A stretch of 64,000 nt of DNA from an uncultured delta proteobacterium (GTDB lineage: Bacteria; Myxococcota; Myxococcia; Myxococcales; Myxococcaceae): the NCBI GenBank assembly GCA_963796055.1, contig CAWCKH010000004.1:3328001-3392000 (forward strand). The letters run 5' to 3'. The notes under the pieces are model-generated. The model did not search any database and was not told where the DNA came from. It was given only the letters and a program-made list of their open reading frames with translations. Position numbers and translations under genes: made by a program. Each line of letters starts with the position of its first letter. The first letter of the stretch is position 1. Shown here in pieces: positions 1 through 64,000 of this stretch.

Positions 1-95
1 GCGCTGGACCTGGAGCCGTTCCGGTCGGGCCGGCTGAACGAGGCAGTGGGGCTGCCCTCCGCCGGAGCACACACCTGAGAGCCATCGGTCGCGCC

Positions 96-629
96 GTGCC
101 CGGGGCGCGCCCGTGGTGCCTCGCGCTCGCCCTGGGGATGCTCGTCGATCCGCGCCGTGCCCGGGCCGAGGAGGAGGAGCGGTTCGACCATCGCGGCGCG
201 CTCGGGCTGCTGGTCGGCGGAGGCATCGACTTCAAGCGTGAGGTGAAGTCGGGTGGGGACACCGAGGAGGGCCGCCGGGCGCTGCTCGAGACGCTGCTCA
301 CCTTTCCGCTCGGCGTGTCGGGGAACGAGTGGACCCTCGGGGCGCGTACCGGCTTCGGCGGCCCCTCGGTGGACGTGGCCGTCGCCGGCGGGCTCCGGGC
401 GTACTTCGGAGAGGAGCGCTTCAAGACCTACCTCACCGCCGAGCTCGCGCTGCACGTCACCCCCAACGTGACCGCCGGACCGCGGCTCGGCGTCGGCATC
501 CAGTACGAGCTGTTCCCCGTCTTTGGCCTCTACCTGGGCGGGGCGGCCGAGGTGACCGCCGGGCAGGGCATCCGCATCGCCGCGGCCCTGGTCGGCGGCA
601 TCCAGCTCCGCACGTACATCTTCGAGTGA
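96..629 (+). CDS. Hypothetical exported protein, probable small outer-membrane beta-barrel
   Basis: 177 aa ORF with signal-peptide-like N-terminus, Gly-rich amphipathic beta-strands and C-terminal aromatic residues (YIFE). Confidence 0.6.
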   Translation: MPGARPWCLALALGMLVDPRRARAEEEERFDHRGALGLLVGGGIDFKREVKSGGDTEEGRRALLETLLTFPLGVSGNEWTLGARTGFGGPSVDVAVAGGLRAYFGEERFKTYLTAELALHVTPNVTAGPRLGVGIQYELFPVFGLYLGGAAEVTAGQGIRIAAALVGGIQLRTYIFE

Positions 630-685
630 GCGGCCGGCGAAGAAGTTGACCCGTGGCCGAGACGTAGGACGATGTGCATCAAGGT

Positions 686-880
686 ATGACCATCTCCCAC
701 CCCACGCCCCGCCTCACCTCCGTCGTGTTCCGGCTCACCCGGGACCGGCTGGAGGCGCTGAAGAAGCTCTCGCGCGCCACCCGCATCCGTCAGAGCGAGT
801 ACCTGCGCGAGGCCATCGCCGACGTGCTGGCGAAGCACGAGGCGCCCACGGTTCCGTACGGCGTGTCGCCTCAGGCCTGA
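686..880 (+). CDS. Ribbon-helix-helix DNA-binding protein
   Basis: SVVFRL strand followed by LEALKKLS and QSEYLREAIADVL helices; ATG at 686 (alternative GTG at 674). Confidence 0.75.
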   Translation: MTISHPTPRLTSVVFRLTRDRLEALKKLSRATRIRQSEYLREAIADVLAKHEAPTVPYGVSPQA

Positions 881-1683
881 TCCAGCGGCACGAAGGGAGG
901 CTCGCCGGGCAGCCGCGGGGTGACCCCGGCGAATGGATCGAGCGCCCCGGGGTAGCCGACGGACCAGAGCGTGAGCCCGGCCGCCGGCGCGCGGAGCCCC
1001 TCGAACGCCGTCCCCAGGTCGAGCGCGCGCTCCCAGGTGCCATCGTCCACGAGCCCCGCCCCCACCAGCACCGCACCTCCGACGAGGAGCCGCACGCCGT
1101 AGCGGCCGAAGGCATCGCCGCGCAGGCCCACCTCCACCAGTCCGTCGTGCTCCCACCACGAGACGCCGTGCAAGGTCCGGGGGCGGCGCACGCTCGAGGC
1201 CGCGTGCAGCGCCGAGAAGTCGCGTGTGCCCACCGCACGCTGGAGCGCCCGCCGCATCCTTCCCAGGTCGATGGTACGGCCGGCGAGGCGGGGATGGACG
1301 GTGGTGTCCCACACCAGGCCACTCCAGCGCGCAGGCACCGCATCCGTCGCGAGCCGGTAGCGGTACTCCTTCGAGGCGCAGGACCACTGCGCGTGGAAGC
1401 CGTCGGGCGCGTCCACGGCCGCCGCCACTCCCCAGCCGTCGCCTCCGAGCGCCAGCAGCGCCGCGGGCGACGTCGCCGCGCTCACGCGCACGCTCACCGG
1501 CTGGCAGCGGGCGTGGACCCCGCGGTCGGTGCGTCCGGCGGCCATGGGACGCCCCGCGACGCCGCGCGCGGCGAGCGCCGCCTCGAGCGTCTCCTGTACG
1601 GACAGACCGGTCCGCTGGGACTGCCAGCCCTGGAACCGGTCGCCCCGGTACCACACCCACAGCGCCAGACGACGTCGCTTCAC
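871..1683 (-). CDS. truA: tRNA pseudouridine synthase A
   Basis: YRGDRFQGWQ, AAGRTDRGVHA catalytic motif, APAAGLTL. Confidence 0.9.
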   Translation of the reverse strand: MKRRRLALWVWYRGDRFQGWQSQRTGLSVQETLEAALAARGVAGRPMAAGRTDRGVHARCQPVSVRVSAATSPAALLALGGDGWGVAAAVDAPDGFHAQWSCASKEYRYRLATDAVPARWSGLVWDTTVHPRLAGRTIDLGRMRRALQRAVGTRDFSALHAASSVRRPRTLHGVSWWEHDGLVEVGLRGDAFGRYGVRLLVGGAVLVGAGLVDDGTWERALDLGTAFEGLRAPAAGLTLWSVGYPGALDPFAGVTPRLPGEPPFVPLDQA

Positions 1684-1721
1684 CGGTCCGGGCTCAGGGT
1701 AGACTATTTCCCTCCCACGCC

Positions 1722-2600
1722 ATGGATTCGCGCAACGTCGACCACGCCGAGCACCCGCTCGGGGGAGAGTGGCTGTACCGCAAGGGAGAGCTGGTGCTCG
1801 GGCCGGTCCAGGGCGCGCAGCTGCTCGATCGGCTGTACGCAGGGGACATCAACGGCCAGACCGAGGTCGCCCTGGTGGGCGAGGACTTCGAGCGCGTCAC
1901 CCAGGTGGAGGCGCTCCGGATCCACCTCGCCAAGGCCGAGGCGAAGTGGCGGGTGGACGCGCTGGAACGGCGGGTGCGCGATCGGGCCCGCCGCCAGCGG
2001 AACGTCCGGCTGACGATGCTCGCCGGGGTGGCCCTGGTGGTGGCCGGCGCCGCGGGTGCGGTGGCGCGCTACATGGCAGTGCACGGCACGTTCGACACCC
2101 GCACCGAGGAGGCGGCCATCGCCGTGGAGCCGCCGGTCATCCGGCTGGCCAGGGCGCGGAGGCAGCAGGACGAGATGCTCGACTACCCGCTGGACAAGGG
2201 CGGGCGGAGGCCGACCGGGGCCACCGGCACCCGCCCCGCGGGCCTCGGGACCCGCTCCGGGCAAGGGGCCCCGGAGGGTGAATCGGACGACGTGAGCATC
2301 GAGGCGAAGTTCGACCGGGGGGCAATCCAGACGGTGATCGCCCAGCGGCAGCGGGCGCTCTACCCCTGCTTCGCCGAGGAGGCGAAGCGCTCACCCGGGC
2401 TCGCCGAGCGCATCCCCATCGAGTTCGTCATCGGCAACGATGGCCAGGTGAAGAAGCTGTGGGTGGACCACCCGAGGTTCGCCGAGGGTGCGCTTCAAGA
2501 GTGCATCTTCAAGGAGCTGCAGCGCTGGCCGTTCCGGCCGTACGAGGGCCAGCAGGCCACGGTGGGCCTGTCGTTCACCATCGGGCGGGGAGCGGGGTGA
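1722..2600 (+). CDS. GYF_2-domain membrane protein with AgmX/PglI-type (TonB_C-like) C-terminal domain
   Basis: N-terminal WLYRKGELVLGPV, one TM segment, C-terminal LYPCF..IEFVIGNDGQV..ECIFKELQRWPF. Confidence 0.75.
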   Translation: MDSRNVDHAEHPLGGEWLYRKGELVLGPVQGAQLLDRLYAGDINGQTEVALVGEDFERVTQVEALRIHLAKAEAKWRVDALERRVRDRARRQRNVRLTMLAGVALVVAGAAGAVARYMAVHGTFDTRTEEAAIAVEPPVIRLARARRQQDEMLDYPLDKGGRRPTGATGTRPAGLGTRSGQGAPEGESDDVSIEAKFDRGAIQTVIAQRQRALYPCFAEEAKRSPGLAERIPIEFVIGNDGQVKKLWVDHPRFAEGALQECIFKELQRWPFRPYEGQQATVGLSFTIGRGAG

Positions 2601-3214
2601 TGGTGCGCGCCCCGGTGATCGAGGTGGCGGCGAGTGGCGACGCGTTCCGGGAGGAGGTGCGCGGGGCGGCGCGGGCCTTCAAGGCGTCCTGGACCGGTCT
2701 GGCGAAGGTGCTGACCCGGGTGCGCGACGAGGCGCTGTGGGAAAGCTGGGGATTCCCGAGCTTCGAGGCTTACTGCAGCAAGGAGCTCCGCATCCGGAAG
2801 GCCACGGCGCTGAAGCTCACCCGCTCGTGGAGCTTCCTCGATCGGCACGAGCGGAGCTGGAGGCCGGACGCACCCGATGCCCGGCCCGCTCCGGGGCTCG
2901 AGGTGGTGGAGGTCCTCGCGGAGGCGGAGGAGCGCGGGGCGCTGGACGCCCAGGAGTACCGGAGCATCCGCGACTCCATCTGGGACCCGCAGCGCCCCGT
3001 CGCCGCGGTGCGCCGAGAGCTGAGCGAGCGCTTTCCCCGGCCGGCCCCCGAGCCGCCGCCGACGCAGGTGCGCCTGGGTCAGCTGGCACGCACCGCCCGC
3101 CGCCTCGCCGAGGAGCTCCGGGTGTGCCGCGGGGTTCCAGCGTCGGTCCGGACCCAGGCCGACGACCTCGCCGCCGCCGTGGAGTCCCTGGCCGTCGACC
3201 GCGGCCAGAGCTGA
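2600..3214 (+). CDS. Conserved hypothetical protein
   Basis: ATG overlaps upstream stop (TGATG); [19 protein letters not shown] motif; GC3-biased codons. Confidence 0.7.
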
Positions 3215-3404
3215 GCCCGCCGCCTCCCGAGAGCAGTCCTGCCGCCGACGTTGCCGATCAGTCGTCTGCCCTGCTCGGAACTCGGGACTTATATTGGACA
3301 AGGGCCCCGATCTCGCGGCAGCGTCGGAGGTGGCGCGGGCATCGGGGTCTGTGCTGGAGTCGAGGAAGTCGGTCAGGGCCAGTGCCCTGGAGGTCAGAGA
3401 AGGC

Positions 3405-4682
3405 GTGAAGAAGGAGCACACCGTCAACCTGTCCTGCTCGTTCTGCGGGAAGTCACAGCGCGAGGTGCGCAAGCTCATCGCCGGACCGACGGTCTACATC
3501 TGCGACGAGTGCATCAAGCTCTGCAACGACATCATCGCCGAGGAGCATGACCGCGAGGAGGGCAAGCCCCAGGTCTCCTTGCCCACCCCGACGGAGATCA
3601 AGTCCTTCCTCGACGACTACGTCATCGGCCAGGACCACGCCAAGAAGGTCCTCGCGGTCGCGGTCTACAACCACTACAAGCGCATCTACCAGAAGAAGCC
3701 TCCCGCCCGGCCGCGCCCCGGGGTGAAGGCCGCCGGCCACGAGGACGTCGAGCTCAGCAAGAGCAACATCCTCCTCATCGGCCCCACCGGCAGCGGCAAG
3801 ACCCTGCTGGCCCAGAGCCTGGCCCGCTTCCTCAACGTCCCCTTCACCATCGCCGACGCCACCAGCCTCACCGAGGCCGGCTACGTGGGCGAGGACGTGG
3901 AGAACATCATCCAGAACCTGCTCCACAACGCCGACTACGACGTGGAGAAGGCCGCCCGGGGCATCGTCTACATCGACGAGATCGACAAGATCGCCCGCAA
4001 GGGAGACACCCCCAGCGTCACCCGCGACGTCGGCGGCGAGGGGGTGCAGCAGGCCCTGCTCAAGATCATCGAGGGCACCCGGGCCAACGTCACCCCCCGG
4101 GGGGGCAAGAAGTACAATCAACAGGAATACGTCCAGGTCGACACCTCGAACATCCTCTTCATCTGCGGCGGGGCCTTCCACGGCATCGACTCGATCATCC
4201 GCCGCCGGGTGGGAGAGAAGGGCCTGGGCTTCGGGGCGAAGATCGTCCACAAGGACGAGCGCACCGTGGGCGAGCTGCTGAAGCTGGTGGAGCCCGAGGA
4301 CCTCATGAAGTTCGGGATGATCCCCGAGTTCGTGGGCCGGCTCCCGGTGGTGGCGACCCTCAACGACCTGCGCGAGGACGACCTGGTCACCATCCTCACC
4401 CAGCCGAAGAACGCGCTGGTGAAGCAGTACCAGAAGCTCTTCGAGATCGAGAAGGTGAAGCTGAGCTTCAGCAAGGAAGCGCTCCGTGCCATCGCCCGCG
4501 AGGCGATGCGGCGGAGCTCCGGCGCCCGCGGCCTCCGCGCGATCATGGAGGACGCGATGCTGGACATCATGTACGACGTCCCGTACCGGGAAGGCGTGCG
4601 GGAGTGCAAGATCACCCAGGAAGTGGTGACCAAGCACGAGCCGCCGCAGCTGGTGCTGGAGAAGGAAAAGAAGACCGCCTAG
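3405..4682 (+). CDS. clpX: ATP-dependent Clp protease ATP-binding subunit ClpX
   Basis: CSFCGKS..CDEC zinc finger, [18 protein letters not shown] loop; GTG start at 3405 inferred. Confidence 0.95.
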
Positions 4683-4685
4683 CGG

Positions 4686-6146
4686 TCATCGCCCGAGCCA
4701 CTGCTCGGCCATTGCCACCAGCGGATGGCTACCGGGGTCCCACGGGCCCCGGGCGAGCTCCAGGACGCGCGCCCTGAACTCCGGGCTCGGCCGGACGAAG
4801 GTGAGCACGGCGAAGGTGGCGACGGAGACCGCCGCCAGCGCGACCACCGGAGCGCGGAGGTGGCGCCGAGCCCACACCGCCGGAAGGCCGAGCGCCAGCG
4901 CCAGGCCGAGAATGGGCAAGCCGTCGGCCAGCATCCGGTTCCCGGCGGAGTACCCCCCGTTCCAGCACCACCAGTGGCCCATCACCCCGATGAAGAGCGC
5001 GAGACCGACGACCGGTGCGATCAACCATCGTGGCGCCCGCGACCCGGGCAGCAGCGCCCCGGCGGCGACCAGGAGCACCGGTGAGTGGAGGAGGAGTCCG
5101 CGGGCCGGACTGACGAGGAGCCCGGGGACGCCCTCGTGGAACGGGGTGGTCCAACCCTCGCGGGCCTCCGCACCGTAGCCGGTGCCCAGCGGAGAGCCGA
5201 ACACCCGCCACTGGTACCAGGCGAGAAGCGCGACCGGGATGGCGGCAGCGCAGGCCATCCACGGGAGGGCGCGAGGCCTCGTCCCCAGGAGCGCGGTCGC
5301 CAGCCCGGCGGCGAGCACCAGGTCCACCGGCCGGCAGGCCATCGCCACCCCGAGCCCCAGACCGACCAGCACACCGACCCGGCGGTCCGGCGCGGTCCGG
5401 AAGGTGAGCGCCATCAGCGCCACCGCGAAGCCGAGCGCGGCGCCGGTGTGCTGCCACAGCGCCTGCCCGAGCACCGCGAGCACGGGCGTGGCGAGCACGT
5501 AGAGACCGATGGTGGCCCAGGCCCAGCGGGTGCCCACCAGGCTCCGGGCGGCGATGAACAGACACCCGGTCCCCAGCGCGGTCAGCAGTGCCGCGGCCAG
5601 CTTTCCCAGATGGAGAACCGGTGAGAGGTGGGGGTCGAACCGGCCGAGCGCCGCCGGGAGGTACACCAGCACGGCGAGGACGCCCATCGCCGGCGAGTAC
5701 TTCGAGGCGAGCCGGGGACCGGCGCGGATCAGGTAGTAGGGCAGCGGCTCGCCGTGCACCCCGAGGGGCTCGTCGAGACCGGACTTCTCGAAGGTGAGCC
5801 GTCCGTCGCGCAGGAGCACGAAGGGGAGGAAGGTCGCCGGGACCGTGTCCCCGGACCCGATGGGCAGGGTGTTGGCCAGCAGGACGGCCAGGGTGAGACC
5901 GGCCACCGCGAGCGGTGGGCCTCCCCGCTTGCGGAGCCCTCCTGCCAGCGCGAGCGCCACCACCGCCAGGAGCGCGGCCAGCGAGGTCTCGGCCTCGAAC
6001 CGCCCGGCCGGAAGCTCGACTCCCAGCAGGCGGATCGGGGCGGGGCCGGTTGCCATCCACCCGGTCACGTCGGCGAGGATCGCCGCTGCGGCGCAGGCCG
6101 GAACCGCCACCAGGGCGAGGCGCATCGCCGGCTGCCGGACTCCCAT
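4686..6146 (-). CDS. Multi-pass membrane protein, GT-C-fold glycosyltransferase-like
   Basis: Many TM segments; SGD, SKY, ALWQH, CRP, GLLVSPARGLL, WWCWNGG..GNR motifs. Confidence 0.6.
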   Translation of the reverse strand: MGVRQPAMRLALVAVPACAAAAILADVTGWMATGPAPIRLLGVELPAGRFEAETSLAALLAVVALALAGGLRKRGGPPLAVAGLTLAVLLANTLPIGSGDTVPATFLPFVLLRDGRLTFEKSGLDEPLGVHGEPLPYYLIRAGPRLASKYSPAMGVLAVLVYLPAALGRFDPHLSPVLHLGKLAAALLTALGTGCLFIAARSLVGTRWAWATIGLYVLATPVLAVLGQALWQHTGAALGFAVALMALTFRTAPDRRVGVLVGLGLGVAMACRPVDLVLAAGLATALLGTRPRALPWMACAAAIPVALLAWYQWRVFGSPLGTGYGAEAREGWTTPFHEGVPGLLVSPARGLLLHSPVLLVAAGALLPGSRAPRWLIAPVVGLALFIGVMGHWWCWNGGYSAGNRMLADGLPILGLALALGLPAVWARRHLRAPVVALAAVSVATFAVLTFVRPSPEFRARVLELARGPWDPGSHPLVAMAEQWLGR

Positions 6147-6173
6147 GGCCCCCCTCGGACCGCTCGGTGCGCC

Positions 6174-7694
6174 CTAGCTCTGCGTCACCCGCACGGTGGT
6201 CTTCATCTTCCGTCCGGTGGCCGGGTCGAGGGCGCTCATGGTGAGGATGCCCTCCACGTTCACGTCAAAGGTGACCTCGACCTGGGCCTCGCCCGCCTTG
6301 CCGGGGTTGATGCCGGAGAAGACGAACTCGCCGAGGAGCTCGTTCTTCTTCGCCGCCTCGTTGTCGCCCTGGTAGATGCGCATCGCCAGCTCGGTCTGGC
6401 CATCGAAGCTGGTGGTGGCCTGGATCTGCTTGGCGTTGGGGATGGCCGCGTTCCTGGGGAACACCACGTGGAAGCTGCCGCCTGCCTTCTCCAGGCCGAT
6501 GGCCATGGGGATGACGTCGAGCAGCTGGAGCCGGAGGTTGGTGTCGTCCTCCAGCGAGTGGGCGTAGAGCGCCGCCCCGATGGCCACCGCCTCGTCGGGG
6601 TGCACGCCCTTGCTGGGAGCCTTGCCGAAGAACTTGGTCAGCCGCTCCTGGATGATCGGCATCCGGGTCTGCCCGCCGACCAGCATCACCTCGTCGATCT
6701 GCTTGGTGCTCACCCCGGCGTCCACCAGCACCCGGGCCACCATCTGGAGCGTCCGGTCCACCAGGTGTTGGGTGAGCTCCTCCAGCCTCTTCCGGGTGAA
6801 GGTCATCTCGATGTTCAGCGGCTGGCCCTGCGCGGTCATGGTGATGAAGGGGATGCTGAAGGGCGCCTGCTCGCGGGTGCTGAGGTCGCACTTGGTCCGC
6901 TCGGCCAGATCCTTGATCCGCTGCATCGCCACCGGGTCGGTGGACAGATCGATGCCGGTCTTGGCCGCGAACTCGGTCAGGACGTGGTGGATCATCGTGT
7001 TGTCGAAGTCCAGCCCGCCGAGGAAGATGTCGCCTCCGGTGGCCTTCACCTCGAAGACCCGGTCGCGGATCTCGATGATGCTCACGTCGAAGGTGCCGCC
7101 GCCCAGGTCGTAGACCAGGGTCGTCTCGTGCAGCCTCTTGCCGATCCCGTAGGCCAGCGAGGCGGCGGTGGGCTCGTTGATGATCCGCACCACCTCGATG
7201 CCCACCAGCTTGCCGGCGTCCTTCACCGCCTGCCGCTGCCGGTCGTTGAAGTACGCCGGCACGGTGACCACCGCCCGGCTGATGGGCACCCGGAGGTAGT
7301 TGGAGGCGACGTCGCGGATCTTGTTCAGGATGCGGGCGGCAATCTCCTGAAGGTGGAACTCGCGGCGGGCGACGTCGATGACCACGTCGTTCCGGTCACC
7401 GGGGCGGACCTCGTAGCCCACGGTCTTGCGCATCGTCTCCACGATCTCGCTCGACCAGCTCCGCCCCACCAGCCGCTTGCTCCCGTAGACGGTGTTGCGG
7501 GGGTTGAGCTGCCACTGGCGCTTGGCCTCGTGGCCGATGAGCTCGTTCCCCTTCTCGTCGATGGCGAACACCGAGGGCACGGTGTAGTCGCCACCCTTGT
7601 AGGGGATGAGCTTGACCGACCCGTCCTCGGTCACGATGGCCGCGCAGGAGTTGGTCGTGCCGAGATCGATGCCGATGATGGGCGGCTTCTGCAT
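6174..7694 (-). CDS. Hsp70/DnaK-family protein lacking the C-terminal lid
   Basis: IGIDLGTTNS, TVPAYFND, INEPTAA, DLGGGTFD, VGGQTRMP; ends right after the substrate-binding beta domain. Confidence 0.92.
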   Translation of the reverse strand: MQKPPIIGIDLGTTNSCAAIVTEDGSVKLIPYKGGDYTVPSVFAIDEKGNELIGHEAKRQWQLNPRNTVYGSKRLVGRSWSSEIVETMRKTVGYEVRPGDRNDVVIDVARREFHLQEIAARILNKIRDVASNYLRVPISRAVVTVPAYFNDRQRQAVKDAGKLVGIEVVRIINEPTAASLAYGIGKRLHETTLVYDLGGGTFDVSIIEIRDRVFEVKATGGDIFLGGLDFDNTMIHHVLTEFAAKTGIDLSTDPVAMQRIKDLAERTKCDLSTREQAPFSIPFITMTAQGQPLNIEMTFTRKRLEELTQHLVDRTLQMVARVLVDAGVSTKQIDEVMLVGGQTRMPIIQERLTKFFGKAPSKGVHPDEAVAIGAALYAHSLEDDTNLRLQLLDVIPMAIGLEKAGGSFHVVFPRNAAIPNAKQIQATTSFDGQTELAMRIYQGDNEAAKKNELLGEFVFSGINPGKAGEAQVEVTFDVNVEGILTMSALDPATGRKMKTTVRVTQS

Positions 7695-7832
7695 GCTTGT
7701 CGGCATCCTACGCTAGCAAGACAGGCTGCCGTCCGGGGCACTCTGGCGCATCGGTCGGCAGTCGAGGGAGACTGCGGGGACGATGTGGGCGAGCGAGCCG
7801 GGGCGCCCGTCCGCGGATGGAGCGGCCGACGG

Positions 7833-10070
7833 ATGAGCGCGAAGGATTTCCTCAAGGAGGTGGGCGCGGTGGTCAGCCGCGACTTCCTCCAGGACCGGAG
7901 CATCCTCTCCTTCGAGGAATACCTCGAGCTGTTCCTCCACGGCCCGCACGCCCAGGTCCGGAACTCGGCGCAGTACCTCCATGACGTGCTGGACCACTTC
8001 GGCTCCGCACCGGTGCAGCACCCCTCCGGGCCGATGCGACGCTTCAAGCTGTTCGACCTCACCGACGGCGAGCGGATGGGCCGGGTGGCGGGGCAGGAGG
8101 AGGTGCAGAACGCCCTCTACCGGCTGCTCGGCAACTTCGTCCGGGCCGGGGCGGTGAACAAGCTCGTCCTGCTGCACGGGCCGAACGGCTCGGCCAAGTC
8201 CACGCTGGTGGACGCCCTGAAGCGCGGCATGGAGCTCTACTCGCGCGAGCCGCAGGGCGCGCTCTACGAGATTGCCTGGATCTTCCCCTCCGAGAAGCTG
8301 GTGAAGGGGAGCATCGGGTTCGGCGATCGGACGGGCGGCGGCGGTGAGCTGACCACCTTCGCCCACCTGGAGGAGGAGAGCGTGGAGGTACGGGTCACCT
8401 GCGAGATGCGGGACCATCCCCTCTTCGCCATGCCCCGGAGCGAGCGGCGGAAGCTCCTGGAAAAGGCGCTCAAGGTCCCGGCGCGCACCGGCGACGGAGA
8501 GGCGGTCCTGGCCGACTGGATCGTCGACGGCGAGCTCTGCCACAAGTGCCGGCGCATCTACAGCGCGCTCCTCGCCGCCTCCAATGGCGACTGGCTGCGG
8601 GTGCTGCGTCACGTCCAGGTCCGGCGCTTCTACCTCTCGCGCCGTTACCTGGTGGGGGCGGTCACGGTCGAGCCGCACCTGAGCGTGGACGCGGCCTACC
8701 ACCAGGTCTCCGCCGATCGGAGCCAGGCCAACCTCCCCGCGGCGCTGCAGAACCTCGTGCTCTTCGAGCCGCACGGGCCGCTGGTCAATGCCAACCGCGG
8801 CATCATGGAGTACGCCGATCTCCTCAAGCGTCCGCTGGAGGCGTTCAAGTATCTCCTCGGGTTCAGCGAGACCGGCGAGGTGCCGATGGAGCACTTCGTC
8901 CTGCAGCTCGACGAGGTGCTGGTCGCCTCCAGCAACGAGAAGCACCTGGCGGCGTTCAAGGAGCTTCCGGACTTCGCCAGCTTCAAGGGCCGCATCGAGC
9001 TGGTGCGGGTGCCGTACCTGCGCCGCTGGAAGGAGGAGAAGGAGATCTACGACGCGCAGGTCACCACCCGGACGGTGGGCAAGCACGTGGCTCCGCACGC
9101 CACCGAGGTGGCGGCGCAGTGGGCGGTGCTCACCCGGCTGAAGAAGCCGGTCCGCGAGCGCTACCCTGCGGACGTGCGGGAGATCCTCGAGGGCCTCACC
9201 CCGCTGGAGAAGATGTGGCTCTACGAGGACGGCACCGCACCCGACCGGCTGAGCCTGGCGCAGGCCCGGGAGCTGAAGAAGTGGCTCCCGGCGCTCTACC
9301 AGGAGTCGGACGCGTACCCGAACTACGAGGGACGCACCGGCGCCTCGGCCCGGGAGATCAAGACCGCGCTCCTCAACGCCGCCCAGAACCCGGACCGGCC
9401 GTGCTTGAGCCCCCTGGCGGTGCTGGAGGAGCTGACCGCGCTCACCAAGGACAAGAGCGTCTACGAGTTCCTTCAGGAAGAGGTGGTGGACGGCTACCAC
9501 GACCACGAGGAGTTCGTGCGCACCGTGGAGCAGCAATACCTCGAGTCGGTGGACGCCGAGGTGCGGGAATCGATGAAGCTGGTGTCGGACGAGCAGTACA
9601 CCTCGCTCTTCGAGACCTACGTGCAGCACGTCCGGCACTGGGTGAAGAACGAGAAGATGCGCAACCGCCTCACCGGCGAGATGGAGCGGCCGGACGAGAA
9701 GCGAATGGCGGAGATGGAAGGCATCGTCATGCCCCGGGGGGACGACCCCGGCGAGTTTCGCCGCGGGCTCATCGGGCAGATCGGCGCCCACCGGCTCGAG
9801 AACCCCGAGGGGGCGATGGACTACGGGCGCATCTTCCCCGACCTCTTCCGCCGCCTCCGGGCCCACTTCTTCGAGGAGCGCAAGCGGGCGCTCAGCCGCG
9901 GGGCGGAGAACGTGCTCAAGGCGCTCTCCGACGAGCGGAGCACCCTCAGCAGCCGCGAGCTGGAGCAGGTGAACCAGACCCTGGCCACGATGCGGGAGCG
10001 GTACGGCTACTGCGACGTCTGCGCCAAGGAGGCGATCCTCTTCCTGGTGCGCAAGCGGTACGCGAGCTGA
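7833..10070 (+). CDS. prkA: PrkA-family AAA+ / serine protein kinase
   Basis: LLHGPNGSAKST Walker A, ANRG, EGRTGASARE; the real start lies within the long ORF at ATG 7833. Confidence 0.85.
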   Translation: MSAKDFLKEVGAVVSRDFLQDRSILSFEEYLELFLHGPHAQVRNSAQYLHDVLDHFGSAPVQHPSGPMRRFKLFDLTDGERMGRVAGQEEVQNALYRLLGNFVRAGAVNKLVLLHGPNGSAKSTLVDALKRGMELYSREPQGALYEIAWIFPSEKLVKGSIGFGDRTGGGGELTTFAHLEEESVEVRVTCEMRDHPLFAMPRSERRKLLEKALKVPARTGDGEAVLADWIVDGELCHKCRRIYSALLAASNGDWLRVLRHVQVRRFYLSRRYLVGAVTVEPHLSVDAAYHQVSADRSQANLPAALQNLVLFEPHGPLVNANRGIMEYADLLKRPLEAFKYLLGFSETGEVPMEHFVLQLDEVLVASSNEKHLAAFKELPDFASFKGRIELVRVPYLRRWKEEKEIYDAQVTTRTVGKHVAPHATEVAAQWAVLTRLKKPVRERYPADVREILEGLTPLEKMWLYEDGTAPDRLSLAQARELKKWLPALYQESDAYPNYEGRTGASAREIKTALLNAAQNPDRPCLSPLAVLEELTALTKDKSVYEFLQEEVVDGYHDHEEFVRTVEQQYLESVDAEVRESMKLVSDEQYTSLFETYVQHVRHWVKNEKMRNRLTGEMERPDEKRMAEMEGIVMPRGDDPGEFRRGLIGQIGAHRLENPEGAMDYGRIFPDLFRRLRAHFFEERKRALSRGAENVLKALSDERSTLSSRELEQVNQTLATMRERYGYCDVCAKEAILFLVRKRYAS

Positions 10071-10127
10071 GCGCCGACTCCCCAGGGGGGAGTCCCCCAT
10101 GTGGGGCCCTGGTGGTTAAGTCCTGGG

Positions 10128-10577
10128 ATGGCCAGGAGCTCTTGGGACCAGTACTTCATGGACATCGCCCGGCAGGTCGCGACCCGGGCGACCTGCGACC
10201 GGAAGCACGTCGGGGCGGTGCTGGTGCGTGACCGGACCATCCTCTCCACCGGCTACAACGGCAGCATCCGCGGGATGCCCCACTGCGACGAGGTGGGGCA
10301 CATGATGGAGAACGGCCATTGCGTGGCGACGGTGCACGCCGAGGCCAATGCCATCCTCCAAGCGGCGAAGAACGGCGTGCGGATCGACGGAGCCACCCTG
10401 TACACCACCGCCAGCCCGTGCTGGCCGTGCTTCAAGCTGGTCGCCAACTCGGGGTGCGTGCGGATCGTCTACGGGGAGTTCTACCGGGACCCCCGCATCT
10501 TCGAGGTCGCCGCCCAGCTGAAGCTCGAGCTGGTGAGTCTCGAGGTCCCGGCCCCGACCGCTCCGAAGCACGTCTGA
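10128..10577 (+). CDS. dCMP deaminase (ComEB family)
   Basis: WDQYFM, ATC, VGAV, GYNG, HAEANA, PCWPC. Confidence 0.92.
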   Translation: MARSSWDQYFMDIARQVATRATCDRKHVGAVLVRDRTILSTGYNGSIRGMPHCDEVGHMMENGHCVATVHAEANAILQAAKNGVRIDGATLYTTASPCWPCFKLVANSGCVRIVYGEFYRDPRIFEVAAQLKLELVSLEVPAPTAPKHV

Positions 10578-10688
10578 CGACCACAGGACCTCTCGGCCCG
10601 GTCGCCCGGCCACACCCAGCGTCCATCTCAGGACACCAGGGTGCCCTCGCTCCGCCCCGGGTGTATCCCCACCGGCAAAAGTTACGGG

Positions 10689-11426
10689 ATGCGCGTTGAC
10701 GCAGCCCCGCGCCGGGGCCTACCTGTCCCCCGCGTGTCCCCCAAGGCAACTCCCTCGCTCGCTGCCCCGTCCGGCGCCGGAACCTCGGCGCTGATCCGCT
10801 CGGTCCGCTGGTCCTCCGCGGTGCGGCTCATGGACAGCCTGGTCCACGACGTACGTAACCCCCTGAACGCGCTGGCGATCAACGTGGAGATCCTCCACGA
10901 GAAGCTGGCGCGCGCCGCCGGGGGAGAGGTGCCTGCGGCGCAGGCGAAGAATCTCCAGGCGATGCGCGAGCAGATCGCCCGGGTGAACGGGATGCTCGGG
11001 GACTTCGCCCGCTTCCTCGCCCCGTCGCCCGGTACCTCGTCGGTGCTCTGCCTGTCGCAGGTGGTCCGCGAGGCGCTGGGGGTGCTGGGGCACGCCACCC
11101 GCCGGGCACGGGTGAAGGTCGCGATCGACGTGCCAGAGCAGCAGGCGGCGGTGGCGGCGATGGACCCCTCGGGGCTCGCCTTCCTGGTCCTGACCTCGGT
11201 GCTGCGGGCCATCGAGCGCACGCCCGAGGCGGGGCAGGTCCGGGTCTCCGTGCGGGACGAGGGGACACGCGTCGTGCTGCACGTCCAGGACGGAGGACGG
11301 GAGGAGGGCGAGGAGACCGAGGTGGAGCAGGCGGTGGCGGCGGTGGCGAGGGAATACGGGGCGGAGTTCCACGTCCGAGGGTCGCAGCTGCGGCTCTCCT
11401 TTCGAGCCGGCCAGGTGCCGGCGTGA
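10689..11426 (+). CDS. nla6S: Atypical cytoplasmic histidine kinase, Nla6S-like
   Basis: H-box LVHDVRNPLN; catalytic domain lacks the N-box Asn and G boxes, with only VQDGG remaining; directly upstream of an NtrC-like gene; start uncertain. Confidence 0.7.
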   Translation: MRVDAAPRRGLPVPRVSPKATPSLAAPSGAGTSALIRSVRWSSAVRLMDSLVHDVRNPLNALAINVEILHEKLARAAGGEVPAAQAKNLQAMREQIARVNGMLGDFARFLAPSPGTSSVLCLSQVVREALGVLGHATRRARVKVAIDVPEQQAAVAAMDPSGLAFLVLTSVLRAIERTPEAGQVRVSVRDEGTRVVLHVQDGGREEGEETEVEQAVAAVAREYGAEFHVRGSQLRLSFRAGQVPA

Positions 11427-11448
11427 ACCCCTGGAGATCGGAATCCAC

Positions 11449-12879
11449 GTGAGCAGCGCACGCATCCTGGCCGTCGACGACGAGCACAGCACCGCCCAGG
11501 CCCTGGCGGAGATGCTCGGGCTGTGGGGGCACAAGGTGGAAACCGCTGGCGACGGGACCGACGCGCTGAAGAAGGCGACCGAGTTCCGCCCGGACGTGGT
11601 GCTCTCGGATCTCGCGATGCCCGAGACCGACGGGCTGTGGCTGCTGCGCGCGCTCAAGGACGACCTGCCGGACTGCCCGGTCATCTTCCTCACCGGCCGG
11701 GCCACCATCGACGCCGCGGTGGCGGCGATTCGCGAGGGGGCCTACGACTTCATCGAGAAGCCGGTCGACCCTGCGCGCCTCAAGATCTGCATCGACCGGG
11801 CGCTGGAGAAGAAGGAGACCCTGCGCGAGGTGCAGGTGCTCCGTCGGAAGCTGAAGCAGATGGGCGCCACCGACTTCATCGGCGCCTCGGTGGCGATGCG
11901 GAGGGTGTTCGAGCTCATCGAGAAGGTCGCCCCGGCGAAGGCCAGCGTGGCGATCACCGGTGAGTCGGGGACGGGCAAGGAGATGGTGGCCCGGAGCATC
12001 CACAACCTCTCGCCCCGGCGGGACAAGCCCTTCATCGCCATCAACTGTGCCTCCATCCCGGCGACCCTGATGGAGAGCGAGCTGCTGGGCCACGAGCGGG
12101 GCGCGTTCACCGGGGCCGACCAGCGGCGGCCGGGGGTGTTCGAGCTGGCACACGGCGGCACGCTGTTCCTCGACGAGGTGGGCGAGATCCCCTTCGAGCT
12201 CCAGGCCAAGCTCCTCCGGGTGCTCGAGGAGGGCCGGCTGCGGCGGCTGGGGGGAAAGACCGAGATCGAGGTCGACGTCCGGGTGCTCTGCGCCACCAAC
12301 CGCGACTTCAAGGCGGAGATCCGCGCCAGCCGTTTCCGCGAGGACCTGTTCTTCCGGCTCAACGTGTTCCAGATCGCCCTTCCGGCCTTGCGCGAGCGGC
12401 GCGAGGACGTGCCGATGCTGGTCCAGCACTTCGTGGAGAAGTTCAACCAGGATTCGGGCAAGCACGTCACCGGGGTGCACCCGGCGGCGATGGAGCTGCT
12501 CCGGGCGTACGACTGGCCGGGCAACATCCGCGAGCTGAAGAACGCGGTGGAACGGGCAGTCATTCTCTGCGACGGCGAGCTCATCAGTCGCGACCACCTG
12601 CCTCCCGACATGGTGGGGAAGGGTCCAGAGCGACACGTCTTCCGCATCGCCTACGGACTCACCCTGGACGCGGTGGAGAAGGAGTACATCCTGGGGAGCC
12701 TCCAGCGAAACGCGAACAACAAGGCGCGGACCGCGGAGATCCTCGGGGTGAGCGAGAAGACGCTCTACAACAAGCTCAACCGCTACGCCTCCGAGGCCCG
12801 TGTGGCCGCTGCAGCCGCCGAGGCGGCCGGGCCCTCGCAGCCCCCGCTCACTCAACCGGCAAGCGCCCAGAATCGTTGA
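11449..12879 (+). CDS. nla6: Sigma54-dependent response regulator (NtrC-family enhancer-binding protein), Nla6-like
   Basis: Receiver domain, GESGTGKE, GAFTGA, FLDEVGE, WPGNIREL, Fis-type HTH; symbol inferred from the partner kinase. Confidence 0.85.
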   Translation: MSSARILAVDDEHSTAQALAEMLGLWGHKVETAGDGTDALKKATEFRPDVVLSDLAMPETDGLWLLRALKDDLPDCPVIFLTGRATIDAAVAAIREGAYDFIEKPVDPARLKICIDRALEKKETLREVQVLRRKLKQMGATDFIGASVAMRRVFELIEKVAPAKASVAITGESGTGKEMVARSIHNLSPRRDKPFIAINCASIPATLMESELLGHERGAFTGADQRRPGVFELAHGGTLFLDEVGEIPFELQAKLLRVLEEGRLRRLGGKTEIEVDVRVLCATNRDFKAEIRASRFREDLFFRLNVFQIALPALRERREDVPMLVQHFVEKFNQDSGKHVTGVHPAAMELLRAYDWPGNIRELKNAVERAVILCDGELISRDHLPPDMVGKGPERHVFRIAYGLTLDAVEKEYILGSLQRNANNKARTAEILGVSEKTLYNKLNRYASEARVAAAAAEAAGPSQPPLTQPASAQNR

Positions 12880-13061
12880 AGAATCAGCATGCCGGGGCGC
12901 GTCAAGCGCGTCCGGTCGACCTTGACTTTTTCCCCCCGGACGGAGGATTCTCGGGGGTCACTCCCGTGTTTGCCTGAACGGCCGCCGCCCTCCCGCTACA
13001 TGTCGTGCGGGCGGCTGCGGGAATTACGGCTCGCTGCTGCAAGGACAGCCCACATTACCCC

Positions 13062-14996
13062 ATGCGTGACGGACCCGTTCTGCACCTGTTCGGAGGAAAG
13101 GGAGGCGCAGGCAAGAGCACCCTGGCCTCTGCCTTCGCCCTGACCCTGACCGACGCCGCTCCCAAGGAGTCGGTCCTCCTCTGCAGCTCCGAGCCCACCA
13201 AGGCCCTCTCCGACGTTTGGAAGAGGCGGCTCGGCGGGAAGCCTACCCGGCTGGTTGCCGGCAAGGGGGAGGGCGGGCTGTCGGCGTACGAGTTCGAGCC
13301 CGAGTCGGTCCAGGCCAAGGCCGAGGCCATCCGCGCCGCCCTGGCCTCCGGAGCGGCGAAGGGTCTGCTGATGTCCGATGAGGACGTCGGCAAGCTGGTC
13401 TCCGGCGTGGTGCCCGGCGTCGAGCCGCTGCTCGGCCTGCTGGACGTCGTGGCCCAGCTCGAGTCCGGCAAGCTGGACCGGGTGGTGGTGGACATGGCCG
13501 GCACCGGTCCCACCTTGCGCCTGTTCGACCACGCCACCGTTCTTCGCCGGGCGGTGGCCCTGGCCCGGGGCGAGAAGCCCAGCGGGAAGAAGAAGGACAC
13601 CGTCCCGGTGGGCGACACCCCGCTGGACCAGCTGGTGGCGGAGCTGGATCGCTTCTGGGCGCTGGTGAAGGACCCGGCGCGGACCGCGTTCCACCTCGTG
13701 GCGCAGGCCGAGCCGGTGGGCGAGGCCCAGGCCAAGGCGCTGTTCACCGGCCTGCGCGAGCGCGGCATCCCGGTCGCGGAGATCGTGGTCAACGCGGTGG
13801 AGGAGCGGGCCAGCTCCCCGGCCTATGTGGGCCGCCGTGGGCTGCAGGCGCCGCACGTCCGCAAGTTCCAGACCTTCGACAAGACCGTCCCGGTCCATCT
13901 GGTGCAGCGCCGGGTGGAGGCGCCGAAGGGTCTGGAGGGACTGCGTCCGTTCGCCAAGGAGATCGCCGGGGGCCGGGAGACCAAGGCCCTGGAGTTCAGC
14001 GCCGCCGAGGGCCCGCCCGCGCTGGTGCGGGCGCCGTCCATGCCGCCCATCGCCGCCCCGCCGCTGCCGCCCACCCGGCTCATCTTCTTCGTGGGCCAGG
14101 GCGGGGTGGGGAAGTCGTCCTGCGCCGCGGCGGCGGCGGTGACGCTCACCGAGAAGGAAGGGCCGGTGCTGCTGATCAGCGTCGACCCGGCGCACGGGCT
14201 GTCGGACGTGCTGCAGAGCCGGCTCACCGACACCGAGACGCAGGTGAAGGGCACCAAGGGCCTCTACGCGCGCGAGCTGGACGTGCCCGGGTGGTTCGGC
14301 GCCCTCCGCAAGCGCTGGCGGGAGAAGGCGGAGAAGGTCTTCGAGTCCTTCGGCAAGCAGGAGGGGACAGACCGCGAGGTGCTCAAGAACCTGCTCGACG
14401 TGGCCCCGGCCGGCCTCGAGGACCTGGCGGCGGTGAGCGTCCTCACCGACGCGCTGGTCCAGGAGCGCTTCAAGCGCATCGTGGTGGACCCGGTGGCCTC
14501 GTCCACCGGGGTGCGGCTGCTCGAGGTGCCGGAGCTGGCCCGGACCTGGCTGACCAACCTCTTGGCGGTCCTGGTGAAGTACCGCGCCAAGGGGCTGGGT
14601 GAGCTGGCCGACGAGGCCGCCGCGCTGCTCAAGCACGTCAAGCGCTTCGAGGAGGCGGTGGTGAATCCCGCCGAGGCCCGCTTCGTGGTCGTCACCCGCG
14701 GCGAGGAGCTGGCGGCGGCGCGCACCGAGCGCATCGTGGAGGAGCTCCAGGGCAAGAAGCTGGCGGTGGAGCGGGTGCTGGTGAACCGCGTCCTCCCCAA
14801 GACCACCGACCCGGCCGCCGAGGAGCGCCGCCGGCAAGAGCACAACGTGGCCAAGGCGCTGGAGAAGAAGATCGGCCTGACGGTCACCGTGGCCCCGGCA
14901 CTGGGGCGTTACCCGGCCGGGCTCCGCGAGCTCAAGTCCTTCCGGACCGCCTGGTACGCGCTCACCGCCACCCAGGCCAAGACCCGGGCCGCCTGA
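13062..14996 (+). CDS. ArsA/GET3-family ATPase, tandem two-domain
   Basis: GGKGGAGKST and VGQGGVGKSS P-loops, SVDPAHGLSD. Confidence 0.88.
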   Translation: MRDGPVLHLFGGKGGAGKSTLASAFALTLTDAAPKESVLLCSSEPTKALSDVWKRRLGGKPTRLVAGKGEGGLSAYEFEPESVQAKAEAIRAALASGAAKGLLMSDEDVGKLVSGVVPGVEPLLGLLDVVAQLESGKLDRVVVDMAGTGPTLRLFDHATVLRRAVALARGEKPSGKKKDTVPVGDTPLDQLVAELDRFWALVKDPARTAFHLVAQAEPVGEAQAKALFTGLRERGIPVAEIVVNAVEERASSPAYVGRRGLQAPHVRKFQTFDKTVPVHLVQRRVEAPKGLEGLRPFAKEIAGGRETKALEFSAAEGPPALVRAPSMPPIAAPPLPPTRLIFFVGQGGVGKSSCAAAAAVTLTEKEGPVLLISVDPAHGLSDVLQSRLTDTETQVKGTKGLYARELDVPGWFGALRKRWREKAEKVFESFGKQEGTDREVLKNLLDVAPAGLEDLAAVSVLTDALVQERFKRIVVDPVASSTGVRLLEVPELARTWLTNLLAVLVKYRAKGLGELADEAAALLKHVKRFEEAVVNPAEARFVVVTRGEELAAARTERIVEELQGKKLAVERVLVNRVLPKTTDPAAEERRRQEHNVAKALEKKIGLTVTVAPALGRYPAGLRELKSFRTAWYALTATQAKTRAA

Positions 14997-15001
14997 GCGC
15001 C

Positions 15002-15967
15002 GTGGCGGCCCCCTCGTTCGCCCTCGATTTCGAGCGGCCGCTGCTCGAGCTGGAGCGGAAGATCGACGAGCTGAAGTCACTCTCCGCCGCGGCGCCGGGC
15101 GACTTCACAGCCGAGATCCAGAAGCTGGAGAAGAAGGCCCGCCGGCTGCAGTCGGAGATCTTCAGCGACCTCTCCCGCTGGCAGGTGACGCAGCTGTCGC
15201 GCCATCCCCAGCGGCCCTACTTCCTGGACTACGTGCAGCTGCTGTTCACCGACTTCTTCGAGCTCGCCGGAGACCGCTCGTACGGCGAGGACCCGTCCAT
15301 CGTCGGCGGCTGGGCCCGTCTGGACGGCCGGCCCCTGATGCTGCTGGGGCACCAGAAGGGCCGGAACACCAAGGAGAACATGCTCCGGAACTTCGGGATG
15401 CCGAGACCCGAGGGCTACCGCAAGGCGCGCCGGCTGATGGAGCTCGCCGACCGGTTCGGCCGTCCGGTGCTCACCTTCGTCGACACCCCGGGCGCCTACC
15501 CCGGCATCGGCGCCGAGGAGCGGGGGCAGGCCGAGGCCATCGCGGTGAACCTCGAGGTGATGAGCCGGCTGCGCGTTCCGGTGATCAGCGTGGTCATCGG
15601 CGAGGGGGGCTCGGGAGGGGCCCTGGCCATCGCGGTGGCCAACCGGGTGCTGATGCTGGAGAACAGCATCTACTCGGTCATCAGCCCCGAGTCCTGCTCC
15701 AGCATCCTCTACCGGGACACCACCAAGGCGGAGAAGGCGGCAGACGCGCTCCGGCTCACCGCCCGCGATCTGCTCCAGCTGAAGGTGGTGGACGAGCTGA
15801 TCCCCGAGCCCGAGGGTGGCGCGCACCGCGATCCGGCCCGGGCGGCGGAGGCCGTGGGCCGGGTGGTGCGCCGGCATCTCCACGCGCTGCTCGCTCTCGA
15901 CGGACCGGCGCTGGTCGAGGACCGCTACCGGAAGTTCCGGGCGATGGGGCCCTTCGTCTCCGGCTGA
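15002..15967 (+). CDS. accA: Acetyl-CoA carboxylase carboxyltransferase alpha subunit
   Basis: LDFERP, RHPQRP, DTPGAYPG, GEGGSGGAL. Confidence 0.97.
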   Translation: MAAPSFALDFERPLLELERKIDELKSLSAAAPGDFTAEIQKLEKKARRLQSEIFSDLSRWQVTQLSRHPQRPYFLDYVQLLFTDFFELAGDRSYGEDPSIVGGWARLDGRPLMLLGHQKGRNTKENMLRNFGMPRPEGYRKARRLMELADRFGRPVLTFVDTPGAYPGIGAEERGQAEAIAVNLEVMSRLRVPVISVVIGEGGSGGALAIAVANRVLMLENSIYSVISPESCSSILYRDTTKAEKAADALRLTARDLLQLKVVDELIPEPEGGAHRDPARAAEAVGRVVRRHLHALLALDGPALVEDRYRKFRAMGPFVSG

Positions 15968-15970
15968 CCC

Positions 15971-16663
15971 GTGCGCCCCTTCATCGTCGCCATCGACGGG
16001 CCGGCGGGAGCGGGGAAGAGCACCGTCTCCAAGCTGCTGGCCCGCCGGCTGGGGCTGTCCTTCGTGGACACCGGCGCGCTCTACCGGACGGTGGCGCTCT
16101 CGGCGCGGCGGCAGCGCATCGCCACCGGGGACGACGCCGGGCTGTCGGCGCTCCTGGGGCGCATCCGCATCTCGTTCCAGGCGGTGGGCGAGGAGAACCG
16201 GGTCTACCTCGATGGGGAGGACGTCTCGGGGGCGATCCGTACCCCGGAGATCTCGCTGCTGGCCAGCGCGGTCTCCGCCCGGCCAGTGGTGCGCGAGGGG
16301 CTGCTGGGCCTGCAGCGGCGGCTGGCGCTCGAGGCTCCGGTGGGGGCGGTGCTCGAGGGCCGCGACATCGGGACGGTGGTCTTCCCCGACGCCGACCTCA
16401 AGTTCTTCCTCGAGGCCAACCCGGACGTGCGGGCGCGTCGCCGGTACGAGGAGCTGTTCCAGAAGGGAGCGGAGAGCACGCTGGAAGCGGTGCTCGCCGA
16501 CCAGACCAAGCGCGACCGCGACGACGCCTCGCGCGCGGTGGCGCCGCTGAAGCCAGCCGAGGATGCGGTGCGGGTGGACAGCTCGGGCCTGCCCCTCTCC
16601 GAGGTGGTGCAGCGCCTCGAGCGCACCATCCGGGAGCGGATGGCGGGCCGGAGCGGCGCCTAG
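15971..16663 (+). CDS. cmk: Cytidylate kinase
   Basis: IDGPAGAGKST, DTGALYR, EGRDIGTVVFPDA. Confidence 0.97.
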   Translation: MRPFIVAIDGPAGAGKSTVSKLLARRLGLSFVDTGALYRTVALSARRQRIATGDDAGLSALLGRIRISFQAVGEENRVYLDGEDVSGAIRTPEISLLASAVSARPVVREGLLGLQRRLALEAPVGAVLEGRDIGTVVFPDADLKFFLEANPDVRARRRYEELFQKGAESTLEAVLADQTKRDRDDASRAVAPLKPAEDAVRVDSSGLPLSEVVQRLERTIRERMAGRSGA

Positions 16664-17254
16664 CTACGAGCCGCCCACCGCGCCGGTGCCGCAGGCCGGA
16701 CAGGGAGGCACCGCGCTGCCTGCCGAGGGTGGCGTCTCGAGATACAGGGTGATGCGCGACGAGACGATCCGGGGATTGCCCTGGGGGACGCAGTTGACGA
16801 AGTCCACCCCGGCGGTGGTCACCGTGTAGCCGTAGAACCCGAACGCCTCGACCACGGTCCAGGGCGGGATCCCGGGACCTCGGTCCATCAGCCACGTCTC
16901 GGTGCACCAGTTCGCTCCGCCACCGTTGGAGAGCTCCAGCGCCGGCCAGATGGCCTTGTCCAGATTCTGGATCTGGCGATCCCCCGTCCAGCCGTTCAGG
17001 ATGGCCGTCTGGTAGTTCGCGGCCGGGGTCAACACCGTCAGCGCCGCAGGGTAGTTGGAGCGGTAGACCGCCAGCTGCCGCTCGGCGGCGAGCGTGGCCC
17101 GCGCGGCGGCGATGCTCTGCCCGCGGGAGGCGATGCTCATCAGCAGCTGGTTCTCCGTGCGGCTGTAGATGAACGCTGCGATGAGCGAGAGAACCGCCGC
17201 CGCGGCGAGCACGACCAGGAGGACAAAGCCTCGGGGGGCAGGGGTTCGGCTCAT
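16664..17254 (-). CDS. pilX: Type IV minor pilin, PilX-like
   Basis: Prepilin site G|FVLLVV without Glu5, typical of PilX; last gene of the cluster. Confidence 0.7.
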   Translation of the reverse strand: MSRTPAPRGFVLLVVLAAAAVLSLIAAFIYSRTENQLLMSIASRGQSIAAARATLAAERQLAVYRSNYPAALTVLTPAANYQTAILNGWTGDRQIQNLDKAIWPALELSNGGGANWCTETWLMDRGPGIPPWTVVEAFGFYGYTVTTAGVDFVNCVPQGNPRIVSSRITLYLETPPSAGSAVPPCPACGTGAVGGS

Positions 17255-18429
17255 GGGGTCACCGCGTTGCGGAAGAGGACCGACGTCTGCATGGTGGACC
17301 GGACCACGTTGTCCACCGTCGCCGGGAGATGGTTGAGCAGCGGCGGTGGCCCCTCCCCCGGGCGCCGCAGGGTTTCCTGCCCGCGCGAGGCGACCATGAT
17401 CTGTGCGCCGTAGATCGATGCTGCGGTCTGGGTGATCGCCGCCGTCCACGCCGGCTGGTCGAAGCCGCAGGTGGGGTCCCCGCCGGCAAGCTGGCACCAG
17501 CTACCCGCGGGGGACCAGCCGGTCGGAACGCGCCAGGCGATCTGGAGGTCATCCACGCCCTCGGCCACCATGATCGGGGGCAGCAGGTCGGTGGTGCAGA
17601 CCTGGACCCCGGTCCCCACCGGGTTACAGGGTGGGTTGGTCTGCATGTGAAGCCCGATGCGAGCGGGCCGTCCGGGCGCATCCGCAGTCTGGAAGACCAG
17701 ATACCGGTGTCGCTGCTGGACGACCTCCACCTGCATCAAAGGGCCGGGGCAGTTGGCCGGCCACGGCGTCGCCGAGGGCGCCAGGTTGACGTCCACGCTC
17801 TGGACGGTGAGCTGGGCGACCGCGCCACCGGCGATGGGCGGGACGACCCGGCCCATGCAGTGGATGTCGTCGTTCCAGAACATGAGCAGAGGGGCGAAGC
17901 TCCCCACCGCCGTCAGCTCGTTGGCGATGAACGGGTTGGGGGAGATGCGGAGGGTGCGCTGGTTGGGCAAGGGGATCCCCACCAGGCTCTGGACCTGCGC
18001 GGCCAGCCGTTGGGCGGTGGCCTGCTGCTCGCCCTGCAGCACCTCGAACGCATCCGTGCCGGGGATGAAGCCGGGCAGGGGAGGGGCGACCTGGACGATG
18101 GTGCTGGACGCCAGCAGGTCGTCCTGGAGCGTGGTGATGTTCGTGCCGAGATCGTCGTACGGGCGGACCACCACGGCGTAGGACACGCCGCCGTCCACCT
18201 GGGCGCCGCCGTGGAACCGAAGACCGGCGTTCTCCAGGTCCCGCTGCATCATGGTGAGCCCGAGCCCCGCCGTCGCCTGCGTCGAGAGCAGCCGCTCGGT
18301 GTTCCGCGCAAACTGGCTCTGGAGGTCGAACGCAGCCATCGCCGCGGTGATGATGATCAGTCCCACCGCGGCGGCGACCATCAGCTCCAGCAGGGTGAAG
18401 GCGCGCCGGCGCTCAGTTCGGACTGACAT
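17251..18429 (-). CDS. pilW: Type IV minor pilin, PilW-like
   Basis: A|FTLLELMV, RDLENAG, VAEGVDDLQI. Confidence 0.8.
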   Translation of the reverse strand: MSVRTERRRAFTLLELMVAAAVGLIIITAAMAAFDLQSQFARNTERLLSTQATAGLGLTMMQRDLENAGLRFHGGAQVDGGVSYAVVVRPYDDLGTNITTLQDDLLASSTIVQVAPPLPGFIPGTDAFEVLQGEQQATAQRLAAQVQSLVGIPLPNQRTLRISPNPFIANELTAVGSFAPLLMFWNDDIHCMGRVVPPIAGGAVAQLTVQSVDVNLAPSATPWPANCPGPLMQVEVVQQRHRYLVFQTADAPGRPARIGLHMQTNPPCNPVGTGVQVCTTDLLPPIMVAEGVDDLQIAWRVPTGWSPAGSWCQLAGGDPTCGFDQPAWTAAITQTAASIYGAQIMVASRGQETLRRPGEGPPPLLNHLPATVDNVVRSTMQTSVLFRNAVTP

Positions 18430-18895
18430 AGGTCGCCTGGCTCACGGTGATGGGGTTCGCCCCGTTCGGCGGCTGGTTGGTGACCTGCACGGTCACGAAG
18501 TACGAGGGGACGGCGACGCTGCCGGTGCCCAGCTCGGGCGGCGGCAGCGCACCCGGCACGCCCGGCGGACCGGCAGTGTCCACGACGGTGACGGAGACGG
18601 TGTAGCTCTTGCCGCCGCCGTCGGGCTGCTCGGTCACCTTGTAGGGCGCAGGGCTGAACGGCGAGACGCCTCCGGTGGCGGTCTGCAGAGCGGTGAACCC
18701 CATCATCGACCAGCGCTCCAGCTCCTGGGTGGCCAGGCGGGCCGTCTGGGCGTAGCGCATGCCCTGGGCGGCGTTCGTCGCGCTCTTCACCGACAGCAGC
18801 GAGACCGCCACCACCGCGACGAAGAAGATGGCGCCAGCGACCAGCGCCTCCAGGAGCGTGAACCCCTTCCGCCTAAGGACACCAGGTCTCGCCAT
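18413..18895 (-). CDS. pilV: Type IV minor pilin, PilV-like
   Basis: G|FTLLEALVA, A..LA.QELE. Confidence 0.75.
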   Translation of the reverse strand: MARPGVLRRKGFTLLEALVAGAIFFVAVVAVSLLSVKSATNAAQGMRYAQTARLATQELERWSMMGFTALQTATGGVSPFSPAPYKVTEQPDGGGKSYTVSVTVVDTAGPPGVPGALPPPELGTGSVAVPSYFVTVQVTNQPPNGANPITVSQATYVSPN

Positions 18896-19463
18896 CGCGC
18901 TGTACCCTCGTCGTGCCATCGTTGAAGAGGATCACCGAGCGGACGATGCTGGGCTCGGTCAAATCACTCACCCGGATGCAGTACGGAAACGGGCCCGGCG
19001 CCGGGGTCACCGTGACCTGCCCGTTCATGTTGAAACCCACCTGGAACGGTGCCGGCTGCACCACCCCGGCCCCGGTGACGACCACCAGCGACTGCCCGTT
19101 GGTGGTGGGGAGGTTGTCCCGGGAGTAGTCCACCCGGTCCGTGAGGGCGACGTAGCTGACCACCGCCGTGGTCGGGTCCTGCTTGTAGAAGACGAAGCCC
19201 TGGTTGGCGTCGGCTCCTGCGGCTCCGGGGCCGTTCGGGCCGAAGAAGTAGCCTTGCGCCGCCCCCTGACTCACCGCGTTGGTGCGCACCGTCTGCAGCC
19301 GCTGGAGGACGAGCCGGGCCTCGGCGGCCACCCGGGAGACCTTCCGGGCGTTGCTGAGCGCATTGGCGGCCAGGGCGACCAGGATGGCGGAGATGGCCAC
19401 GGTGACCATCAGCTCCATCAGGGTGAAGCCCCGGGCTGCTCGCCTCACTTGACGCGTTGCCAT
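18873..19463 (-). CDS. fimU: Type IV minor pilin, FimU/FimT-like
   Basis: G|FTLMELMVTVAI, LQTVRTNAV, VGFNMNG. Confidence 0.78.
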   Translation of the reverse strand: MATRQVRRAARGFTLMELMVTVAISAILVALAANALSNARKVSRVAAEARLVLQRLQTVRTNAVSQGAAQGYFFGPNGPGAAGADANQGFVFYKQDPTTAVVSYVALTDRVDYSRDNLPTTNGQSLVVVTGAGVVQPAPFQVGFNMNGQVTVTPAPGPFPYCIRVSDLTEPSIVRSVILFNDGTTRVQRDGETWCP

Positions 19464-22400
19464 CCGCGCACCTTCACGGTCAGCGGTGAGCCCACCAGAT
19501 CGATCTGCCGGGGATGCGATGGGTCGGTCTCGTTGGCCACGTAGAGCTTGTTCCCCCGGACGATGGGAGCGCTGGGGATACCGCCCTGCCCCAGCTGCGC
19601 GTTGCGGCTGTCCCCCAGGTCGAGCTTGGCGACGGGAGCATCACCGTTGAACGGGTCCTTCAGCGCGAGCACCGGCAGCCCCGAGCGAGCGTCGAAGGCG
19701 TAGAGGAACCCGCGGCCGACCTCGCAGATGTGCCCGGCGGTCGAGACCGGCGCGTACGTGGTCACGAAGATGACGTTGTTCAGGAAGGCGGGATCCGCCA
19801 GCACCTTCTCCCCCGGATCGAAGCGGAGGACGAACAGTGGCGCGGCGCAGCCCGACCCGGTGTCCTGGAGCCCGTACAGGTAGTCGTAGGCGCCGAGCTG
19901 GCCCGGGTTGTCCGAGTCACCGGTGCCCACGTACACGTTCAGCGACCCGGTGGTGTCCAGGGCGAGCATCGGCCGATTGTAGATCTTCGGGCGGGGGATG
20001 CTGCTCAGGGGGAGCGTCAGCGGGACACCGCTCACCACCTGGACGCCGGTGGTGGCGTCGAGGATGGGCGTGGGGACGCTGTTGATGTTCAACGCGCAGG
20101 TGGGATTGGTGCTCGCCGGATCGAAGAATGGATCGGCGGAGGTGTTGCCCGGCTTCCAGGTGGTCATGTCCGAGCTGGTCAAGTCCATCCGCCAGATCTT
20201 CCCCTCGGTGTCCGCGAAGAAGACCTTCCGAGCGACGGCCCCGTCTCCCGGACGGAACAGAGTGGGCCGGGTGGCCACGCCGTTCGGCGCCGGATCGGCC
20301 GGGTCGTCCCAGATGGTGAAGGCGGCGCTCTTGGCCCCGTCGGTGAGGACCTGGCCGGTCTTGGCGTCGAGCACGTAGAACAGATTGCCCCAGGGCTGGA
20401 TGGCGTCCACTCCCGGGACCACGCCCCCGCCGATGAAGACCGACCACGGCTTCCCGGTGCTGATCTCGGTACGGGCGATGACCGGTGCCCCCCAGGTCTC
20501 GCCCAGGCGCGGGACGTACGCCCGCGAGGGGACCATGGTCAGCGGGGAGGAGACCTCCCACTTGGGCTGGGGGTCCGCAGGATCGGTGATGTCCAGGGCG
20601 TACAGACCGCCGCCGCCCTTGCCGAGCGCCCCGACCAGAAGCGTCCGCCACCCGTCCTTGACGGTGCACGGGCTGGCGCTGAACCCGGGGCCACAGACGT
20701 CCGCCACCGCCACGCTGCCGTCCACCCCGTAGTCGTGGGCGTGTCGCATGTTCTTCAGCTTGGGGAGAAGCTGCTGGGGGACGTAGCCCCAGCGCTCCTC
20801 GCCCGCCCCGGGTTGCGCCACCGGGAAGCCGCCGGCGTTGACCGTCACGTTGTCCTTCACCGCGTGGAGCATCCCGTCGTTGGCCCCGATGTAGACGGTC
20901 TTCTCGCGATTGACGATCAGGGGGTCGGCGCGGAACGCCGCGTAGGCCCCGGTCTCGGTGAGGTCGGGCCAGGTGGTGCTCTGGGAAGCGCCCTCCACCA
21001 CCGCCGGCACGGCGTGGAAGATGTCCGAGGCCCGCGAGGTCTTCTCGGTCTTCCCGTCGTCGAAGAGCTCTGGTGAGGTCGGCGCGCCCTTGTTGAGCAG
21101 GAAGGCGATGGTCTCCTTCGCCACCGAGGGCGAGCTGCCGTCGATGAGCGTCTCCAGCGCGGTCTGGTCCGCGGACAGGTTGCTGTTCCACCCCGCGGCG
21201 CTGACGCAGGTGTGCGTGCCGCCGGAGCAGCTGTCGTAGTCGAACCAGATCCGGTTGGCGGGGGGTGGGGCGCTGGGATTCAGCGAGGTGTAGACCTTCC
21301 GGGAGGGCTGGGCGTCGATCACGTCGCCGTATCGCCAGAGATAGTTGTAGTTCCCGTCGCTGGTGAGGGTGTTGGCCAGGTTGGGAAGGTTGGTGGTCTT
21401 GATGTCGATCGAGTCGAGCTTCCCCTGCCATTCCAGGCCCTGCAGGATCCGCATGTACCCGACGAACATCTCGGTGCCCAGCACGTTGACCACCGGCTTG
21501 GAGCGGGTGAAGTAGCCGGAGAGGATCTTCCCGAAGCTGATGTCCAGCGAGGCGAAGAGGCGGGCCTCGTCCGTTCCGTCGAGCGCCACGCCAGTCGTCA
21601 GGTCGAGCTTGCTGGCGTCGGTGGACGACACCGCCGTCCCGCCGGCGCGGGCCATCGCGTTCAGCTGGGAGGACGACAGGCCGAAGCCGATGACGAAGGT
21701 CTTCACGTCCACGTGGACGCCGCCGTTGGAGACCAGGTTCCGCAGATCGGTCACCGCGGCGACCGGGTCGTTGCCCGCGATCACCGGCTGCTCCTCACCA
21801 TCGGTGAGCAGGAGCACGTAGTACTTGCGGCCGCAGCCCGAATACGGATCGGTGTCGATGTAGCTCCGGAGGTACTCCGCGACGTTCTTCAGCGAGCCGG
21901 TCAGTGGCGTGAAGTCGCCGAAGTCCGGCATCTGGACCCCGGTGGGGTTGTTCACCGGGTCGTACCTGGACAGCATCTTGAGCAGCGGTCCGTCGGTGGC
22001 GGGAGTCGCCCCGTTCAGAGCGTTGTTCAGCGCCACGCCCTGCCAGGAGATGGCGGGGGTCACCTGGTCTGGCAGCTGCCCCCAGCCGCTGTTCCGGTTG
22101 GGAGGCATCGTCGCCGCGACGGCGCTGAACGCCGCCGGGGAGAGAGACGAGGTCGCCGCGGTCACCTCGTAGTTCACGTCGGGCACAGGGGGCGCCGCGG
22201 GTTGGGGGCCGTTGGTGACGGGCCCCGCCGGCTCGGTGTACGAGTACTGGAAACTGCAGATGCCGCCGCAGGCCGCGGGAACGAAGAGCGGGGGGCTCGG
22301 TGGGTTGGTGTCCGCCGGGTCGTAGATGTTCGCCATCAGGCTGACCCAGTAAGCGTCCCTGGCGCCGGTGGGGGCGATCCAGTCCCCCGAGTACGCGAGC

Positions 22401-24286
22401 GGGCTCGGCGGGAAGAGGGGATCGGTCAGGCTCGCCACCGGCTCGGCGGAGGGATAGGGCGGCAGATAGTTGGTGGTGAACGGCATCGCGCCCGGCCCGT
22501 ACGGGACGCCGGTGTAGCGGCCCAGCGGGTAGTTCGTGACGCCCACGGTGGTGTCGGTGTCCCAGGTGAGCTTGCACACCACCCCGCCCGAACACTGGGG
22601 GTGCGCAGCGCTGCCGGTCACCAGATTGGGGCAGTCCCCGTTGCTGAAGCTTCCCCCGCTGTAGGTGACCGCGCTCGGATACCCAGCGACGTCGTCGTTG
22701 CCGGTGTACGTCCAGGCGGTGGTGCCGAGGAGGTCGCCGTCGTTGGGAACGTAGGAGTACGTGTACTTGGGCGTGCTGTAGAAATCGGTGTCGAACTTGT
22801 AGTCGCAGTAGTCGGTGCCCTGGGCCGTGTTGTAGGTCCACTGCTGCGTCTGGTAGTCGCAGCGGACCGCGGTCGGGCGCCACTGGTAGATGGGCCGCTG
22901 GAACCGGCAGAAGTGCTGCTTGACCTCGCCAGCCACGGTGAAGTCGTTGATCATCGTCCAGGTGCAGCTCGAGCCGGCAGCGGCGCTACAGCCGGTCGCG
23001 GCGCTCGGCGTTCCGGCGCCCGGGCCACCGGTGGCGAGCGACTGCCATTCGGGTGGGCCGGCGCTGGAGGTGACCACCGTGCTCAGCGCCGGGCAGGTGA
23101 CTCCCAACGCCGTGATCAGCACGTCGACGGTGCTGCTCGTGGTGCCGACCAGCTGCCACGCCCCAGGAGGGGTGTAGATGCCGTCGTAGTAGTTGGTGAC
23201 CCCGCCGGTGAAGATGTTGTACGGCCCGGCGGTCTGGGCGATGGAGCAGCCGCCGAAGACCAGGTTGCACGAGGCGCCGACGCCCGAATACGGGCTCGTC
23301 TGGCCGCAGAGATCGGTGAACGGGACGGTCGTCGGCCCGGAGCGGGAATAGGTGATGCCTCCGGAGATGTACGGGTCGCCCAGGTCGGTGCCGGAGGTGA
23401 ACGGCGGGAACGGGGTCGTGTGCTGGCCGGTGAGCGTCAGGTCGCACGGATCGCCCGCGCAGACGCCGGCGTTGTAGCCGACAATCGGGTTGGTGCAGAC
23501 GCCGGGATTCACCAGGCTGACAATCCCCGCCGGGCTCACCGTGTGGTCAAAGTCGTAGGTGTACGTGCCGCCGTTCAGGGACGTGGCCCCGCCCGGCGAG
23601 ACCTGGCCGGGCGTGAGGGTGATGGTTACCTGGCTGCCGAGACCACTGGTGCCGTTGCCCACGTTCTTGCTGAGGACGTCACCGGTCAGGCCGGTTCCCA
23701 CGACCCACTTCCGGGTGGGATGGCTGGCAGGGATACCCGGTGGGGTGAAGCTGAACGGGGTGGCGGCCAGCCCGGTGGGCCCGCCCGGGCCGGTGGAGTC
23801 CAGGTCGTCGAGCACCGGGCCGAACTTGTAGGTGCCCCACGGCGCGTAGCCGAGCGAGATCTTGTCGTACCGGCACTGCGTCCCGACGGTCGAGGGGCGG
23901 CTGGTGAGCTGGTAGTACTGGCTGTAGCCCGACAGGCCCATCTCGATGCGCGGGCTGTACTTGGGCAAGGTGCGGTAGAGCGCGCGCTTGCCGATGCAGA
24001 ACTTGTTGCGGCACGCGGTGTCCGGCGTGGGGATGTTGGGGTCCCAGTCGTCGGCGATCGCGGTCGGATCGTCGTTCGGGTCCGAGGGCCGGTAGGCCAT
24101 CGACTTGCTGGTGTCGAAGATGATGAAGACCTTCGGGTTGTAGAAGTTCTGGAGGCCCGGCAGGTCGGTGACGCTCGGTCCCGCCGCCTGGGCGCGCGGA
24201 ATGCCGAGCGGCAGCGGGCCGGCTGCCATCACGAACACCAGAACCCACATCACCGAGAACTGGGAGACGAGCTTGAGGTGACGCAT
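19445..24286 (-). CDS. pilY1: PilY1-family adhesin (vWA domain, Cys-rich insert, C-terminal beta-propeller)
   Basis: Signal peptide; IIFDTSKSM, TPLTGSL, LLLTDGEE (vWA); YIGANDGMLHA, EERWGYVP, YGVDGS, YALDITDP, LGETWGAP, YVGTG. Confidence 0.92.
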   Translation of the reverse strand: MRHLKLVSQFSVMWVLVFVMAAGPLPLGIPRAQAAGPSVTDLPGLQNFYNPKVFIIFDTSKSMAYRPSDPNDDPTAIADDWDPNIPTPDTACRNKFCIGKRALYRTLPKYSPRIEMGLSGYSQYYQLTSRPSTVGTQCRYDKISLGYAPWGTYKFGPVLDDLDSTGPGGPTGLAATPFSFTPPGIPASHPTRKWVVGTGLTGDVLSKNVGNGTSGLGSQVTITLTPGQVSPGGATSLNGGTYTYDFDHTVSPAGIVSLVNPGVCTNPIVGYNAGVCAGDPCDLTLTGQHTTPFPPFTSGTDLGDPYISGGITYSRSGPTTVPFTDLCGQTSPYSGVGASCNLVFGGCSIAQTAGPYNIFTGGVTNYYDGIYTPPGAWQLVGTTSSTVDVLITALGVTCPALSTVVTSSAGPPEWQSLATGGPGAGTPSAATGCSAAAGSSCTWTMINDFTVAGEVKQHFCRFQRPIYQWRPTAVRCDYQTQQWTYNTAQGTDYCDYKFDTDFYSTPKYTYSYVPNDGDLLGTTAWTYTGNDDVAGYPSAVTYSGGSFSNGDCPNLVTGSAAHPQCSGGVVCKLTWDTDTTVGVTNYPLGRYTGVPYGPGAMPFTTNYLPPYPSAEPVASLTDPLFPPSPLAYSGDWIAPTGARDAYWVSLMANIYDPADTNPPSPPLFVPAACGGICSFQYSYTEPAGPVTNGPQPAAPPVPDVNYEVTAATSSLSPAAFSAVAATMPPNRNSGWGQLPDQVTPAISWQGVALNNALNGATPATDGPLLKMLSRYDPVNNPTGVQMPDFGDFTPLTGSLKNVAEYLRSYIDTDPYSGCGRKYYVLLLTDGEEQPVIAGNDPVAAVTDLRNLVSNGGVHVDVKTFVIGFGLSSSQLNAMARAGGTAVSSTDASKLDLTTGVALDGTDEARLFASLDISFGKILSGYFTRSKPVVNVLGTEMFVGYMRILQGLEWQGKLDSIDIKTTNLPNLANTLTSDGNYNYLWRYGDVIDAQPSRKVYTSLNPSAPPPANRIWFDYDSCSGGTHTCVSAAGWNSNLSADQTALETLIDGSSPSVAKETIAFLLNKGAPTSPELFDDGKTEKTSRASDIFHAVPAVVEGASQSTTWPDLTETGAYAAFRADPLIVNREKTVYIGANDGMLHAVKDNVTVNAGGFPVAQPGAGEERWGYVPQQLLPKLKNMRHAHDYGVDGSVAVADVCGPGFSASPCTVKDGWRTLLVGALGKGGGGLYALDITDPADPQPKWEVSSPLTMVPSRAYVPRLGETWGAPVIARTEISTGKPWSVFIGGGVVPGVDAIQPWGNLFYVLDAKTGQVLTDGAKSAAFTIWDDPADPAPNGVATRPTLFRPGDGAVARKVFFADTEGKIWRMDLTSSDMTTWKPGNTSADPFFDPASTNPTCALNINSVPTPILDATTGVQVVSGVPLTLPLSSIPRPKIYNRPMLALDTTGSLNVYVGTGDSDNPGQLGAYDYLYGLQDTGSGCAAPLFVLRFDPGEKVLADPAFLNNVIFVTTYAPVSTAGHICEVGRGFLYAFDARSGLPVLALKDPFNGDAPVAKLDLGDSRNAQLGQGGIPSAPIVRGNKLYVANETDPSHPRQIDLVGSPLTVKVRGWQRVK

Positions 24287-24302
24287 CGCGAGGGGGAGCG
24301 AC

Positions 24303-24318
24303 AGCAAGGCACACGCCA
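24303..24318 (-). promoter_or_regulatory. Sigma54 -24/-12 promoter of the pilY1 operon
   Basis: Minus strand TGGCGTGTGCCTTGCT (GG-N10-GC), just upstream of the pilY1 ATG. Confidence 0.7.
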
Positions 24319-24387
24319 CTCCGGAGCGGAGTTTTGCGGTGTGCTCCCGGGTGGTTGCTGCGACCCGGTCCCTCATCCGGAGGTCAA

Positions 24388-24414
24388 CGCAAACTTTGCC
24401 TCGCAAAGTTTGCG
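24388..24414. repeat. Perfect 12-bp inverted repeat (candidate activator site or hairpin)
   Basis: CGCAAACTTTGC-ctc-GCAAAGTTTGCG, AT-rich relative to its context. Confidence 0.8.
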
Positions 24415-24437
24415 AAGGCCGAGGGTGTGCGCGCTGC

Positions 24438-26645
24438 CTACACCGACGAGCGGCGGCGGCGTCGGTCTCTCGCGCGCTCGCGCCGGCTCTGGCGAAGCCC
24501 GAGCTCTCCCGGGGTGGGCGTGCCCTCTCGCGGGGGCTCGATGGCCCTGGGTGCCCCGGCCGAGGCCAGCGCGGGCAGCCGGACCACGAAGGTGGACCCC
24601 TCGCCGACCCTGCTCAGCACCGAGATGCTGCCCCCGTGACTCTTCACGATGCGCTGGCAGATGGCCAGCCCCAGCCCGGTGCCCTTCTGCTTGGTGGTGA
24701 AGAAGGGGACGAAGATGTTGGGCTGCTGCTCCGGTGGGATGCCCGGCCCGTCGTCGGCGACGTCGATCTCCACGAAGTCGCCCGCGGCGCGCAGATCCGC
24801 GAACCGCTCGGGCCCCCGGGTGCGGACCCGGATGGTGCCAGGGGCGGTCCCCAGGGCCTGCATGGCGTTCTGCACCAGGTTGATGAGCACCTGTTTGAGC
24901 TGCTCCGGGTCGCCCTCCACCGCGGGGAGCGACTCGCCGAGCTCCACCACCAGCGCCAGCCGACCGGGGATCTCGTTCTGGATCAGCCGGATGGTGCGGG
25001 CCACCACCTCGTTGATGTCCACCGTGCCGAAGCTCTGCTTCAGCGGCCGGGCGTAGTCGAGGAACTGGGTCACCACGCCGTTCAGCCGGTTGACCTCCTC
25101 GACGATGACGTCCAGGAACTCCCCCTCCTCGCCGGCCCGGGGCCGCGGCTCGAGGCACTGGGCGGCGCCCTTGATCGCCCCCAGCGGGTTCCTGATCTCG
25201 TGTGCCAGGCCGGCGGCCATCTCGCCCAGGGCTGCCAGCCGGTCGCGCTCCCGCATCCGCTCGTACAGCTTGCTGTTCTCGACGATGGTCGCCAGCCGCT
25301 CGGCCACCTCCAGCACCATGGCGATCTCGTCCGAGGCGAAGGCCTCCGGCACCCGCTCGTCCCAGAGGTTGAGGAAGCCCACCACCCGGTCACCGCCCAC
25401 CAGGGGCACGGTGAAGGCGGACTTGACCGAGAGGAGCGCGTTGCGGGTGTCGAGCGTGCGCTTCAGCTCCTCCCGGCTCCGCCGTCCCTCCGCCGTCCGG
25501 GTGCGCATCTCGATGATCCGGCGCTCGAGATTCTCCAGGAGAACCGCCTTCTGCCCGCTGGCCGCCGCCGAGAGGAGGCCCCGGGCCGCCGCGGCGTCGA
25601 GGAACGCCGCCGGTTCGGGGCCGCGGAAGTTCGCCCGCTGGAACCCGGGGCGGTCCTCGGACAGGAGGTACACCGAGGCGTGCGTCACCCGCCGCGTCTC
25701 CTCCAGCGCGTCGAGGATGACCTCGGTGGCCTCCCCCGGGTCGATGACGTTGGCCAGCCGGGTCCGGAGCGCGGCCAGCGACCGGAGCAGCTCGCTCCGC
25801 TCGCGGAAGAAGATGTGCACCACCTGCGCCTCGACCTTCGCCCGGAGGGGCTCGAGGAGGATGCCGATCACGAAGGCGGAGAGGACGGTGTTGAACAGGT
25901 AGAGCGAGGTGTTCCCCTTCACCCAGGCGGTGAGCACCAGGAACACCGCGGCCAGCATCACCGCCAGCACGGTCTGGCTCGCCACCTTCCCCAGCAGCTC
26001 GTGCAGGTCCATCAGCCGCAGCCGGAGCAAGGTCTGGGCGAGGAAGAAGAGGTAGAGCGTGGTCACCACCGGCCCCAAGGTGGGGAAGGGGAGCCCCAGG
26101 GTGACCAGGCCGTCCAGGGCGGTGAAGAGCAGCGCCGCCGCCGCGCCGATGGCCAGGTAGGTGAGCCGGGCGCGCTCGGTCTTCGAGTCGCTCCGCCCGA
26201 CCCGCCGGACCAGCAAGGACAACGAGAGCAGCATCGTCCCGAAGCCCCAGACCGCCACCACCGAGCGTCCCCAGGCCGACGTGGCCAGGGGCGTCACCGC
26301 CACCGCCAGCCCGAGGATGACCGAGAAGATGGCCACCCGGCGGCTGGTCCTGCGCCCCTGGCTCTGCCCTCCGAGGAACTCGAGGAAGAAGGCCAGCGCG
26401 GCGGACGGCACCACCGCCGCGGCGAAGAGCCGGAGCCCCACCACGATGCGCACCGGCCAGCCGGTGAGCCCCCCGGACAGGAAGACGCTGCGGAGGAAGT
26501 CCGCCAGGTAGAAGGCGCCGGCGGCGAAGGCGAACATCGAGTAGGCGGTCAGGACCCGGGCGCGGCTGGTGCGCAGCACCATGGACAGGCCGAGGGCCGT
26601 GGCCACGATGCAAGCGAGCAGCGAGGTCTGGGTGCGAATGTCCAT
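24438..26645 (-). CDS. Membrane sensor histidine kinase (multi-TM, GAF-like, HisKA, HATPase)
   Basis: LAHEIRNPL, NLVQNA, DDGPGI, FFTTK, GTGLGL. Confidence 0.92.
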   Translation of the reverse strand: MDIRTQTSLLACIVATALGLSMVLRTSRARVLTAYSMFAFAAGAFYLADFLRSVFLSGGLTGWPVRIVVGLRLFAAAVVPSAALAFFLEFLGGQSQGRRTSRRVAIFSVILGLAVAVTPLATSAWGRSVVAVWGFGTMLLSLSLLVRRVGRSDSKTERARLTYLAIGAAAALLFTALDGLVTLGLPFPTLGPVVTTLYLFFLAQTLLRLRLMDLHELLGKVASQTVLAVMLAAVFLVLTAWVKGNTSLYLFNTVLSAFVIGILLEPLRAKVEAQVVHIFFRERSELLRSLAALRTRLANVIDPGEATEVILDALEETRRVTHASVYLLSEDRPGFQRANFRGPEPAAFLDAAAARGLLSAAASGQKAVLLENLERRIIEMRTRTAEGRRSREELKRTLDTRNALLSVKSAFTVPLVGGDRVVGFLNLWDERVPEAFASDEIAMVLEVAERLATIVENSKLYERMRERDRLAALGEMAAGLAHEIRNPLGAIKGAAQCLEPRPRAGEEGEFLDVIVEEVNRLNGVVTQFLDYARPLKQSFGTVDINEVVARTIRLIQNEIPGRLALVVELGESLPAVEGDPEQLKQVLINLVQNAMQALGTAPGTIRVRTRGPERFADLRAAGDFVEIDVADDGPGIPPEQQPNIFVPFFTTKQKGTGLGLAICQRIVKSHGGSISVLSRVGEGSTFVVRLPALASAGAPRAIEPPREGTPTPGELGLRQSRRERARDRRRRRSSV

Positions 26646-26688
26646 GGGAGGACCTGGACCCAAGTCTAATCCCCAATGGTTGCGCACG

Positions 26689-29067
26689 GTGGGCGGACCC
26701 TTCACACTCCGGGGGCTCGCCTGGCCCGCCGTGCTCCTCTCCCTCGTCGCCCTCCTCGTCGTCGCCTCCCCCGACACCTCTCCGGCCGCCCCCACCGACC
26801 CCGCTCCCGACGTGGAGCAGGGGCTGGTTCCCGACGACGTGGTCGAGGTCTGGAACCCGGCGTTCCCTTCCGGCCCGGCCCCGGCGGCCGCCCCGGCCCC
26901 CGCTGGCCGCCGCGTCGAGCTCCGGATGCTCGACCCGGTGTTCACCGGTGAGCTGGCAGCTCCCCGCGCCGAGTTCGAGGCCGGCCGGTACGAGCGCACG
27001 GTGCAGCTGCTGGCGAAGGCCAAGGACACTCCTGCCGTCCGGTACCTCCGGGCCCTGGCCCAGCTCAGGGTGGGGCCGGCGGCCGCGGCCGCGGCGGAGA
27101 TGGAGGCGCTCGCCCGCGAGCTGCCCACCATCGCCGACCGGTGCCGCCTCCAGTCGGCGCTCGCCCGCGAGGAGCTGGGCGAGCTCGATGCCGCCAGACG
27201 CCTCTTCGCCGTCGTCCCCTCCACCTCGCGCGTCTACCCCGATGCCCGCTTCGGCCTCGCCCGCATCCTCCGCCGCCAGGGGGAGCTCGCCCTCGCCGCC
27301 GAGGCGCTCGAGCCGCTGGCCCGCGGTGCCTCTCCGCTCTGGGGACGGGACGTGGCCGCCGAGGCGCTGGTGACGCAGGCCGACCTCGCCCGGGCCCGGC
27401 GCGACGTCGAGGCCGAGCGCCAGGCGCTGCTCGCCCTGTGGAGCGGCCACCCCCGCTCGCCGCTGGCCGCCCAGGCGGAGCGCCGGCTGGGAAAGGCGGC
27501 GCTCTCCGTGCCCGCGGTGGTGGCCCGGGCCGAGGCCCTGGTCGAGCTGCACCGGAACCGACAGGGGCTCGAGGTGCTGCGGCCGGTGCTGCCGCGACTG
27601 AGAGTCCCCGATCCGCTCGCCTGCCGCGCGCGCCTGGTGGAGGGGCGGGCGCTGCGCAAGGAGCGGCGCCACTCCGAGGCGCAGGAGGTGCTCGCGCCGG
27701 TGGCGCGTGCCTGTGCCGATCCGGACCTGCGCGTCCGGGCGCTGTACCTGCTCGGCACCTCGCAGTCCGTCGTCGCCCCCGCCTCGGCGGTGAAGACCTT
27801 CGACGCGCTGGCGAGGGAGTTCCCGGAGAACGCCTTGGCCGACGACGCGCTCTACGTCGCCGCGGATTTGCTGGCCCAGGATGGCGATACCGAGGCCGCG
27901 CTTTCCCGGCTGGAGCGCATCGCCCAGCGCTACCCGGAGGGAGACCAGCTCGGCGAGTCGCTGTTCAAGGTGTTCTGGCTGCGCCAGGGGTCCGGCGACG
28001 AGGCCGGCGCCCTCGCCGCGCTGCAGGCGCTGGAGACGGCGCGCGCGGCAGCCGAGGAGAGCTACGACGTCGAGCGGGCACGGTACTGGCGGGCGCGGGT
28101 GCTGGACCGGGCCAGGCGCGGCGAGGAGGCGCTGGGACTCTGGGAGTCGCTCGCCCTCGAGCACCCGGGCACCTACTACGGGCTGCTGGCCCGCGAGCGG
28201 CTGGCGGAGCGCGACCCGGTGAGAGCGGCACGGGTGGGCACGCAGCTGGCGGAGCTGCCAGCGGCGGTGACGCCGACCGACTTCGAGGCCGGCACCCTGC
28301 TCGACGATCCGCACTTCCTCGCCGGCGCGGAGCTGTTGAGACTGGGATTCAACGACGCCGCCTCGTCCGAGCTGCTCGCCGCCCGCCGCACCGGACAGCC
28401 GCCCGAGGCCCAGCGCCTGGTGGTGGAGGCGCTCGCCCGCACTGGCGACGTCCGGTCGGCCCACGGGGTGGCGCGGCTGGCGCTCCGGCGCGACCTCTCC
28501 GGGCCCGTCGCACCCGGCGCGCGAGACCTGTGGTCCATCGCCTACCCGGACGCCTTCCGCGACCTGGTGGTCCGGTACACCCGGGGCTCGCCGGTGGAGC
28601 CCGAGCTGCTCCAGGCCCTGATGCGCGAGGAGAGCGCGCTGGACCCCCGCGCGCTCTCCTGGGCCGGGGCAGTGGGGCTCACCCAGCTGATGCTTCCCAC
28701 CGCGCGCGAAGTGGCCAGGGCACTGCGCATCCGGGCGCCGAACGCCGAGCAGCTGCAGAACCCCTCCACCAACATCCAGCTCGGGGCGGCGCACCTCGCC
28801 CGCCTGCTGCAGCACTTCGACGGCAACGTGGCCCTGGCCCTGGCGAGCTACAACGCCGGGGAGGGCGCGGTGAACCGCTGGCGCGCGGCGCGCCCCGACT
28901 CCGAGCTGGACCGCTGGGTGGAGGAGATCCCGCTCTCCGAGACCCGGGGCTACGTCAAGCGGGTGCTCCGGAGCTGGAACACCTACCGCCTGCTCGGCGG
29001 ACGCCCCCTGCCCGGGGTGGTCAAGACCACGGCTCCGGCCGCGCCGCGTGCGGAGCGCGACCGATGA
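26689..29067 (+). CDS. TPR-containing soluble lytic transglycosylase (Slt70-like)
   Basis: LMREESA, GAVGLTQLM, ASYNAG, ETRGYVKRV; start approximate. Confidence 0.9.
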   Translation: MGGPFTLRGLAWPAVLLSLVALLVVASPDTSPAAPTDPAPDVEQGLVPDDVVEVWNPAFPSGPAPAAAPAPAGRRVELRMLDPVFTGELAAPRAEFEAGRYERTVQLLAKAKDTPAVRYLRALAQLRVGPAAAAAAEMEALARELPTIADRCRLQSALAREELGELDAARRLFAVVPSTSRVYPDARFGLARILRRQGELALAAEALEPLARGASPLWGRDVAAEALVTQADLARARRDVEAERQALLALWSGHPRSPLAAQAERRLGKAALSVPAVVARAEALVELHRNRQGLEVLRPVLPRLRVPDPLACRARLVEGRALRKERRHSEAQEVLAPVARACADPDLRVRALYLLGTSQSVVAPASAVKTFDALAREFPENALADDALYVAADLLAQDGDTEAALSRLERIAQRYPEGDQLGESLFKVFWLRQGSGDEAGALAALQALETARAAAEESYDVERARYWRARVLDRARRGEEALGLWESLALEHPGTYYGLLARERLAERDPVRAARVGTQLAELPAAVTPTDFEAGTLLDDPHFLAGAELLRLGFNDAASSELLAARRTGQPPEAQRLVVEALARTGDVRSAHGVARLALRRDLSGPVAPGARDLWSIAYPDAFRDLVVRYTRGSPVEPELLQALMREESALDPRALSWAGAVGLTQLMLPTAREVARALRIRAPNAEQLQNPSTNIQLGAAHLARLLQHFDGNVALALASYNAGEGAVNRWRAARPDSELDRWVEEIPLSETRGYVKRVLRSWNTYRLLGGRPLPGVVKTTAPAAPRAERDR

Positions 29068-30455
29068 GCGACGGCGGGTTGCCCGCGGCGACCCGTGAGC
29101 GGCTGCGGGCGCTGCCCTCGGTCGAGGCGGTGCTGGTCTCCGAGGCAGGGCGGGCGGCGCTGCAAATCCACCCCCGGCCCCGGGTGGTGGAGGCCATCCG
29201 GCGGGTGCTCGGGGTGCTGCGGACGCGGATCCTCCAGGGGGAGGCGGCCAGCTTCTCCTCGGATGCGCTCGGGCCGGCGCTGGTCGCGCTCGGCACGCCG
29301 GGGCTGCGGCCGGTGCTCAACGCCACCGGGGTGGTGCTGCACACCAACCTCGGCCGGGCGCCGCTGGCCCCCGAGGCGCTGGCCCGGGTGGACGCGGTCG
29401 CGCTCGGCTACTCCAACCTCGAGCTGGACCTCGAGACCGGCGAGCGCGGCTCGCGCTTCGCCCCGCTGCTCGAGCCGCTCCGCGCGCTGACCGGGGCGGA
29501 GGACGCAGTGGTGGTGAACAACTGTGCGGCGGCGACGCTCCTGGTCCTCACCGCGCTCGCCGAGGGTCGGGAGGTGGTCGTCTCCCGCGGCGAGCTGGTG
29601 GAGATCGGCGGCGGGTTCCGGATTCCCGACGTGATGCGGCAGTCGCACGCCACCCTGGTCGAGGTCGGCACCACCAACCGAACCCGCCGCGCCGACTACG
29701 AGCGGGCGCTGTCGCCGGCCACCGCGCTGGTGACCAAGGTGCACCGCTCGAACTTCGCCCTGGTGGGCTTCACCGAGGAGGCGTCGGTGGAGGAGCTGGC
29801 CCGGCTGTGCCAGCCCCGTGGCGTGCCGCTCTTCGTCGATGCCGGCAGTGGGCTCCTCGCCCCCCTGGATCTGCCCGGGGCTCCGGGCGAGCCCACCATG
29901 CGGGGACACATCGAGGCCGGGGCGGACCTGGTGGCCTTCTCCGGCGACAAGCTGCTCGGCGGCCCGCAGGCGGGCATCGTGGTGGGCCGGGCCTTCTGGG
30001 TCTCGCGGCTACGGGCGCACCCCCTGGCCAGGGCGCTCCGGGTGGACAAGCTCACCGTGGCGGCGCTCGAGGCCACCCTCCGGATGGCCCAGGACGGTCG
30101 GGCGGACGAGATTCCTGCCCGCGCCCTGGCGCTCGCCCCGGAGCCCGTCCTCCGCGCCCGGGCCGACGCGCTCCGGCAGCACCTGGCCGACGCCGGGGTG
30201 AGCGCCCGTGTGGTCCACGTGGAGGGACAGGTGGGAGGAGGGACGCTTCCCCTGGCTCGCCCGCTCTCCTGGGCCTGCGTGGTCGACGGCGAGGCCGAGG
30301 CGCTCGCCGCCCGGCTGCGCACCGGCGAGCCGTCGGTGCTGGGGCGCATCGAGGACGGGCGTCTGGTGCTGGACGTCCGGTGCATCGACGACCGGGAGGT
30401 GGGACAGGTCGCGGCGGCGGTGGCGGCGGCGAGCGCACCGCTTCCTGGCGTGTAA
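29064..30455 (+). CDS. selA: L-seryl-tRNA(Sec) selenium transferase
   Basis: NATGVVLHTNLGRAP, SRGELVEIGGGFRIPDVM, FSGDKLLGGPQAG. Confidence 0.95.
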   Translation: MSDGGLPAATRERLRALPSVEAVLVSEAGRAALQIHPRPRVVEAIRRVLGVLRTRILQGEAASFSSDALGPALVALGTPGLRPVLNATGVVLHTNLGRAPLAPEALARVDAVALGYSNLELDLETGERGSRFAPLLEPLRALTGAEDAVVVNNCAAATLLVLTALAEGREVVVSRGELVEIGGGFRIPDVMRQSHATLVEVGTTNRTRRADYERALSPATALVTKVHRSNFALVGFTEEASVEELARLCQPRGVPLFVDAGSGLLAPLDLPGAPGEPTMRGHIEAGADLVAFSGDKLLGGPQAGIVVGRAFWVSRLRAHPLARALRVDKLTVAALEATLRMAQDGRADEIPARALALAPEPVLRARADALRQHLADAGVSARVVHVEGQVGGGTLPLARPLSWACVVDGEAEALAARLRTGEPSVLGRIEDGRLVLDVRCIDDREVGQVAAAVAAASAPLPGV

Positions 30456-30499
30456 GTCGGACTGCCCACTAGAATCCTCGGCCGGCGACGTCGCCGAAC

Positions 30500-31489
30500 G
30501 TGAAGCGCTACGGCCTGAACAACGTGGTGGAGCTGGCCCGGCAGCGGCCACGCCCCGACGAGCTGCCTGCAGGCCGTCGGGCGCGGCGCATCGTGGCCGT
30601 GGGCGGAGGAAAAGGCGGCATCGGCAAGTCGCTGGTCTCGGCGAATCTGGGCATCGCGCTGGCCCGGGCCGGAAATCGGGTCATGCTGGTGGACGTCGAC
30701 CTCGGCGGGGCGAACCTCCACACCTGCCTCGGCATCAACCAGCCCCAGGGCACGCTGTCCGACGTGGTGACCAAGGGGACCCGCATCGAGGCGCTGGCGG
30801 CGCCGACGGGCGTCGCGAATCTCAGCCTGGTCTCCGGCGCCACGGATGCGCTCGACGCGGCGAATCCGCGGGCGCAGGCCCGGGCGCGCCTGGTGGAGCA
30901 GCTGCAGACCATCGACACCGACTACCTGGTGCTGGACCTCGGCGCCGGCACCTCGCTCCACACCATCGACTTCTTCCTCCTCGCGGACCACGGGGTACTG
31001 GTCCTCCTCCCCGAGCCGACCTCGGTGGAGAACGCCTACCGGTTCCTGAAGGCCGCGCTGTTCCGGCGGCTGCAGCAGACCGCCCAGGCGCTGGGGGTGG
31101 CGCAGGTGGCGGAGGCGGCGCTGGGCAGCCAGGGCAGCGCGATGCGGACGCCGGCCGAGGTGGTGAAGGCGGTGGCCGAGAGCCATCCGGAGGCAGCGGC
31201 CCAGCTGGAGCGCTCGCTGCGCGATTTCCGGGTGAAGCTGGTGGTCAACCAGGTCCGCTCGCCGGCGGACCAGAGCGTGGGCCGCGCGGTGGTGGCGGCG
31301 TGGAAGAAGTTCTTCGGGCTGGACATGGATTACCTGGGGGCGATCGCCTACGACGACGCCGCCTGGCAGACGGTGCGGAAGCGGCGGCCGCTCCTGGTGG
31401 ACGCGGCCGCCTCGGCGGTGGCGACGAACCTGGCGGAGGTGGCCGAGGCGCTGGTCGCGCTCGACCGTCCGAGGTCGGCTGGGCGATGA
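30500..31489 (+). CDS. MinD/FlhG-family ATPase
   Basis: GGKGGIGKS, DVDLGGANLH, LDLGAG, PEPTSVENAY. Confidence 0.9.
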   Translation: MKRYGLNNVVELARQRPRPDELPAGRRARRIVAVGGGKGGIGKSLVSANLGIALARAGNRVMLVDVDLGGANLHTCLGINQPQGTLSDVVTKGTRIEALAAPTGVANLSLVSGATDALDAANPRAQARARLVEQLQTIDTDYLVLDLGAGTSLHTIDFFLLADHGVLVLLPEPTSVENAYRFLKAALFRRLQQTAQALGVAQVAEAALGSQGSAMRTPAEVVKAVAESHPEAAAQLERSLRDFRVKLVVNQVRSPADQSVGRAVVAAWKKFFGLDMDYLGAIAYDDAAWQTVRKRRPLLVDAAASAVATNLAEVAEALVALDRPRSAGR

Positions 31490-32589
31490 CCGCCACCGAG
31501 GAGCCGACGCTGTACGACGTGCTGGAGGTGGACCCCGCCTCCTCGCTCGACGAGCTCCGGGCGGCGGTGGAGCGGGCCCGCGAGACGTACGGCCAGGAGT
31601 CCCTCGCCGTCTACGCGCTGGTCGACGAGGACCAGCTCGAGGAGGTCCGGGCGAGGCTGGACGAGGCGGCGACGGTGCTGCTCGACCCCGCGCGCCGGGC
31701 CACCTACGACCGGTCCATCGGCCGGATCGGCCCGGCGACGCTCTGGGCCGAAGACGACGAGGAAGACGCCGCGCCGCTGCCGCCCATCGAGCCGGGTCCC
31801 CACGCCCGGGCCGCCCCGCTGGAGCTCGAGGCGGAGCCGGAACGCGAGGACCAGCCGCCCCCGCGGCAGCAGGCCCTGGCGCTCGAGGTTCCCGAGGTAC
31901 CTGGCCGCTTCGGCCGGACCGCGGGGGCCGCGCCGCCCGAGGCCTCCGATCGGGAGGGGCCGGACGCAGGCAACCCTGCGCTGCTGCTGAGCGGAGACTG
32001 GGCAGCGGCCGTTCCCGCACCGCAGCAAGGGAAGGCGACGGTGGAGCCACCGGGTCGCCCGGTGGCTCCGCAGTCCGATGGGAGCGCGTCGACGGAGGAG
32101 GAAGGTCCGTCGGAGCGCACGGCGCTTCCTCCCGCGCTGGGGCTGCGAATCAAGCCCGGCCCGCCGGCTCCGTCGTCCGAGCCCGAGCCCGAGCCCGTCG
32201 CCCCGGTCGCCGAGCCCGCCGCGCCCCCACCGTTCCCCGCGGCGCCACCACCGGCCGCCGCCGCTCCGGAGCGCCCGCCCGAGCTTCCCTCGCGCCCCCG
32301 CGAGAGCAGGCTCAAGCTGGACCTCCCCCCGGATGCCGAGTTCAACGGCGAGCTGCTGCGCCGCGTGCGCGAGTCCTACGGGCTGTCGCTCCAGCAGGTC
32401 GCCGAACGCACCCGCATCACCCGCATCCATCTGGAAAACGTGGAGGCGGACCGCTATGACCGCCTGCCCGCGACGGTGTACCTTCGGGGGATCCTGGTGA
32501 ACCTGGCGCGCGAGCTCCGGCTGGACCCGGCGCGGGTGAGCAAGACCTATCTCCTCGCCGCCCAGCGCTCGCACGCCCGGGCCACTTGA
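31486..32589 (+). CDS. DnaJ-like N-terminal domain, Pro-rich linker, RodZ-like HTH
   Basis: LYDVLEV..LLDPARRATYD (no HPD); GELLRRVRE..VAERTRI..LPATVYLRG. Confidence 0.8.
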   Translation: MTATEEPTLYDVLEVDPASSLDELRAAVERARETYGQESLAVYALVDEDQLEEVRARLDEAATVLLDPARRATYDRSIGRIGPATLWAEDDEEDAAPLPPIEPGPHARAAPLELEAEPEREDQPPPRQQALALEVPEVPGRFGRTAGAAPPEASDREGPDAGNPALLLSGDWAAAVPAPQQGKATVEPPGRPVAPQSDGSASTEEEGPSERTALPPALGLRIKPGPPAPSSEPEPEPVAPVAEPAAPPPFPAAPPPAAAAPERPPELPSRPRESRLKLDLPPDAEFNGELLRRVRESYGLSLQQVAERTRITRIHLENVEADRYDRLPATVYLRGILVNLARELRLDPARVSKTYLLAAQRSHARAT

Positions 32590-32609
32590 GGCCTGCGGAG
32601 GACCGACCG

Positions 32610-32874
32610 ATGACCGACGAAGAGCGAACCAAGGCGCTGCGGCTCGCCCGGGCCATCGCCTCCGACATCTCGCTCTACAACGAGCAGAAGATCATCAAGG
32701 GCATCGAGCAGGACAACCTCTTCGACGTGCTCAAGGAGGAGCTCGACGAGGGCAGGGACCTGTACCGGAGCCGGGTGAGCCAGGAGGTCTACACCACCAC
32801 CAACTTCTTCGACCGGGCGGTAGTGGACATCATCGTCCGCGGCAAGGCGCACGTTCGATCCAAGAATCTGGTGA
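32610..32874 (+). CDS. Small conserved protein, apparently fused to the downstream gene by a 1-bp insertion
   Basis: RLARAIASDISLYN..FFDRA; removing one A at 32865-32866 restores TCC AAG ATC TGG TGA (SKIW*). Confidence 0.7.
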
Positions 32875-33839
32875 CGGCGCGGCACCAGGCTGCAAGCGGG
32901 CAGGTCCATCGGCTCACGGCCGGGCCAGCGCTCCGGGGCGAGCGCCTCGACCGGGCCGTCGCCTCCAGCCTGCCCGAGCTCAGCCGGTCGCGGGTCCAGG
33001 GTCTGCTCGAGGACGGCCGGGTGCTCGTGGACGGTCGCCCCGGCCGCGCGGCACTCCGGCTCAAGGGCGGTGAGAGGCTGGTGGTCTCCGTTCCCCCTCC
33101 CGAGCCGGCGGTCCCCGAGCCCGAGGACCTGCCGCTCACCGTGCTCCACGAGGATCGCGACCTCCTGGTCCTCGACAAGCCCGCCGGGCTCGTCGTCCAT
33201 CCCGCCGCGGGCCATGCGCGCGGGACGCTGGTCAACGCGCTGCTGCACCACGTCTCGGGGCTCTCGGGTGTCGGCGGTGTACTCCGACCGGGAATCGTCC
33301 ACCGGCTGGACAAGGAGACCTCGGGTTGTCTGGTGGTGGCGAAGAACGACGCGGCGCTGCAGGCGCTCCAGCGCGCGTTCCAGGAGCGCTCGGTGGAGAA
33401 GACCTACCTGGCCCTCGTTCACGGGCACCCACTTGCCAGCGGCCGGCTCGCCACCCTCCACGCCCGCCACCCGCGTGACCGGAAGCGCTTCACCGGGAAG
33501 GCGAAGACCGGAAAGCCCGCGGTCACCACCTGGCGCGTTCGCACCCAGCTTCACCACTCGGCGCTGCTCGAGGTGGGCCTGGAGACCGGCCGCACGCACC
33601 AGATCCGCGTCCACCTCTCCGAGCTGGGGCATCCGCTGCTCGGCGACGCGCTCTACGGCGGCACGCACAAGGGCGACGCACGGGTGAAGGCCGTCCAGAC
33701 CCGCCTCGGGCGCCAGGCCCTGCACGCCTGGCGGCTGGCGTTCCCCCATCCACGCACCGGCAAGCCGGTCCGGTGCGAGGCCGCCCTTCCGCCAGACCTC
33801 GCCCAGGCCATCGACGCGCTCTCGCTCACAGGCCGGTGA
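32871..33839 (+). CDS. rluD: RluA/RluD-family pseudouridine synthase
   Basis: S4 domain RLD..SRSRVQ, DKPAGLVVHP, GIVHRLDKETSG, TGRTHQIRVH. Confidence 0.9.
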   Translation: MTARHQAASGQVHRLTAGPALRGERLDRAVASSLPELSRSRVQGLLEDGRVLVDGRPGRAALRLKGGERLVVSVPPPEPAVPEPEDLPLTVLHEDRDLLVLDKPAGLVVHPAAGHARGTLVNALLHHVSGLSGVGGVLRPGIVHRLDKETSGCLVVAKNDAALQALQRAFQERSVEKTYLALVHGHPLASGRLATLHARHPRDRKRFTGKAKTGKPAVTTWRVRTQLHHSALLEVGLETGRTHQIRVHLSELGHPLLGDALYGGTHKGDARVKAVQTRLGRQALHAWRLAFPHPRTGKPVRCEAALPPDLAQAIDALSLTGR

Positions 33840-35136
33840 CCGACAGCGCCCCCTGCTGGCGCCGCGAGAGCACCTTCACCGGCGGGATGGCCAGCACCCG
33901 CATGAACACCTTGAGCAGCTCGGGGTCGAACTTGTGGCGCAGCTCGCTCCACATCAGCATCATCGCCACCTCCGGCCCGTAGGCGTCGCGGAAGGGCCGC
34001 TTGCTGGTGAGCGCGTCGAAGCCGGCGGTGATGCCGATGATCTTCGCGTAGAGCCCCAGCGAGGACTTGGGGATGATCATCTGGATGTTGCCGCGGGCGT
34101 CACGCACCGCGGTGCCGAAGTCGCTCTTATACTCGAGCGTGGTCACCACCCGGTGCAGGGTCGTCCGGGTGAAGCCCTTCTCCATCAGGACGTTCCGCAC
34201 CGAGATCAGCGGCGCCCGGGCGATGAGGTTCCGCTCCTCGGCGGTCAGACCACCGCGCTTCCCGGCCAGCTCGTCGGGGATGGTCGCCATCCCCGCATCG
34301 TGGAAGAGGGCGATGAATCCCAGATCCCGGAGCTGCGCCTTGGTCAGTCCCAGCTCCACCCCGAACACGATGGAGAGCAGGCAGGTGTTCACCTGGTGGA
34401 ACACCAGATAGTCGGACTCCTGGCGCATGGTGGTCATGCCCAGGAAGTGCACCTTGGCGTCGTAGCAGATGTCGACCAGGTCCTGGACGATGCGCAGCGC
34501 CCGCACCGCCGCCATCGGGGTGCCCTTGCGCACCGAGTCCAGATATCTGGAAATGAAGACCACCGCGCGGGCGTAGACGGTGATCGCGTACTTCTTGCGG
34601 TCGACCTTCTCCTCGTCGTCGAGCTTCTCCTTCTCCAGCTTCTCCCGCAGCTTGCTCCACCGAGCGATCTTGATCGCCAGGAGCCTCCGGCTGCTCAGGC
34701 CGTCGTCGTCCGGGGTCTCGGTGACGTCCTTGGCGAAGATCCACACGAAGTTCTTGAGCTCGGCGATCTGCACCGGCTTGGACAGGGTGAACCCGCCCAC
34801 GTCCTTGGCCCGCATTTCCTCCAGCAGGTAGCGGATGTTCTCCACCGCGTTGAGCTCGACCTTCACCAGCATGTTGTTGACGTAGAACGAGCTCTTGATC
34901 CCCACCAGGTCGAAGCGCCCCTCGCGGGAGACGATCAGGTTCAGGTTGTCTTGCAGCGACATCAGCGGGCGCTCGAACACCGCATTGTCCGGGTCGTACA
35001 TCTTGGCCGAGCGCACCAGCATGTAGAGCGTGGAGAGGACCGAGCGCGACAGCTGCTGCAGCTTCTCGGAGTGGTCCCGGCCGAACTCGAGGATCCCGTC
35101 GTCGCCGGTGCCGCTGATCCGGAGATTGTCGGCCAC
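33826..35136 (-). CDS. Degenerate HD-GYP domain protein
   Basis: FHDAG and FDALTSKRPFR retained; HHE..GYP segment replaced. Confidence 0.82.
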   Translation of the reverse strand: MADNLRISGTGDDGILEFGRDHSEKLQQLSRSVLSTLYMLVRSAKMYDPDNAVFERPLMSLQDNLNLIVSREGRFDLVGIKSSFYVNNMLVKVELNAVENIRYLLEEMRAKDVGGFTLSKPVQIAELKNFVWIFAKDVTETPDDDGLSSRRLLAIKIARWSKLREKLEKEKLDDEEKVDRKKYAITVYARAVVFISRYLDSVRKGTPMAAVRALRIVQDLVDICYDAKVHFLGMTTMRQESDYLVFHQVNTCLLSIVFGVELGLTKAQLRDLGFIALFHDAGMATIPDELAGKRGGLTAEERNLIARAPLISVRNVLMEKGFTRTTLHRVVTTLEYKSDFGTAVRDARGNIQMIIPKSSLGLYAKIIGITAGFDALTSKRPFRDAYGPEVAMMLMWSELRHKFDPELLKVFMRVLAIPPVKVLSRRQQGALSVTGL

Positions 35137-36896
35137 TAGCCTGCCTCCGGGGGCGCCGCGTCACCGAAGAGCTTCCGCCGCGTCTCGCCCAGGGCGCGCC
35201 GGGCCGCCACCAGCACCTCGGAGGGCTGGCTGCGATCCTCCACCACCGCCTGCAGCGCCCGGTACGACTGGATCGACTGCACCCCCGCCAGCCCGTGCAC
35301 CGCGAGCAGCTTCTCCTCCAGCACCCGGGCGCGGTTCCACAGCTGGGGTTTCTCGGCCAGCAGCTGGGTCATCAGCGAGATGGCCGTGGGGAGTCCGGTG
35401 CTCCCCAGAGCGGTGTAGAACGCCGCCTGCTCCTCGACGCTCCGCTTCTTGAAGTCCTTGCCCTTCACCACCGTGACCAGATCCAGGTAAGCGTGCTCCC
35501 GGTCGTACTCCGGCAGCAGCCGCGCCGCCTGCACCCGCACCTGCGCGTTCTCGTCCTTCAGCGCCTCGGCGATCAGCCGGCGTGACTCGCTGCTCCGGCC
35601 CCGGGCGACGGTCCCCATCACGTCCAGCCGCACCGCGAGGTTCCGGTGCTTCAGCACCCGCCCGAAGAACTGCATTCGGTCCGGGTGCTGGGCGCGCTCG
35701 AGCACGTAGACCATGTCCCGCACGGTCATCGGCCGGTCCGACGACAGCCGCTGGATGACCTCGGTGGGGTTCACCTTGCAGAACTCGGCGAGGACGTCGC
35801 AGAGCACCAGCCGGTGCTCCGGCGCATCCAGCGTCTCCAGCACCTCCAGCAGGATGGGCATGGTGCTCGGCCGCAGCGAGCCCAGGTACCGGCCGATGTC
35901 CGCCAGCACCCCCGGCCGGGCCGCGCGGAGCACGTCGGCCACCCGCACCAGGCGCTGCTCCTCGCCCATCTTCTCCACGAAGGTGGCCTTCAGCCGGCGG
36001 ATGCCGCTCATCCCCGGCCGGTCCTCCATCGCCCGCAGCTTGAGGAGGATCTGGTTGAGGATCGCGAAGTCCTCCTGGAGCAGCAGCGCGTCCAGGAGCT
36101 GGAGGAACATCTCCTCCAGCAGCTCGGGATCGTCCACGCCCGCCTCGGCCACCTGGAAGATGGACGAGACCAGCTTGGGGAACAGCCGGCTGTGCTCCTC
36201 CTCGGCGATCTCCTTCTGCAGCTTCGCCTTGAGCTCGTCGCTGGCGGTGACCCCGGCGATGATCGCCCCCCGGACCTGCTCCACGCCCTCCAGCTTCAGC
36301 TCGAGATCCTCCGCGCTCACCCGCGCGAAGCGGAGGAAATCGTCGGAGTGACTCCGCAGCCGCGAGTAGAGGTACTCGACGATCTTGTCGACCGCGATCT
36401 GCACCTCGTCGTCGGTGAACCCGTCGACCTTGAACCCCTCCACCACCACGTATTCCAGGTGGTCCAGGGGGGAGCGCCACAGCTGGGCGACCGTGTCCTC
36501 GCCCTGCTTCTCCACGTCGCTCAGCGCGACCAGGGTGAAGGTCAACAGCTCGTCCGCCCTCAATCCCGGCCGGAAGATGAACTGACGGATCCCGTCCCGC
36601 CAGAACTTGAAGGGCAGGGGAGTGTCCTCGCCGAACAGCGGCTGCTCGAAGAGCGCGAAGTTCTGCTGCTCCACCTTGAAGACCAGCGGACCGAAACGGT
36701 CGGTGTACTGCCGGATCGCCTCGTGCGCCTTCGAGAGGTACTCCACGTACCGGCTCTCGTTGTGCCGGTACATGCCGATCTGCTTGATGGCCTTGAGCAG
36801 CTGGAAGGCGAAGGCCTTCGCCAGCTCGAGCCGCTGCCGGTTCTCCGGGTCGGTGAGCGGATCGGGTGCGGGAGAGGCGTCCGTTGCGGCAGTCAA
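35136..36896 (-). CDS. HEAT-repeat protein
   Basis: ALKDENAQVRVQAARLL-type repeats; TTG start at 36896 inferred; overlaps the HD-GYP start. Confidence 0.78.
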   Translation of the reverse strand: MTAATDASPAPDPLTDPENRQRLELAKAFAFQLLKAIKQIGMYRHNESRYVEYLSKAHEAIRQYTDRFGPLVFKVEQQNFALFEQPLFGEDTPLPFKFWRDGIRQFIFRPGLRADELLTFTLVALSDVEKQGEDTVAQLWRSPLDHLEYVVVEGFKVDGFTDDEVQIAVDKIVEYLYSRLRSHSDDFLRFARVSAEDLELKLEGVEQVRGAIIAGVTASDELKAKLQKEIAEEEHSRLFPKLVSSIFQVAEAGVDDPELLEEMFLQLLDALLLQEDFAILNQILLKLRAMEDRPGMSGIRRLKATFVEKMGEEQRLVRVADVLRAARPGVLADIGRYLGSLRPSTMPILLEVLETLDAPEHRLVLCDVLAEFCKVNPTEVIQRLSSDRPMTVRDMVYVLERAQHPDRMQFFGRVLKHRNLAVRLDVMGTVARGRSSESRRLIAEALKDENAQVRVQAARLLPEYDREHAYLDLVTVVKGKDFKKRSVEEQAAFYTALGSTGLPTAISLMTQLLAEKPQLWNRARVLEEKLLAVHGLAGVQSIQSYRALQAVVEDRSQPSEVLVAARRALGETRRKLFGDAAPPEAG

Positions 36897-36910
36897 CTCG
36901 GGGGCCGAGT

Positions 36911-39400
36911 CTAGACCGAACGTGGCCCTTGCGCCTCCCGGGTCCCGAGCGCCACCCGGCCCAGGTACACCGCCAGGAGGAAGAACAGCACAAGTCCGAG
37001 GCCGATGGACGCCACCGGGTGCGCCTGCGGCGAGTCCCCCACCGCCTCCACCACCCGCGCGAGCCAGCCGGGGCGTCCGGCCAGCCGTGCAGGGACGTCC
37101 AGTGCGTCCATCCATGCTCCACCGGCAGGGATGTGCAGGAGGTTGATCACCACCCCCGCCAGCGAGCCCCCGGCGATGTACCCGGAGGCGAGCAGTGTGC
37201 CCGGGCTCGCCTCGGACTCGGCGCTGGCCCGCCGGCGATCCACCCACCAGCGCACCACCCCGCCCACGAACAGCGGCGCGCTGGTGGACATCGGCAGGTA
37301 CACGCCCACGGCGAACGGCAGCGAGGAGACCCCCGACATCTCCAGCATCAGCGCCAGCGCCACCCCGAGCAGGACCAGGTCCCAGGGCAGCTTGCGAGTG
37401 AGGATCCCGTCGATGATCAGCGAGAAGAGACGGGCCTTCGGCGCCTCGAAGCGGGTGAGCTTCACCCCGTGCACCTCGGAGACTCGGCCCCCGATGCCCG
37501 GGTCCACCACGTACTCGATGTTCCCCGCGGCGTCGCTCAGGTACTTGCCGGTGGGGATCGGCCCGTCGTTGCGGACGTAGCCGACCTGGAGGTGGCGGTC
37601 GCGGGGCTCGCCGATCGTGCCCAGCCGGCCGAGGGGCGTCCGGCTCACCACCGGCTCGACCGGGTGCTCCTCGCGTCTCCGCACCTCCTCGGCCCCGAGT
37701 GACGCCCGGGTCACGTCAGTCCGGAAGGTCCGGATCGCCACCGGTGCGTCGCTCGCATCGAGGCGGAGCTCGAGGCCACGGCCCCACAGCTGCTGGAAGA
37801 GCTCCTCTGTGGTCAGCGTCGACACGGAGAAGGCGCCCCGGACCGGGGCGAAGGGGAACTCGCGCTGCACCACCTGCTCCCGGGAAGGATGCGTCACCCG
37901 CACGCCAGGGTGGCTCTCGGGCACGTTGGCCGTGTCTCCTCGGTTCACCGCCGCCAGCACCGGCCCGATGAACAGCGCCGAGGTCACCACCCCCACGAAG
38001 ATGGCAATCTGCTGACGGCTGGGCGTCGCCCCCACCAGCTGGGCGGTCTTCAAGTCCTGGGCCGTCGTCCCGCCGTTGCTCGCGGCGATCCCGACGATCG
38101 CCGCGGTGGTGAGCGCCATGAAGCGGTCATCCGGGGTCGTCCATCCCAGCAGCAAGTAGACCAGGCAGGTCACCAGGAGGGTGGCGACGGTCATCCCCGA
38201 GATGGGGTTGGAGGAGCTGCCGATCTCTCCGGTGATCCGCGCGCTGACGGTGACGAAGAAGAAGCCGGCCACCACGATCAGCAGCGCCGATACCAGATTC
38301 ACGTGCAGGGGCGGCGCGAGCCAGATCAGCACCACCAGCAGGAGGGAGCCCCCGAGCACGATGCTGATCGGCAGGTCCTGCTCTGTCCGGGGAATGGCCA
38401 CCGCCTGTCCACGCCGGCTGGCGAGGAAGGTCCGGAGCCCGCGACGGAACGCCTCGATGATGCTCGGCATCGAGCGGATCAGGCTGATCAGCCCACCGGT
38501 GGCCACCGCGCCCGCGCCGATGTACAGCACGTAGGCGCGGTGGATCTCGTCCGGCCCCATGTCCCGGATGAGCGTCCCCTCCGGCGACAGCAGGGGGGTG
38601 GTGAGGCCGTCGCCGAAGAAGCGGATCATCGGGATCAGCACCAGGAAGCTGAGCACCCCGCCGGCGAAGGTGATGCCCGCCACCCGCGGGCCGATGATGT
38701 AGCCCACCCCCAGCAGCTCGGGGCTGATCTCCATGGAGACGGAGGCGCCGGGGAAGCCGTGCCGGACCACCGTCCCGTCGGCCAGCCGCTGCACCCAGCC
38801 CAGCAGCCCGCCGACGATCTCCCGCCAGAGCCGCAGCCCCGCGTAGGCCGCCTTGTAGACCGCGCCGATCAGGAAGCCGGCGACCACCAGCCGGGCGGTC
38901 GTCCCGCCGTGCTCGCCCGCCTCGAGCACCTCGGCACAGGCCGTTCCCTCGGGGAAGCGCAGCGCCGCGTGCTCCTCGACCACCAGCCCGTGGCGGAGGG
39001 GGATCATCATCAGCACGCCCAGCACCCCGCCCAGCAGCGCCACCAGCAGGGCGTGGACCAGGTCGAGGTCGTAGCCCATGAACAGGAGCGCCGGGAGCGC
39101 GGTGGCGATGCCGAATGCCAGCGACTCGCCCGCCGAGCCGGTGGTCTGCACCATGCAGTTCTCGAGCACCGAGGAGCGGCCCAGCACCCGGAAGAGCGCG
39201 ATGGACAGCACCGCCACCGGGATGGAGGCCGAGACGGTCAGCCCGACCTTCACCGACAGGTACACCGAGCTGGCGGCGAACATCACCCCCAGCACGCTGC
39301 CCAGCAGGAGGCCACGCACCGTGAGCTCCCGCGGCATCGGGGCGAGCGGCGCGGAGGGCTCGGGCGCCGCGGTCGCTCGGGCGGGGGCGGGTTCTTTCAT
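36911..39400 (-). CDS. OPT-family oligopeptide transporter
   Basis: ELTVRG, KVGLTVSASIP, FPEGTACA, SSSNPISGM, AQDLKT, FAVGVYLP. Confidence 0.93.
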   Translation of the reverse strand: MKEPAPARATAAPEPSAPLAPMPRELTVRGLLLGSVLGVMFAASSVYLSVKVGLTVSASIPVAVLSIALFRVLGRSSVLENCMVQTTGSAGESLAFGIATALPALLFMGYDLDLVHALLVALLGGVLGVLMMIPLRHGLVVEEHAALRFPEGTACAEVLEAGEHGGTTARLVVAGFLIGAVYKAAYAGLRLWREIVGGLLGWVQRLADGTVVRHGFPGASVSMEISPELLGVGYIIGPRVAGITFAGGVLSFLVLIPMIRFFGDGLTTPLLSPEGTLIRDMGPDEIHRAYVLYIGAGAVATGGLISLIRSMPSIIEAFRRGLRTFLASRRGQAVAIPRTEQDLPISIVLGGSLLLVVLIWLAPPLHVNLVSALLIVVAGFFFVTVSARITGEIGSSSNPISGMTVATLLVTCLVYLLLGWTTPDDRFMALTTAAIVGIAASNGGTTAQDLKTAQLVGATPSRQQIAIFVGVVTSALFIGPVLAAVNRGDTANVPESHPGVRVTHPSREQVVQREFPFAPVRGAFSVSTLTTEELFQQLWGRGLELRLDASDAPVAIRTFRTDVTRASLGAEEVRRREEHPVEPVVSRTPLGRLGTIGEPRDRHLQVGYVRNDGPIPTGKYLSDAAGNIEYVVDPGIGGRVSEVHGVKLTRFEAPKARLFSLIIDGILTRKLPWDLVLLGVALALMLEMSGVSSLPFAVGVYLPMSTSAPLFVGGVVRWWVDRRRASAESEASPGTLLASGYIAGGSLAGVVINLLHIPAGGAWMDALDVPARLAGRPGWLARVVEAVGDSPQAHPVASIGLGLVLFFLLAVYLGRVALGTREAQGPRSV

Positions 39401-39481
39401 CCAGGCAGGGCGCCCGTTCTAGGATGGAGCGACCCGTCAAGTCAGCTCTCTCGTTCGTTGGTGGCGATGCGTCTGTTCGCT

Positions 39482-39738
39482 TCGCAGCTCCTCGTGGTTC
39501 GTACTTCGAGGCCTTCAGGCAGGGGACGAGCGAGGGAGCTGCGACGGTTGATCACTCTAGGATTCGCGGGTCGGCGGAGCCGCCGCATGACCGTGATTCG
39601 TCGGGAGGCTTTCTCGCTCTAGCGGCGTGGGTCGGCGGGTCGAGCCCGCCGCCACTTAGAACTGTCGAGAGTCCCTCCTACGTTCCTGGCTCATCCACTG
39701 CCTGCCGGCTTCGAAGCGATGCACGTACGTTGCTCCTT
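39482..39738 (-). ncRNA. Predicted bridge/seek RNA of the IS1111-type element
   Basis: Two stem-internal loop-stem structures whose loops carry GTTCTA and GCTAGA (target) and ATCCTAGA (donor junction); RNA ends approximate. Confidence 0.75.
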
Positions 39739-40834
39739 TCAAGCGGCGCGGGCGATGGCCCAGACAAAGCCGCAGAGCTCGCGAGCCACGGCGACGGCCG
39801 CGACCTGCGAAGGTTTGCCGCGGGAGACGAAGCGGTGGAAGCGCCGGTGCAGCCGCTCCTGGGCTTTCCATGCGTGGGCTACGACCTTTGCATCCTGGCC
39901 CTCCCAGCGCTGTTTGATGACGCCGCTCTGGCGTGGCGGGCGCCGGTAGTGCCAGGCGGCCTCGACCAGTACGCGCCGGGCGTGTCCGTTGCCCGTCTTG
40001 GTGATGCTGCCCCGCCGCTCCTTGGCTCCGCTCGAGCGCTCGCTCGGGACGAGGCCGACGAAAGCCATGAACTGGTCGGGGTGCTCGAACCGCTGGAAGT
40101 CGCGAGATCTCGGCGATGAGGATGACGGCCGAGAGCGTGTCGATGCCGCGCAGGCAGCGGAGCTTCGCAACGGGAGTTTTATAGGGCTCCTTCTCGGCGG
40201 CTGTCGCGAGTTCCTGGTCGAGCGCCTTGAGACGTCCGAGCGTTCCCTCGAGGCGGGCCAAGTACTCGGTGAAGACCGTCTGTGCGATGGGGGCCTCGAA
40301 CGTCTGTTTGCGAAGCCACTTCCAGTGCGGCATCGACCAGTTCTTCTTGCCCTCGGTAAAGCTGCGCCCGTGGCGCAGGAGGAACTTCAGGAGTCGGTCG
40401 CGCTCGCGGATGACGTCCTCGCGCGCATCCTCTCGGCAGCGAACGAGATCCCGCAGCGCCTCCTCGGCCTCGGAGGGGACGCGAATCGAAGTGAGCTCGC
40501 CGGCGCGGTAGAGGCGAGCGAGCTTCTCGGCGTCGCGCCGGTCGGTCTTGACCCGATCGCCGGCGCGCACCGGGATGAGCGAGGGCGCGACCACGTCGCA
40601 TGGGATCTTCATCGCTGCGAGCTGCCGGTAGACCTCGTAGCCGCAACTCCCGGCCTCGTAGCAGGCGCGGACCGCCCCTTCCTTTTTGAGCCTGCCGAAG
40701 CAGCGCTTCAGCTTGAGCGCATCGTTCCGGATCTTCACCGTGGGCCGAGCGCCTCCCCGGTCACCGGCCAGCACCGAGAAGGAAATCGACTCCTTATGCA
40801 CGTCCATTCCGACGGTCAGCGTTGTAGTTTTCAC
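39739..40834 (-). pseudogene. IS110 DEDD recombinase/transposase, frameshifted near 40105
   Basis: GMDVHK, YEAG, KTDRRDA in one frame; GLVPSERSSG, ITKTGN, AVAREL continue in a second frame. Confidence 0.9.
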
Positions 40835-40936
40835 TCGACCGGCTCCTCGTTTGCGGCTCTGGCCGCGGCGTTGCCGAGGCTAATCCGCGCTGAACGAGCG
40901 AGCCGGTCGCTCCATACTGTCTAGCCGACGACGGCA

Positions 40937-40977
40937 GAAAAGAAACGGGCCCGGGTGGCGCCTGCCGCCCCGGGCCC
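40937..40977 (-). terminator. Intrinsic terminator after the sigma32-family gene
   Basis: GGGCCCGGG..CCCGGGCCC stem followed by GTTTCTTTTC on the minus strand. Confidence 0.75.
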
Positions 40978-41007
40978 TCGGAAAGGCCAGACCGGCCGCC
41001 GTGCGGC

Positions 41008-41901
41008 CTACGCCACGGCTTCCGGCTCCATCTCTGCCATCAGCGCCGCCAGCTCGGCCTTGAGCTTGTCCTTGGCGCGGATCTCCAGCTGGCGGGCGCG
41101 CTCGCGGCTGAAGCCGAAGTGCTCGCCCAATTCTTTGAGCGTCATCGGACGCTCGTTCATCACCCGCTGCTCGATGATGAAGCGCTCGCGCGGGTCGAGC
41201 CGGGTCAGCGCCGTGCGGACGCGGGCGTTGATCATCCCCGCCTCCTCCTTGTCCGCCACCTCCTCGTCCTGGCCCACGGCGGACGAGGCCACGAAGTCCA
41301 CGTGGGTGCTGCTGCCGTCCTCGCCCATCGGCGCGTCGAGCGACAGGTCCCGCCCGCCCATCCGCTGCTCCATCTCACGGACCTCGGTGGGCTTCACCCG
41401 CAGCCGCCGGGCGATCTCCTCCACCGGGATGGCGCCGTCGCCGGCGTTGTACTTCTCGAGCTCCCGGCGGGTCCGGGCGAGGCTGAAGAAGAGCTTCCGC
41501 TGGGCCTGGGTGGTCCCCAGCTTCACCAGCGACCACGACTTGAGGATGTAGTTCTGGATGTAGGCGCGGATCCACCACACCGCGTAGGAGATGAGCCGGA
41601 TGCCCTTGTCGGCATCGAACTTCTGCACCGCCTTCATCAGCCCGATGTTTCCCTCCTGGATGAGGTCGGACATCCGGATGCCGTAGGAGCGGTACTCGTA
41701 GGCGACCTTCACCACGAATCTGAGATTTGCGGTGACCAGACGGTGGCCAGCCTGGAGATCTCCCTTGGCGTACCGGCGGGCCAGCTTCTGCTCCTCTTCG
41801 ACCTTGAGCAGCGAGTAGCGGTTGATCTCGGTGAGGTAGAGCGAGAGCGAACCAGGCATGACGGAGTGCTCGGAGGCGAGCTGCATTCTGGACGTCTCCA
41901 T
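41008..41901 (-). CDS. Sigma32/RpoH-family RNA polymerase sigma factor (myxobacterial SigB/C/E group)
   Basis: [23 protein letters not shown], RpoH box [17 protein letters not shown]. Confidence 0.93.
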
Positions 41902-41934
41902 GGGGTTCGGGGTTGCGACCACCCCGGGGCAATG

Positions 41935-41950
41935 AGCAAGGTAAGTGCCA
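41935..41950 (-). promoter_or_regulatory. Sigma54 promoter of the sigma32-family gene
   Basis: Minus strand TGGCACTTACCTTGCT, near-consensus. Confidence 0.82.
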
Positions 41951-42027
41951 CCCCTGGCGGCTCTAATCCGGTGGAATCAGGGCGTTGCGGACGGATGCGC
42001 GCCGCGACTCTGTAGAAACGCCAGCCT

Positions 42028-42231
42028 TCAGTGCCGCGGCGGCTCGATCTCTCGCCCCGGTGGCCGCGGCGGCTCAGGCTCCTCGGGACGCGGGGGCCCG
42101 GGCTGCACCTCGGGTGCGCTCCGCCCAGGCCGATCCTCGGTGCCGGTGTACGGGCGAATCTCGGGCGCCGGGCCCGGCGGGAGGTCGGTGGGCACGGCGG
42201 GTGGAAGCGGAACGTCGGGCGGGGTCGTCAC
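42028..42231 (-). CDS. Possible small Pro-rich protein
   Basis: GTG overlaps the upstream stop (GTGA); TTPPDVPLPP..EIEPPRH fills the gap. Confidence 0.4.
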   Translation of the reverse strand: MTTPPDVPLPPAVPTDLPPGPAPEIRPYTGTEDRPGRSAPEVQPGPPRPEEPEPPRPPGREIEPPRH

Positions 42232-44219
42232 GCCCGGGACGTTGGGTGTGACGGTGCCGCCGGGGAAGGGGTGGGCACGCCCCGGAGCGCCTGCCTGGCC
42301 CGCCGCAGCAGCCGTCGCCCCTCGCCCGGCCCGAGCGGACGACGTCCGAATCGGGCCTCGCGGTACCGCTCGATGCCGGTGCGCACCGGGGCCAGCTCCG
42401 CCCCGTCGAGCCGGGCCCCGTCCAGCCAGCCGGCAGGCCCGAGCCGTCCTCGGCGGCGCAGGAGCCGCTGCAGCGCGCGGCCCAGCTCGGCGGTGTCTCC
42501 CGACGCTGCGCGCCGGCCGAGCAGGACGGCGACCAGGAGCGCCGCGCCGAGAATTCCCAGGGCCACGGCCACGCTCCCGTCCGGCCTCCGGGTGGTCCGC
42601 CGTGCCGGGCTCTCGCCGCCCTTCCAGTGGAAACCCTGGGTCAGCCGCGCCTGGTCCTGGAGCGAGTACTCCACCACCCGGTCGAGCCAGCGGATCTGCA
42701 GCGCTTCCCAGCGGGCGAGGAGCCAGCCGGTGATGCCGGACCCGGCCGCGGAGCGGTGCTGCGGCGGGGTCGCGTCCAGCCGGAGGAGGTGCCCGTCCGC
42801 CTCGGCCTCCACCCAGGCGTGGGCGTCGCCGGCCCGAACCAGGTACTCGCCGGCGGCGCGTTCCCCACCGTGGAACCCCACCACCACCCGCGCGGGGATC
42901 TGCCGGGTCCGCAGCAGCACCGCGAGGGCGGTGGCGAAGTCCTCGCAGTGTCCGGCGCGGCGGTCGAAGAGGAAGTCCGCCAGCGGGTCCTTCACCCGGC
43001 CAGGAAGCTCGAGCGTGTATGCGTACCCGGTCTGCAGCGCGCGCTCGAGCTGCCGGGCGATGGCCCGATCTCCGACTGCGCCCTCGCTGAGTGTCTCCGC
43101 CAGCACCGGGATGCGCGGGTCCAGCCGCGGTGGCAGCTGCAGCCGGCGCGCGCGCTCGACGTCGTCCGCGGCGCGGAAGGCGCCTCGATCGGTGGCGCTG
43201 AACGCCCGGTAGGTGAGGTGCTCGGAAGGCCCCACCAGCCAGACCTCGCGGTCGCCCGAGGGCACCAGCTCGGTGCGCACGCTGAAGGTCGCCTCGTGCG
43301 ACTCGGCGTCGCCGAAGACCACCGGGGTGTCGAGCGCCACCAGGGTGCGGCTCCCGTAGGCGGGCAACAGATCGATCTCCTGGCGAACGAGGTCCGGCTC
43401 GGCCGGGCCCAGCACCACCTGTCGTGCCGGAGCTCCGGGGCGTCCCGCGGCCGACCACTGCACGCCGTCGAAGACGTCGAAGCGGCGGCCCACCCAGTAA
43501 GCGTCGAGCTGCTCCGCGCCTGGATCGGGGTCGATGCGCGCCCGGAACACCACCCGTGGGTTGGCCTTGAGGAGCCCGGTGCCGCCCAGCCGGAGCCCGT
43601 CGGCGAACCCGCTGGTGGCTGGACCCAGCGACGGGCCGCCACGGCGCGCGGCCACGTTCCAGGACAGACGGGGGAAGAGGACGAAGAAGGCCAGCGCCCC
43701 CACCATCGATAGGGCGACCCCCACGGCAAGCGGCCGCAGCACCCGGCCGACCGGGGGGAACGCGCCGCCGCCCGCCTCGGCCAGAACCGAGAGGCCCTGG
43801 GAGAGAACGGCCAGCACCGCGTAGAGGAACAGGCAGAGGGCGAAGAGGAGATCCGCGCTCAGCACCGCGCCGCCGGCGACCATCAGCAGGGAGGCCAGGT
43901 GCACCTGGTCCGTCGTCCGCCCGGTCGGGCGCGAGAGCATCCGCTGCGTGGTGAGCAGGGACGCGGTGGTGCACGCCGCCACCACCAGGTCCAGCTGCTC
44001 CACCATGACCGCGGCGTAGAGGACAACCACCGCCACCAGCAGCGCCACCGCGCTCAGCCTTCCGTCGGCCAGCGGGCGCCGCCCGGCGATCGCCACCCCC
44101 AGGGCGACGACGAAGAGCGCCACCGTCCACAGCGGCACCTGCGCCGAGATGGCCATCGCCCCGAAGGCTGCGCCCGCGGCGAGGTCGCGGAGCACCAGCC
44201 GGAGTCGCTGGGGGTTCAT
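42228..44219 (-). CDS. TgpA-like transglutaminase-domain membrane protein (DUF3488)
   Basis: N-terminal TMs, FVLFPR, GHCEDFA, ARVVVGF, DAHAWVEA, LDATP. Confidence 0.9.
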   Translation of the reverse strand: MNPQRLRLVLRDLAAGAAFGAMAISAQVPLWTVALFVVALGVAIAGRRPLADGRLSAVALLVAVVVLYAAVMVEQLDLVVAACTTASLLTTQRMLSRPTGRTTDQVHLASLLMVAGGAVLSADLLFALCLFLYAVLAVLSQGLSVLAEAGGGAFPPVGRVLRPLAVGVALSMVGALAFFVLFPRLSWNVAARRGGPSLGPATSGFADGLRLGGTGLLKANPRVVFRARIDPDPGAEQLDAYWVGRRFDVFDGVQWSAAGRPGAPARQVVLGPAEPDLVRQEIDLLPAYGSRTLVALDTPVVFGDAESHEATFSVRTELVPSGDREVWLVGPSEHLTYRAFSATDRGAFRAADDVERARRLQLPPRLDPRIPVLAETLSEGAVGDRAIARQLERALQTGYAYTLELPGRVKDPLADFLFDRRAGHCEDFATALAVLLRTRQIPARVVVGFHGGERAAGEYLVRAGDAHAWVEAEADGHLLRLDATPPQHRSAAGSGITGWLLARWEALQIRWLDRVVEYSLQDQARLTQGFHWKGGESPARRTTRRPDGSVAVALGILGAALLVAVLLGRRAASGDTAELGRALQRLLRRRGRLGPAGWLDGARLDGAELAPVRTGIERYREARFGRRPLGPGEGRRLLRRARQALRGVPTPSPAAPSHPTSRA

Positions 44220-45175
44220 CCGGGCGACTCCTCGTGGCCGGCGCGGGCGAGCGCACGGAGGATGGCCTGCGACTGGAGGGCACCCGCTCCGGGCTTCACC
44301 CTCAGCCCGCCGGTGCTCTCCAGGCCCACCTCGGCGCCGCGAGCGAGCAGCAGCTCGGCACGGGCGGCGAGCGCCTCGCACGCTCCGTCCAGCGCCTCGG
44401 CCGGGGCGCGGTCGTCCAGCGTCAGGAGAATGCGCGGCTGCGGCTGCGCATCGCGCTCCACCCGGAGCAGGGTTCCGAGCTGGGCGCTCTTTCGCCAGTG
44501 AATGCGCCGGGCGTCCTCGCCTTCCCGTAGCTCCCGGAGCTGCGCGAGGTCGCCGCCCCCGTCGAGTCCCCGGAGCGACCGCTGCTCGAGCCCGAGGCCG
44601 CTGCTCGGCGACGGCGGCTCGGGCGCCGCCGGGACCCGGCCGGGGAGCACCAGCAGCTCGCCCGGAATGTCCACATCCCGGCTCTTCACGAAGAGCCCGA
44701 AGGGGAAGGCGGTGGAGATGCGGACGGCCTGAAGCTGCAGGGGTCCCCGCCGCGGGGCCGCGGCCAGTGCCCGCACCACCACCTCGTCCCCCGACGGAAG
44801 CCAGGCCAGCCGGCCCACCGCGCTTCCGAGGACCGGGTGCACCTCGGCCACCGCGAGTGCGAACGCCTGCCCCTTCTCCAGCCGGAGGCCCCACGCGAGA
44901 TGGAAGGGGCTCCGGGCGCGGGGCGCCGCCGGCGGCAGCCGCCGCACCTGGACCCGGCGCACGCAGCGCTCGGAGAGGATGCCGGACACCACCACGATCG
45001 ACAGCTGCAGCCCGAGCACCAGGTAGAGGAGGTTGTTCCCGGTGTTCAGCGCGCCGAGGCCCACTCCGAAAGTCAGCACCAGGTAGGTCCGCCCAGCCGG
45101 CGTGGTCCGCAGCCGCCGCGGAGGTCTCCAGAACCGCCGCCAGGCGCGCAGCAGCCGCTCCCGTCGCGAGGTCAT
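44216..45175 (-). CDS. DUF58 domain protein
   Basis: ALNTGNNLLY, FPFGLF, LRELREGEDARRIHWRKSA. Confidence 0.9.
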   Translation of the reverse strand: MTSRRERLLRAWRRFWRPPRRLRTTPAGRTYLVLTFGVGLGALNTGNNLLYLVLGLQLSIVVVSGILSERCVRRVQVRRLPPAAPRARSPFHLAWGLRLEKGQAFALAVAEVHPVLGSAVGRLAWLPSGDEVVVRALAAAPRRGPLQLQAVRISTAFPFGLFVKSRDVDIPGELLVLPGRVPAAPEPPSPSSGLGLEQRSLRGLDGGGDLAQLRELREGEDARRIHWRKSAQLGTLLRVERDAQPQPRILLTLDDRAPAEALDGACEALAARAELLLARGAEVGLESTGGLRVKPGAGALQSQAILRALARAGHEESPG

Positions 45176-46149
45176 CGGGGCGCGGGGACCGATGCCAGCA
45201 CCGCCTCGAGCAGCGCGCTGGCCTCCTCGCGGGCAGCCAGCCCCAGCATCGCTCCCCGCGGCACCACGCGATGGGCGAGGGTGGCAACGAAGAGGTCGGC
45301 CACGTCCTGGGGAATGACGAAATCGCGCGCCTCCCACAGAGCGCGGGCCCGCGCGGCGGCGGTGAGGGAGAGCACCGCCCGGGTCGACGCCCCGCGCTCC
45401 AGCCCCGGGTACTCGCGGGTGGCGCGGGCCAGCGTGACCAGGTAGTGCGCCACCTCGGGCGCGACGTGGATGCTCGCCGCGCGTGCCTGGAGCGAGCGCA
45501 CCTGCTCCGGATCCAGCACCGGCGCCAGGGCGGACACCGGCTCGCCGAGGCCCCGGGTGGTGACCAGCTCCGCCTCCACCTCGGGCGACGGATGGCCCAG
45601 GGTCAGCCGGACCAGGAAGCGATCCAGCTGGGCGTCCGGCAAGGGGTAGGTGCCGGCCAGGTCGAGCGGGTTCTGGGTGGCCACCACGATGAAGGGCCGC
45701 GGCAGCAGATGCGTCGTCCCGTCCACTGTCACGTGGGCGTGGGCCATCGCCTCGAGCAGCGCCGACTGGGTCCGGGGCGGCGCGCGATTGAGCTCGTCGG
45801 CCAGGACCAGCTCGTGGAAGAGCGGCCCGGGGCGGAACTGGAATTCGCCGCTCGCGGGCGAGAACACCTGCACCCCGGTCACGTCGGCGGGCATGAGGTC
45901 GGCGGTGAACTGGATGCGGGCCAGGCGCAGCCCGCACACCCGCGCCAGACCCTCGGCGAGGGTGGTCTTCCCCACCCCGGGTGCGTCCTCCAGCAAGAGA
46001 TGTCCGCCGGCGACCAGGGTGGTGAGCGACAGCTCGACGGCGGCGCGCTTGCCGCGGACCACCCGGCCCAGAGCGTCACTGGCCCGGGACAGGAGCGCGT
46101 GGGCGGCGGAGGCGGCGAGGGGGGAACGGGGTAGTGCAGGAGCGGTCAC
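45172..46149 (-). CDS. moxR: MoxR-family AAA+ ATPase
   Basis: GHLLLEDAPGVGKT, RIQFTADLMPAD, ADELNRAPPRTQSALLEAM, ATQNP. Confidence 0.93.
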   Translation of the reverse strand: MTAPALPRSPLAASAAHALLSRASDALGRVVRGKRAAVELSLTTLVAGGHLLLEDAPGVGKTTLAEGLARVCGLRLARIQFTADLMPADVTGVQVFSPASGEFQFRPGPLFHELVLADELNRAPPRTQSALLEAMAHAHVTVDGTTHLLPRPFIVVATQNPLDLAGTYPLPDAQLDRFLVRLTLGHPSPEVEAELVTTRGLGEPVSALAPVLDPEQVRSLQARAASIHVAPEVAHYLVTLARATREYPGLERGASTRAVLSLTAAARARALWEARDFVIPQDVADLFVATLAHRVVPRGAMLGLAAREEASALLEAVLASVPAPR

Positions 46150-46182
46150 GGTGCCCGGGGGAGTCTACCGGGGCCGTCTTGC

Positions 46183-46512
46183 TCACGCCTCGACCGACTG
46201 CTCGAGCTCGTCGGTCCGGAGCCCGAAATACCGGAACATCCGTGCCTGGTGTCGCCCGAGCCCCGTGAGGGCGACGGGTCGGTCCCGGAGGGCCCGGGTG
46301 AGCGCATCGACCGAGAGGTCGACGAAGGTGCGCACCTGGGAGAAGTCCACTGTCAGCGGGACCGGGGGAAGGTTGCGGAGCGCCTGGGTCACGGCGTGCG
46401 CGGTGCTCCCGTCGAGCGTGCCGCGGAGGCGCAGCACCCATCGGTGCTCGTCAGCCTCCAGCCGGATGGGCGACAGATCCCGGAGGCAACGTCGCGTGGT
46501 GGATGGACTCAC
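46183..46512 (-). CDS. Small STAS-domain protein
   Basis: LRLRGTLDG, VDFSQVRTFVDLSV; GTG overlaps the SLT stop. Confidence 0.7.
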   Translation of the reverse strand: MSPSTTRRCLRDLSPIRLEADEHRWVLRLRGTLDGSTAHAVTQALRNLPPVPLTVDFSQVRTFVDLSVDALTRALRDRPVALTGLGRHQARMFRYFGLRTDELEQSVEA

Positions 46513-47252
46513 TGTGCCGCAGACGGCGTTCCCTCCGCCGCCAGGGTCCACCCGGCTGCGGGGAGCGCTCGCCGGGCCTCCATCTCCGCGTTGCGCACCC
46601 GGAGCCGCCGCCACTCCTCGGTCACGTCCCTCGGGTAGCCGGCGGCGAAGCGTTTCCGCACCGCCGGATTCCTCAGCAACCGCCGGGCGTAGGCCGGCCC
46701 ACCGTTGTACGCCAGCAGCGCCGCCTCGACCGTGCCGAACTCCCGGAGGAGCGAGGCCAGATAGGCGGTTCCCAGCTCGATGTTCAGCTCGACGTCGAAC
46801 AAGGTCTGCCGGTGCCGGAGCGTCGTGCCCCGCCGGGTGGCGAGGAAGCTGCCGGTGGTGGGCATCATCTGCATCAGGCCCATCGCTCCCACGCCCGAGA
46901 CCGCATAGGCGTTGAACGCGCTCTCGGTCCGGATGACCGCCACCACCAGCAACGGGTCGAGCCCGTTGGCCTCCGCCTCTCGCACGATGGCGATGGAGAC
47001 GCGCCGCTGCGCGCGCTCGGTGAGCACCGAGCGGCTGAGCAGCTCGGGGATGCCGAGCGCATCCGCCTCGCCGTACCAGCGCTCCTCGTCCTCGAGCACC
47101 CGGAGGCGGTCGCGCATCGTCGTCAGCTCCGCCTCGCGCTTGGCCAGGAGATGATCGCGATGCTCGATCGCCCGGGTAGGCGGCTCGCTGGCCCCCGCTC
47201 CGACATTGCTCACCAGACCCACGCTCAGTGCCATCACCCACAGTCGTCCCAT
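46509..47252 (-). CDS. Lytic transglycosylase (SLT domain), possibly LtgA-like
   Basis: AVIRTESAF, GAMGLMQ, ALLAYNGG; signal peptide and coiled coil. Confidence 0.88.
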   Translation of the reverse strand: MGRLWVMALSVGLVSNVGAGASEPPTRAIEHRDHLLAKREAELTTMRDRLRVLEDEERWYGEADALGIPELLSRSVLTERAQRRVSIAIVREAEANGLDPLLVVAVIRTESAFNAYAVSGVGAMGLMQMMPTTGSFLATRRGTTLRHRQTLFDVELNIELGTAYLASLLREFGTVEAALLAYNGGPAYARRLLRNPAVRKRFAAGYPRDVTEEWRRLRVRNAEMEARRALPAAGWTLAAEGTPSAAQ

Positions 47253-47314
47253 CCCTGTCCTCGCCGCCCCTGCCCCGAGCCTTGCCGGGGTGCCCCGCGC
47301 GCCGGAGCCCGCCC

Positions 47315-47330
47315 AGCACCTTCCGTGCCA
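47315..47330 (-). promoter_or_regulatory. Sigma54 promoter of the SLT-STAS unit
   Basis: Minus strand TGGCACGGAAGGTGCT (GG-N10-GC), about 60 nt upstream of the ATG. Confidence 0.72.
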
Positions 47331-47355
47331 TCTCCCCCTCGTAGGATTCGCAGGC

Positions 47356-48795
47356 TCACATCGTCTGCGCGACGACGTCCGTCCCCGCGGCCGTCGAAAT
47401 TTCCGGGATGGCCCCCACCGCCGCGGTCCGGACCTTCCGGGCCCGGGGGGCCGGCACCCCGAGGATGGCCAGGAGCATCGGGAAGACCGCGGTGAGCGAA
47501 AGCGTCTCGCCGTGGACGACGTGTGCCCGCTCCGGGGTGCGGATCCACAGCATGCCCTCGGGGTGGTGCATCCCGCTCTTCACCCCCTCCACTTGGTAGA
47601 AGAGCCCGAAGAAGGGCGCGACGCCCGCTGGACCGGACACGGCGGTGTCCCTGCCGAGCGCGCCGTGGATCTTGCATCCGCAGAACAGGCCGGCACCGTC
47701 GCGCCGGACGGCGAGGGCGGGCCGCTCCCCGACCCGGAGCGCGCCCAGGCGTCGCTCCGCCTCCGCTGCGGCCGCCTCGCTCTCGAGGTAGACGTGGAAC
47801 TCCTCGGCCATCACCGGCGCCACCTGGCGCGGCGGCGAGACCCCGGCGAAGGAGAGCAGCCGGTCGAAGTCACGCGGCCGGTAGATGACCTTGCCTCCGT
47901 GCTCCTCGTAGGTGAGACACGGCTGCTGGGAGAGCGCGGTGCACAGCACCACCGTCGTGTCCCCTCCGGCCATCGCCAGGCACTCGCCCACCAGTCGGTC
48001 CATCTGGCGATAGCCGAAGAGGACCGCGTCCGAGAGCGCACGCTGCTCGTCCGCACCGGGCTTCACCCGGAAGAGCTCCGGCGCGAGGTTGCGCCAGTAG
48101 AAGTGCTGGAAGTGGGCGGTGCTGTTGAGGAAGAAGGTGGAGAACGCCGGTCGCGCCCGCTGCCAGTGCCATCGGAAGAGGTCGAACTGCAGCCGGTCGA
48201 GGAGCACCGCCCGGCGCCAGCGCGAGCGGGGGTCGAGCCACTCGCCCGCGAGCTGCCGAGCGATGGCCTGGACCGTCGCCACCGACAGCCCGTGGCGCGC
48301 CATGAAGCCCAAGAAGCGCAGGCGGTCGGCGCCGGTCACCGGGACCTGGTCGCTGGTGTGCTCGAGCACGTGCCGGCGGACGAAATCGAAGTACCCCCGG
48401 AGCGCCTCGGGCCGGGGCGGGACGTGCGTCGTCCACGGGTCGGGGAGCATCCACCCCCGGAATCCTGGCCCGGCCGCCACGTTCATGCTGCCGCAGATCC
48501 ACGACTCGAGTCCGGCGGCGGAGAGCACGTCCCACAGGCGCGGGGCGGTCGTCCGGTGGCCCTCGTCCAGGTTGAACACCCCGTGCTCGCGGTAGCTCTC
48601 TCCCGAGTGCACGGTGATCCACTGGATCCACGGCTCGAGGAGCGGCGGACGCTCCCCCGCGTCGGTGATCCACACCCCTGCCTCGTCGTGTAGCCGCCGG
48701 AAGTTCGGCAGCTGCCCGGCGTCGATGAAGCGCCGCATGAGGACCGGACTCAGCTCGTTGAGCTCCAGGACGATGACTGCGCGCTGCGTCGGCAT
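47356..48795 (-). CDS. Alkaline phosphatase/phosphodiesterase-superfamily-like protein
   Basis: VIVLELNE, GQLPNF, WITVHSG, AHFQH, YRQMDRLVG, SGMHHPEG. Confidence 0.62.
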   Translation of the reverse strand: MPTQRAVIVLELNELSPVLMRRFIDAGQLPNFRRLHDEAGVWITDAGERPPLLEPWIQWITVHSGESYREHGVFNLDEGHRTTAPRLWDVLSAAGLESWICGSMNVAAGPGFRGWMLPDPWTTHVPPRPEALRGYFDFVRRHVLEHTSDQVPVTGADRLRFLGFMARHGLSVATVQAIARQLAGEWLDPRSRWRRAVLLDRLQFDLFRWHWQRARPAFSTFFLNSTAHFQHFYWRNLAPELFRVKPGADEQRALSDAVLFGYRQMDRLVGECLAMAGGDTTVVLCTALSQQPCLTYEEHGGKVIYRPRDFDRLLSFAGVSPPRQVAPVMAEEFHVYLESEAAAAEAERRLGALRVGERPALAVRRDGAGLFCGCKIHGALGRDTAVSGPAGVAPFFGLFYQVEGVKSGMHHPEGMLWIRTPERAHVVHGETLSLTAVFPMLLAILGVPAPRARKVRTAAVGAIPEISTAAGTDVVAQTM

Positions 48796-48939
48796 GGGCC
48801 CAACGTGGTGACGGCCGGTGCGTGCCTCCACTCGACCCCCGCGACGACCCATCGACTGACGAACACTTCGGCGTCCGGAGGCACGGGGTCGGGACGTCCA
48901 GGACTGGCTCAATGGCCCCTTGCGACCCACCATGCCGCG

Positions 48940-49149
48940 GTGCTCTGGACCAACGGCTGCATCCTCCTGATGCTCTGGGCGCTGGGTTACGTGGCGGGAG
49001 GCGCGGTCGGCCAGTGGGTACATCTCTTGTTGGGGCTTGCCCTCCTGCACTTCGTGCTCGGGCTCCTCAAGGCGGGTCGGCACCTGCCCCGCACCCGTGG
49101 AAGCTGGGCCACGACGCCTCCGGCCCCCGTGGAGACGCCCCGCCGCTGA
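48940..49149 (+). CDS. Small membrane protein, lmo0937/DUF5670-like
   Basis: LWT..ILLMLWALG....G..VHLLL pattern. Confidence 0.6.
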   Translation: MLWTNGCILLMLWALGYVAGGAVGQWVHLLLGLALLHFVLGLLKAGRHLPRTRGSWATTPPAPVETPRR

Positions 49150-49214
49150 ACCCCGCGAGGCGCCCTCGACGCAGCAGGATGCACTGACTCTGCTGCCGTG
49201 TTCTCCTCGAGCCA

Positions 49215-49707
49215 ATGCTTCGCCTGCTCGCGATTCTCCTGGCCGCCGCCGCGGACGCCGGCCCGCCTCCGCTGACCGAGGAGCTGCCACCGGGAGCGCC
49301 GGGGGCTCCGGAGGCCGCGGCGCCGCGCGCACCGCTGATTCGCCGGGTCAAGGTCGAATCCGCGCCGGCTCGGGGCCGAGCTCCGCACCGTCGCCCAGGA
49401 GGCGGCGCGGTCTGGCGCACGGGTGGTGGTGGAGCTGGGCGCGCCGTGGTGCGAGCCGTGCCGCGCGCTCGACGCCGCCTTCGCCCGCGAGAGCAATCGC
49501 GCCGTCCTCGCTGGCTGGTGGCTGGTGGAGGTGGACGTGGATGCGCTGCCGCCCGGGCCGGTCCTCGGGCGGTCGGTACACACCGTCCCTGCACTCGTCC
49601 GCCTCGACCGTTCCGGGCGGCCCGAGGCCTGGCTCCAGGGAGCTGCTCTCCCCACCGACAGTGCCTCGGGCCTGGACACGGCGCTCCGGCGGTTCCTCCC
49701 GTCTTGA
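49215..49707 (+). pseudogene. Exported thioredoxin-like protein with a 1-bp frameshift near 49360-49376
   Basis: Signal peptide in one frame; VVVELGAPWCEPC..VDVD..VPALV in the next frame. Confidence 0.68.
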
Positions 49708-49731
49708 CGCCCCCCGGCAAGCTGTTATGTA
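49704..49731 (+). promoter_or_regulatory. Candidate sigma70 promoter of rplC
   Basis: TTGACG-N16-TATGTA with a TG extension. Confidence 0.45.
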
Positions 49732-49813
49732 GCCCCGCTTTCCGGCCACCCCCCCGCCCGGAGAGGAGGGCGGCACCTGGCCCGGGCAGGCGTACCAGCG
49801 AGGAGCAGCGACC

Positions 49814-50476
49814 GTGAAGGGCTTGATCGGCAAGAAAATCGGCATGACCCAGGTGTTCGACGCGGACGGCAACCTCGTCCCGGTCACGGTCATCGACGCC
49901 TCCAGCTGCACGGTCGTGGGCAAGCGCACCCCGGAGCGTGACCAGTACTCGGCGGTGACGCTCGGCTTCGGCAAGGCCAAGGAGAAGCGCCTCACCGCCG
50001 CGCAGAAGGGCTCCTTCAAGAAGGCCGGAGTCGAGCCCCGCCGCGTGCTCAAGGAGTTCCGCATCAGCCCCGACGAGGCCGCGGGCTTCAACGTCGGCGA
50101 GGCGGTGACCGTGGGCCTCTTCGAGAAGGGCCAGCTGGTCGACGTCACCGGCATCACCAAGGGCCGGGGCTTCCAGGGCGTCATGAAGCGCTGGAACTTC
50201 CGGGGGTTCGGCCAGACGCACGGGACCCACGAGTACCGCCGCCACCCCGGCGCCATCGGCCAGCGGAAGACGCCGGGCCGCGTGTACCCGAACAAGAAGA
50301 TGCCGGGGCACTACGGCGTGGAGCAGGTCACCACCCAGAACCTCACCGTGGTGGACGTGGACGCCGAGAAGAACCTCCTGCTGGTCAAGGGCGCCGTCCC
50401 GGGCCACAGCGACGGCATCGTCTTCGTGCGTCCCTCGGTGAAGGTCTCGCTCCGCGCGCAGCAGGCGAAGAAGTAG
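49814..50476 (+). CDS. rplC: 50S ribosomal protein L3
   Basis: GKKIGMTQVF, VDVTGITKGRGFQG, KKMPGHYG, VKGAVPG; AGGAG RBS. Confidence 0.97.
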   Translation: MKGLIGKKIGMTQVFDADGNLVPVTVIDASSCTVVGKRTPERDQYSAVTLGFGKAKEKRLTAAQKGSFKKAGVEPRRVLKEFRISPDEAAGFNVGEAVTVGLFEKGQLVDVTGITKGRGFQGVMKRWNFRGFGQTHGTHEYRRHPGAIGQRKTPGRVYPNKKMPGHYGVEQVTTQNLTVVDVDAEKNLLLVKGAVPGHSDGIVFVRPSVKVSLRAQQAKK

Positions 50477-50719
50477 ACCGTCCGGAGCACCAGGCGGTCG
50501 TGAACGTCTGGACTCGGGCATTGCCCGTCCGTCCAATGACGACCATCGGGCGTTCGGGGCTGAACTTCGACTGACGGGGCGTTGGCAGCGGCCGGGGCAC
50601 GGGCCAGCTTGCCGGGCCACGTGTCCTCCATTCGGTCAGGGCAGCCGCCGTCGTTGTCGACGGTCAGCGGATGCTCGAGTAAGCGACATCCAGGACGTCC
50701 GGGCGGCTGCGTCAGCGTC

Positions 50720-51466
50720 GTGCTTGCCCTCGCCGGGCTGGCGGCTGTCCTGGCCCCCGCCCGCACTCACGCCAGCCCCGAGCCTCCGGTCCAGCCCAGG
50801 CTGTACCCGGTCGCCGGCCGGTTCTCGCTCGCCGCGACGGCGGGCATCAGCGTCTTCGACACCCTGACCCGGACCGGCACGCTCGACGTCCGCGCGGGCT
50901 GGGACTTCAACGAGTGGCTGGGGCTCGACGCCTCGGTCACCGGCGCGCTCTCGGGCCACACCGGGCTCGCCGACCGCATCGGGCAGCATCTGCTGCAGAC
51001 GCCGCCGGTGGGGACGGTCGACGACCTCTCGGACCTCTGGCAGCTCAAGGCGATGGTCCTGGGCGGCGTGCGGCTCGCGCCGGTCTACGGGAAGTTCAAC
51101 CTGGGCCCGGAGCTGCCCATCCGGTTCCAGGCGTACCTCTGGCTTGGGGGCGGGGCGGCATGGCTGGACCGCACCTCGGTGGTCATCTGCCGCAACGTGA
51201 CCTCGCGCGAGCAGGGCACGTGCGGCGACTGGTTCATCGAGAACCGTGTCGCCCCGGTGGTCTCGGCGGCGCTCGGATTCCGGCTCTTCACCGGGGCGCA
51301 CGGGGCGGTGGTCCTCGAGCTCCGGAACGTCGTCTGGAAGGACGACTACCTGCTCGGCGTGGACCGCGCCGCGGCCGAGGCGGGCAACGTCACCGGCCAG
51401 CGCGCGTCCAGCCCGGGCTTCACCAACACCGTGCTCGTCGACCTCGGGTACGCCTTCTTCTTCTGA
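50720..51466 (+). CDS. nfsA: Outer-membrane beta-barrel, NfsA/GltA-like
   Basis: VQPRLYP, FNEWLG, APVYGKFN, C-terminal FFF; start uncertain (ORF open from 50582). Confidence 0.65.
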   Translation: MLALAGLAAVLAPARTHASPEPPVQPRLYPVAGRFSLAATAGISVFDTLTRTGTLDVRAGWDFNEWLGLDASVTGALSGHTGLADRIGQHLLQTPPVGTVDDLSDLWQLKAMVLGGVRLAPVYGKFNLGPELPIRFQAYLWLGGGAAWLDRTSVVICRNVTSREQGTCGDWFIENRVAPVVSAALGFRLFTGAHGAVVLELRNVVWKDDYLLGVDRAAAEAGNVTGQRASSPGFTNTVLVDLGYAFFF

Positions 51467-51477
51467 GGCCCACGCCA

Positions 51478-52338
51478 ATGTCCGTCCTCGGAGCCCTGGT
51501 CCTCCTCACCGCGCTCGGCGCCCCGCCCGAGCCGGCGGCAAATCCGCTCGCCGGCAGCCCCAACGTGCAGTACCGGGTGCTCGAGCCCAAGCCGTTCCCG
51601 GATGCGCTCCGGCACGAGCTGGTGCTCTCGCCGTTCGTGCCTCAGGTGGGCTCGACCTTCACCACCCACTGGCTCACCAGCCTCACCTACACCTTCCACG
51701 CCACCGAATGGCTGGGCCTGCGGATCCAGCCGTTCTGGGTGTGGCACGCGCAGCGTTCGCGCTTCTCCAGCGAGCTGCTCAGCCGGGTGCGCCAGGACGC
51801 TGCCGCCGCGAGCTCGGTGATGCTCCACTGGGGGGCGGTCGCCGCGCCGGAGTGGGCACCCGTCCGGGGGAAGTTCACCGCCTTCGGAGGGACGGTGCGC
51901 TACGGCCTGGTGCTGTTCGCCGGCGCCGGCGTGGGTCAGACCGAGATCGAGCTCAAGATCGCCGACGCGCTCGGTCCCGCCACCTATGGCAGCACCGGGC
52001 TGCGGATGGTCGCCACCGGGGGCGCCGGGTTCCGGATGCAGTTCGGCGACCGGTGGACCGTGCGCCTCGAGGTTCAGGACCTCATCCACTGGGGCAGCGT
52101 CAGCCACATCAACGGGTGCGACGCGGCGGACCTCCAGGCGCTCAACGACCAGCACACCGCGGGGGCGATCACCGGCGCCGGCGTCAGCGGGCAGTGCAAC
52201 GTGGGCGCCTTCCAGGGAACGACCGGCGGCTACGACCGGAGCAACGACGTAGGCATCGCGCAGGCGAAGGTGAACGAGGGCGGCACGGACACGCTGCACG
52301 TGGTGGGCGTCTACCTGGGCTTCGGGGTGGAGCTGTGA
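51478..52338 (+). CDS. nfsB: Outer-membrane beta-barrel, NfsB/GltB-like
   Basis: RHEL, EWAPVRGKF, INGC...C loop. Confidence 0.65.
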   Translation: MSVLGALVLLTALGAPPEPAANPLAGSPNVQYRVLEPKPFPDALRHELVLSPFVPQVGSTFTTHWLTSLTYTFHATEWLGLRIQPFWVWHAQRSRFSSELLSRVRQDAAAASSVMLHWGAVAAPEWAPVRGKFTAFGGTVRYGLVLFAGAGVGQTEIELKIADALGPATYGSTGLRMVATGGAGFRMQFGDRWTVRLEVQDLIHWGSVSHINGCDAADLQALNDQHTAGAITGAGVSGQCNVGAFQGTTGGYDRSNDVGIAQAKVNEGGTDTLHVVGVYLGFGVEL

Positions 52339-53762
52339 GACTGCTGCTCCCGGTTCTGCCCGTGCTCTGGGCCCTGGGCTGCGCGAGGGGAGGGCCGTCG
52401 CCCGAGCTGCTCGCCGCGGCCCGGGCCACTGACGCGACACCCGCCGATGCGCTCGCGCTCGGCCAGGCGCTGCAGGCCGCGCACCTGGACGCCGCCTCGC
52501 TGGGGCCGCTGCGCACCGCGGCTGCCGTCCCCGGCCCCGGCCAGGCACCGGCGGTCGAGGCGCTCCTGGCCGCGCAGGAACGCCTCGACGAGCAGCTCCT
52601 CCTCCCCGCCTTCCTCCTCGCCCATCCCGACGCCCGGCCCATTGCCCCCGAACGCCAGGAAAGGGCGCTGCTCCTCCAGGGGCTCGAGGCGCAGCGGACC
52701 GGAGCGCTGGAGCAGGCCGAGTCCCTCCTCCGGCACATCCCCTCGACGTCCCCGCTCGCCCCGCGTTCCCGTTACGCGCTGGGCATCGTCCTCTCCGACC
52801 CGCGCCGGCCCGGCGGGCCCCGCACGCAGGCTGCGCTCGACGAGCTGCAGGCGGTGCTGGGCTACGGCGGCGGTGGGGAGGAAGGCGCACAGACGCGCGC
52901 CCTGGCGCAGCTGGCCATCGCCCGGCTCCTCTACGGGCTGCGGCAGGACGCGGCCTCGGCGGCGGCCTACGACCGCGTGCCGCGCGAGGCGCGGGTGTGG
53001 CCCGAGTCGCTGTTCGAGCGCGGATACCCCCGGTTCCGCGCCGGCGACGACGGCGGCGCGCTCGGGACCTTGCACGCCACCCGGGCCCCGCAGCTCCGCG
53101 ATGCCTTCCTCCCGGAGGCCCGCATCCTCGAGGCGACGGTGCTGTTCCACGCCTGCCTCTACCCGGAGACCCGCGGCGTGCTCGACAGCTTCAGCGCCAC
53201 CTACCGCCCGCTCGCCGAGCGGCTGCGGGCGCTCGTCGAGCGACGCCCTTCCGCAGCGGAGGAGGTGGCGCTCCTGGTCGATCCCGCGCAGCGGGCATCG
53301 CTGGGCGAGGGCCTCGGAGCGTCGCTGGTCCGGGAGCCGCGCATCGATTCAGGCCTCCGCCTGCTCCGGACCCTGGACGCGGAGCGGTCCCGGCTCGCCG
53401 CGGTGGACGACAGGGGTCCGGCGCTCGAGCGGCTGGATCAGGTCCGCGTGGAGGCCGCTCAGGCGACGGCGCAGGCCATCCACGCACGGCTCTCGGACGT
53501 CTCGGCCTCGCTCCGGGACCTCCTGGAGCAGGCGGACGTGCTCCGCTTCGAGATGACCAAGGGCGAGAAGGAGCTGCTCGACGCTGACGTCGACCAGCGG
53601 AAGCTGCTCGCCAGCCGCCCGTTGCCACCGCTGCCCACCGGGGGTCCGGCGGACGAGCGCTGGCGCGTGGACGGAGAATGGTGGGCAGACGAGATCGGCC
53701 ACGAGCGGGCGACGCTGAAGAACGGTTGCCCCACCCAGAAGTCCACACCCAGCGTCCGCTGA
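52335..53762 (+). CDS. nfsC: TPR (lipo)protein, NfsC/GltC-like
   Basis: ALGC lipobox-like; WPESLFE, ALGTLH, FLPEA; C-terminal W.VDGEWWADEIG...LKNGC. Confidence 0.7.
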   Translation: MRLLLPVLPVLWALGCARGGPSPELLAAARATDATPADALALGQALQAAHLDAASLGPLRTAAAVPGPGQAPAVEALLAAQERLDEQLLLPAFLLAHPDARPIAPERQERALLLQGLEAQRTGALEQAESLLRHIPSTSPLAPRSRYALGIVLSDPRRPGGPRTQAALDELQAVLGYGGGGEEGAQTRALAQLAIARLLYGLRQDAASAAAYDRVPREARVWPESLFERGYPRFRAGDDGGALGTLHATRAPQLRDAFLPEARILEATVLFHACLYPETRGVLDSFSATYRPLAERLRALVERRPSAAEEVALLVDPAQRASLGEGLGASLVREPRIDSGLRLLRTLDAERSRLAAVDDRGPALERLDQVRVEAAQATAQAIHARLSDVSASLRDLLEQADVLRFEMTKGEKELLDADVDQRKLLASRPLPPLPTGGPADERWRVDGEWWADEIGHERATLKNGCPTQKSTPSVR

Positions 53763-53876
53763 CGCACGTTCCGGACCGCCGAGCGGCCTTCTCGGGTCGG
53801 AGCCGCGGTCCTAGCTTGTTCGCTCGTGGGTCCGTGAGACCCGGCGTGCAGGCGAGCGGGTGGGACGGAGGAGAGG

Positions 53877-56800
53877 GTGACGGCGGTGGCGTGGCGCGGG
53901 GCGTGGATGGGGCTGGCGGTGTGGGCGGCGGCGTGGAGCCTCGCCGCGCGCGCCGCCACGGAGCATCCCGGACCGGGTGAGCGCAGCGGGCCGGCGGTCT
54001 TCCGGCTCGAGCTGTCGGACAGCCAGCGCGAGCAGCTCACCGAGGCCAAGCGGGAAGAGCTCATCGTCCAGCTGGAGACCTTGGTGCGGCGCTTCCCCGA
54101 CGACTCACCCCGGAAGCCGGATCTCCTGTTCCAGCTCGGCGAGGCCTACTGGGAGAAGAGCAAGGCGCTGCGGCGCACCGAGACCGAGGCCGCCGGCGGC
54201 GCGACGAAGGCCGACCACCGGCCCAGCGAGGCGGTCCGTACCCGGGCGATGGAGGCCTACGCCAGGCTGCTCACGACGTTCCCGAAGTACCAGCGGCGCG
54301 ACGAGGTGCTGTTCTCGCTCGCCTATGATCTCGAGGACGTGGGCCGCGGCGACGAGGCGGTCGACCGGTACCGTGCGCTCATCCGCGACTTCCCCCGGTC
54401 CAGGTACGCCCCGGATGCCTGGCTCGAGCTGGGCAACCACGCCTTCGACAAGGGCAACCTCGCCGCGGCGCAGGACGCGTACCAGCACGCCGCCCGGATC
54501 GGCTCGGCCCGGGTGCGCAACTACGCGACCTACAAGCTCGCCTGGTGCGACTTCAATCTCGGGGAGTTCGAGGGTGCCCGGGAGAAGCTGGCCGGGGTGG
54601 TGGACGGGAGCGCCGGCGGCACGAAGACCATGCTCGACCTCCGCACCGAAGCGCTGGTCGATCTGACGCGGGTCTACGTCCGGCTGGACCGGCCCCAGGA
54701 CGCTCTCGCCTACTTCCAGCGGAACACGCAGGGCGCCGAGCGGCGCAAGCTCGTCACCCGGCTGGCCAACACGCTGGCGGAGGCCGGTGCGCTCCAGGGT
54801 GCCCTGCGGGTCTACAAGGCCGCCCTGGAGGCCGAGCCGCTGGCGCCCGAGGCGGCGAGCTGGCAGCAGGCGGTGGTGCGGGTCCACGACGGGCTCCACG
54901 ATCGCGAGCAGGTCCGGGTGGAGGCCCAGCGGCTGGCGGAGATGTGTCACCCCGGGACGCGGTGGTGGATGGCCAACGCCGGAGCGCCGCAGTCGCTCCG
55001 GGCGGGGTTCGAGGCTGCCGAGGAGGGGCTCCGGACGCTGGCGACCTCCTACCACCAGGAAGCGCAGCGCACCGGCTCTCCCCGGACCTACCGGCTCGCG
55101 GCGGACGTGTACCGGGCGTACCTCTCGGCCTTCGCCCGCGACGCGGACCCCGAGTGGACGTCCGACCACGCCTTCAACATGAGCTTCTACGCCGCGGAGA
55201 TCGCCTGGGCCTTGGGGGACTGGCGCGCGGCGGCCGAGCAATACGAGCGGGTGGTGGGGTTCCGGATCCCCGACCGGCCGACGGCGCGCGAGGTGAGCGA
55301 CCAGCGGTACCGCGCCACGGCCGCTTACGACGCGGTGCTCGCCTGGGACCGGCTGGTGGACGCCGAGCACGGCCACGCCGACGCCGCGCCCACCCGGGTG
55401 AACGACCGGGAGGGGAAGGGCGGGCTCCGCACCCGCACCGCCACCGCTGCCACCACTGCCGTGCCCCTCACCGAGGCCGAGCGTGGGCTGGTCGCCGCCT
55501 GCGACCGGTACGCCGACCGGTTCCCGGACGGCAAGGACGCCCTCGACATCCGCTACCAGGCGGCGGTGGTCTTCTTCGAGCGGGGCCAGACGCCCGCGGC
55601 ACTGGACCGGTTCGCCAGGCTCATCGCCCTCGCCCCGGACTCGGACCGGGCGCGCCAGGCCGCGGACCTCACCCTGCACGTGCTCGAGGCGAAGGGCGAC
55701 TGGCTGGCGCTCAACGCCAAGGCGCAGGAGTACGCGAGGAACGGCGCGCTGGCCCGTCCCGGGACCGACTTCGCCCGGCGGGTGACCAAGGTCGCCGAGG
55801 CGAGCCGCTATGCCTGGGTGAGCGAGGTGGTGCACAAGCAGCAGCACCAGGACGCCCGCGCCGCCGAGGAGTTCCTGCGGTTCGCGGACGACTACCCGCG
55901 CTCGGACCACGCGGCCCAGGCGCTGACCTACGCCATGGCGCTCTTGGAGGAGCAGGGGCAGCTGCAGCGCGCGGTGGAAGTGGGCCACCGTGCTCTGACC
56001 CAGTACCCCGGCACACCGCTCCGGCTGAAGCTGGCGCACGGGCTGGCGGACCTGTCGGCCCAGCTCGGCGACTTCCGGCAGGCGGCCGAGGCGAGCGAGG
56101 CGTTCGTCGCCGCCTACGAGCGGGCCCGGGCAGGCAGGGACGGCCCGCGGATCGACCCCGCGCTCCTCGACGAGGCGCAGGGCTGGGTGGCGCCGGCCCA
56201 GGGCGAGGCCGGGACGTACTGGGCGGCGGTGGGCAAGACCGAGCGCGCGATCGCCGCCTACCAGGCGTACCTCCATCGATTCCCGGCCCGGAGGGACGCC
56301 TCGGACGTGGCACTGGCCATGGGACGGCTCCAGGAATCGCTTGGGCGGCTGTCGACGGCGGCGGAGGCCTACGAGAAGGCGGGAACCCTCGCGGCGGCGA
56401 ACGCGACCGCCCGCCGGTTCGAGGCGATGGGGCTGCAGCTCCAGGTGCTGCGGAAGGCGAGGCAGCAAGGACGGGCCAGGGCGGTGCAGCAGCGGGTCCG
56501 ACAGCTCTGGGCAGGGCTCGGACCCGAGGCGCGCAAGGACCCCGCGGTGGTCTCGACCTACGCGCAGCTGGTCTTCGACGATGCCGAGCCGCTGTTCGAG
56601 CAGTACCGGCGCATCGATTTCGCCCGGACCCGCACCGTGCAGGCCGACCTCGCGCGGAAGCGCGCCTCGCTCAGGTCGCTGGAGCAGGCGTATGTGGCGG
56701 TGGTGTCCACCGGCGACGCCAAGGCTGGCATCGCCGCCCTCACCCGTATCGGCGAGGCGTACGCGGACTTCGCCTCGAAGATCCGCCAGGCCCCCACCCC

Positions 56801-57092
56801 CGGGGAGCTCACCGCCGAGGACCGGGCGAAATACCGCGACGAGCTGGAGCGGCTCGCGGCGCCGCTCGAGCAGCGCGCGCTCGACACCCTGAAGAAGGGG
56901 CTGGCCAAGGCCTACGAGCTGGGCGTCTACACCGACTGGACGCTGCAGGCGCAGGACGACGTGAACGCGATCCAGCCGGGGACGTACCCGCCCAAGACAC
57001 GGGTGGCGCTCCGCGCGCCGGATCCGGCCGCTCCGCTCGCTGCCCCCGAGGGCTCCGCGCCGGTGGCGGTGGGAAAGGGAACGGAGCGATGA
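53877..57092 (+). CDS. nfsD: Large TPR protein, NfsD/GltD-like
   Basis: LLFQLGEAYWEKS, DEVLFSLA, YATYKLAWC, C-terminal AYELGVYTDWT. Confidence 0.75.
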   Translation: MTAVAWRGAWMGLAVWAAAWSLAARAATEHPGPGERSGPAVFRLELSDSQREQLTEAKREELIVQLETLVRRFPDDSPRKPDLLFQLGEAYWEKSKALRRTETEAAGGATKADHRPSEAVRTRAMEAYARLLTTFPKYQRRDEVLFSLAYDLEDVGRGDEAVDRYRALIRDFPRSRYAPDAWLELGNHAFDKGNLAAAQDAYQHAARIGSARVRNYATYKLAWCDFNLGEFEGAREKLAGVVDGSAGGTKTMLDLRTEALVDLTRVYVRLDRPQDALAYFQRNTQGAERRKLVTRLANTLAEAGALQGALRVYKAALEAEPLAPEAASWQQAVVRVHDGLHDREQVRVEAQRLAEMCHPGTRWWMANAGAPQSLRAGFEAAEEGLRTLATSYHQEAQRTGSPRTYRLAADVYRAYLSAFARDADPEWTSDHAFNMSFYAAEIAWALGDWRAAAEQYERVVGFRIPDRPTAREVSDQRYRATAAYDAVLAWDRLVDAEHGHADAAPTRVNDREGKGGLRTRTATAATTAVPLTEAERGLVAACDRYADRFPDGKDALDIRYQAAVVFFERGQTPAALDRFARLIALAPDSDRARQAADLTLHVLEAKGDWLALNAKAQEYARNGALARPGTDFARRVTKVAEASRYAWVSEVVHKQQHQDARAAEEFLRFADDYPRSDHAAQALTYAMALLEEQGQLQRAVEVGHRALTQYPGTPLRLKLAHGLADLSAQLGDFRQAAEASEAFVAAYERARAGRDGPRIDPALLDEAQGWVAPAQGEAGTYWAAVGKTERAIAAYQAYLHRFPARRDASDVALAMGRLQESLGRLSTAAEAYEKAGTLAAANATARRFEAMGLQLQVLRKARQQGRARAVQQRVRQLWAGLGPEARKDPAVVSTYAQLVFDDAEPLFEQYRRIDFARTRTVQADLARKRASLRSLEQAYVAVVSTGDAKAGIAALTRIGEAYADFASKIRQAPTPGELTAEDRAKYRDELERLAAPLEQRALDTLKKGLAKAYELGVYTDWTLQAQDDVNAIQPGTYPPKTRVALRAPDPAAPLAAPEGSAPVAVGKGTER

Positions 57093-58453
57093 ACCGCAGG
57101 CTCCTGTCTGTCCTGCTCGCGGGCGCGCTCCTCTCCGCATGCGCGGGCTCGCGCGCGGCGGGTCCGGACGGCCCGTCCACGGCCGTGGGGGCTGCCCAGG
57201 CCAGCGCCGCTGGCGGACCGACCGCCGCCGAGGGTGCCCGGCCGGGGACCGGGGCGACTGGGGTTCCGACCTCGTCCGAGGCCCCGGAGCCCGCAGGAGC
57301 CCCCGCTCGGCCCCGAAGCGCCGCCCCGGCAGCCTCGTCCTCCGAGCGCGCGCAGCGCCCCGACGGCCCACTGGCCGAGGGCATCGAGGCCTTCCGGACC
57401 GGCCACTGGCGGAGGGCGGCCGATGCCTTCCGGGAGGCCCTCCGCCGCGACCCGGACGACGTCGATGCCCGGTTCAACCTCGCGCTGACCGAGGAGCGAC
57501 TCGGCGCAGCGGACCGCGCCCGATCTGCGTACCAGGCGGCGCTGAAGCTCGACCCGGAACATCTGCCGTCGCTGGTGAATCTCGCCCGGCTCGAGCGGCA
57601 GACCGGGCGGGCGGAGCGGGCGGCCGAGCTGCTGGAGGCAGCGACCCGCCGGCCGGTGCTCGGCTCGGAGCCCGGCCTCTGGGTCCAGCTGTCGATGACC
57701 GAACGGGTGGCGGGAAACCTCGCGGAAGCCGAGCGGGCTGCCCGGCACGCGTTGAGCCTGCGGCGGGACCCTGGTGCGTACGAGGCGCTGGCGCTGGTGT
57801 CGAGCGCCCGCGGACAGGACCGCGAGGCACAGCTGCTCGCCGCCTCGGCCCTGCGGCTCGACGAGCGGCGTGCCTCCACCCACGTGACGCTCGGCCTGGT
57901 GGCGTACCGCCTGGGGGAGGTGGGCCGGGCCCGCGCGGAGTTCGACCGCGCGGCCGCGCTGGACCCTGGCTCTGCGGACGCCTGGGCCAACCTCGGGGCG
58001 CTGGCGCTCGGGTGGCGCGACTACGCGGGGGCCGAGCGCGCGTACCGGCGCGCGACTGTGCTCGAGCCGTGGTCGGTGGACTCGCGCCTCCACCTCGCCG
58101 AGGCGCTGACAGCGCAGGGCGGGGACGATCCGGCGAAGGCGACCGCCGCGGCCGCCGCCTACCGCGAGGTGCTCTCCCGGTCGCCCGACCGCCCCGAGGC
58201 CATCTGCGGCGCCGGCTGGGCCCTGGCGCACGACCGGAGCGCCGCGGTCGAGGCCGCGAAGCTGCTCCGGAGGTGCCGTGGGCTGCCGGATACCCTGGAG
58301 GCCGAGCGGCGGCGGATTGACGGCCGGCTGTCACTGCTCGAGTCCCTGGCCCGCGCCCCGGCCTCGCCGGCGGCTGGCCCGGAACCTGCTTCCCCCGGGA
58401 GCTCCAACCGTAGCGCGAGGGAGCAGGCCGGGCAGACGGGGGGGGGCCGGTGA
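57089..58453 (+). CDS. nfsE: TPR lipoprotein, NfsE/GltE-like
   Basis: Lipobox LSAC followed by TPR repeats. Confidence 0.72.
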   Translation: MNRRLLSVLLAGALLSACAGSRAAGPDGPSTAVGAAQASAAGGPTAAEGARPGTGATGVPTSSEAPEPAGAPARPRSAAPAASSSERAQRPDGPLAEGIEAFRTGHWRRAADAFREALRRDPDDVDARFNLALTEERLGAADRARSAYQAALKLDPEHLPSLVNLARLERQTGRAERAAELLEAATRRPVLGSEPGLWVQLSMTERVAGNLAEAERAARHALSLRRDPGAYEALALVSSARGQDREAQLLAASALRLDERRASTHVTLGLVAYRLGEVGRARAEFDRAAALDPGSADAWANLGALALGWRDYAGAERAYRRATVLEPWSVDSRLHLAEALTAQGGDDPAKATAAAAAYREVLSRSPDRPEAICGAGWALAHDRSAAVEAAKLLRRCRGLPDTLEAERRRIDGRLSLLESLARAPASPAAGPEPASPGSSNRSAREQAGQTGGGR

Positions 58454-58506
58454 TTTCTACAGCCGGAGGCCGGAAACGGGTGGTGGGACGGGGCTTGGAG
58501 GCGGCG

Positions 58507-58770
58507 ATGCGGCGATGGTGGATGGGAGCCCTGCTCGGACTGGCGGCGACGGCGCACGCCGAGGACCGGGTGGTTCGCGAGTCGGACCGGACGGTGGTCC
58601 GCAAGGAGACCCGGATCGACTTCGCGGACCAGACGCTGGAGGGCAACATCGTCCGACCCGAGGGCAACTACATCCTCGACCGCAACCGGACCCGCTTCGA
58701 GAGCCTGGTGCGGCTACGTCCGAACTTCGAGCGCGAGCTCCGCGCCTCCACCGACGGGCTGCGGCGATGA
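58507..58770 (+). CDS. nfsF: Small exported protein, NfsF/GltF (CglF)-like
   Basis: IDFADQTLEGNIVRPEG..FESLVRLRPNFERE. Confidence 0.78.
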   Translation: MRRWWMGALLGLAATAHAEDRVVRESDRTVVRKETRIDFADQTLEGNIVRPEGNYILDRNRTRFESLVRLRPNFERELRASTDGLRR

Positions 58771-60668
58771 GCGATGGCGTGCCGGTCACCCTCCGGCTCA
58801 CCACGGCCGAGGGAGTCGTGCGGGACGTCTCCCTGAACGAGGAGATGTTGATCCTCGGCTCGGGTCCAGCAGCGGGGCTCCGCGTGCACGACCCGGCGGT
58901 GTCGAGCCTGCATCTGTTGCTCAAGCGTCACCGCGACGCGCTGCTGGCCATCGACCTGGCGAGCGAGGCCGGGACCCAGGTGGGCGACAGCCCCCTGCAG
59001 GCGCCCCGCGTGCTCCGGCACGAGGACGTGATCCGGCTCGGTCGCTCGCGCCTCACCATCTACTTCGGGGCTGCTCCGGCCATCGCTCCGGCCGTGCCCT
59101 CCCACCCGGGGCTGCCGCGACACGAGCCGTTCGTCGCCCGCGGGTCCATGCCTGCACCGGCGCCGCGGGTCCACGGGACCGCGGCGCTGGCGATCGACCG
59201 GATGTCCGTGCCCCGGGTATTGCCGGTCAGGCATGCGGCGGTGCCCCGCGCCGAGGCGAGCGCCTGGAGGTTGCTGCTGGGCCCGCTCCCGGCCGCTCTC
59301 GCCCCCACCGAGAAGCACCGCATCCTCCAGGCGGCGCTGGTCTGGGGGGACCAGCTCCTCGGGGTGGAGCACCTGCCGGCTGCGCAGCCGCTCACCGTCG
59401 GCGAAGCCGCGGAGGAGTCTACCTTCCAGGTCTTCCACCCCGGCCTGGGCAAGGCGTTCGAGCTGGCCCGGGTGGACCACGGCCAGCTCCGGGTCACGGT
59501 GCCCGAGGGTGCGGAGTGGACCGTCTTCGACGGCACCCACCCGGTGGCCATCGCCGACATCCGCGACGAGGGGCGCCTGAAGCTCGGGGCGGCTGGCTCG
59601 GAGGTGCTGCTGCCGCGGCTGCGGGAATCGGTGCGGATCCGCTTCGGCCGCCTGTCGCTGCTGCTCCGCTGGGTGCGTCCCCCGCGCCGTGCTGGTGTCC
59701 TGCCGGGCGGCTGGGAGACGCTGCGTTTCACCACCATGCTCCTGGGGAGCGCCGCGCTGCTCGGGACGCTGATCTTCGCCATCCAGACGGCGCCACCGGT
59801 GAAGCCCCGCTCGTGGGAATCGCTGGCCGACAGCCAGCACTGGATCTCGCTGGTGCGGCGTCCCCCGCCGCCTCCGCCCGGCCCCAAGGCAGGGGAGAAG
59901 AAGGAGGACGCCGGGGCAGAGGAGGGAAAGGCCGCGCCGGACGAGGCGGGCAAGGTGGGCAAGCAGGACGCCACGCAGAAGGAGGCGGAAGCTTCGAAGA
60001 AGGGGAGCCCCGCGGTGGATCCACAGATGCGGGAGGCGAACCGGACACGGGCATTCCGGAGCGGGCTGCTCGGAGCCCTCAAGGGCCAGGCGATGTCCGA
60101 CGTGCTCGGGCCGGGGACCGCGGGCACGGGGATGAACCAGGCCATCGGCGGGCTGCGGGTGGGGACCGCCGAGGCCGGGACGCAGCAGGGATTTGGCGGC
60201 ATGGGCGCCCGGGGAATGGGGTTCGGTGGCGGCGGCGAGGGGCTCGGCATCGGGGGTGCCGGAACGGTGGGAATGGGCCAGGGCTCGGGCGGCTACGGCC
60301 GGGTGGACCTGGGCGGCCGCAAGAAGGATTCGGTCCGCATCGTTCCCGGGCAGACCACGGTGGTGGGCGGACTGGCGCGCGAGGTGATCGCCCGGGTCAT
60401 CCAGGAGCACCAGAGCGAGATCAAGTACTGCTACGAGGTGCAGCTGAACCGGAACCCGTCGCTGGCCGGGAAGGTGACGGTGCTCTTCACCATCGACGGC
60501 ACCGGGGCGGTGGCCGACAGCCAGGTCTCGGAGACCACGCTGCACAACACCGACACCGAGAAATGCATGCTGGCGAAGATCCGCCGCTGGAAGTTCCCCG
60601 AGCCGGCCGGCAACGGCATCGTGAAGGTGAACTTCCCCTGGATCTTCAAGCGGGCGGGCACCGACTGA
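58767..60668 (+). CDS. nfsG: FHA-TM-TonB_C protein, NfsG/GltG (PglI)-like
   Basis: FHA-like N-terminus, WGDQLL, TM, Gly-rich linker, IKYCYE..RWKFPEP..VNFPW. Confidence 0.8.
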   Translation: MSDGVPVTLRLTTAEGVVRDVSLNEEMLILGSGPAAGLRVHDPAVSSLHLLLKRHRDALLAIDLASEAGTQVGDSPLQAPRVLRHEDVIRLGRSRLTIYFGAAPAIAPAVPSHPGLPRHEPFVARGSMPAPAPRVHGTAALAIDRMSVPRVLPVRHAAVPRAEASAWRLLLGPLPAALAPTEKHRILQAALVWGDQLLGVEHLPAAQPLTVGEAAEESTFQVFHPGLGKAFELARVDHGQLRVTVPEGAEWTVFDGTHPVAIADIRDEGRLKLGAAGSEVLLPRLRESVRIRFGRLSLLLRWVRPPRRAGVLPGGWETLRFTTMLLGSAALLGTLIFAIQTAPPVKPRSWESLADSQHWISLVRRPPPPPPGPKAGEKKEDAGAEEGKAAPDEAGKVGKQDATQKEAEASKKGSPAVDPQMREANRTRAFRSGLLGALKGQAMSDVLGPGTAGTGMNQAIGGLRVGTAEAGTQQGFGGMGARGMGFGGGGEGLGIGGAGTVGMGQGSGGYGRVDLGGRKKDSVRIVPGQTTVVGGLAREVIARVIQEHQSEIKYCYEVQLNRNPSLAGKVTVLFTIDGTGAVADSQVSETTLHNTDTEKCMLAKIRRWKFPEPAGNGIVKVNFPWIFKRAGTD

Positions 60669-60702
60669 CGTTCAGCGCGCAGGGGCGCGCCAGCGATCGG
60701 GC

Positions 60703-61260
60703 TCAGGGCCGGACCGCGGCCAGCAGCGACTGGACCAGCACCCGCTCGGTTTGCTCGTGCATGCCCTTGGTGTTGTAGTTGTTGCTGGTGATGGCGAAGG
60801 CCAGGTCCAGCTCCGGAACCAGGCCGACCTTGTTCCCGCCGTTTCCGGAGGCGTCGATCGGCGATCCAGGCCGGGTCGAGCACGCGCTCGCCGCGCCACT
60901 GGCCCCGGTCCAGGGCGAGCTGCGCCGGGGCGAGCAGGTCGCGCCCCCGGAGCCTGAGTCCGCCCCCGGTCTGGACCGTCTGCTGCGGCGACCGCACCCA
61001 CTGCAGCCGCTCGATGCCGAGCGGATGTCCAGCGGCTCGTGCACCGCGCGCTCGAGCAGGAACCCCAGGGTGGCGACGCCGGCGGTGCAGTACCGGAAGC
61101 TCCGCCCGTACTTGCTCTGCTCGGGCCGGGGGTTGAACGAGGGAAAGCCCTGGACGGGAAGGTCGAGGAAGAACTTCGGCCAGTCCTCGACCAGGTACAT
61201 CCGCTCCTCGTTTCCGCGGCTGAACTGGTTCCAGTCGTCGCACTCCAGGAGCGAGCGGAC
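60703..61260 (-). pseudogene. Remnant of a beta-lactamase-family serine hydrolase
   Basis: ECDDWN, FRYCTAG and GNGGNK in one frame; GGGLRLRGRD..GQWRGERVL..WI in another; N-terminal SxxK region absent. Confidence 0.7.
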
Positions 61261-61313
61261 CCCCTTGGGACGGTGGTGCCCAGGGGACGGGTGACCGGGG
61301 CCTCGATTGCCCT

Positions 61314-63161
61314 TCAGCCGGAGGCGAGCTGATCGCGTTTCCGGTCCCGGTCTGCCTTGTACCGCTCGCCGGTGGCCAGCACGCGCTTGCGCATCCGGAC
61401 CGACTTCGGCGTGACCTCGACCAGCTCGTCGGGGGCGATCCACTCCAGTGCCCGCTCGAGCGACATCTCCCGGGGCGTGGTGAGGATGACGTTCTCGTCG
61501 CGGCCGGCGGCACGGATGTTGGTGAGCTTCTTCTCCCGGCAGGCGTTGACGTTGAGGTCCGAGGGGTGGGCGTTCTCGCCGATGATCATCCCCTCGTAGA
61601 CCTGGACACCGGCGCCGACGAAGAGCGTGCCGCGCTCCTGGATGGAGAACAGCGCGTAGGGCACGGTGTCGCCCTGCCGGTCGGAGACGATGGCCCCGTT
61701 GCTGCGCTTGGGGATGTATCCGAACCAGGGCTCGTAGCCGTCGAACTGCGAGGACATGATGCCCTCGCCGCGGGTGATGGTGAGGAACTCGCTCCGGAAG
61801 CCGACCAGCCCGCGCGCCGGGATGCGGAAGGTGAGCCGGGTCCGGCCGCTGCCGAGCGCGCTCATGTCGGTCATCCGGCCCTTCCGCGGTCCGAGCCGCT
61901 CGGTCACCGCGCCCACCGAGGCCTCGGGGACGTCGCAGACCATCAGCTCCATCGGTTCGTGGATCTGCCCGTCCACCTCGCGGGTGAGGGGCTCCGGGTT
62001 GCTGGCGGTGAGCTCATACCCCTCGCGGCGCATCGTCTCGATGATGACCGCCAGCTGCAACTCGCCGCGGCCGACCACCCGGAAGGCGTCCGGGGTCTCG
62101 GTGTCCTCCACCCGGATGGACACGTTCCGGTACGCCTCGCGGTACAGGCGCTCGCGGAGATTTCGGGAGGTGACGTACTTCCCCTCGCGACCGGCGAGCG
62201 GACCGTCATTGACCCGGAAGACCATCATCATGGTGGGCTCGTCCACCGTGATCCGGGGGAGAGCGACGGGCGACTCCGGATCGGCCAGGGTGTCGCCGAT
62301 GCTCACCCCCTCGATCCCGGCGACGCTGACCAGCTCGCCGGGCCCGGCGTCGTCGATCTCCACCCGCTTCAGGCCGCTGAAGCCGTAGAGCTTGAGGACC
62401 TTGCCCTGCTCGACCTTGTTCCCCTCGCGCACCACCGCCAGTGGCGCGCCGGAGACGATGCGGCCCGAGTGCACCCGCCCGATGGCCAGACGGCCCACGT
62501 AGTCGTCGTAGTCCAGGTTGGCGACCAGCAGGCGCAGCCGGTCCTCGCCCTCCGCCGGGGCCGGCGGAGGTGGAATGTGAGAGAGGATCGACTCGAACAG
62601 CGGCCGGAGGTCCGTTCCCGGCTGGGCGAGCGACGGAGAGGCCTGGCCCTGGCGGGCGACGGCATACAGCACCGGGAAATCGATCTGCGATTCGTCCGCC
62701 CCGAGGTCGATGTACAGCGAGTAGACCTGGTCCAGCACCTCGCGGGGGCGGGCGTCCTGTCGGTCGATCTTGTTGATCACCAGCACCGTCTTCAGGCCCA
62801 TCGCCAGCGCCTTGGAGAGCACGAAGCGGGTCTGGGGAAGGGGGCCCTCGGCGGCGTCGACCAGGAGCAGCACCCCGTCCACCAGCCGGAGCCCCCGCTC
62901 GACCTCACCCCCGAAGTCGGCGTGGCCCGGGGTGTCGATGATGTTGATCTGGTGCCCGCGGTACTGAACCGCGGTGTTCTTGGCCAGGATGGTGATGCCC
63001 TTCTCGCGCTCGAGGTCGTTCGAGTCCATGACCCGCTCGACCAGGGCCTCGTTGGAGCGGAACACGCCCGCCTGGCGCAGCATGTGGTCGACCAGGGTGG
63101 TCTTCCCGTGATCGACGTGGGCCACGATGGCCACGTTCCGGATGTTCTCGCGGGGAATCAT
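61314..63161 (-). CDS. typA: Translational GTPase TypA/BipA
   Basis: [38 protein letters not shown]. Confidence 0.97.
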
Positions 63162-63250
63162 GAAGGGCTGGCCGGGCGCTGCCGCGGCGCGGCGTGCTCA
63201 TAGCGTGTGCCCTCGCAGGTCCGCAACTTTGCCTTCCCGCAGGGCCCGCT

Positions 63251-64000
63251 TCAGTTGCGTGACGTGGACTCGACGACCCGGCGAATGGCCCCCTGGAGCA
63301 TCTCCAGGCTGATGGGCTTGGCCACCTGGGGCACCGGGGAGCTGCGGAGGAATTCCTCGCTCCGGGGGGTGAACGCGCCGCCGGTCATGAAGATCATCCG
63401 CTTCGCCTGGTCGGGGGCGACCCGGTGGAGCTCCTTGTAGAAGTCCTCGCCGTTCTGCTCCGGCATCATGAGGTCCGAGAGAATGACGTCGAACCGCTCT
63501 CCGGTCTCCAGCAGGGCCAGGGCCTCGCGCACGGTGGTGAGGGCGGTGACCCGGTGCTCGCGGCGGAGCAGGCGCTGGATGGCGGTGCAGATGTACGGCT
63601 CGTCGTCGACCACCAGGAGCTTCACCCGGGTCGGCAGCGGCAGCTCGGGCGCGGGGAAGACCACCGTCGACCGCTCGGGCTGGTGCGCCGGGAGTGCCAC
63701 CCGGAAGGTGCTGCCCTTGCCTACCTCGGACTCGAGGAGGATCTCGCCACCGAGCGAACGGACGATCCCCAGACAGATGGACAGCCCGAGCCCCGTGCCC
63801 TCGCCCACCGGCTTGGTGGTGAAGAACGGGTCGAACACCCGGGCCCGCAGCTCCTCGGGGATGCCCCGGCCGGTGTCGGACACCTCCACCACCGCTCGGC
63901 CCAGCCCGTCGGTCCGGGTGCGGATCCGGATCTCGTTCTCCGCGGCGGCGCCGTCGGGGATGGCCTGGGCGGCATTGAGGAGGAGGTTCAGGAACACTTG
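63251..64000 (-). CDS. Hybrid histidine kinase, C-terminal part (HATPase and receiver), 5' truncated by the window
   Basis: NLLLNAAQA, FFTTKPVGEGTGLGL, VVDDE, SDLMMP. Confidence 0.9.
   Translation of the reverse strand, partial: QVFLNLLLNAAQAIPDGAAAENEIRIRTRTDGLGRAVVEVSDTGRGIPEELRARVFDPFFTTKPVGEGTGLGLSICLGIVRSLGGEILLESEVGKGSTFRVALPAHQPERSTVVFPAPELPLPTRVKLLVVDDEPYICTAIQRLLRREHRVTALTTVREALALLETGERFDVILSDLMMPEQNGEDFYKELHRVAPDQAKRMIFMTGGAFTPRSEEFLRSSPVPQVAKPISLEMLQGAIRRVVESTSRN

What the first reader, a model, noticed from the sequence alone, without database searches (positions are those of the whole stretch)
39543..39678. RNA-guided recombinase: bridge/seek RNA with readable target and donor guides
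Seen, on the minus strand downstream of the IS110 transposase. Loop 1 is TCTCG [acaGTTCTAa] GTGG-hairpin-CCAC [gcCGCTAGAg] CGAGA. The empty target rebuilt from the flanks is ..gtcgGCTAGAACggg.. The segment GCTAGA (39618-39623) matches its top strand and GTTCTA (39657-39662) matches its bottom strand, both spanning the core. Loop 2 is GACG..ATCAC [ggtcat] GCGG-hairpin-CCGC [gaATCCTAGA] GTGAT..CGTC. The segment ATCCTAGA (39556-39563) is an exact 8-nt match to the predicted circle junction ccATCCTAGAcag. The opposite segment ACGGTCAT (39587-39594) matches the donor bottom strand ACTGTCTA only partly (5/8). Known: IS110-family elements use a bispecific non-coding RNA, located in the 3' end in IS1111-type elements, that pairs with target and donor DNA. 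Inference: this is a myxobacterial programmable recombinase with a CTAG-containing core, and its specificity can be read from the sequence.
Basis: partly seen in the sequence, partly recalled or inferred. Interest (0 to 1): 0.93.

Follow-up and report, generated by a model that had tools for sequence, protein, structure and literature searches.

The report
Guide RNA of an IS1111-type insertion sequence
The flagged stretch encodes the guide ("bridge" or "seek") RNA of a 1.5-kb jumping gene of the IS110/IS1111 family, and its loops spell out the 8-9 base site where the element inserts; this is a clean new example of a mechanism described in 2024, not a new mechanism.

Summary
Window 39421-40922 (minus strand) is a 1.5-kb IS1111-group element of the IS110 family, present in five near-identical copies in this genome.

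- **Target site.** All copies sit in the same site, GCT-A-GAAC. The uninterrupted site is seen at the orthologous locus of same-genus genomes.
- **RNA position and structure.** The RNA (39543-39678) lies 61 nt after the transposase stop and has two stem-internal-loop modules.
- **Loop 1.** It carries GTTCTA, complementary to the target top strand, and GCTAGA, identical to the top strand.
- **Loop 2.** It carries ATCCTAGA, which equals right end plus left end, the circle junction.
- **Family evidence.** A covariance model built from this one sequence finds the same RNA 3' of the transposase in 67 of 80 homologous loci from many phyla.
  - 26 of 36 base pairs show compensatory changes.
  - Across 33 distinct guide types, loop-1 guides match their own flanks far better than other elements' flanks (7.97 vs 4.08 of 13; 0 of 20000 permutations).

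- The position always shared by donor and target in the family is a single A (AG in most). CTAGA is this element's wider coincidence.
- The tail of the 3' target guide follows the left end, not the target.
- An intact transposase copy exists elsewhere in the genome.
- "Myxobacterial" could not be verified.
- No RNA data exist.

Verdict: real, a new member of a known kind.

The parts
39421..40922 (-). Whole IS1111-type element: 1502 bp in this copy, 1501 bp in the intact copy L003. Ends follow the IS1111 convention (7-nt left extension AGACAGT, 3-nt right extension CCT). The true crossover is ambiguous within the shared CTAGA.
   Evidence: Five copies with diverging flanks. Empty orthologous sites in relatives. 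The 7-bp left extension is mentioned in PMC11187229 section 7.
40920..40924 (-). Left copy of CTAGA, shared by target and element. The family-invariant A is at 40922.
39418..39422 (-). Right copy of CTAGA. The family-invariant A is at 39420. The right target flank GAAC starts at 39419.
40905..40915 (-). Left subterminal inverted repeat, ATGGAGCGACC.
   Evidence: Perfect 11-nt complement of 39424-39434 (h=0).
39424..39434 (-). Right subterminal inverted repeat, GGTCGCTCCAT.
39739..40834 (-). DEDD transposase gene (GTG start at 40834, stop at 39741-39739). It is split in this copy by one extra base near 40104.
   Evidence: ORFs 39656..40834 and 39739..40170. Copy L003 is intact at 364 aa. Pfam and NCBIfam matches. 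The extra base is absent from contigs of 4 runs.
39543..39678 (-). Bridge/seek RNA: two stem-internal-loop-stem-hairpin modules.
   Evidence: Model R1 and its hits. Base-pair covariation. No Rfam match.
39656..39665 (-). Loop 1, 5' side, ACAGTTCTAA. This is the right-target guide, complementary to the target top strand T-A-GAAC(TGT).
   Evidence: Right flanks GAACGGG, GAACTGT, GAACTTT, GAACAGC, GAACTGC. Family test: own flank 4.70 of 7 against 2.16 for other elements.
39617..39626 (-). Loop 1, 3' side, GCCGCTAGAG. This is the left-target guide (GCT + A), followed by a 3-nt tail GAG that follows the left end GAC.
   Evidence: Left flanks all end in GCT + A. Family test: 3.27 of 6 against 1.92. 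The tail follows the left end, not the right flank.
39556..39565 (-). Loop 2, 3' side, GAATCCTAGA. This is the donor guide: last 5 nt of the right end (ATCCT) + A + first 2 nt of the left end (GA).
   Evidence: Three donor-end variants co-vary with this loop in elements whose ends were fixed from multiple copies.
39587..39594 (-). Loop 2, 5' side, ACGGTCAT. GTCAT is conserved in the family. It is only partly complementary to the left-end start GACAGT.
   Evidence: 5 of 8. Conserved TGTCAT/GTCAT in relatives. Its role is not settled.
39435..39440 (-). TTGACG, a -35-like hexamer in the right end. Only in a circle would it lie 17 nt from CAGTAT (40919-40914) in the left end.
   Evidence: TTGAC is present in 29 of 32 distinct end pairs, and a -10-like hexamer at 16-19 nt in 25 of 32. 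No internal sigma-70-like promoter was found.

Best explanation
Window 39421-40922 (minus strand) is one of five copies of an IS1111-group insertion sequence. Its 318-nt 3' non-coding region encodes a bispecific guide RNA (bridge RNA or long seekRNA).

**Inferred from the published IS1111/IS110 systems.** The element excises as a circle. Joining right and left ends builds a promoter (TTGACG-17 nt-CAGTAT) that transcribes the transposase and the RNA. The RNA is processed and bound by the DEDD transposase.

**Shown here by sequence and covariation.**
- Module 1 presents two guides in one internal loop. The 5' side (ACAGTTCTA) pairs with the target top strand T-A-GAAC(TGT). [quoted passage not shown] Together they specify GCTAGAAC plus weaker positions.
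- Module 2 presents ATCCT-A-GA, which equals the end of the right end, the shared A, and the first bases of the left end. This is the donor (circle junction) site.

**Inferred.** Recombination occurs at the shared A/AG without target duplication.

**Status in this genome.** The window copy has a 1-nt frame disruption, but its RNA and ends are identical to those of the copy with an intact 364-aa transposase. It could therefore be moved in trans.
For: **Family assignment.**
- PF01548 and PF02371 match. NF033542 'IS110 family RNA-guided transposase' scores 253 bits against a cutoff of 140.
- IS1111 traits: 11-nt subterminal inverted repeats, a 318-nt right end against an 87-nt left end, and the motif GLVPSERSSG.

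**Target in this genome.**
- Five copies; 4 of 4 left flanks end in GCTAGA and 5 of 5 right flanks start CTAGAAC, while the sequence outside differs.
- Empty orthologous sites are seen in same-genus genomes.
- Against the guide-predicted GAACTGT, the right flanks match at 5, 7, 6, 5 and 6 of 7.
- There are 17 unoccupied GCTAGAAC sites. T at the fifth right-flank position occurs in 3 of 5 occupied sites against 2 of 17 unoccupied.

**RNA family.**
- Model R1 hits 67 of 80 homologous loci at E <= 0.001, on the transposase strand, 3' of the gene.
- The family model R2 adds 6 more loci. It also hits ISEc45-type elements of E. coli and Klebsiella plasmids.

**Structure.**
- 88.6% of cells are paired, against 72.4% in shuffles (0 of 500 shuffles reach the observed value).
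- 26 of 36 pairs have changes on both sides.
- Sliding the partner columns gives at most 48% paired.
- G-U pairs fit the transposase strand.

**Guide/flank covariation.** With 33 guide types, own flank scores 7.97 of 13 against 4.08 for other elements; 0 of 20000 permutations reach this; 20 of 33 guide pairs score highest on their own flank.

**Donor loop.** Right ends ATATC-A, ATGGA-A and ATCCT-A go with loops ATATCA, ATGGAA and ATCCTA in groups whose ends were fixed from multiple copies.

**Junction promoter.** It is conserved across the family.

**Guide order.** It is as published for IS1111 seekRNAs (PMC11187229, section 9).
Against: - No RNA evidence. No RNA run holds the stretch, and no promoter or terminator was found for the RNA in the integrated copy.
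- The 5' side of loop 2 matches the left end only 5 of 8, and in some relatives (the L047 group) hardly at all.
- Helix 6 (ATCAC/GTGAT) is paired in only 63.9% of cells.
- Four of five copies carry a frame-breaking 1-nt insertion in the assembly.
- The alignment used for pair counts was fitted to the model.
- Related elements share guides and targets by descent, so the permutation figures overstate independence.
- In one search the right-end junction was located with the loop-2 guide. The 33 of 33 donor agreement is therefore circular. Only the multi-copy groups are independent.
- The element was not found by DNA search in the 80 other genomes of the same family that were searched, so there are no extra insertion sites.
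Confidence: 0.87

Rival explanations
1. Only module 1 (about 75 nt) is the working guide, equivalent to the short seekRNA. Module 2 is a scaffold or processing element, and its match to the end junction does not reflect donor binding. End recognition would be done by the protein on the subterminal inverted repeats.
For: The short 70-100 nt seekRNA was reported sufficient for ISEc11 movement, and the role of the long form was left open (PMC11187229, Discussion read). Loop 2's 5' side is poorly complementary to the left end (5 of 8). Most relatives share the same loop-2 sequence ATATCAG, which could be plain conservation.
Against: Three different right-end termini go with three matching loop-2 sequences in groups whose ends were defined from multiple copies. 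This includes the present element, which departs from the family consensus in both places. Donor-binding loops are documented for IS110-family bridge RNAs and were predicted for IS1111 members (PMC11208160, passages read).
Confidence: 0.07
2. The structured region is a 3' UTR element (terminator, stabiliser or translational regulator of the transposase). The matches to target and ends are by-products of past recombination at the DNA level.
For: No RNA data exist. The region is GC-rich and folds strongly.
Against: Guides change together with the flanks in 33 types while the helices keep pairing through compensatory changes. The guides sit in internal loops, not in stems. The target-matching 6-mers occur nowhere else in the element.
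Confidence: 0.02
3. The system is of the RNA-guided kind but is dead in this genome. The copies are fossils and the RNA gene no longer acts.
For: Four of five assembled copies have frame-breaking 1-nt insertions. The element was not found in the 80 related genomes searched.
Against: The five copies differ at only about 8 alignment columns, apart from the contig-end truncation of L005, and their RNAs are identical. One copy has the full 364-aa frame with the catalytic motifs. Contigs of 4 runs (one study) show the intact frame at 40104. The insertions sit in or next to GATCT, which suggests assembly error.
Confidence: 0.04

Closest known systems
IS1111-group seekRNA systems (ISEc11, ISPa11, ISKpn4; Siddiquee et al. 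2024, PMC11187229; sections 6-9, 13, 14 read)
   Same: - DEDD transposase with the GL-P----S(t)G motif.
- Subterminal inverted repeats with a 7-nt left extension.
- Long non-coding region after the gene.
- No target duplication.
- Two short RNA segments matching both target strands and overlapping at the insertion point, with the top-strand-complementary one 5'.
- A promoter formed only at the circle junction.
- A total RNA length here (about 136-155 nt) like their 'long seekRNA' (145-170 nt).
   Different: - Other target (GCTAGAAC against, for example, GTGAAAATACTG for ISEc11).
- Their sequences were not at hand, so RNA homology to those three elements was not tested.
- They left the role of the long form open. 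Here the second module reads as a donor loop.
IS621 bridge RNA (IS110 group; Durrant et al. 2024, PMC11208160, and Hiraizumi et al. 2024, PMC11208158; passages read)
   Same: - One RNA with a target-binding loop followed by a donor-binding loop.
- Each loop has one guide per DNA strand, overlapping at a short core.
- Extra guide bases pair with the non-cognate DNA (handshake guides).
- Right-guide extension improves matching.
   Different: - The RNA lies in the right end after the gene, not in the left end.
- The order of guides within a loop is reversed.
- The shared position is A or AG, not CT.
- The non-cognate tail sits next to the left-target guide and would pair with the bottom strand.
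- The subterminal repeat is 11 nt rather than 2-3 nt.
ISEc45-type elements of E. coli and Klebsiella (annotation 'IS110-like element ISEc45 family transposase')
   Same: - About 44% protein identity.
- Same RNA scaffold (R2 E about 1e-10).
- Same reading rule: 5' guide rc AATTCTTTTT equals A + right flank; 3' guide CACGT-A-GA equals left flank + A + left end; donor loop ATAAGA-G equals right end + A + G.
   Different: - Different guides and target. The hits overlap features annotated as IS66-family tnpC.
- AT-rich scaffold.
- Not hit by the single-sequence model R1.

Membership tests
IS110 family (DEDD transposases) | [quoted passage not shown] | tested here: met
   PF01548 E 6.5e-17 and PF02371 E 1.7e-20. 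NF033542 scores 253 bits against a cutoff of 140. Tested on the intact copy L003:1824-2918.
IS1111 group | Subterminal inverted repeats of 7-17 bp | tested here: met
   ATGGAGCGACC (40915-40905) and GGTCGCTCCAT (39434-39424), 11 nt with no mismatch.
IS1111 group | Longer non-coding region downstream of the transposase gene | tested here: met
   Right end 318 nt (39738-39421) against left end 87 nt (40921-40835).
IS1111 group | C-terminal motif GL-P----S(t)G | tested here: met
   GLVPSERSSG is read in the 364-aa product. The motif is as given in PMC11187229 section 6.
IS1111 group | Site- and orientation-specific insertion without target duplication | tested here: met
   The same site and orientation relative to GCTAGAAC in 5 of 5 copies. 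Empty orthologous sites contain the motif once.
Bridge / seek RNA | Conserved structured RNA in the non-coding end, on the transposase strand | tested here: met
   67 of 80 loci with R1 and 73 of 80 with R1 plus R2. 26 of 36 pairs have compensatory changes and 88.6% of cells are paired.
Bridge / seek RNA | [quoted passage not shown] | tested here: met
   Window. Family: own flanks 7.97 of 13 against 4.08 for other elements, 0 of 20000 permutations.
Bridge / seek RNA | Second loop that matches the donor (right end-left end junction) on both strands | tested here: inconclusive
   The 3' side is an exact 8 nt and co-varies in three end variants. The 5' side matches 5 of 8 here and weakly or not at all in some relatives.
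Bridge / seek RNA | RNA is expressed, bound by the transposase and needed for transposition; changing the guides changes the target | not testable with these tools
   No RNA run holds the stretch. This needs bench work.
Rfam families | Match to a curated RNA family | tested here: not met
   0 matches at E <= 10 in 39300-41100.

The most novel reading that the evidence does not exclude
This widespread IS1111 clade, found here in many phyla including ISEc45-type and Leptospira elements, may use a recombination geometry that differs from IS621.
- Donor and target need share only one A (AG in most).
- The left-target guide carries a 3-nt tail that reads the first bases of the left end, i.e. the bottom strand of the non-cognate DNA. 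The tail equals the left-end base in 10 of 10, 24 of 28 and 17 of 28 informative types, and the target base in 0, 0 and 8.
- This suggests a handshake on the opposite strand and perhaps a reversed order of strand exchange.
- The present element would be a natural case in which both loops were re-written relative to the family consensus (donor ATATCA to ATCCTA, with the matching right-end change).
Probability: 0.3. Interest if true: 0.5.

Novelty: new member of a known kind. Interest (0 to 1): 0.3.

Why it matters
- It is a fully readable natural example of an IS1111-type RNA-guided recombinase from an uncultured soil bacterium with 70.7% G+C. The guides, the target, five occupied sites, 17 empty sites and an intact enzyme copy are all in one genome.
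- It is a ready-made candidate for testing bridge recombination in a high-GC context.
- The family alignment built here (about 50 distinct RNAs) gives explicit reading rules for this clade: which loop positions read the right flank, the left flank, the shared A, the right end and the left end.
- These rules could be used to annotate target sites of many unannotated elements.
- It does not change the current picture of how these elements work.

Tried and rejected
- **Rfam scan of 39300-41100:** no match at E <= 10.
- **Minimum-energy fold:** it pairs the two loop-1 guides through CTAG. It was not used as the structure.
- **Longest-inverted-repeat heuristic for the ends:** it picked spurious repeats, also in the window. 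It was replaced by a donor-guide anchor plus the subterminal repeat at a fixed offset.
- **Sixth CCATCCTAGAAC at G000:C7:21711:** no further similarity to the element (E 0.17), so it is taken as chance.
- **Sequencing runs:** no RNA holder is listed. Contigs of X1-X4 show no joints (no circle junction, no empty site).
- **Promoter scan:** no sigma-70-like site in 39350-41000.
- **Taxonomy:**
  - The atlas look-up of the neighbouring RpoH-like sigma factor gave Pseudomonadota and Thermodesulfobacteriota as the commonest taxa.
  - The genome's family holds genomes of 2-12 Mb.
  - 'Myxobacterial' is neither confirmed nor refuted.
- **Earlier findings:** nothing was on record.
- **DNA search for the element:** not found in 80 other genomes of the same family.
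- **Model R1 on three enterobacterial plasmid loci:** no hit. Only the family model R2 hit them.
- **Holophagaceae groups L020-22 and L025-28:** the 200 nt upstream of the gene are identical among copies, and the left junction does not fit the guide. These were left unresolved and excluded from the left-flank test.
- **Rows dropped:** 63 elements had a right junction, giving 46 distinct guide pairs. Thirteen pairs were dropped for more than 2 mismatches in the subterminal repeat, no A at the left junction, or short flanks.

Full report
**What is there**

On the minus strand, window 40922-39421 is a 1.5-kb insertion sequence.
- It carries a transposase gene (GTG at 40834, stop at 39741-39739).
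- The left non-coding end is 87 nt and the right non-coding end is 318 nt.
- The subterminal inverted repeats are 11 nt: ATGGAGCGACC at 40915-40905 and GGTCGCTCCAT at 39434-39424.
- The product of the intact copy matches PF01548 and PF02371. It also matches NCBIfam NF033542, named 'IS110 family RNA-guided transposase', at 253 bits against a cutoff of 140.
- It contains GLVPSERSSG, which fits the GL-P----S(t)G motif given for IS1111 transposases (PMC11187229, section 6 read).

**Copies and target**

The genome is 5.53 Mb in 7 contigs, with 68-72% G+C per contig. It holds five copies and no other relative of the transposase or of the RNA.
- The copies differ at about 8 alignment columns, apart from the contig-end truncation of L005.
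- All four readable left flanks end in GCTAGA. All five right flanks begin CTAGAAC. Beyond that they differ.
- At the window's own locus, same-genus genomes have the uninterrupted site..CTCGGGTAGAACGGGCG.. in L090 and L094, and ..GGTTTGCTAGAACGGGCGG.. in L091. The rebuilt target and the absence of a duplication are therefore confirmed.
- The genome has 17 further, unoccupied GCTAGAAC sites.

**The RNA in the window**

All strings and coordinates of the finding are correct. The region forms two similar modules: an outer stem, an internal loop, a 4-bp stem, a hairpin, and a 3-nt GAC bulge.
- Loop 1 has ACAGTTCTAA on its 5' side and GCCGCTAGAG on its 3' side.
- Loop 2 has GGTCAT on its 5' side and GAATCCTAGA on its 3' side.
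- Within the element interior, target 6-mers occur only in loop 1 and the junction 8-mer only in loop 2. All three kinds of match together occur in 3 of 5000 shuffles of the non-coding region.

**Family evidence for the RNA**

- A search with the transposase found 80 homologous loci (42-55% identity) in many phyla.
- A covariance model built from the window sequence with the hand-drawn structure (R1) found the RNA at E <= 0.001 in 67 of these 80 loci, on the transposase strand and 3' of the gene. Two further copies lay on the opposite strand and belong to neighbouring elements.
- A family model (R2) confirmed five weak hits and added L075, giving 73 of 80. Six of the 7 remaining loci were also searched with R2 without a hit and are mostly truncated (L085 was not).
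- On 54 distinct sequences:
  - 88.6% of cells pair, against 72.4% in shuffles (0 of 500 reach the observed value).
  - 26 of 36 pairs change on both sides.
  - Sliding the partner columns gives at most 48%.
  - Helix 6 is the weakest, at 63.9% paired.
  - The alignment was fitted to the model, which favours the structure somewhat.
- Rfam has no match.

**Do the guides follow the flanks?**

Ends were fixed without using loop 1. The right junction came from the loop-2 6-mer downstream of a TTGA motif. The left junction came from the subterminal repeat at a fixed 7-nt offset. These positions were checked against multi-copy groups, where the divergence of flanks gives the ends directly: L016/18/19, L009/10, L054-61, L032/33 and L047/48/52.

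Of 63 elements with a right junction there were 46 distinct guide pairs, and 33 were usable on both sides.

| Test | Own element | Other elements |
|---|---|---|
| Right flank (7 nt) vs 5' guide | 4.70 | 2.16 |
| Left flank (6 nt) vs 3' guide | 3.27 | 1.92 |
| Both (13 nt) | 7.97 | 4.08 |

- 0 of 20000 permutations reach the own-element values.
- 20 of 33 guide pairs score highest on their own flank.
- Kin share guides and targets, so these figures overstate independence. However, near-identical scaffolds with different guides and correspondingly different flanks (L016, L011, L009, L014) make the same point.

**Reading rules for the clade**

Write the left junction as LT-A-LE and the right junction as RE-A-RT.
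- **The A.** It is present at the left junction in 60 of the 63 elements and in the donor loop of all 33 usable types (selected in part for A at the left junction). G follows it in the left end of all 33 types (LE starts GAC 25, GTC 4, GAT 2, GAA 2) and in the target in 23 of 33.
- **The 5' side of loop 1.** It is complementary to (LT-1)-A-RT1..7.
- **The 3' side of loop 1.** It equals LT-6..-1, then A, then three bases.

| Tail position | Informative types | Tail = left-end base | Tail = target base |
|---|---|---|---|
| 1 | 10 | 10 | 0 |
| 2 | 28 | 24 | 0 |
| 3 | 28 | 17 | 8 |

- GAT, GTC and GAA left ends go with GAT, GTC and GAA tails in three lineages.
- This resembles the handshake guides of IS621, which pair with the non-cognate DNA after strand exchange (PMC11208158, passages read). 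Here, however, the tail sits next to the left-target guide.
- **The 3' side of loop 2.** It equals RE-5..-1, A, LE1(-2).

In this element the rules give:
- target GCT-A-GAAC(TGT);
- right flanks matching GAACTGT at 5, 7, 6, 5 and 6 of 7;
- T at RT5 in 3 of 5 occupied sites against 2 of 17 empty sites.

**Donor loop**

- Most relatives have right end ..CATATC-A and loop ATATCA. The L047 group has ..CATGGA-A and ATGGAA. This element has ..CATCCT-A and ATCCTA.
- In all three, the ends are known from multiple copies. The 33 of 33 agreement is circular and is not counted.
- The 5' side (GTCAT, conserved) is complementary to the left-end start only in part: 5 of 8 here, and poorly in the L047 group. 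The fourth guide is therefore not established.

**Core**

- Only the A is always shared. In 10 of 33 types the base after it differs between left end (G) and target (A).
- In this element the identity happens to extend to CTAGA. The crossover cannot be placed more precisely from sequence.
- An AG recombination point is reported for ISPpu9 (PMC12288879, passages read) and CT for IS621 (PMC11208160).

**Expression**

- No sigma-70-like promoter was found inside the element.
- The right end carries TTGACG (39440-39435). In a circle this would lie 17 nt from CAGTAT (40919-40914).
- TTGAC is present in 29 of 32 distinct end pairs, and a -10-like hexamer with A2 and T6 at 16-19 nt in 25 of 32.
- This fits the published junction promoter that co-transcribes the transposase and the long RNA (PMC11187229, sections 7, 8 and Discussion).
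- No RNA run holds the stretch, so expression is inferred.

**State of the copies**

- The window copy has one extra base near 40104 (GAGATCT[C]GCG).
- L004 and L005 have GAGAT[T]CTGCG.
- L002 has GGGAT[T]CTCG elsewhere.
- L003 is intact.
- Contigs of four soil-metagenome runs of one study lack the base at 40104.
- All the insertions lie in or next to GATCT. This makes assembly error plausible, but contigs collapse repeats and cannot settle it.

**Relation to known systems**

- The element meets every tested defining feature of the IS1111 group and of a bridge/seek RNA, except the second donor guide (inconclusive) and expression or binding (not testable).
- Bridge RNAs were predicted in 93% of IS1111 entries of ISfinder (PMC11208160, section 12 passage), and seekRNAs were shown experimentally for four IS1111 members (PMC11187229, abstract).
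- The same scaffold and rules hold in ISEc45-type elements of enterobacteria.
- It is therefore a new member of a known kind.
- Supplementary tables of the two 2024 papers were not consulted. They may already list relatives of this clade.

Noticed in passing
window 40100-40110; L002, L004, L005 equivalents: Four of five copies carry different 1-nt insertions, all in or beside GATCT (GAGATCT[C]GCG, GAGAT[T]CTGCG twice, GGGAT[T]CTCG). Contigs of four runs show no extra base at 40104. Systematic assembly error at a possibly methylated motif is suspected.
   Followed up: partly
window 39400-39420 and 40923-40985: The element sits about 15 nt after a terminator-like hairpin plus T-run that follows the RpoH-like sigma gene (41008-41922). 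It lies 20 nt before the ATG (39400) of an 829-aa membrane-protein ORF (not scanned here; it looked to me like an OPT-type transporter). It may cut that gene off from upstream signals.
   Followed up: no
G000 contig C1 (349,641 bp), both ends: The contig ends are inverted repeats of about 1.6 kb (99.9% identical, offset by one base). This could be a repeat at both ends, a linear replicon, or an assembly effect.
   Followed up: partly
L033:1480-1500 (Nitrospiraceae MAG): The left flank of this copy ends in ..ACCACATATCAG, which looks like the terminus of a right end. The element appears to abut a remnant or related right end.
   Followed up: no
L020-L022 and L025-L028 (Holophagaceae MAGs), 1300-1500: At least 200 nt upstream of the transposase are identical among copies, and the left junction does not fit the loop-1 guide. 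The right flanks are also alike. The elements may be longer or nested in another repeat.
   Followed up: partly
L043:2716-2841, L050:2715-2838, L038:2622-2809 (Leptospira): In two Leptospira copies the RNA hit lacks most of module 1 (the target loop) but keeps module 2. A third copy has a 64-nt insertion in the module-1 hairpin.
   Followed up: no
L101-L103 (E. coli and Klebsiella plasmids); ISEc45-type elements occur in 3216 of 5426 complete E. coli genomes (any match). The listed hits overlap features annotated as IS66-family tnpC. Their guides read AACACGT-A-ATTCTTTTT.
   Followed up: partly
L081:3748-3888 (-), L085:473-613 (-): A second copy of the RNA lies on the opposite strand within 1-2 kb of another element, so there are neighbouring elements in inverted orientation. 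L085's own transposase has no RNA hit downstream.
   Followed up: no
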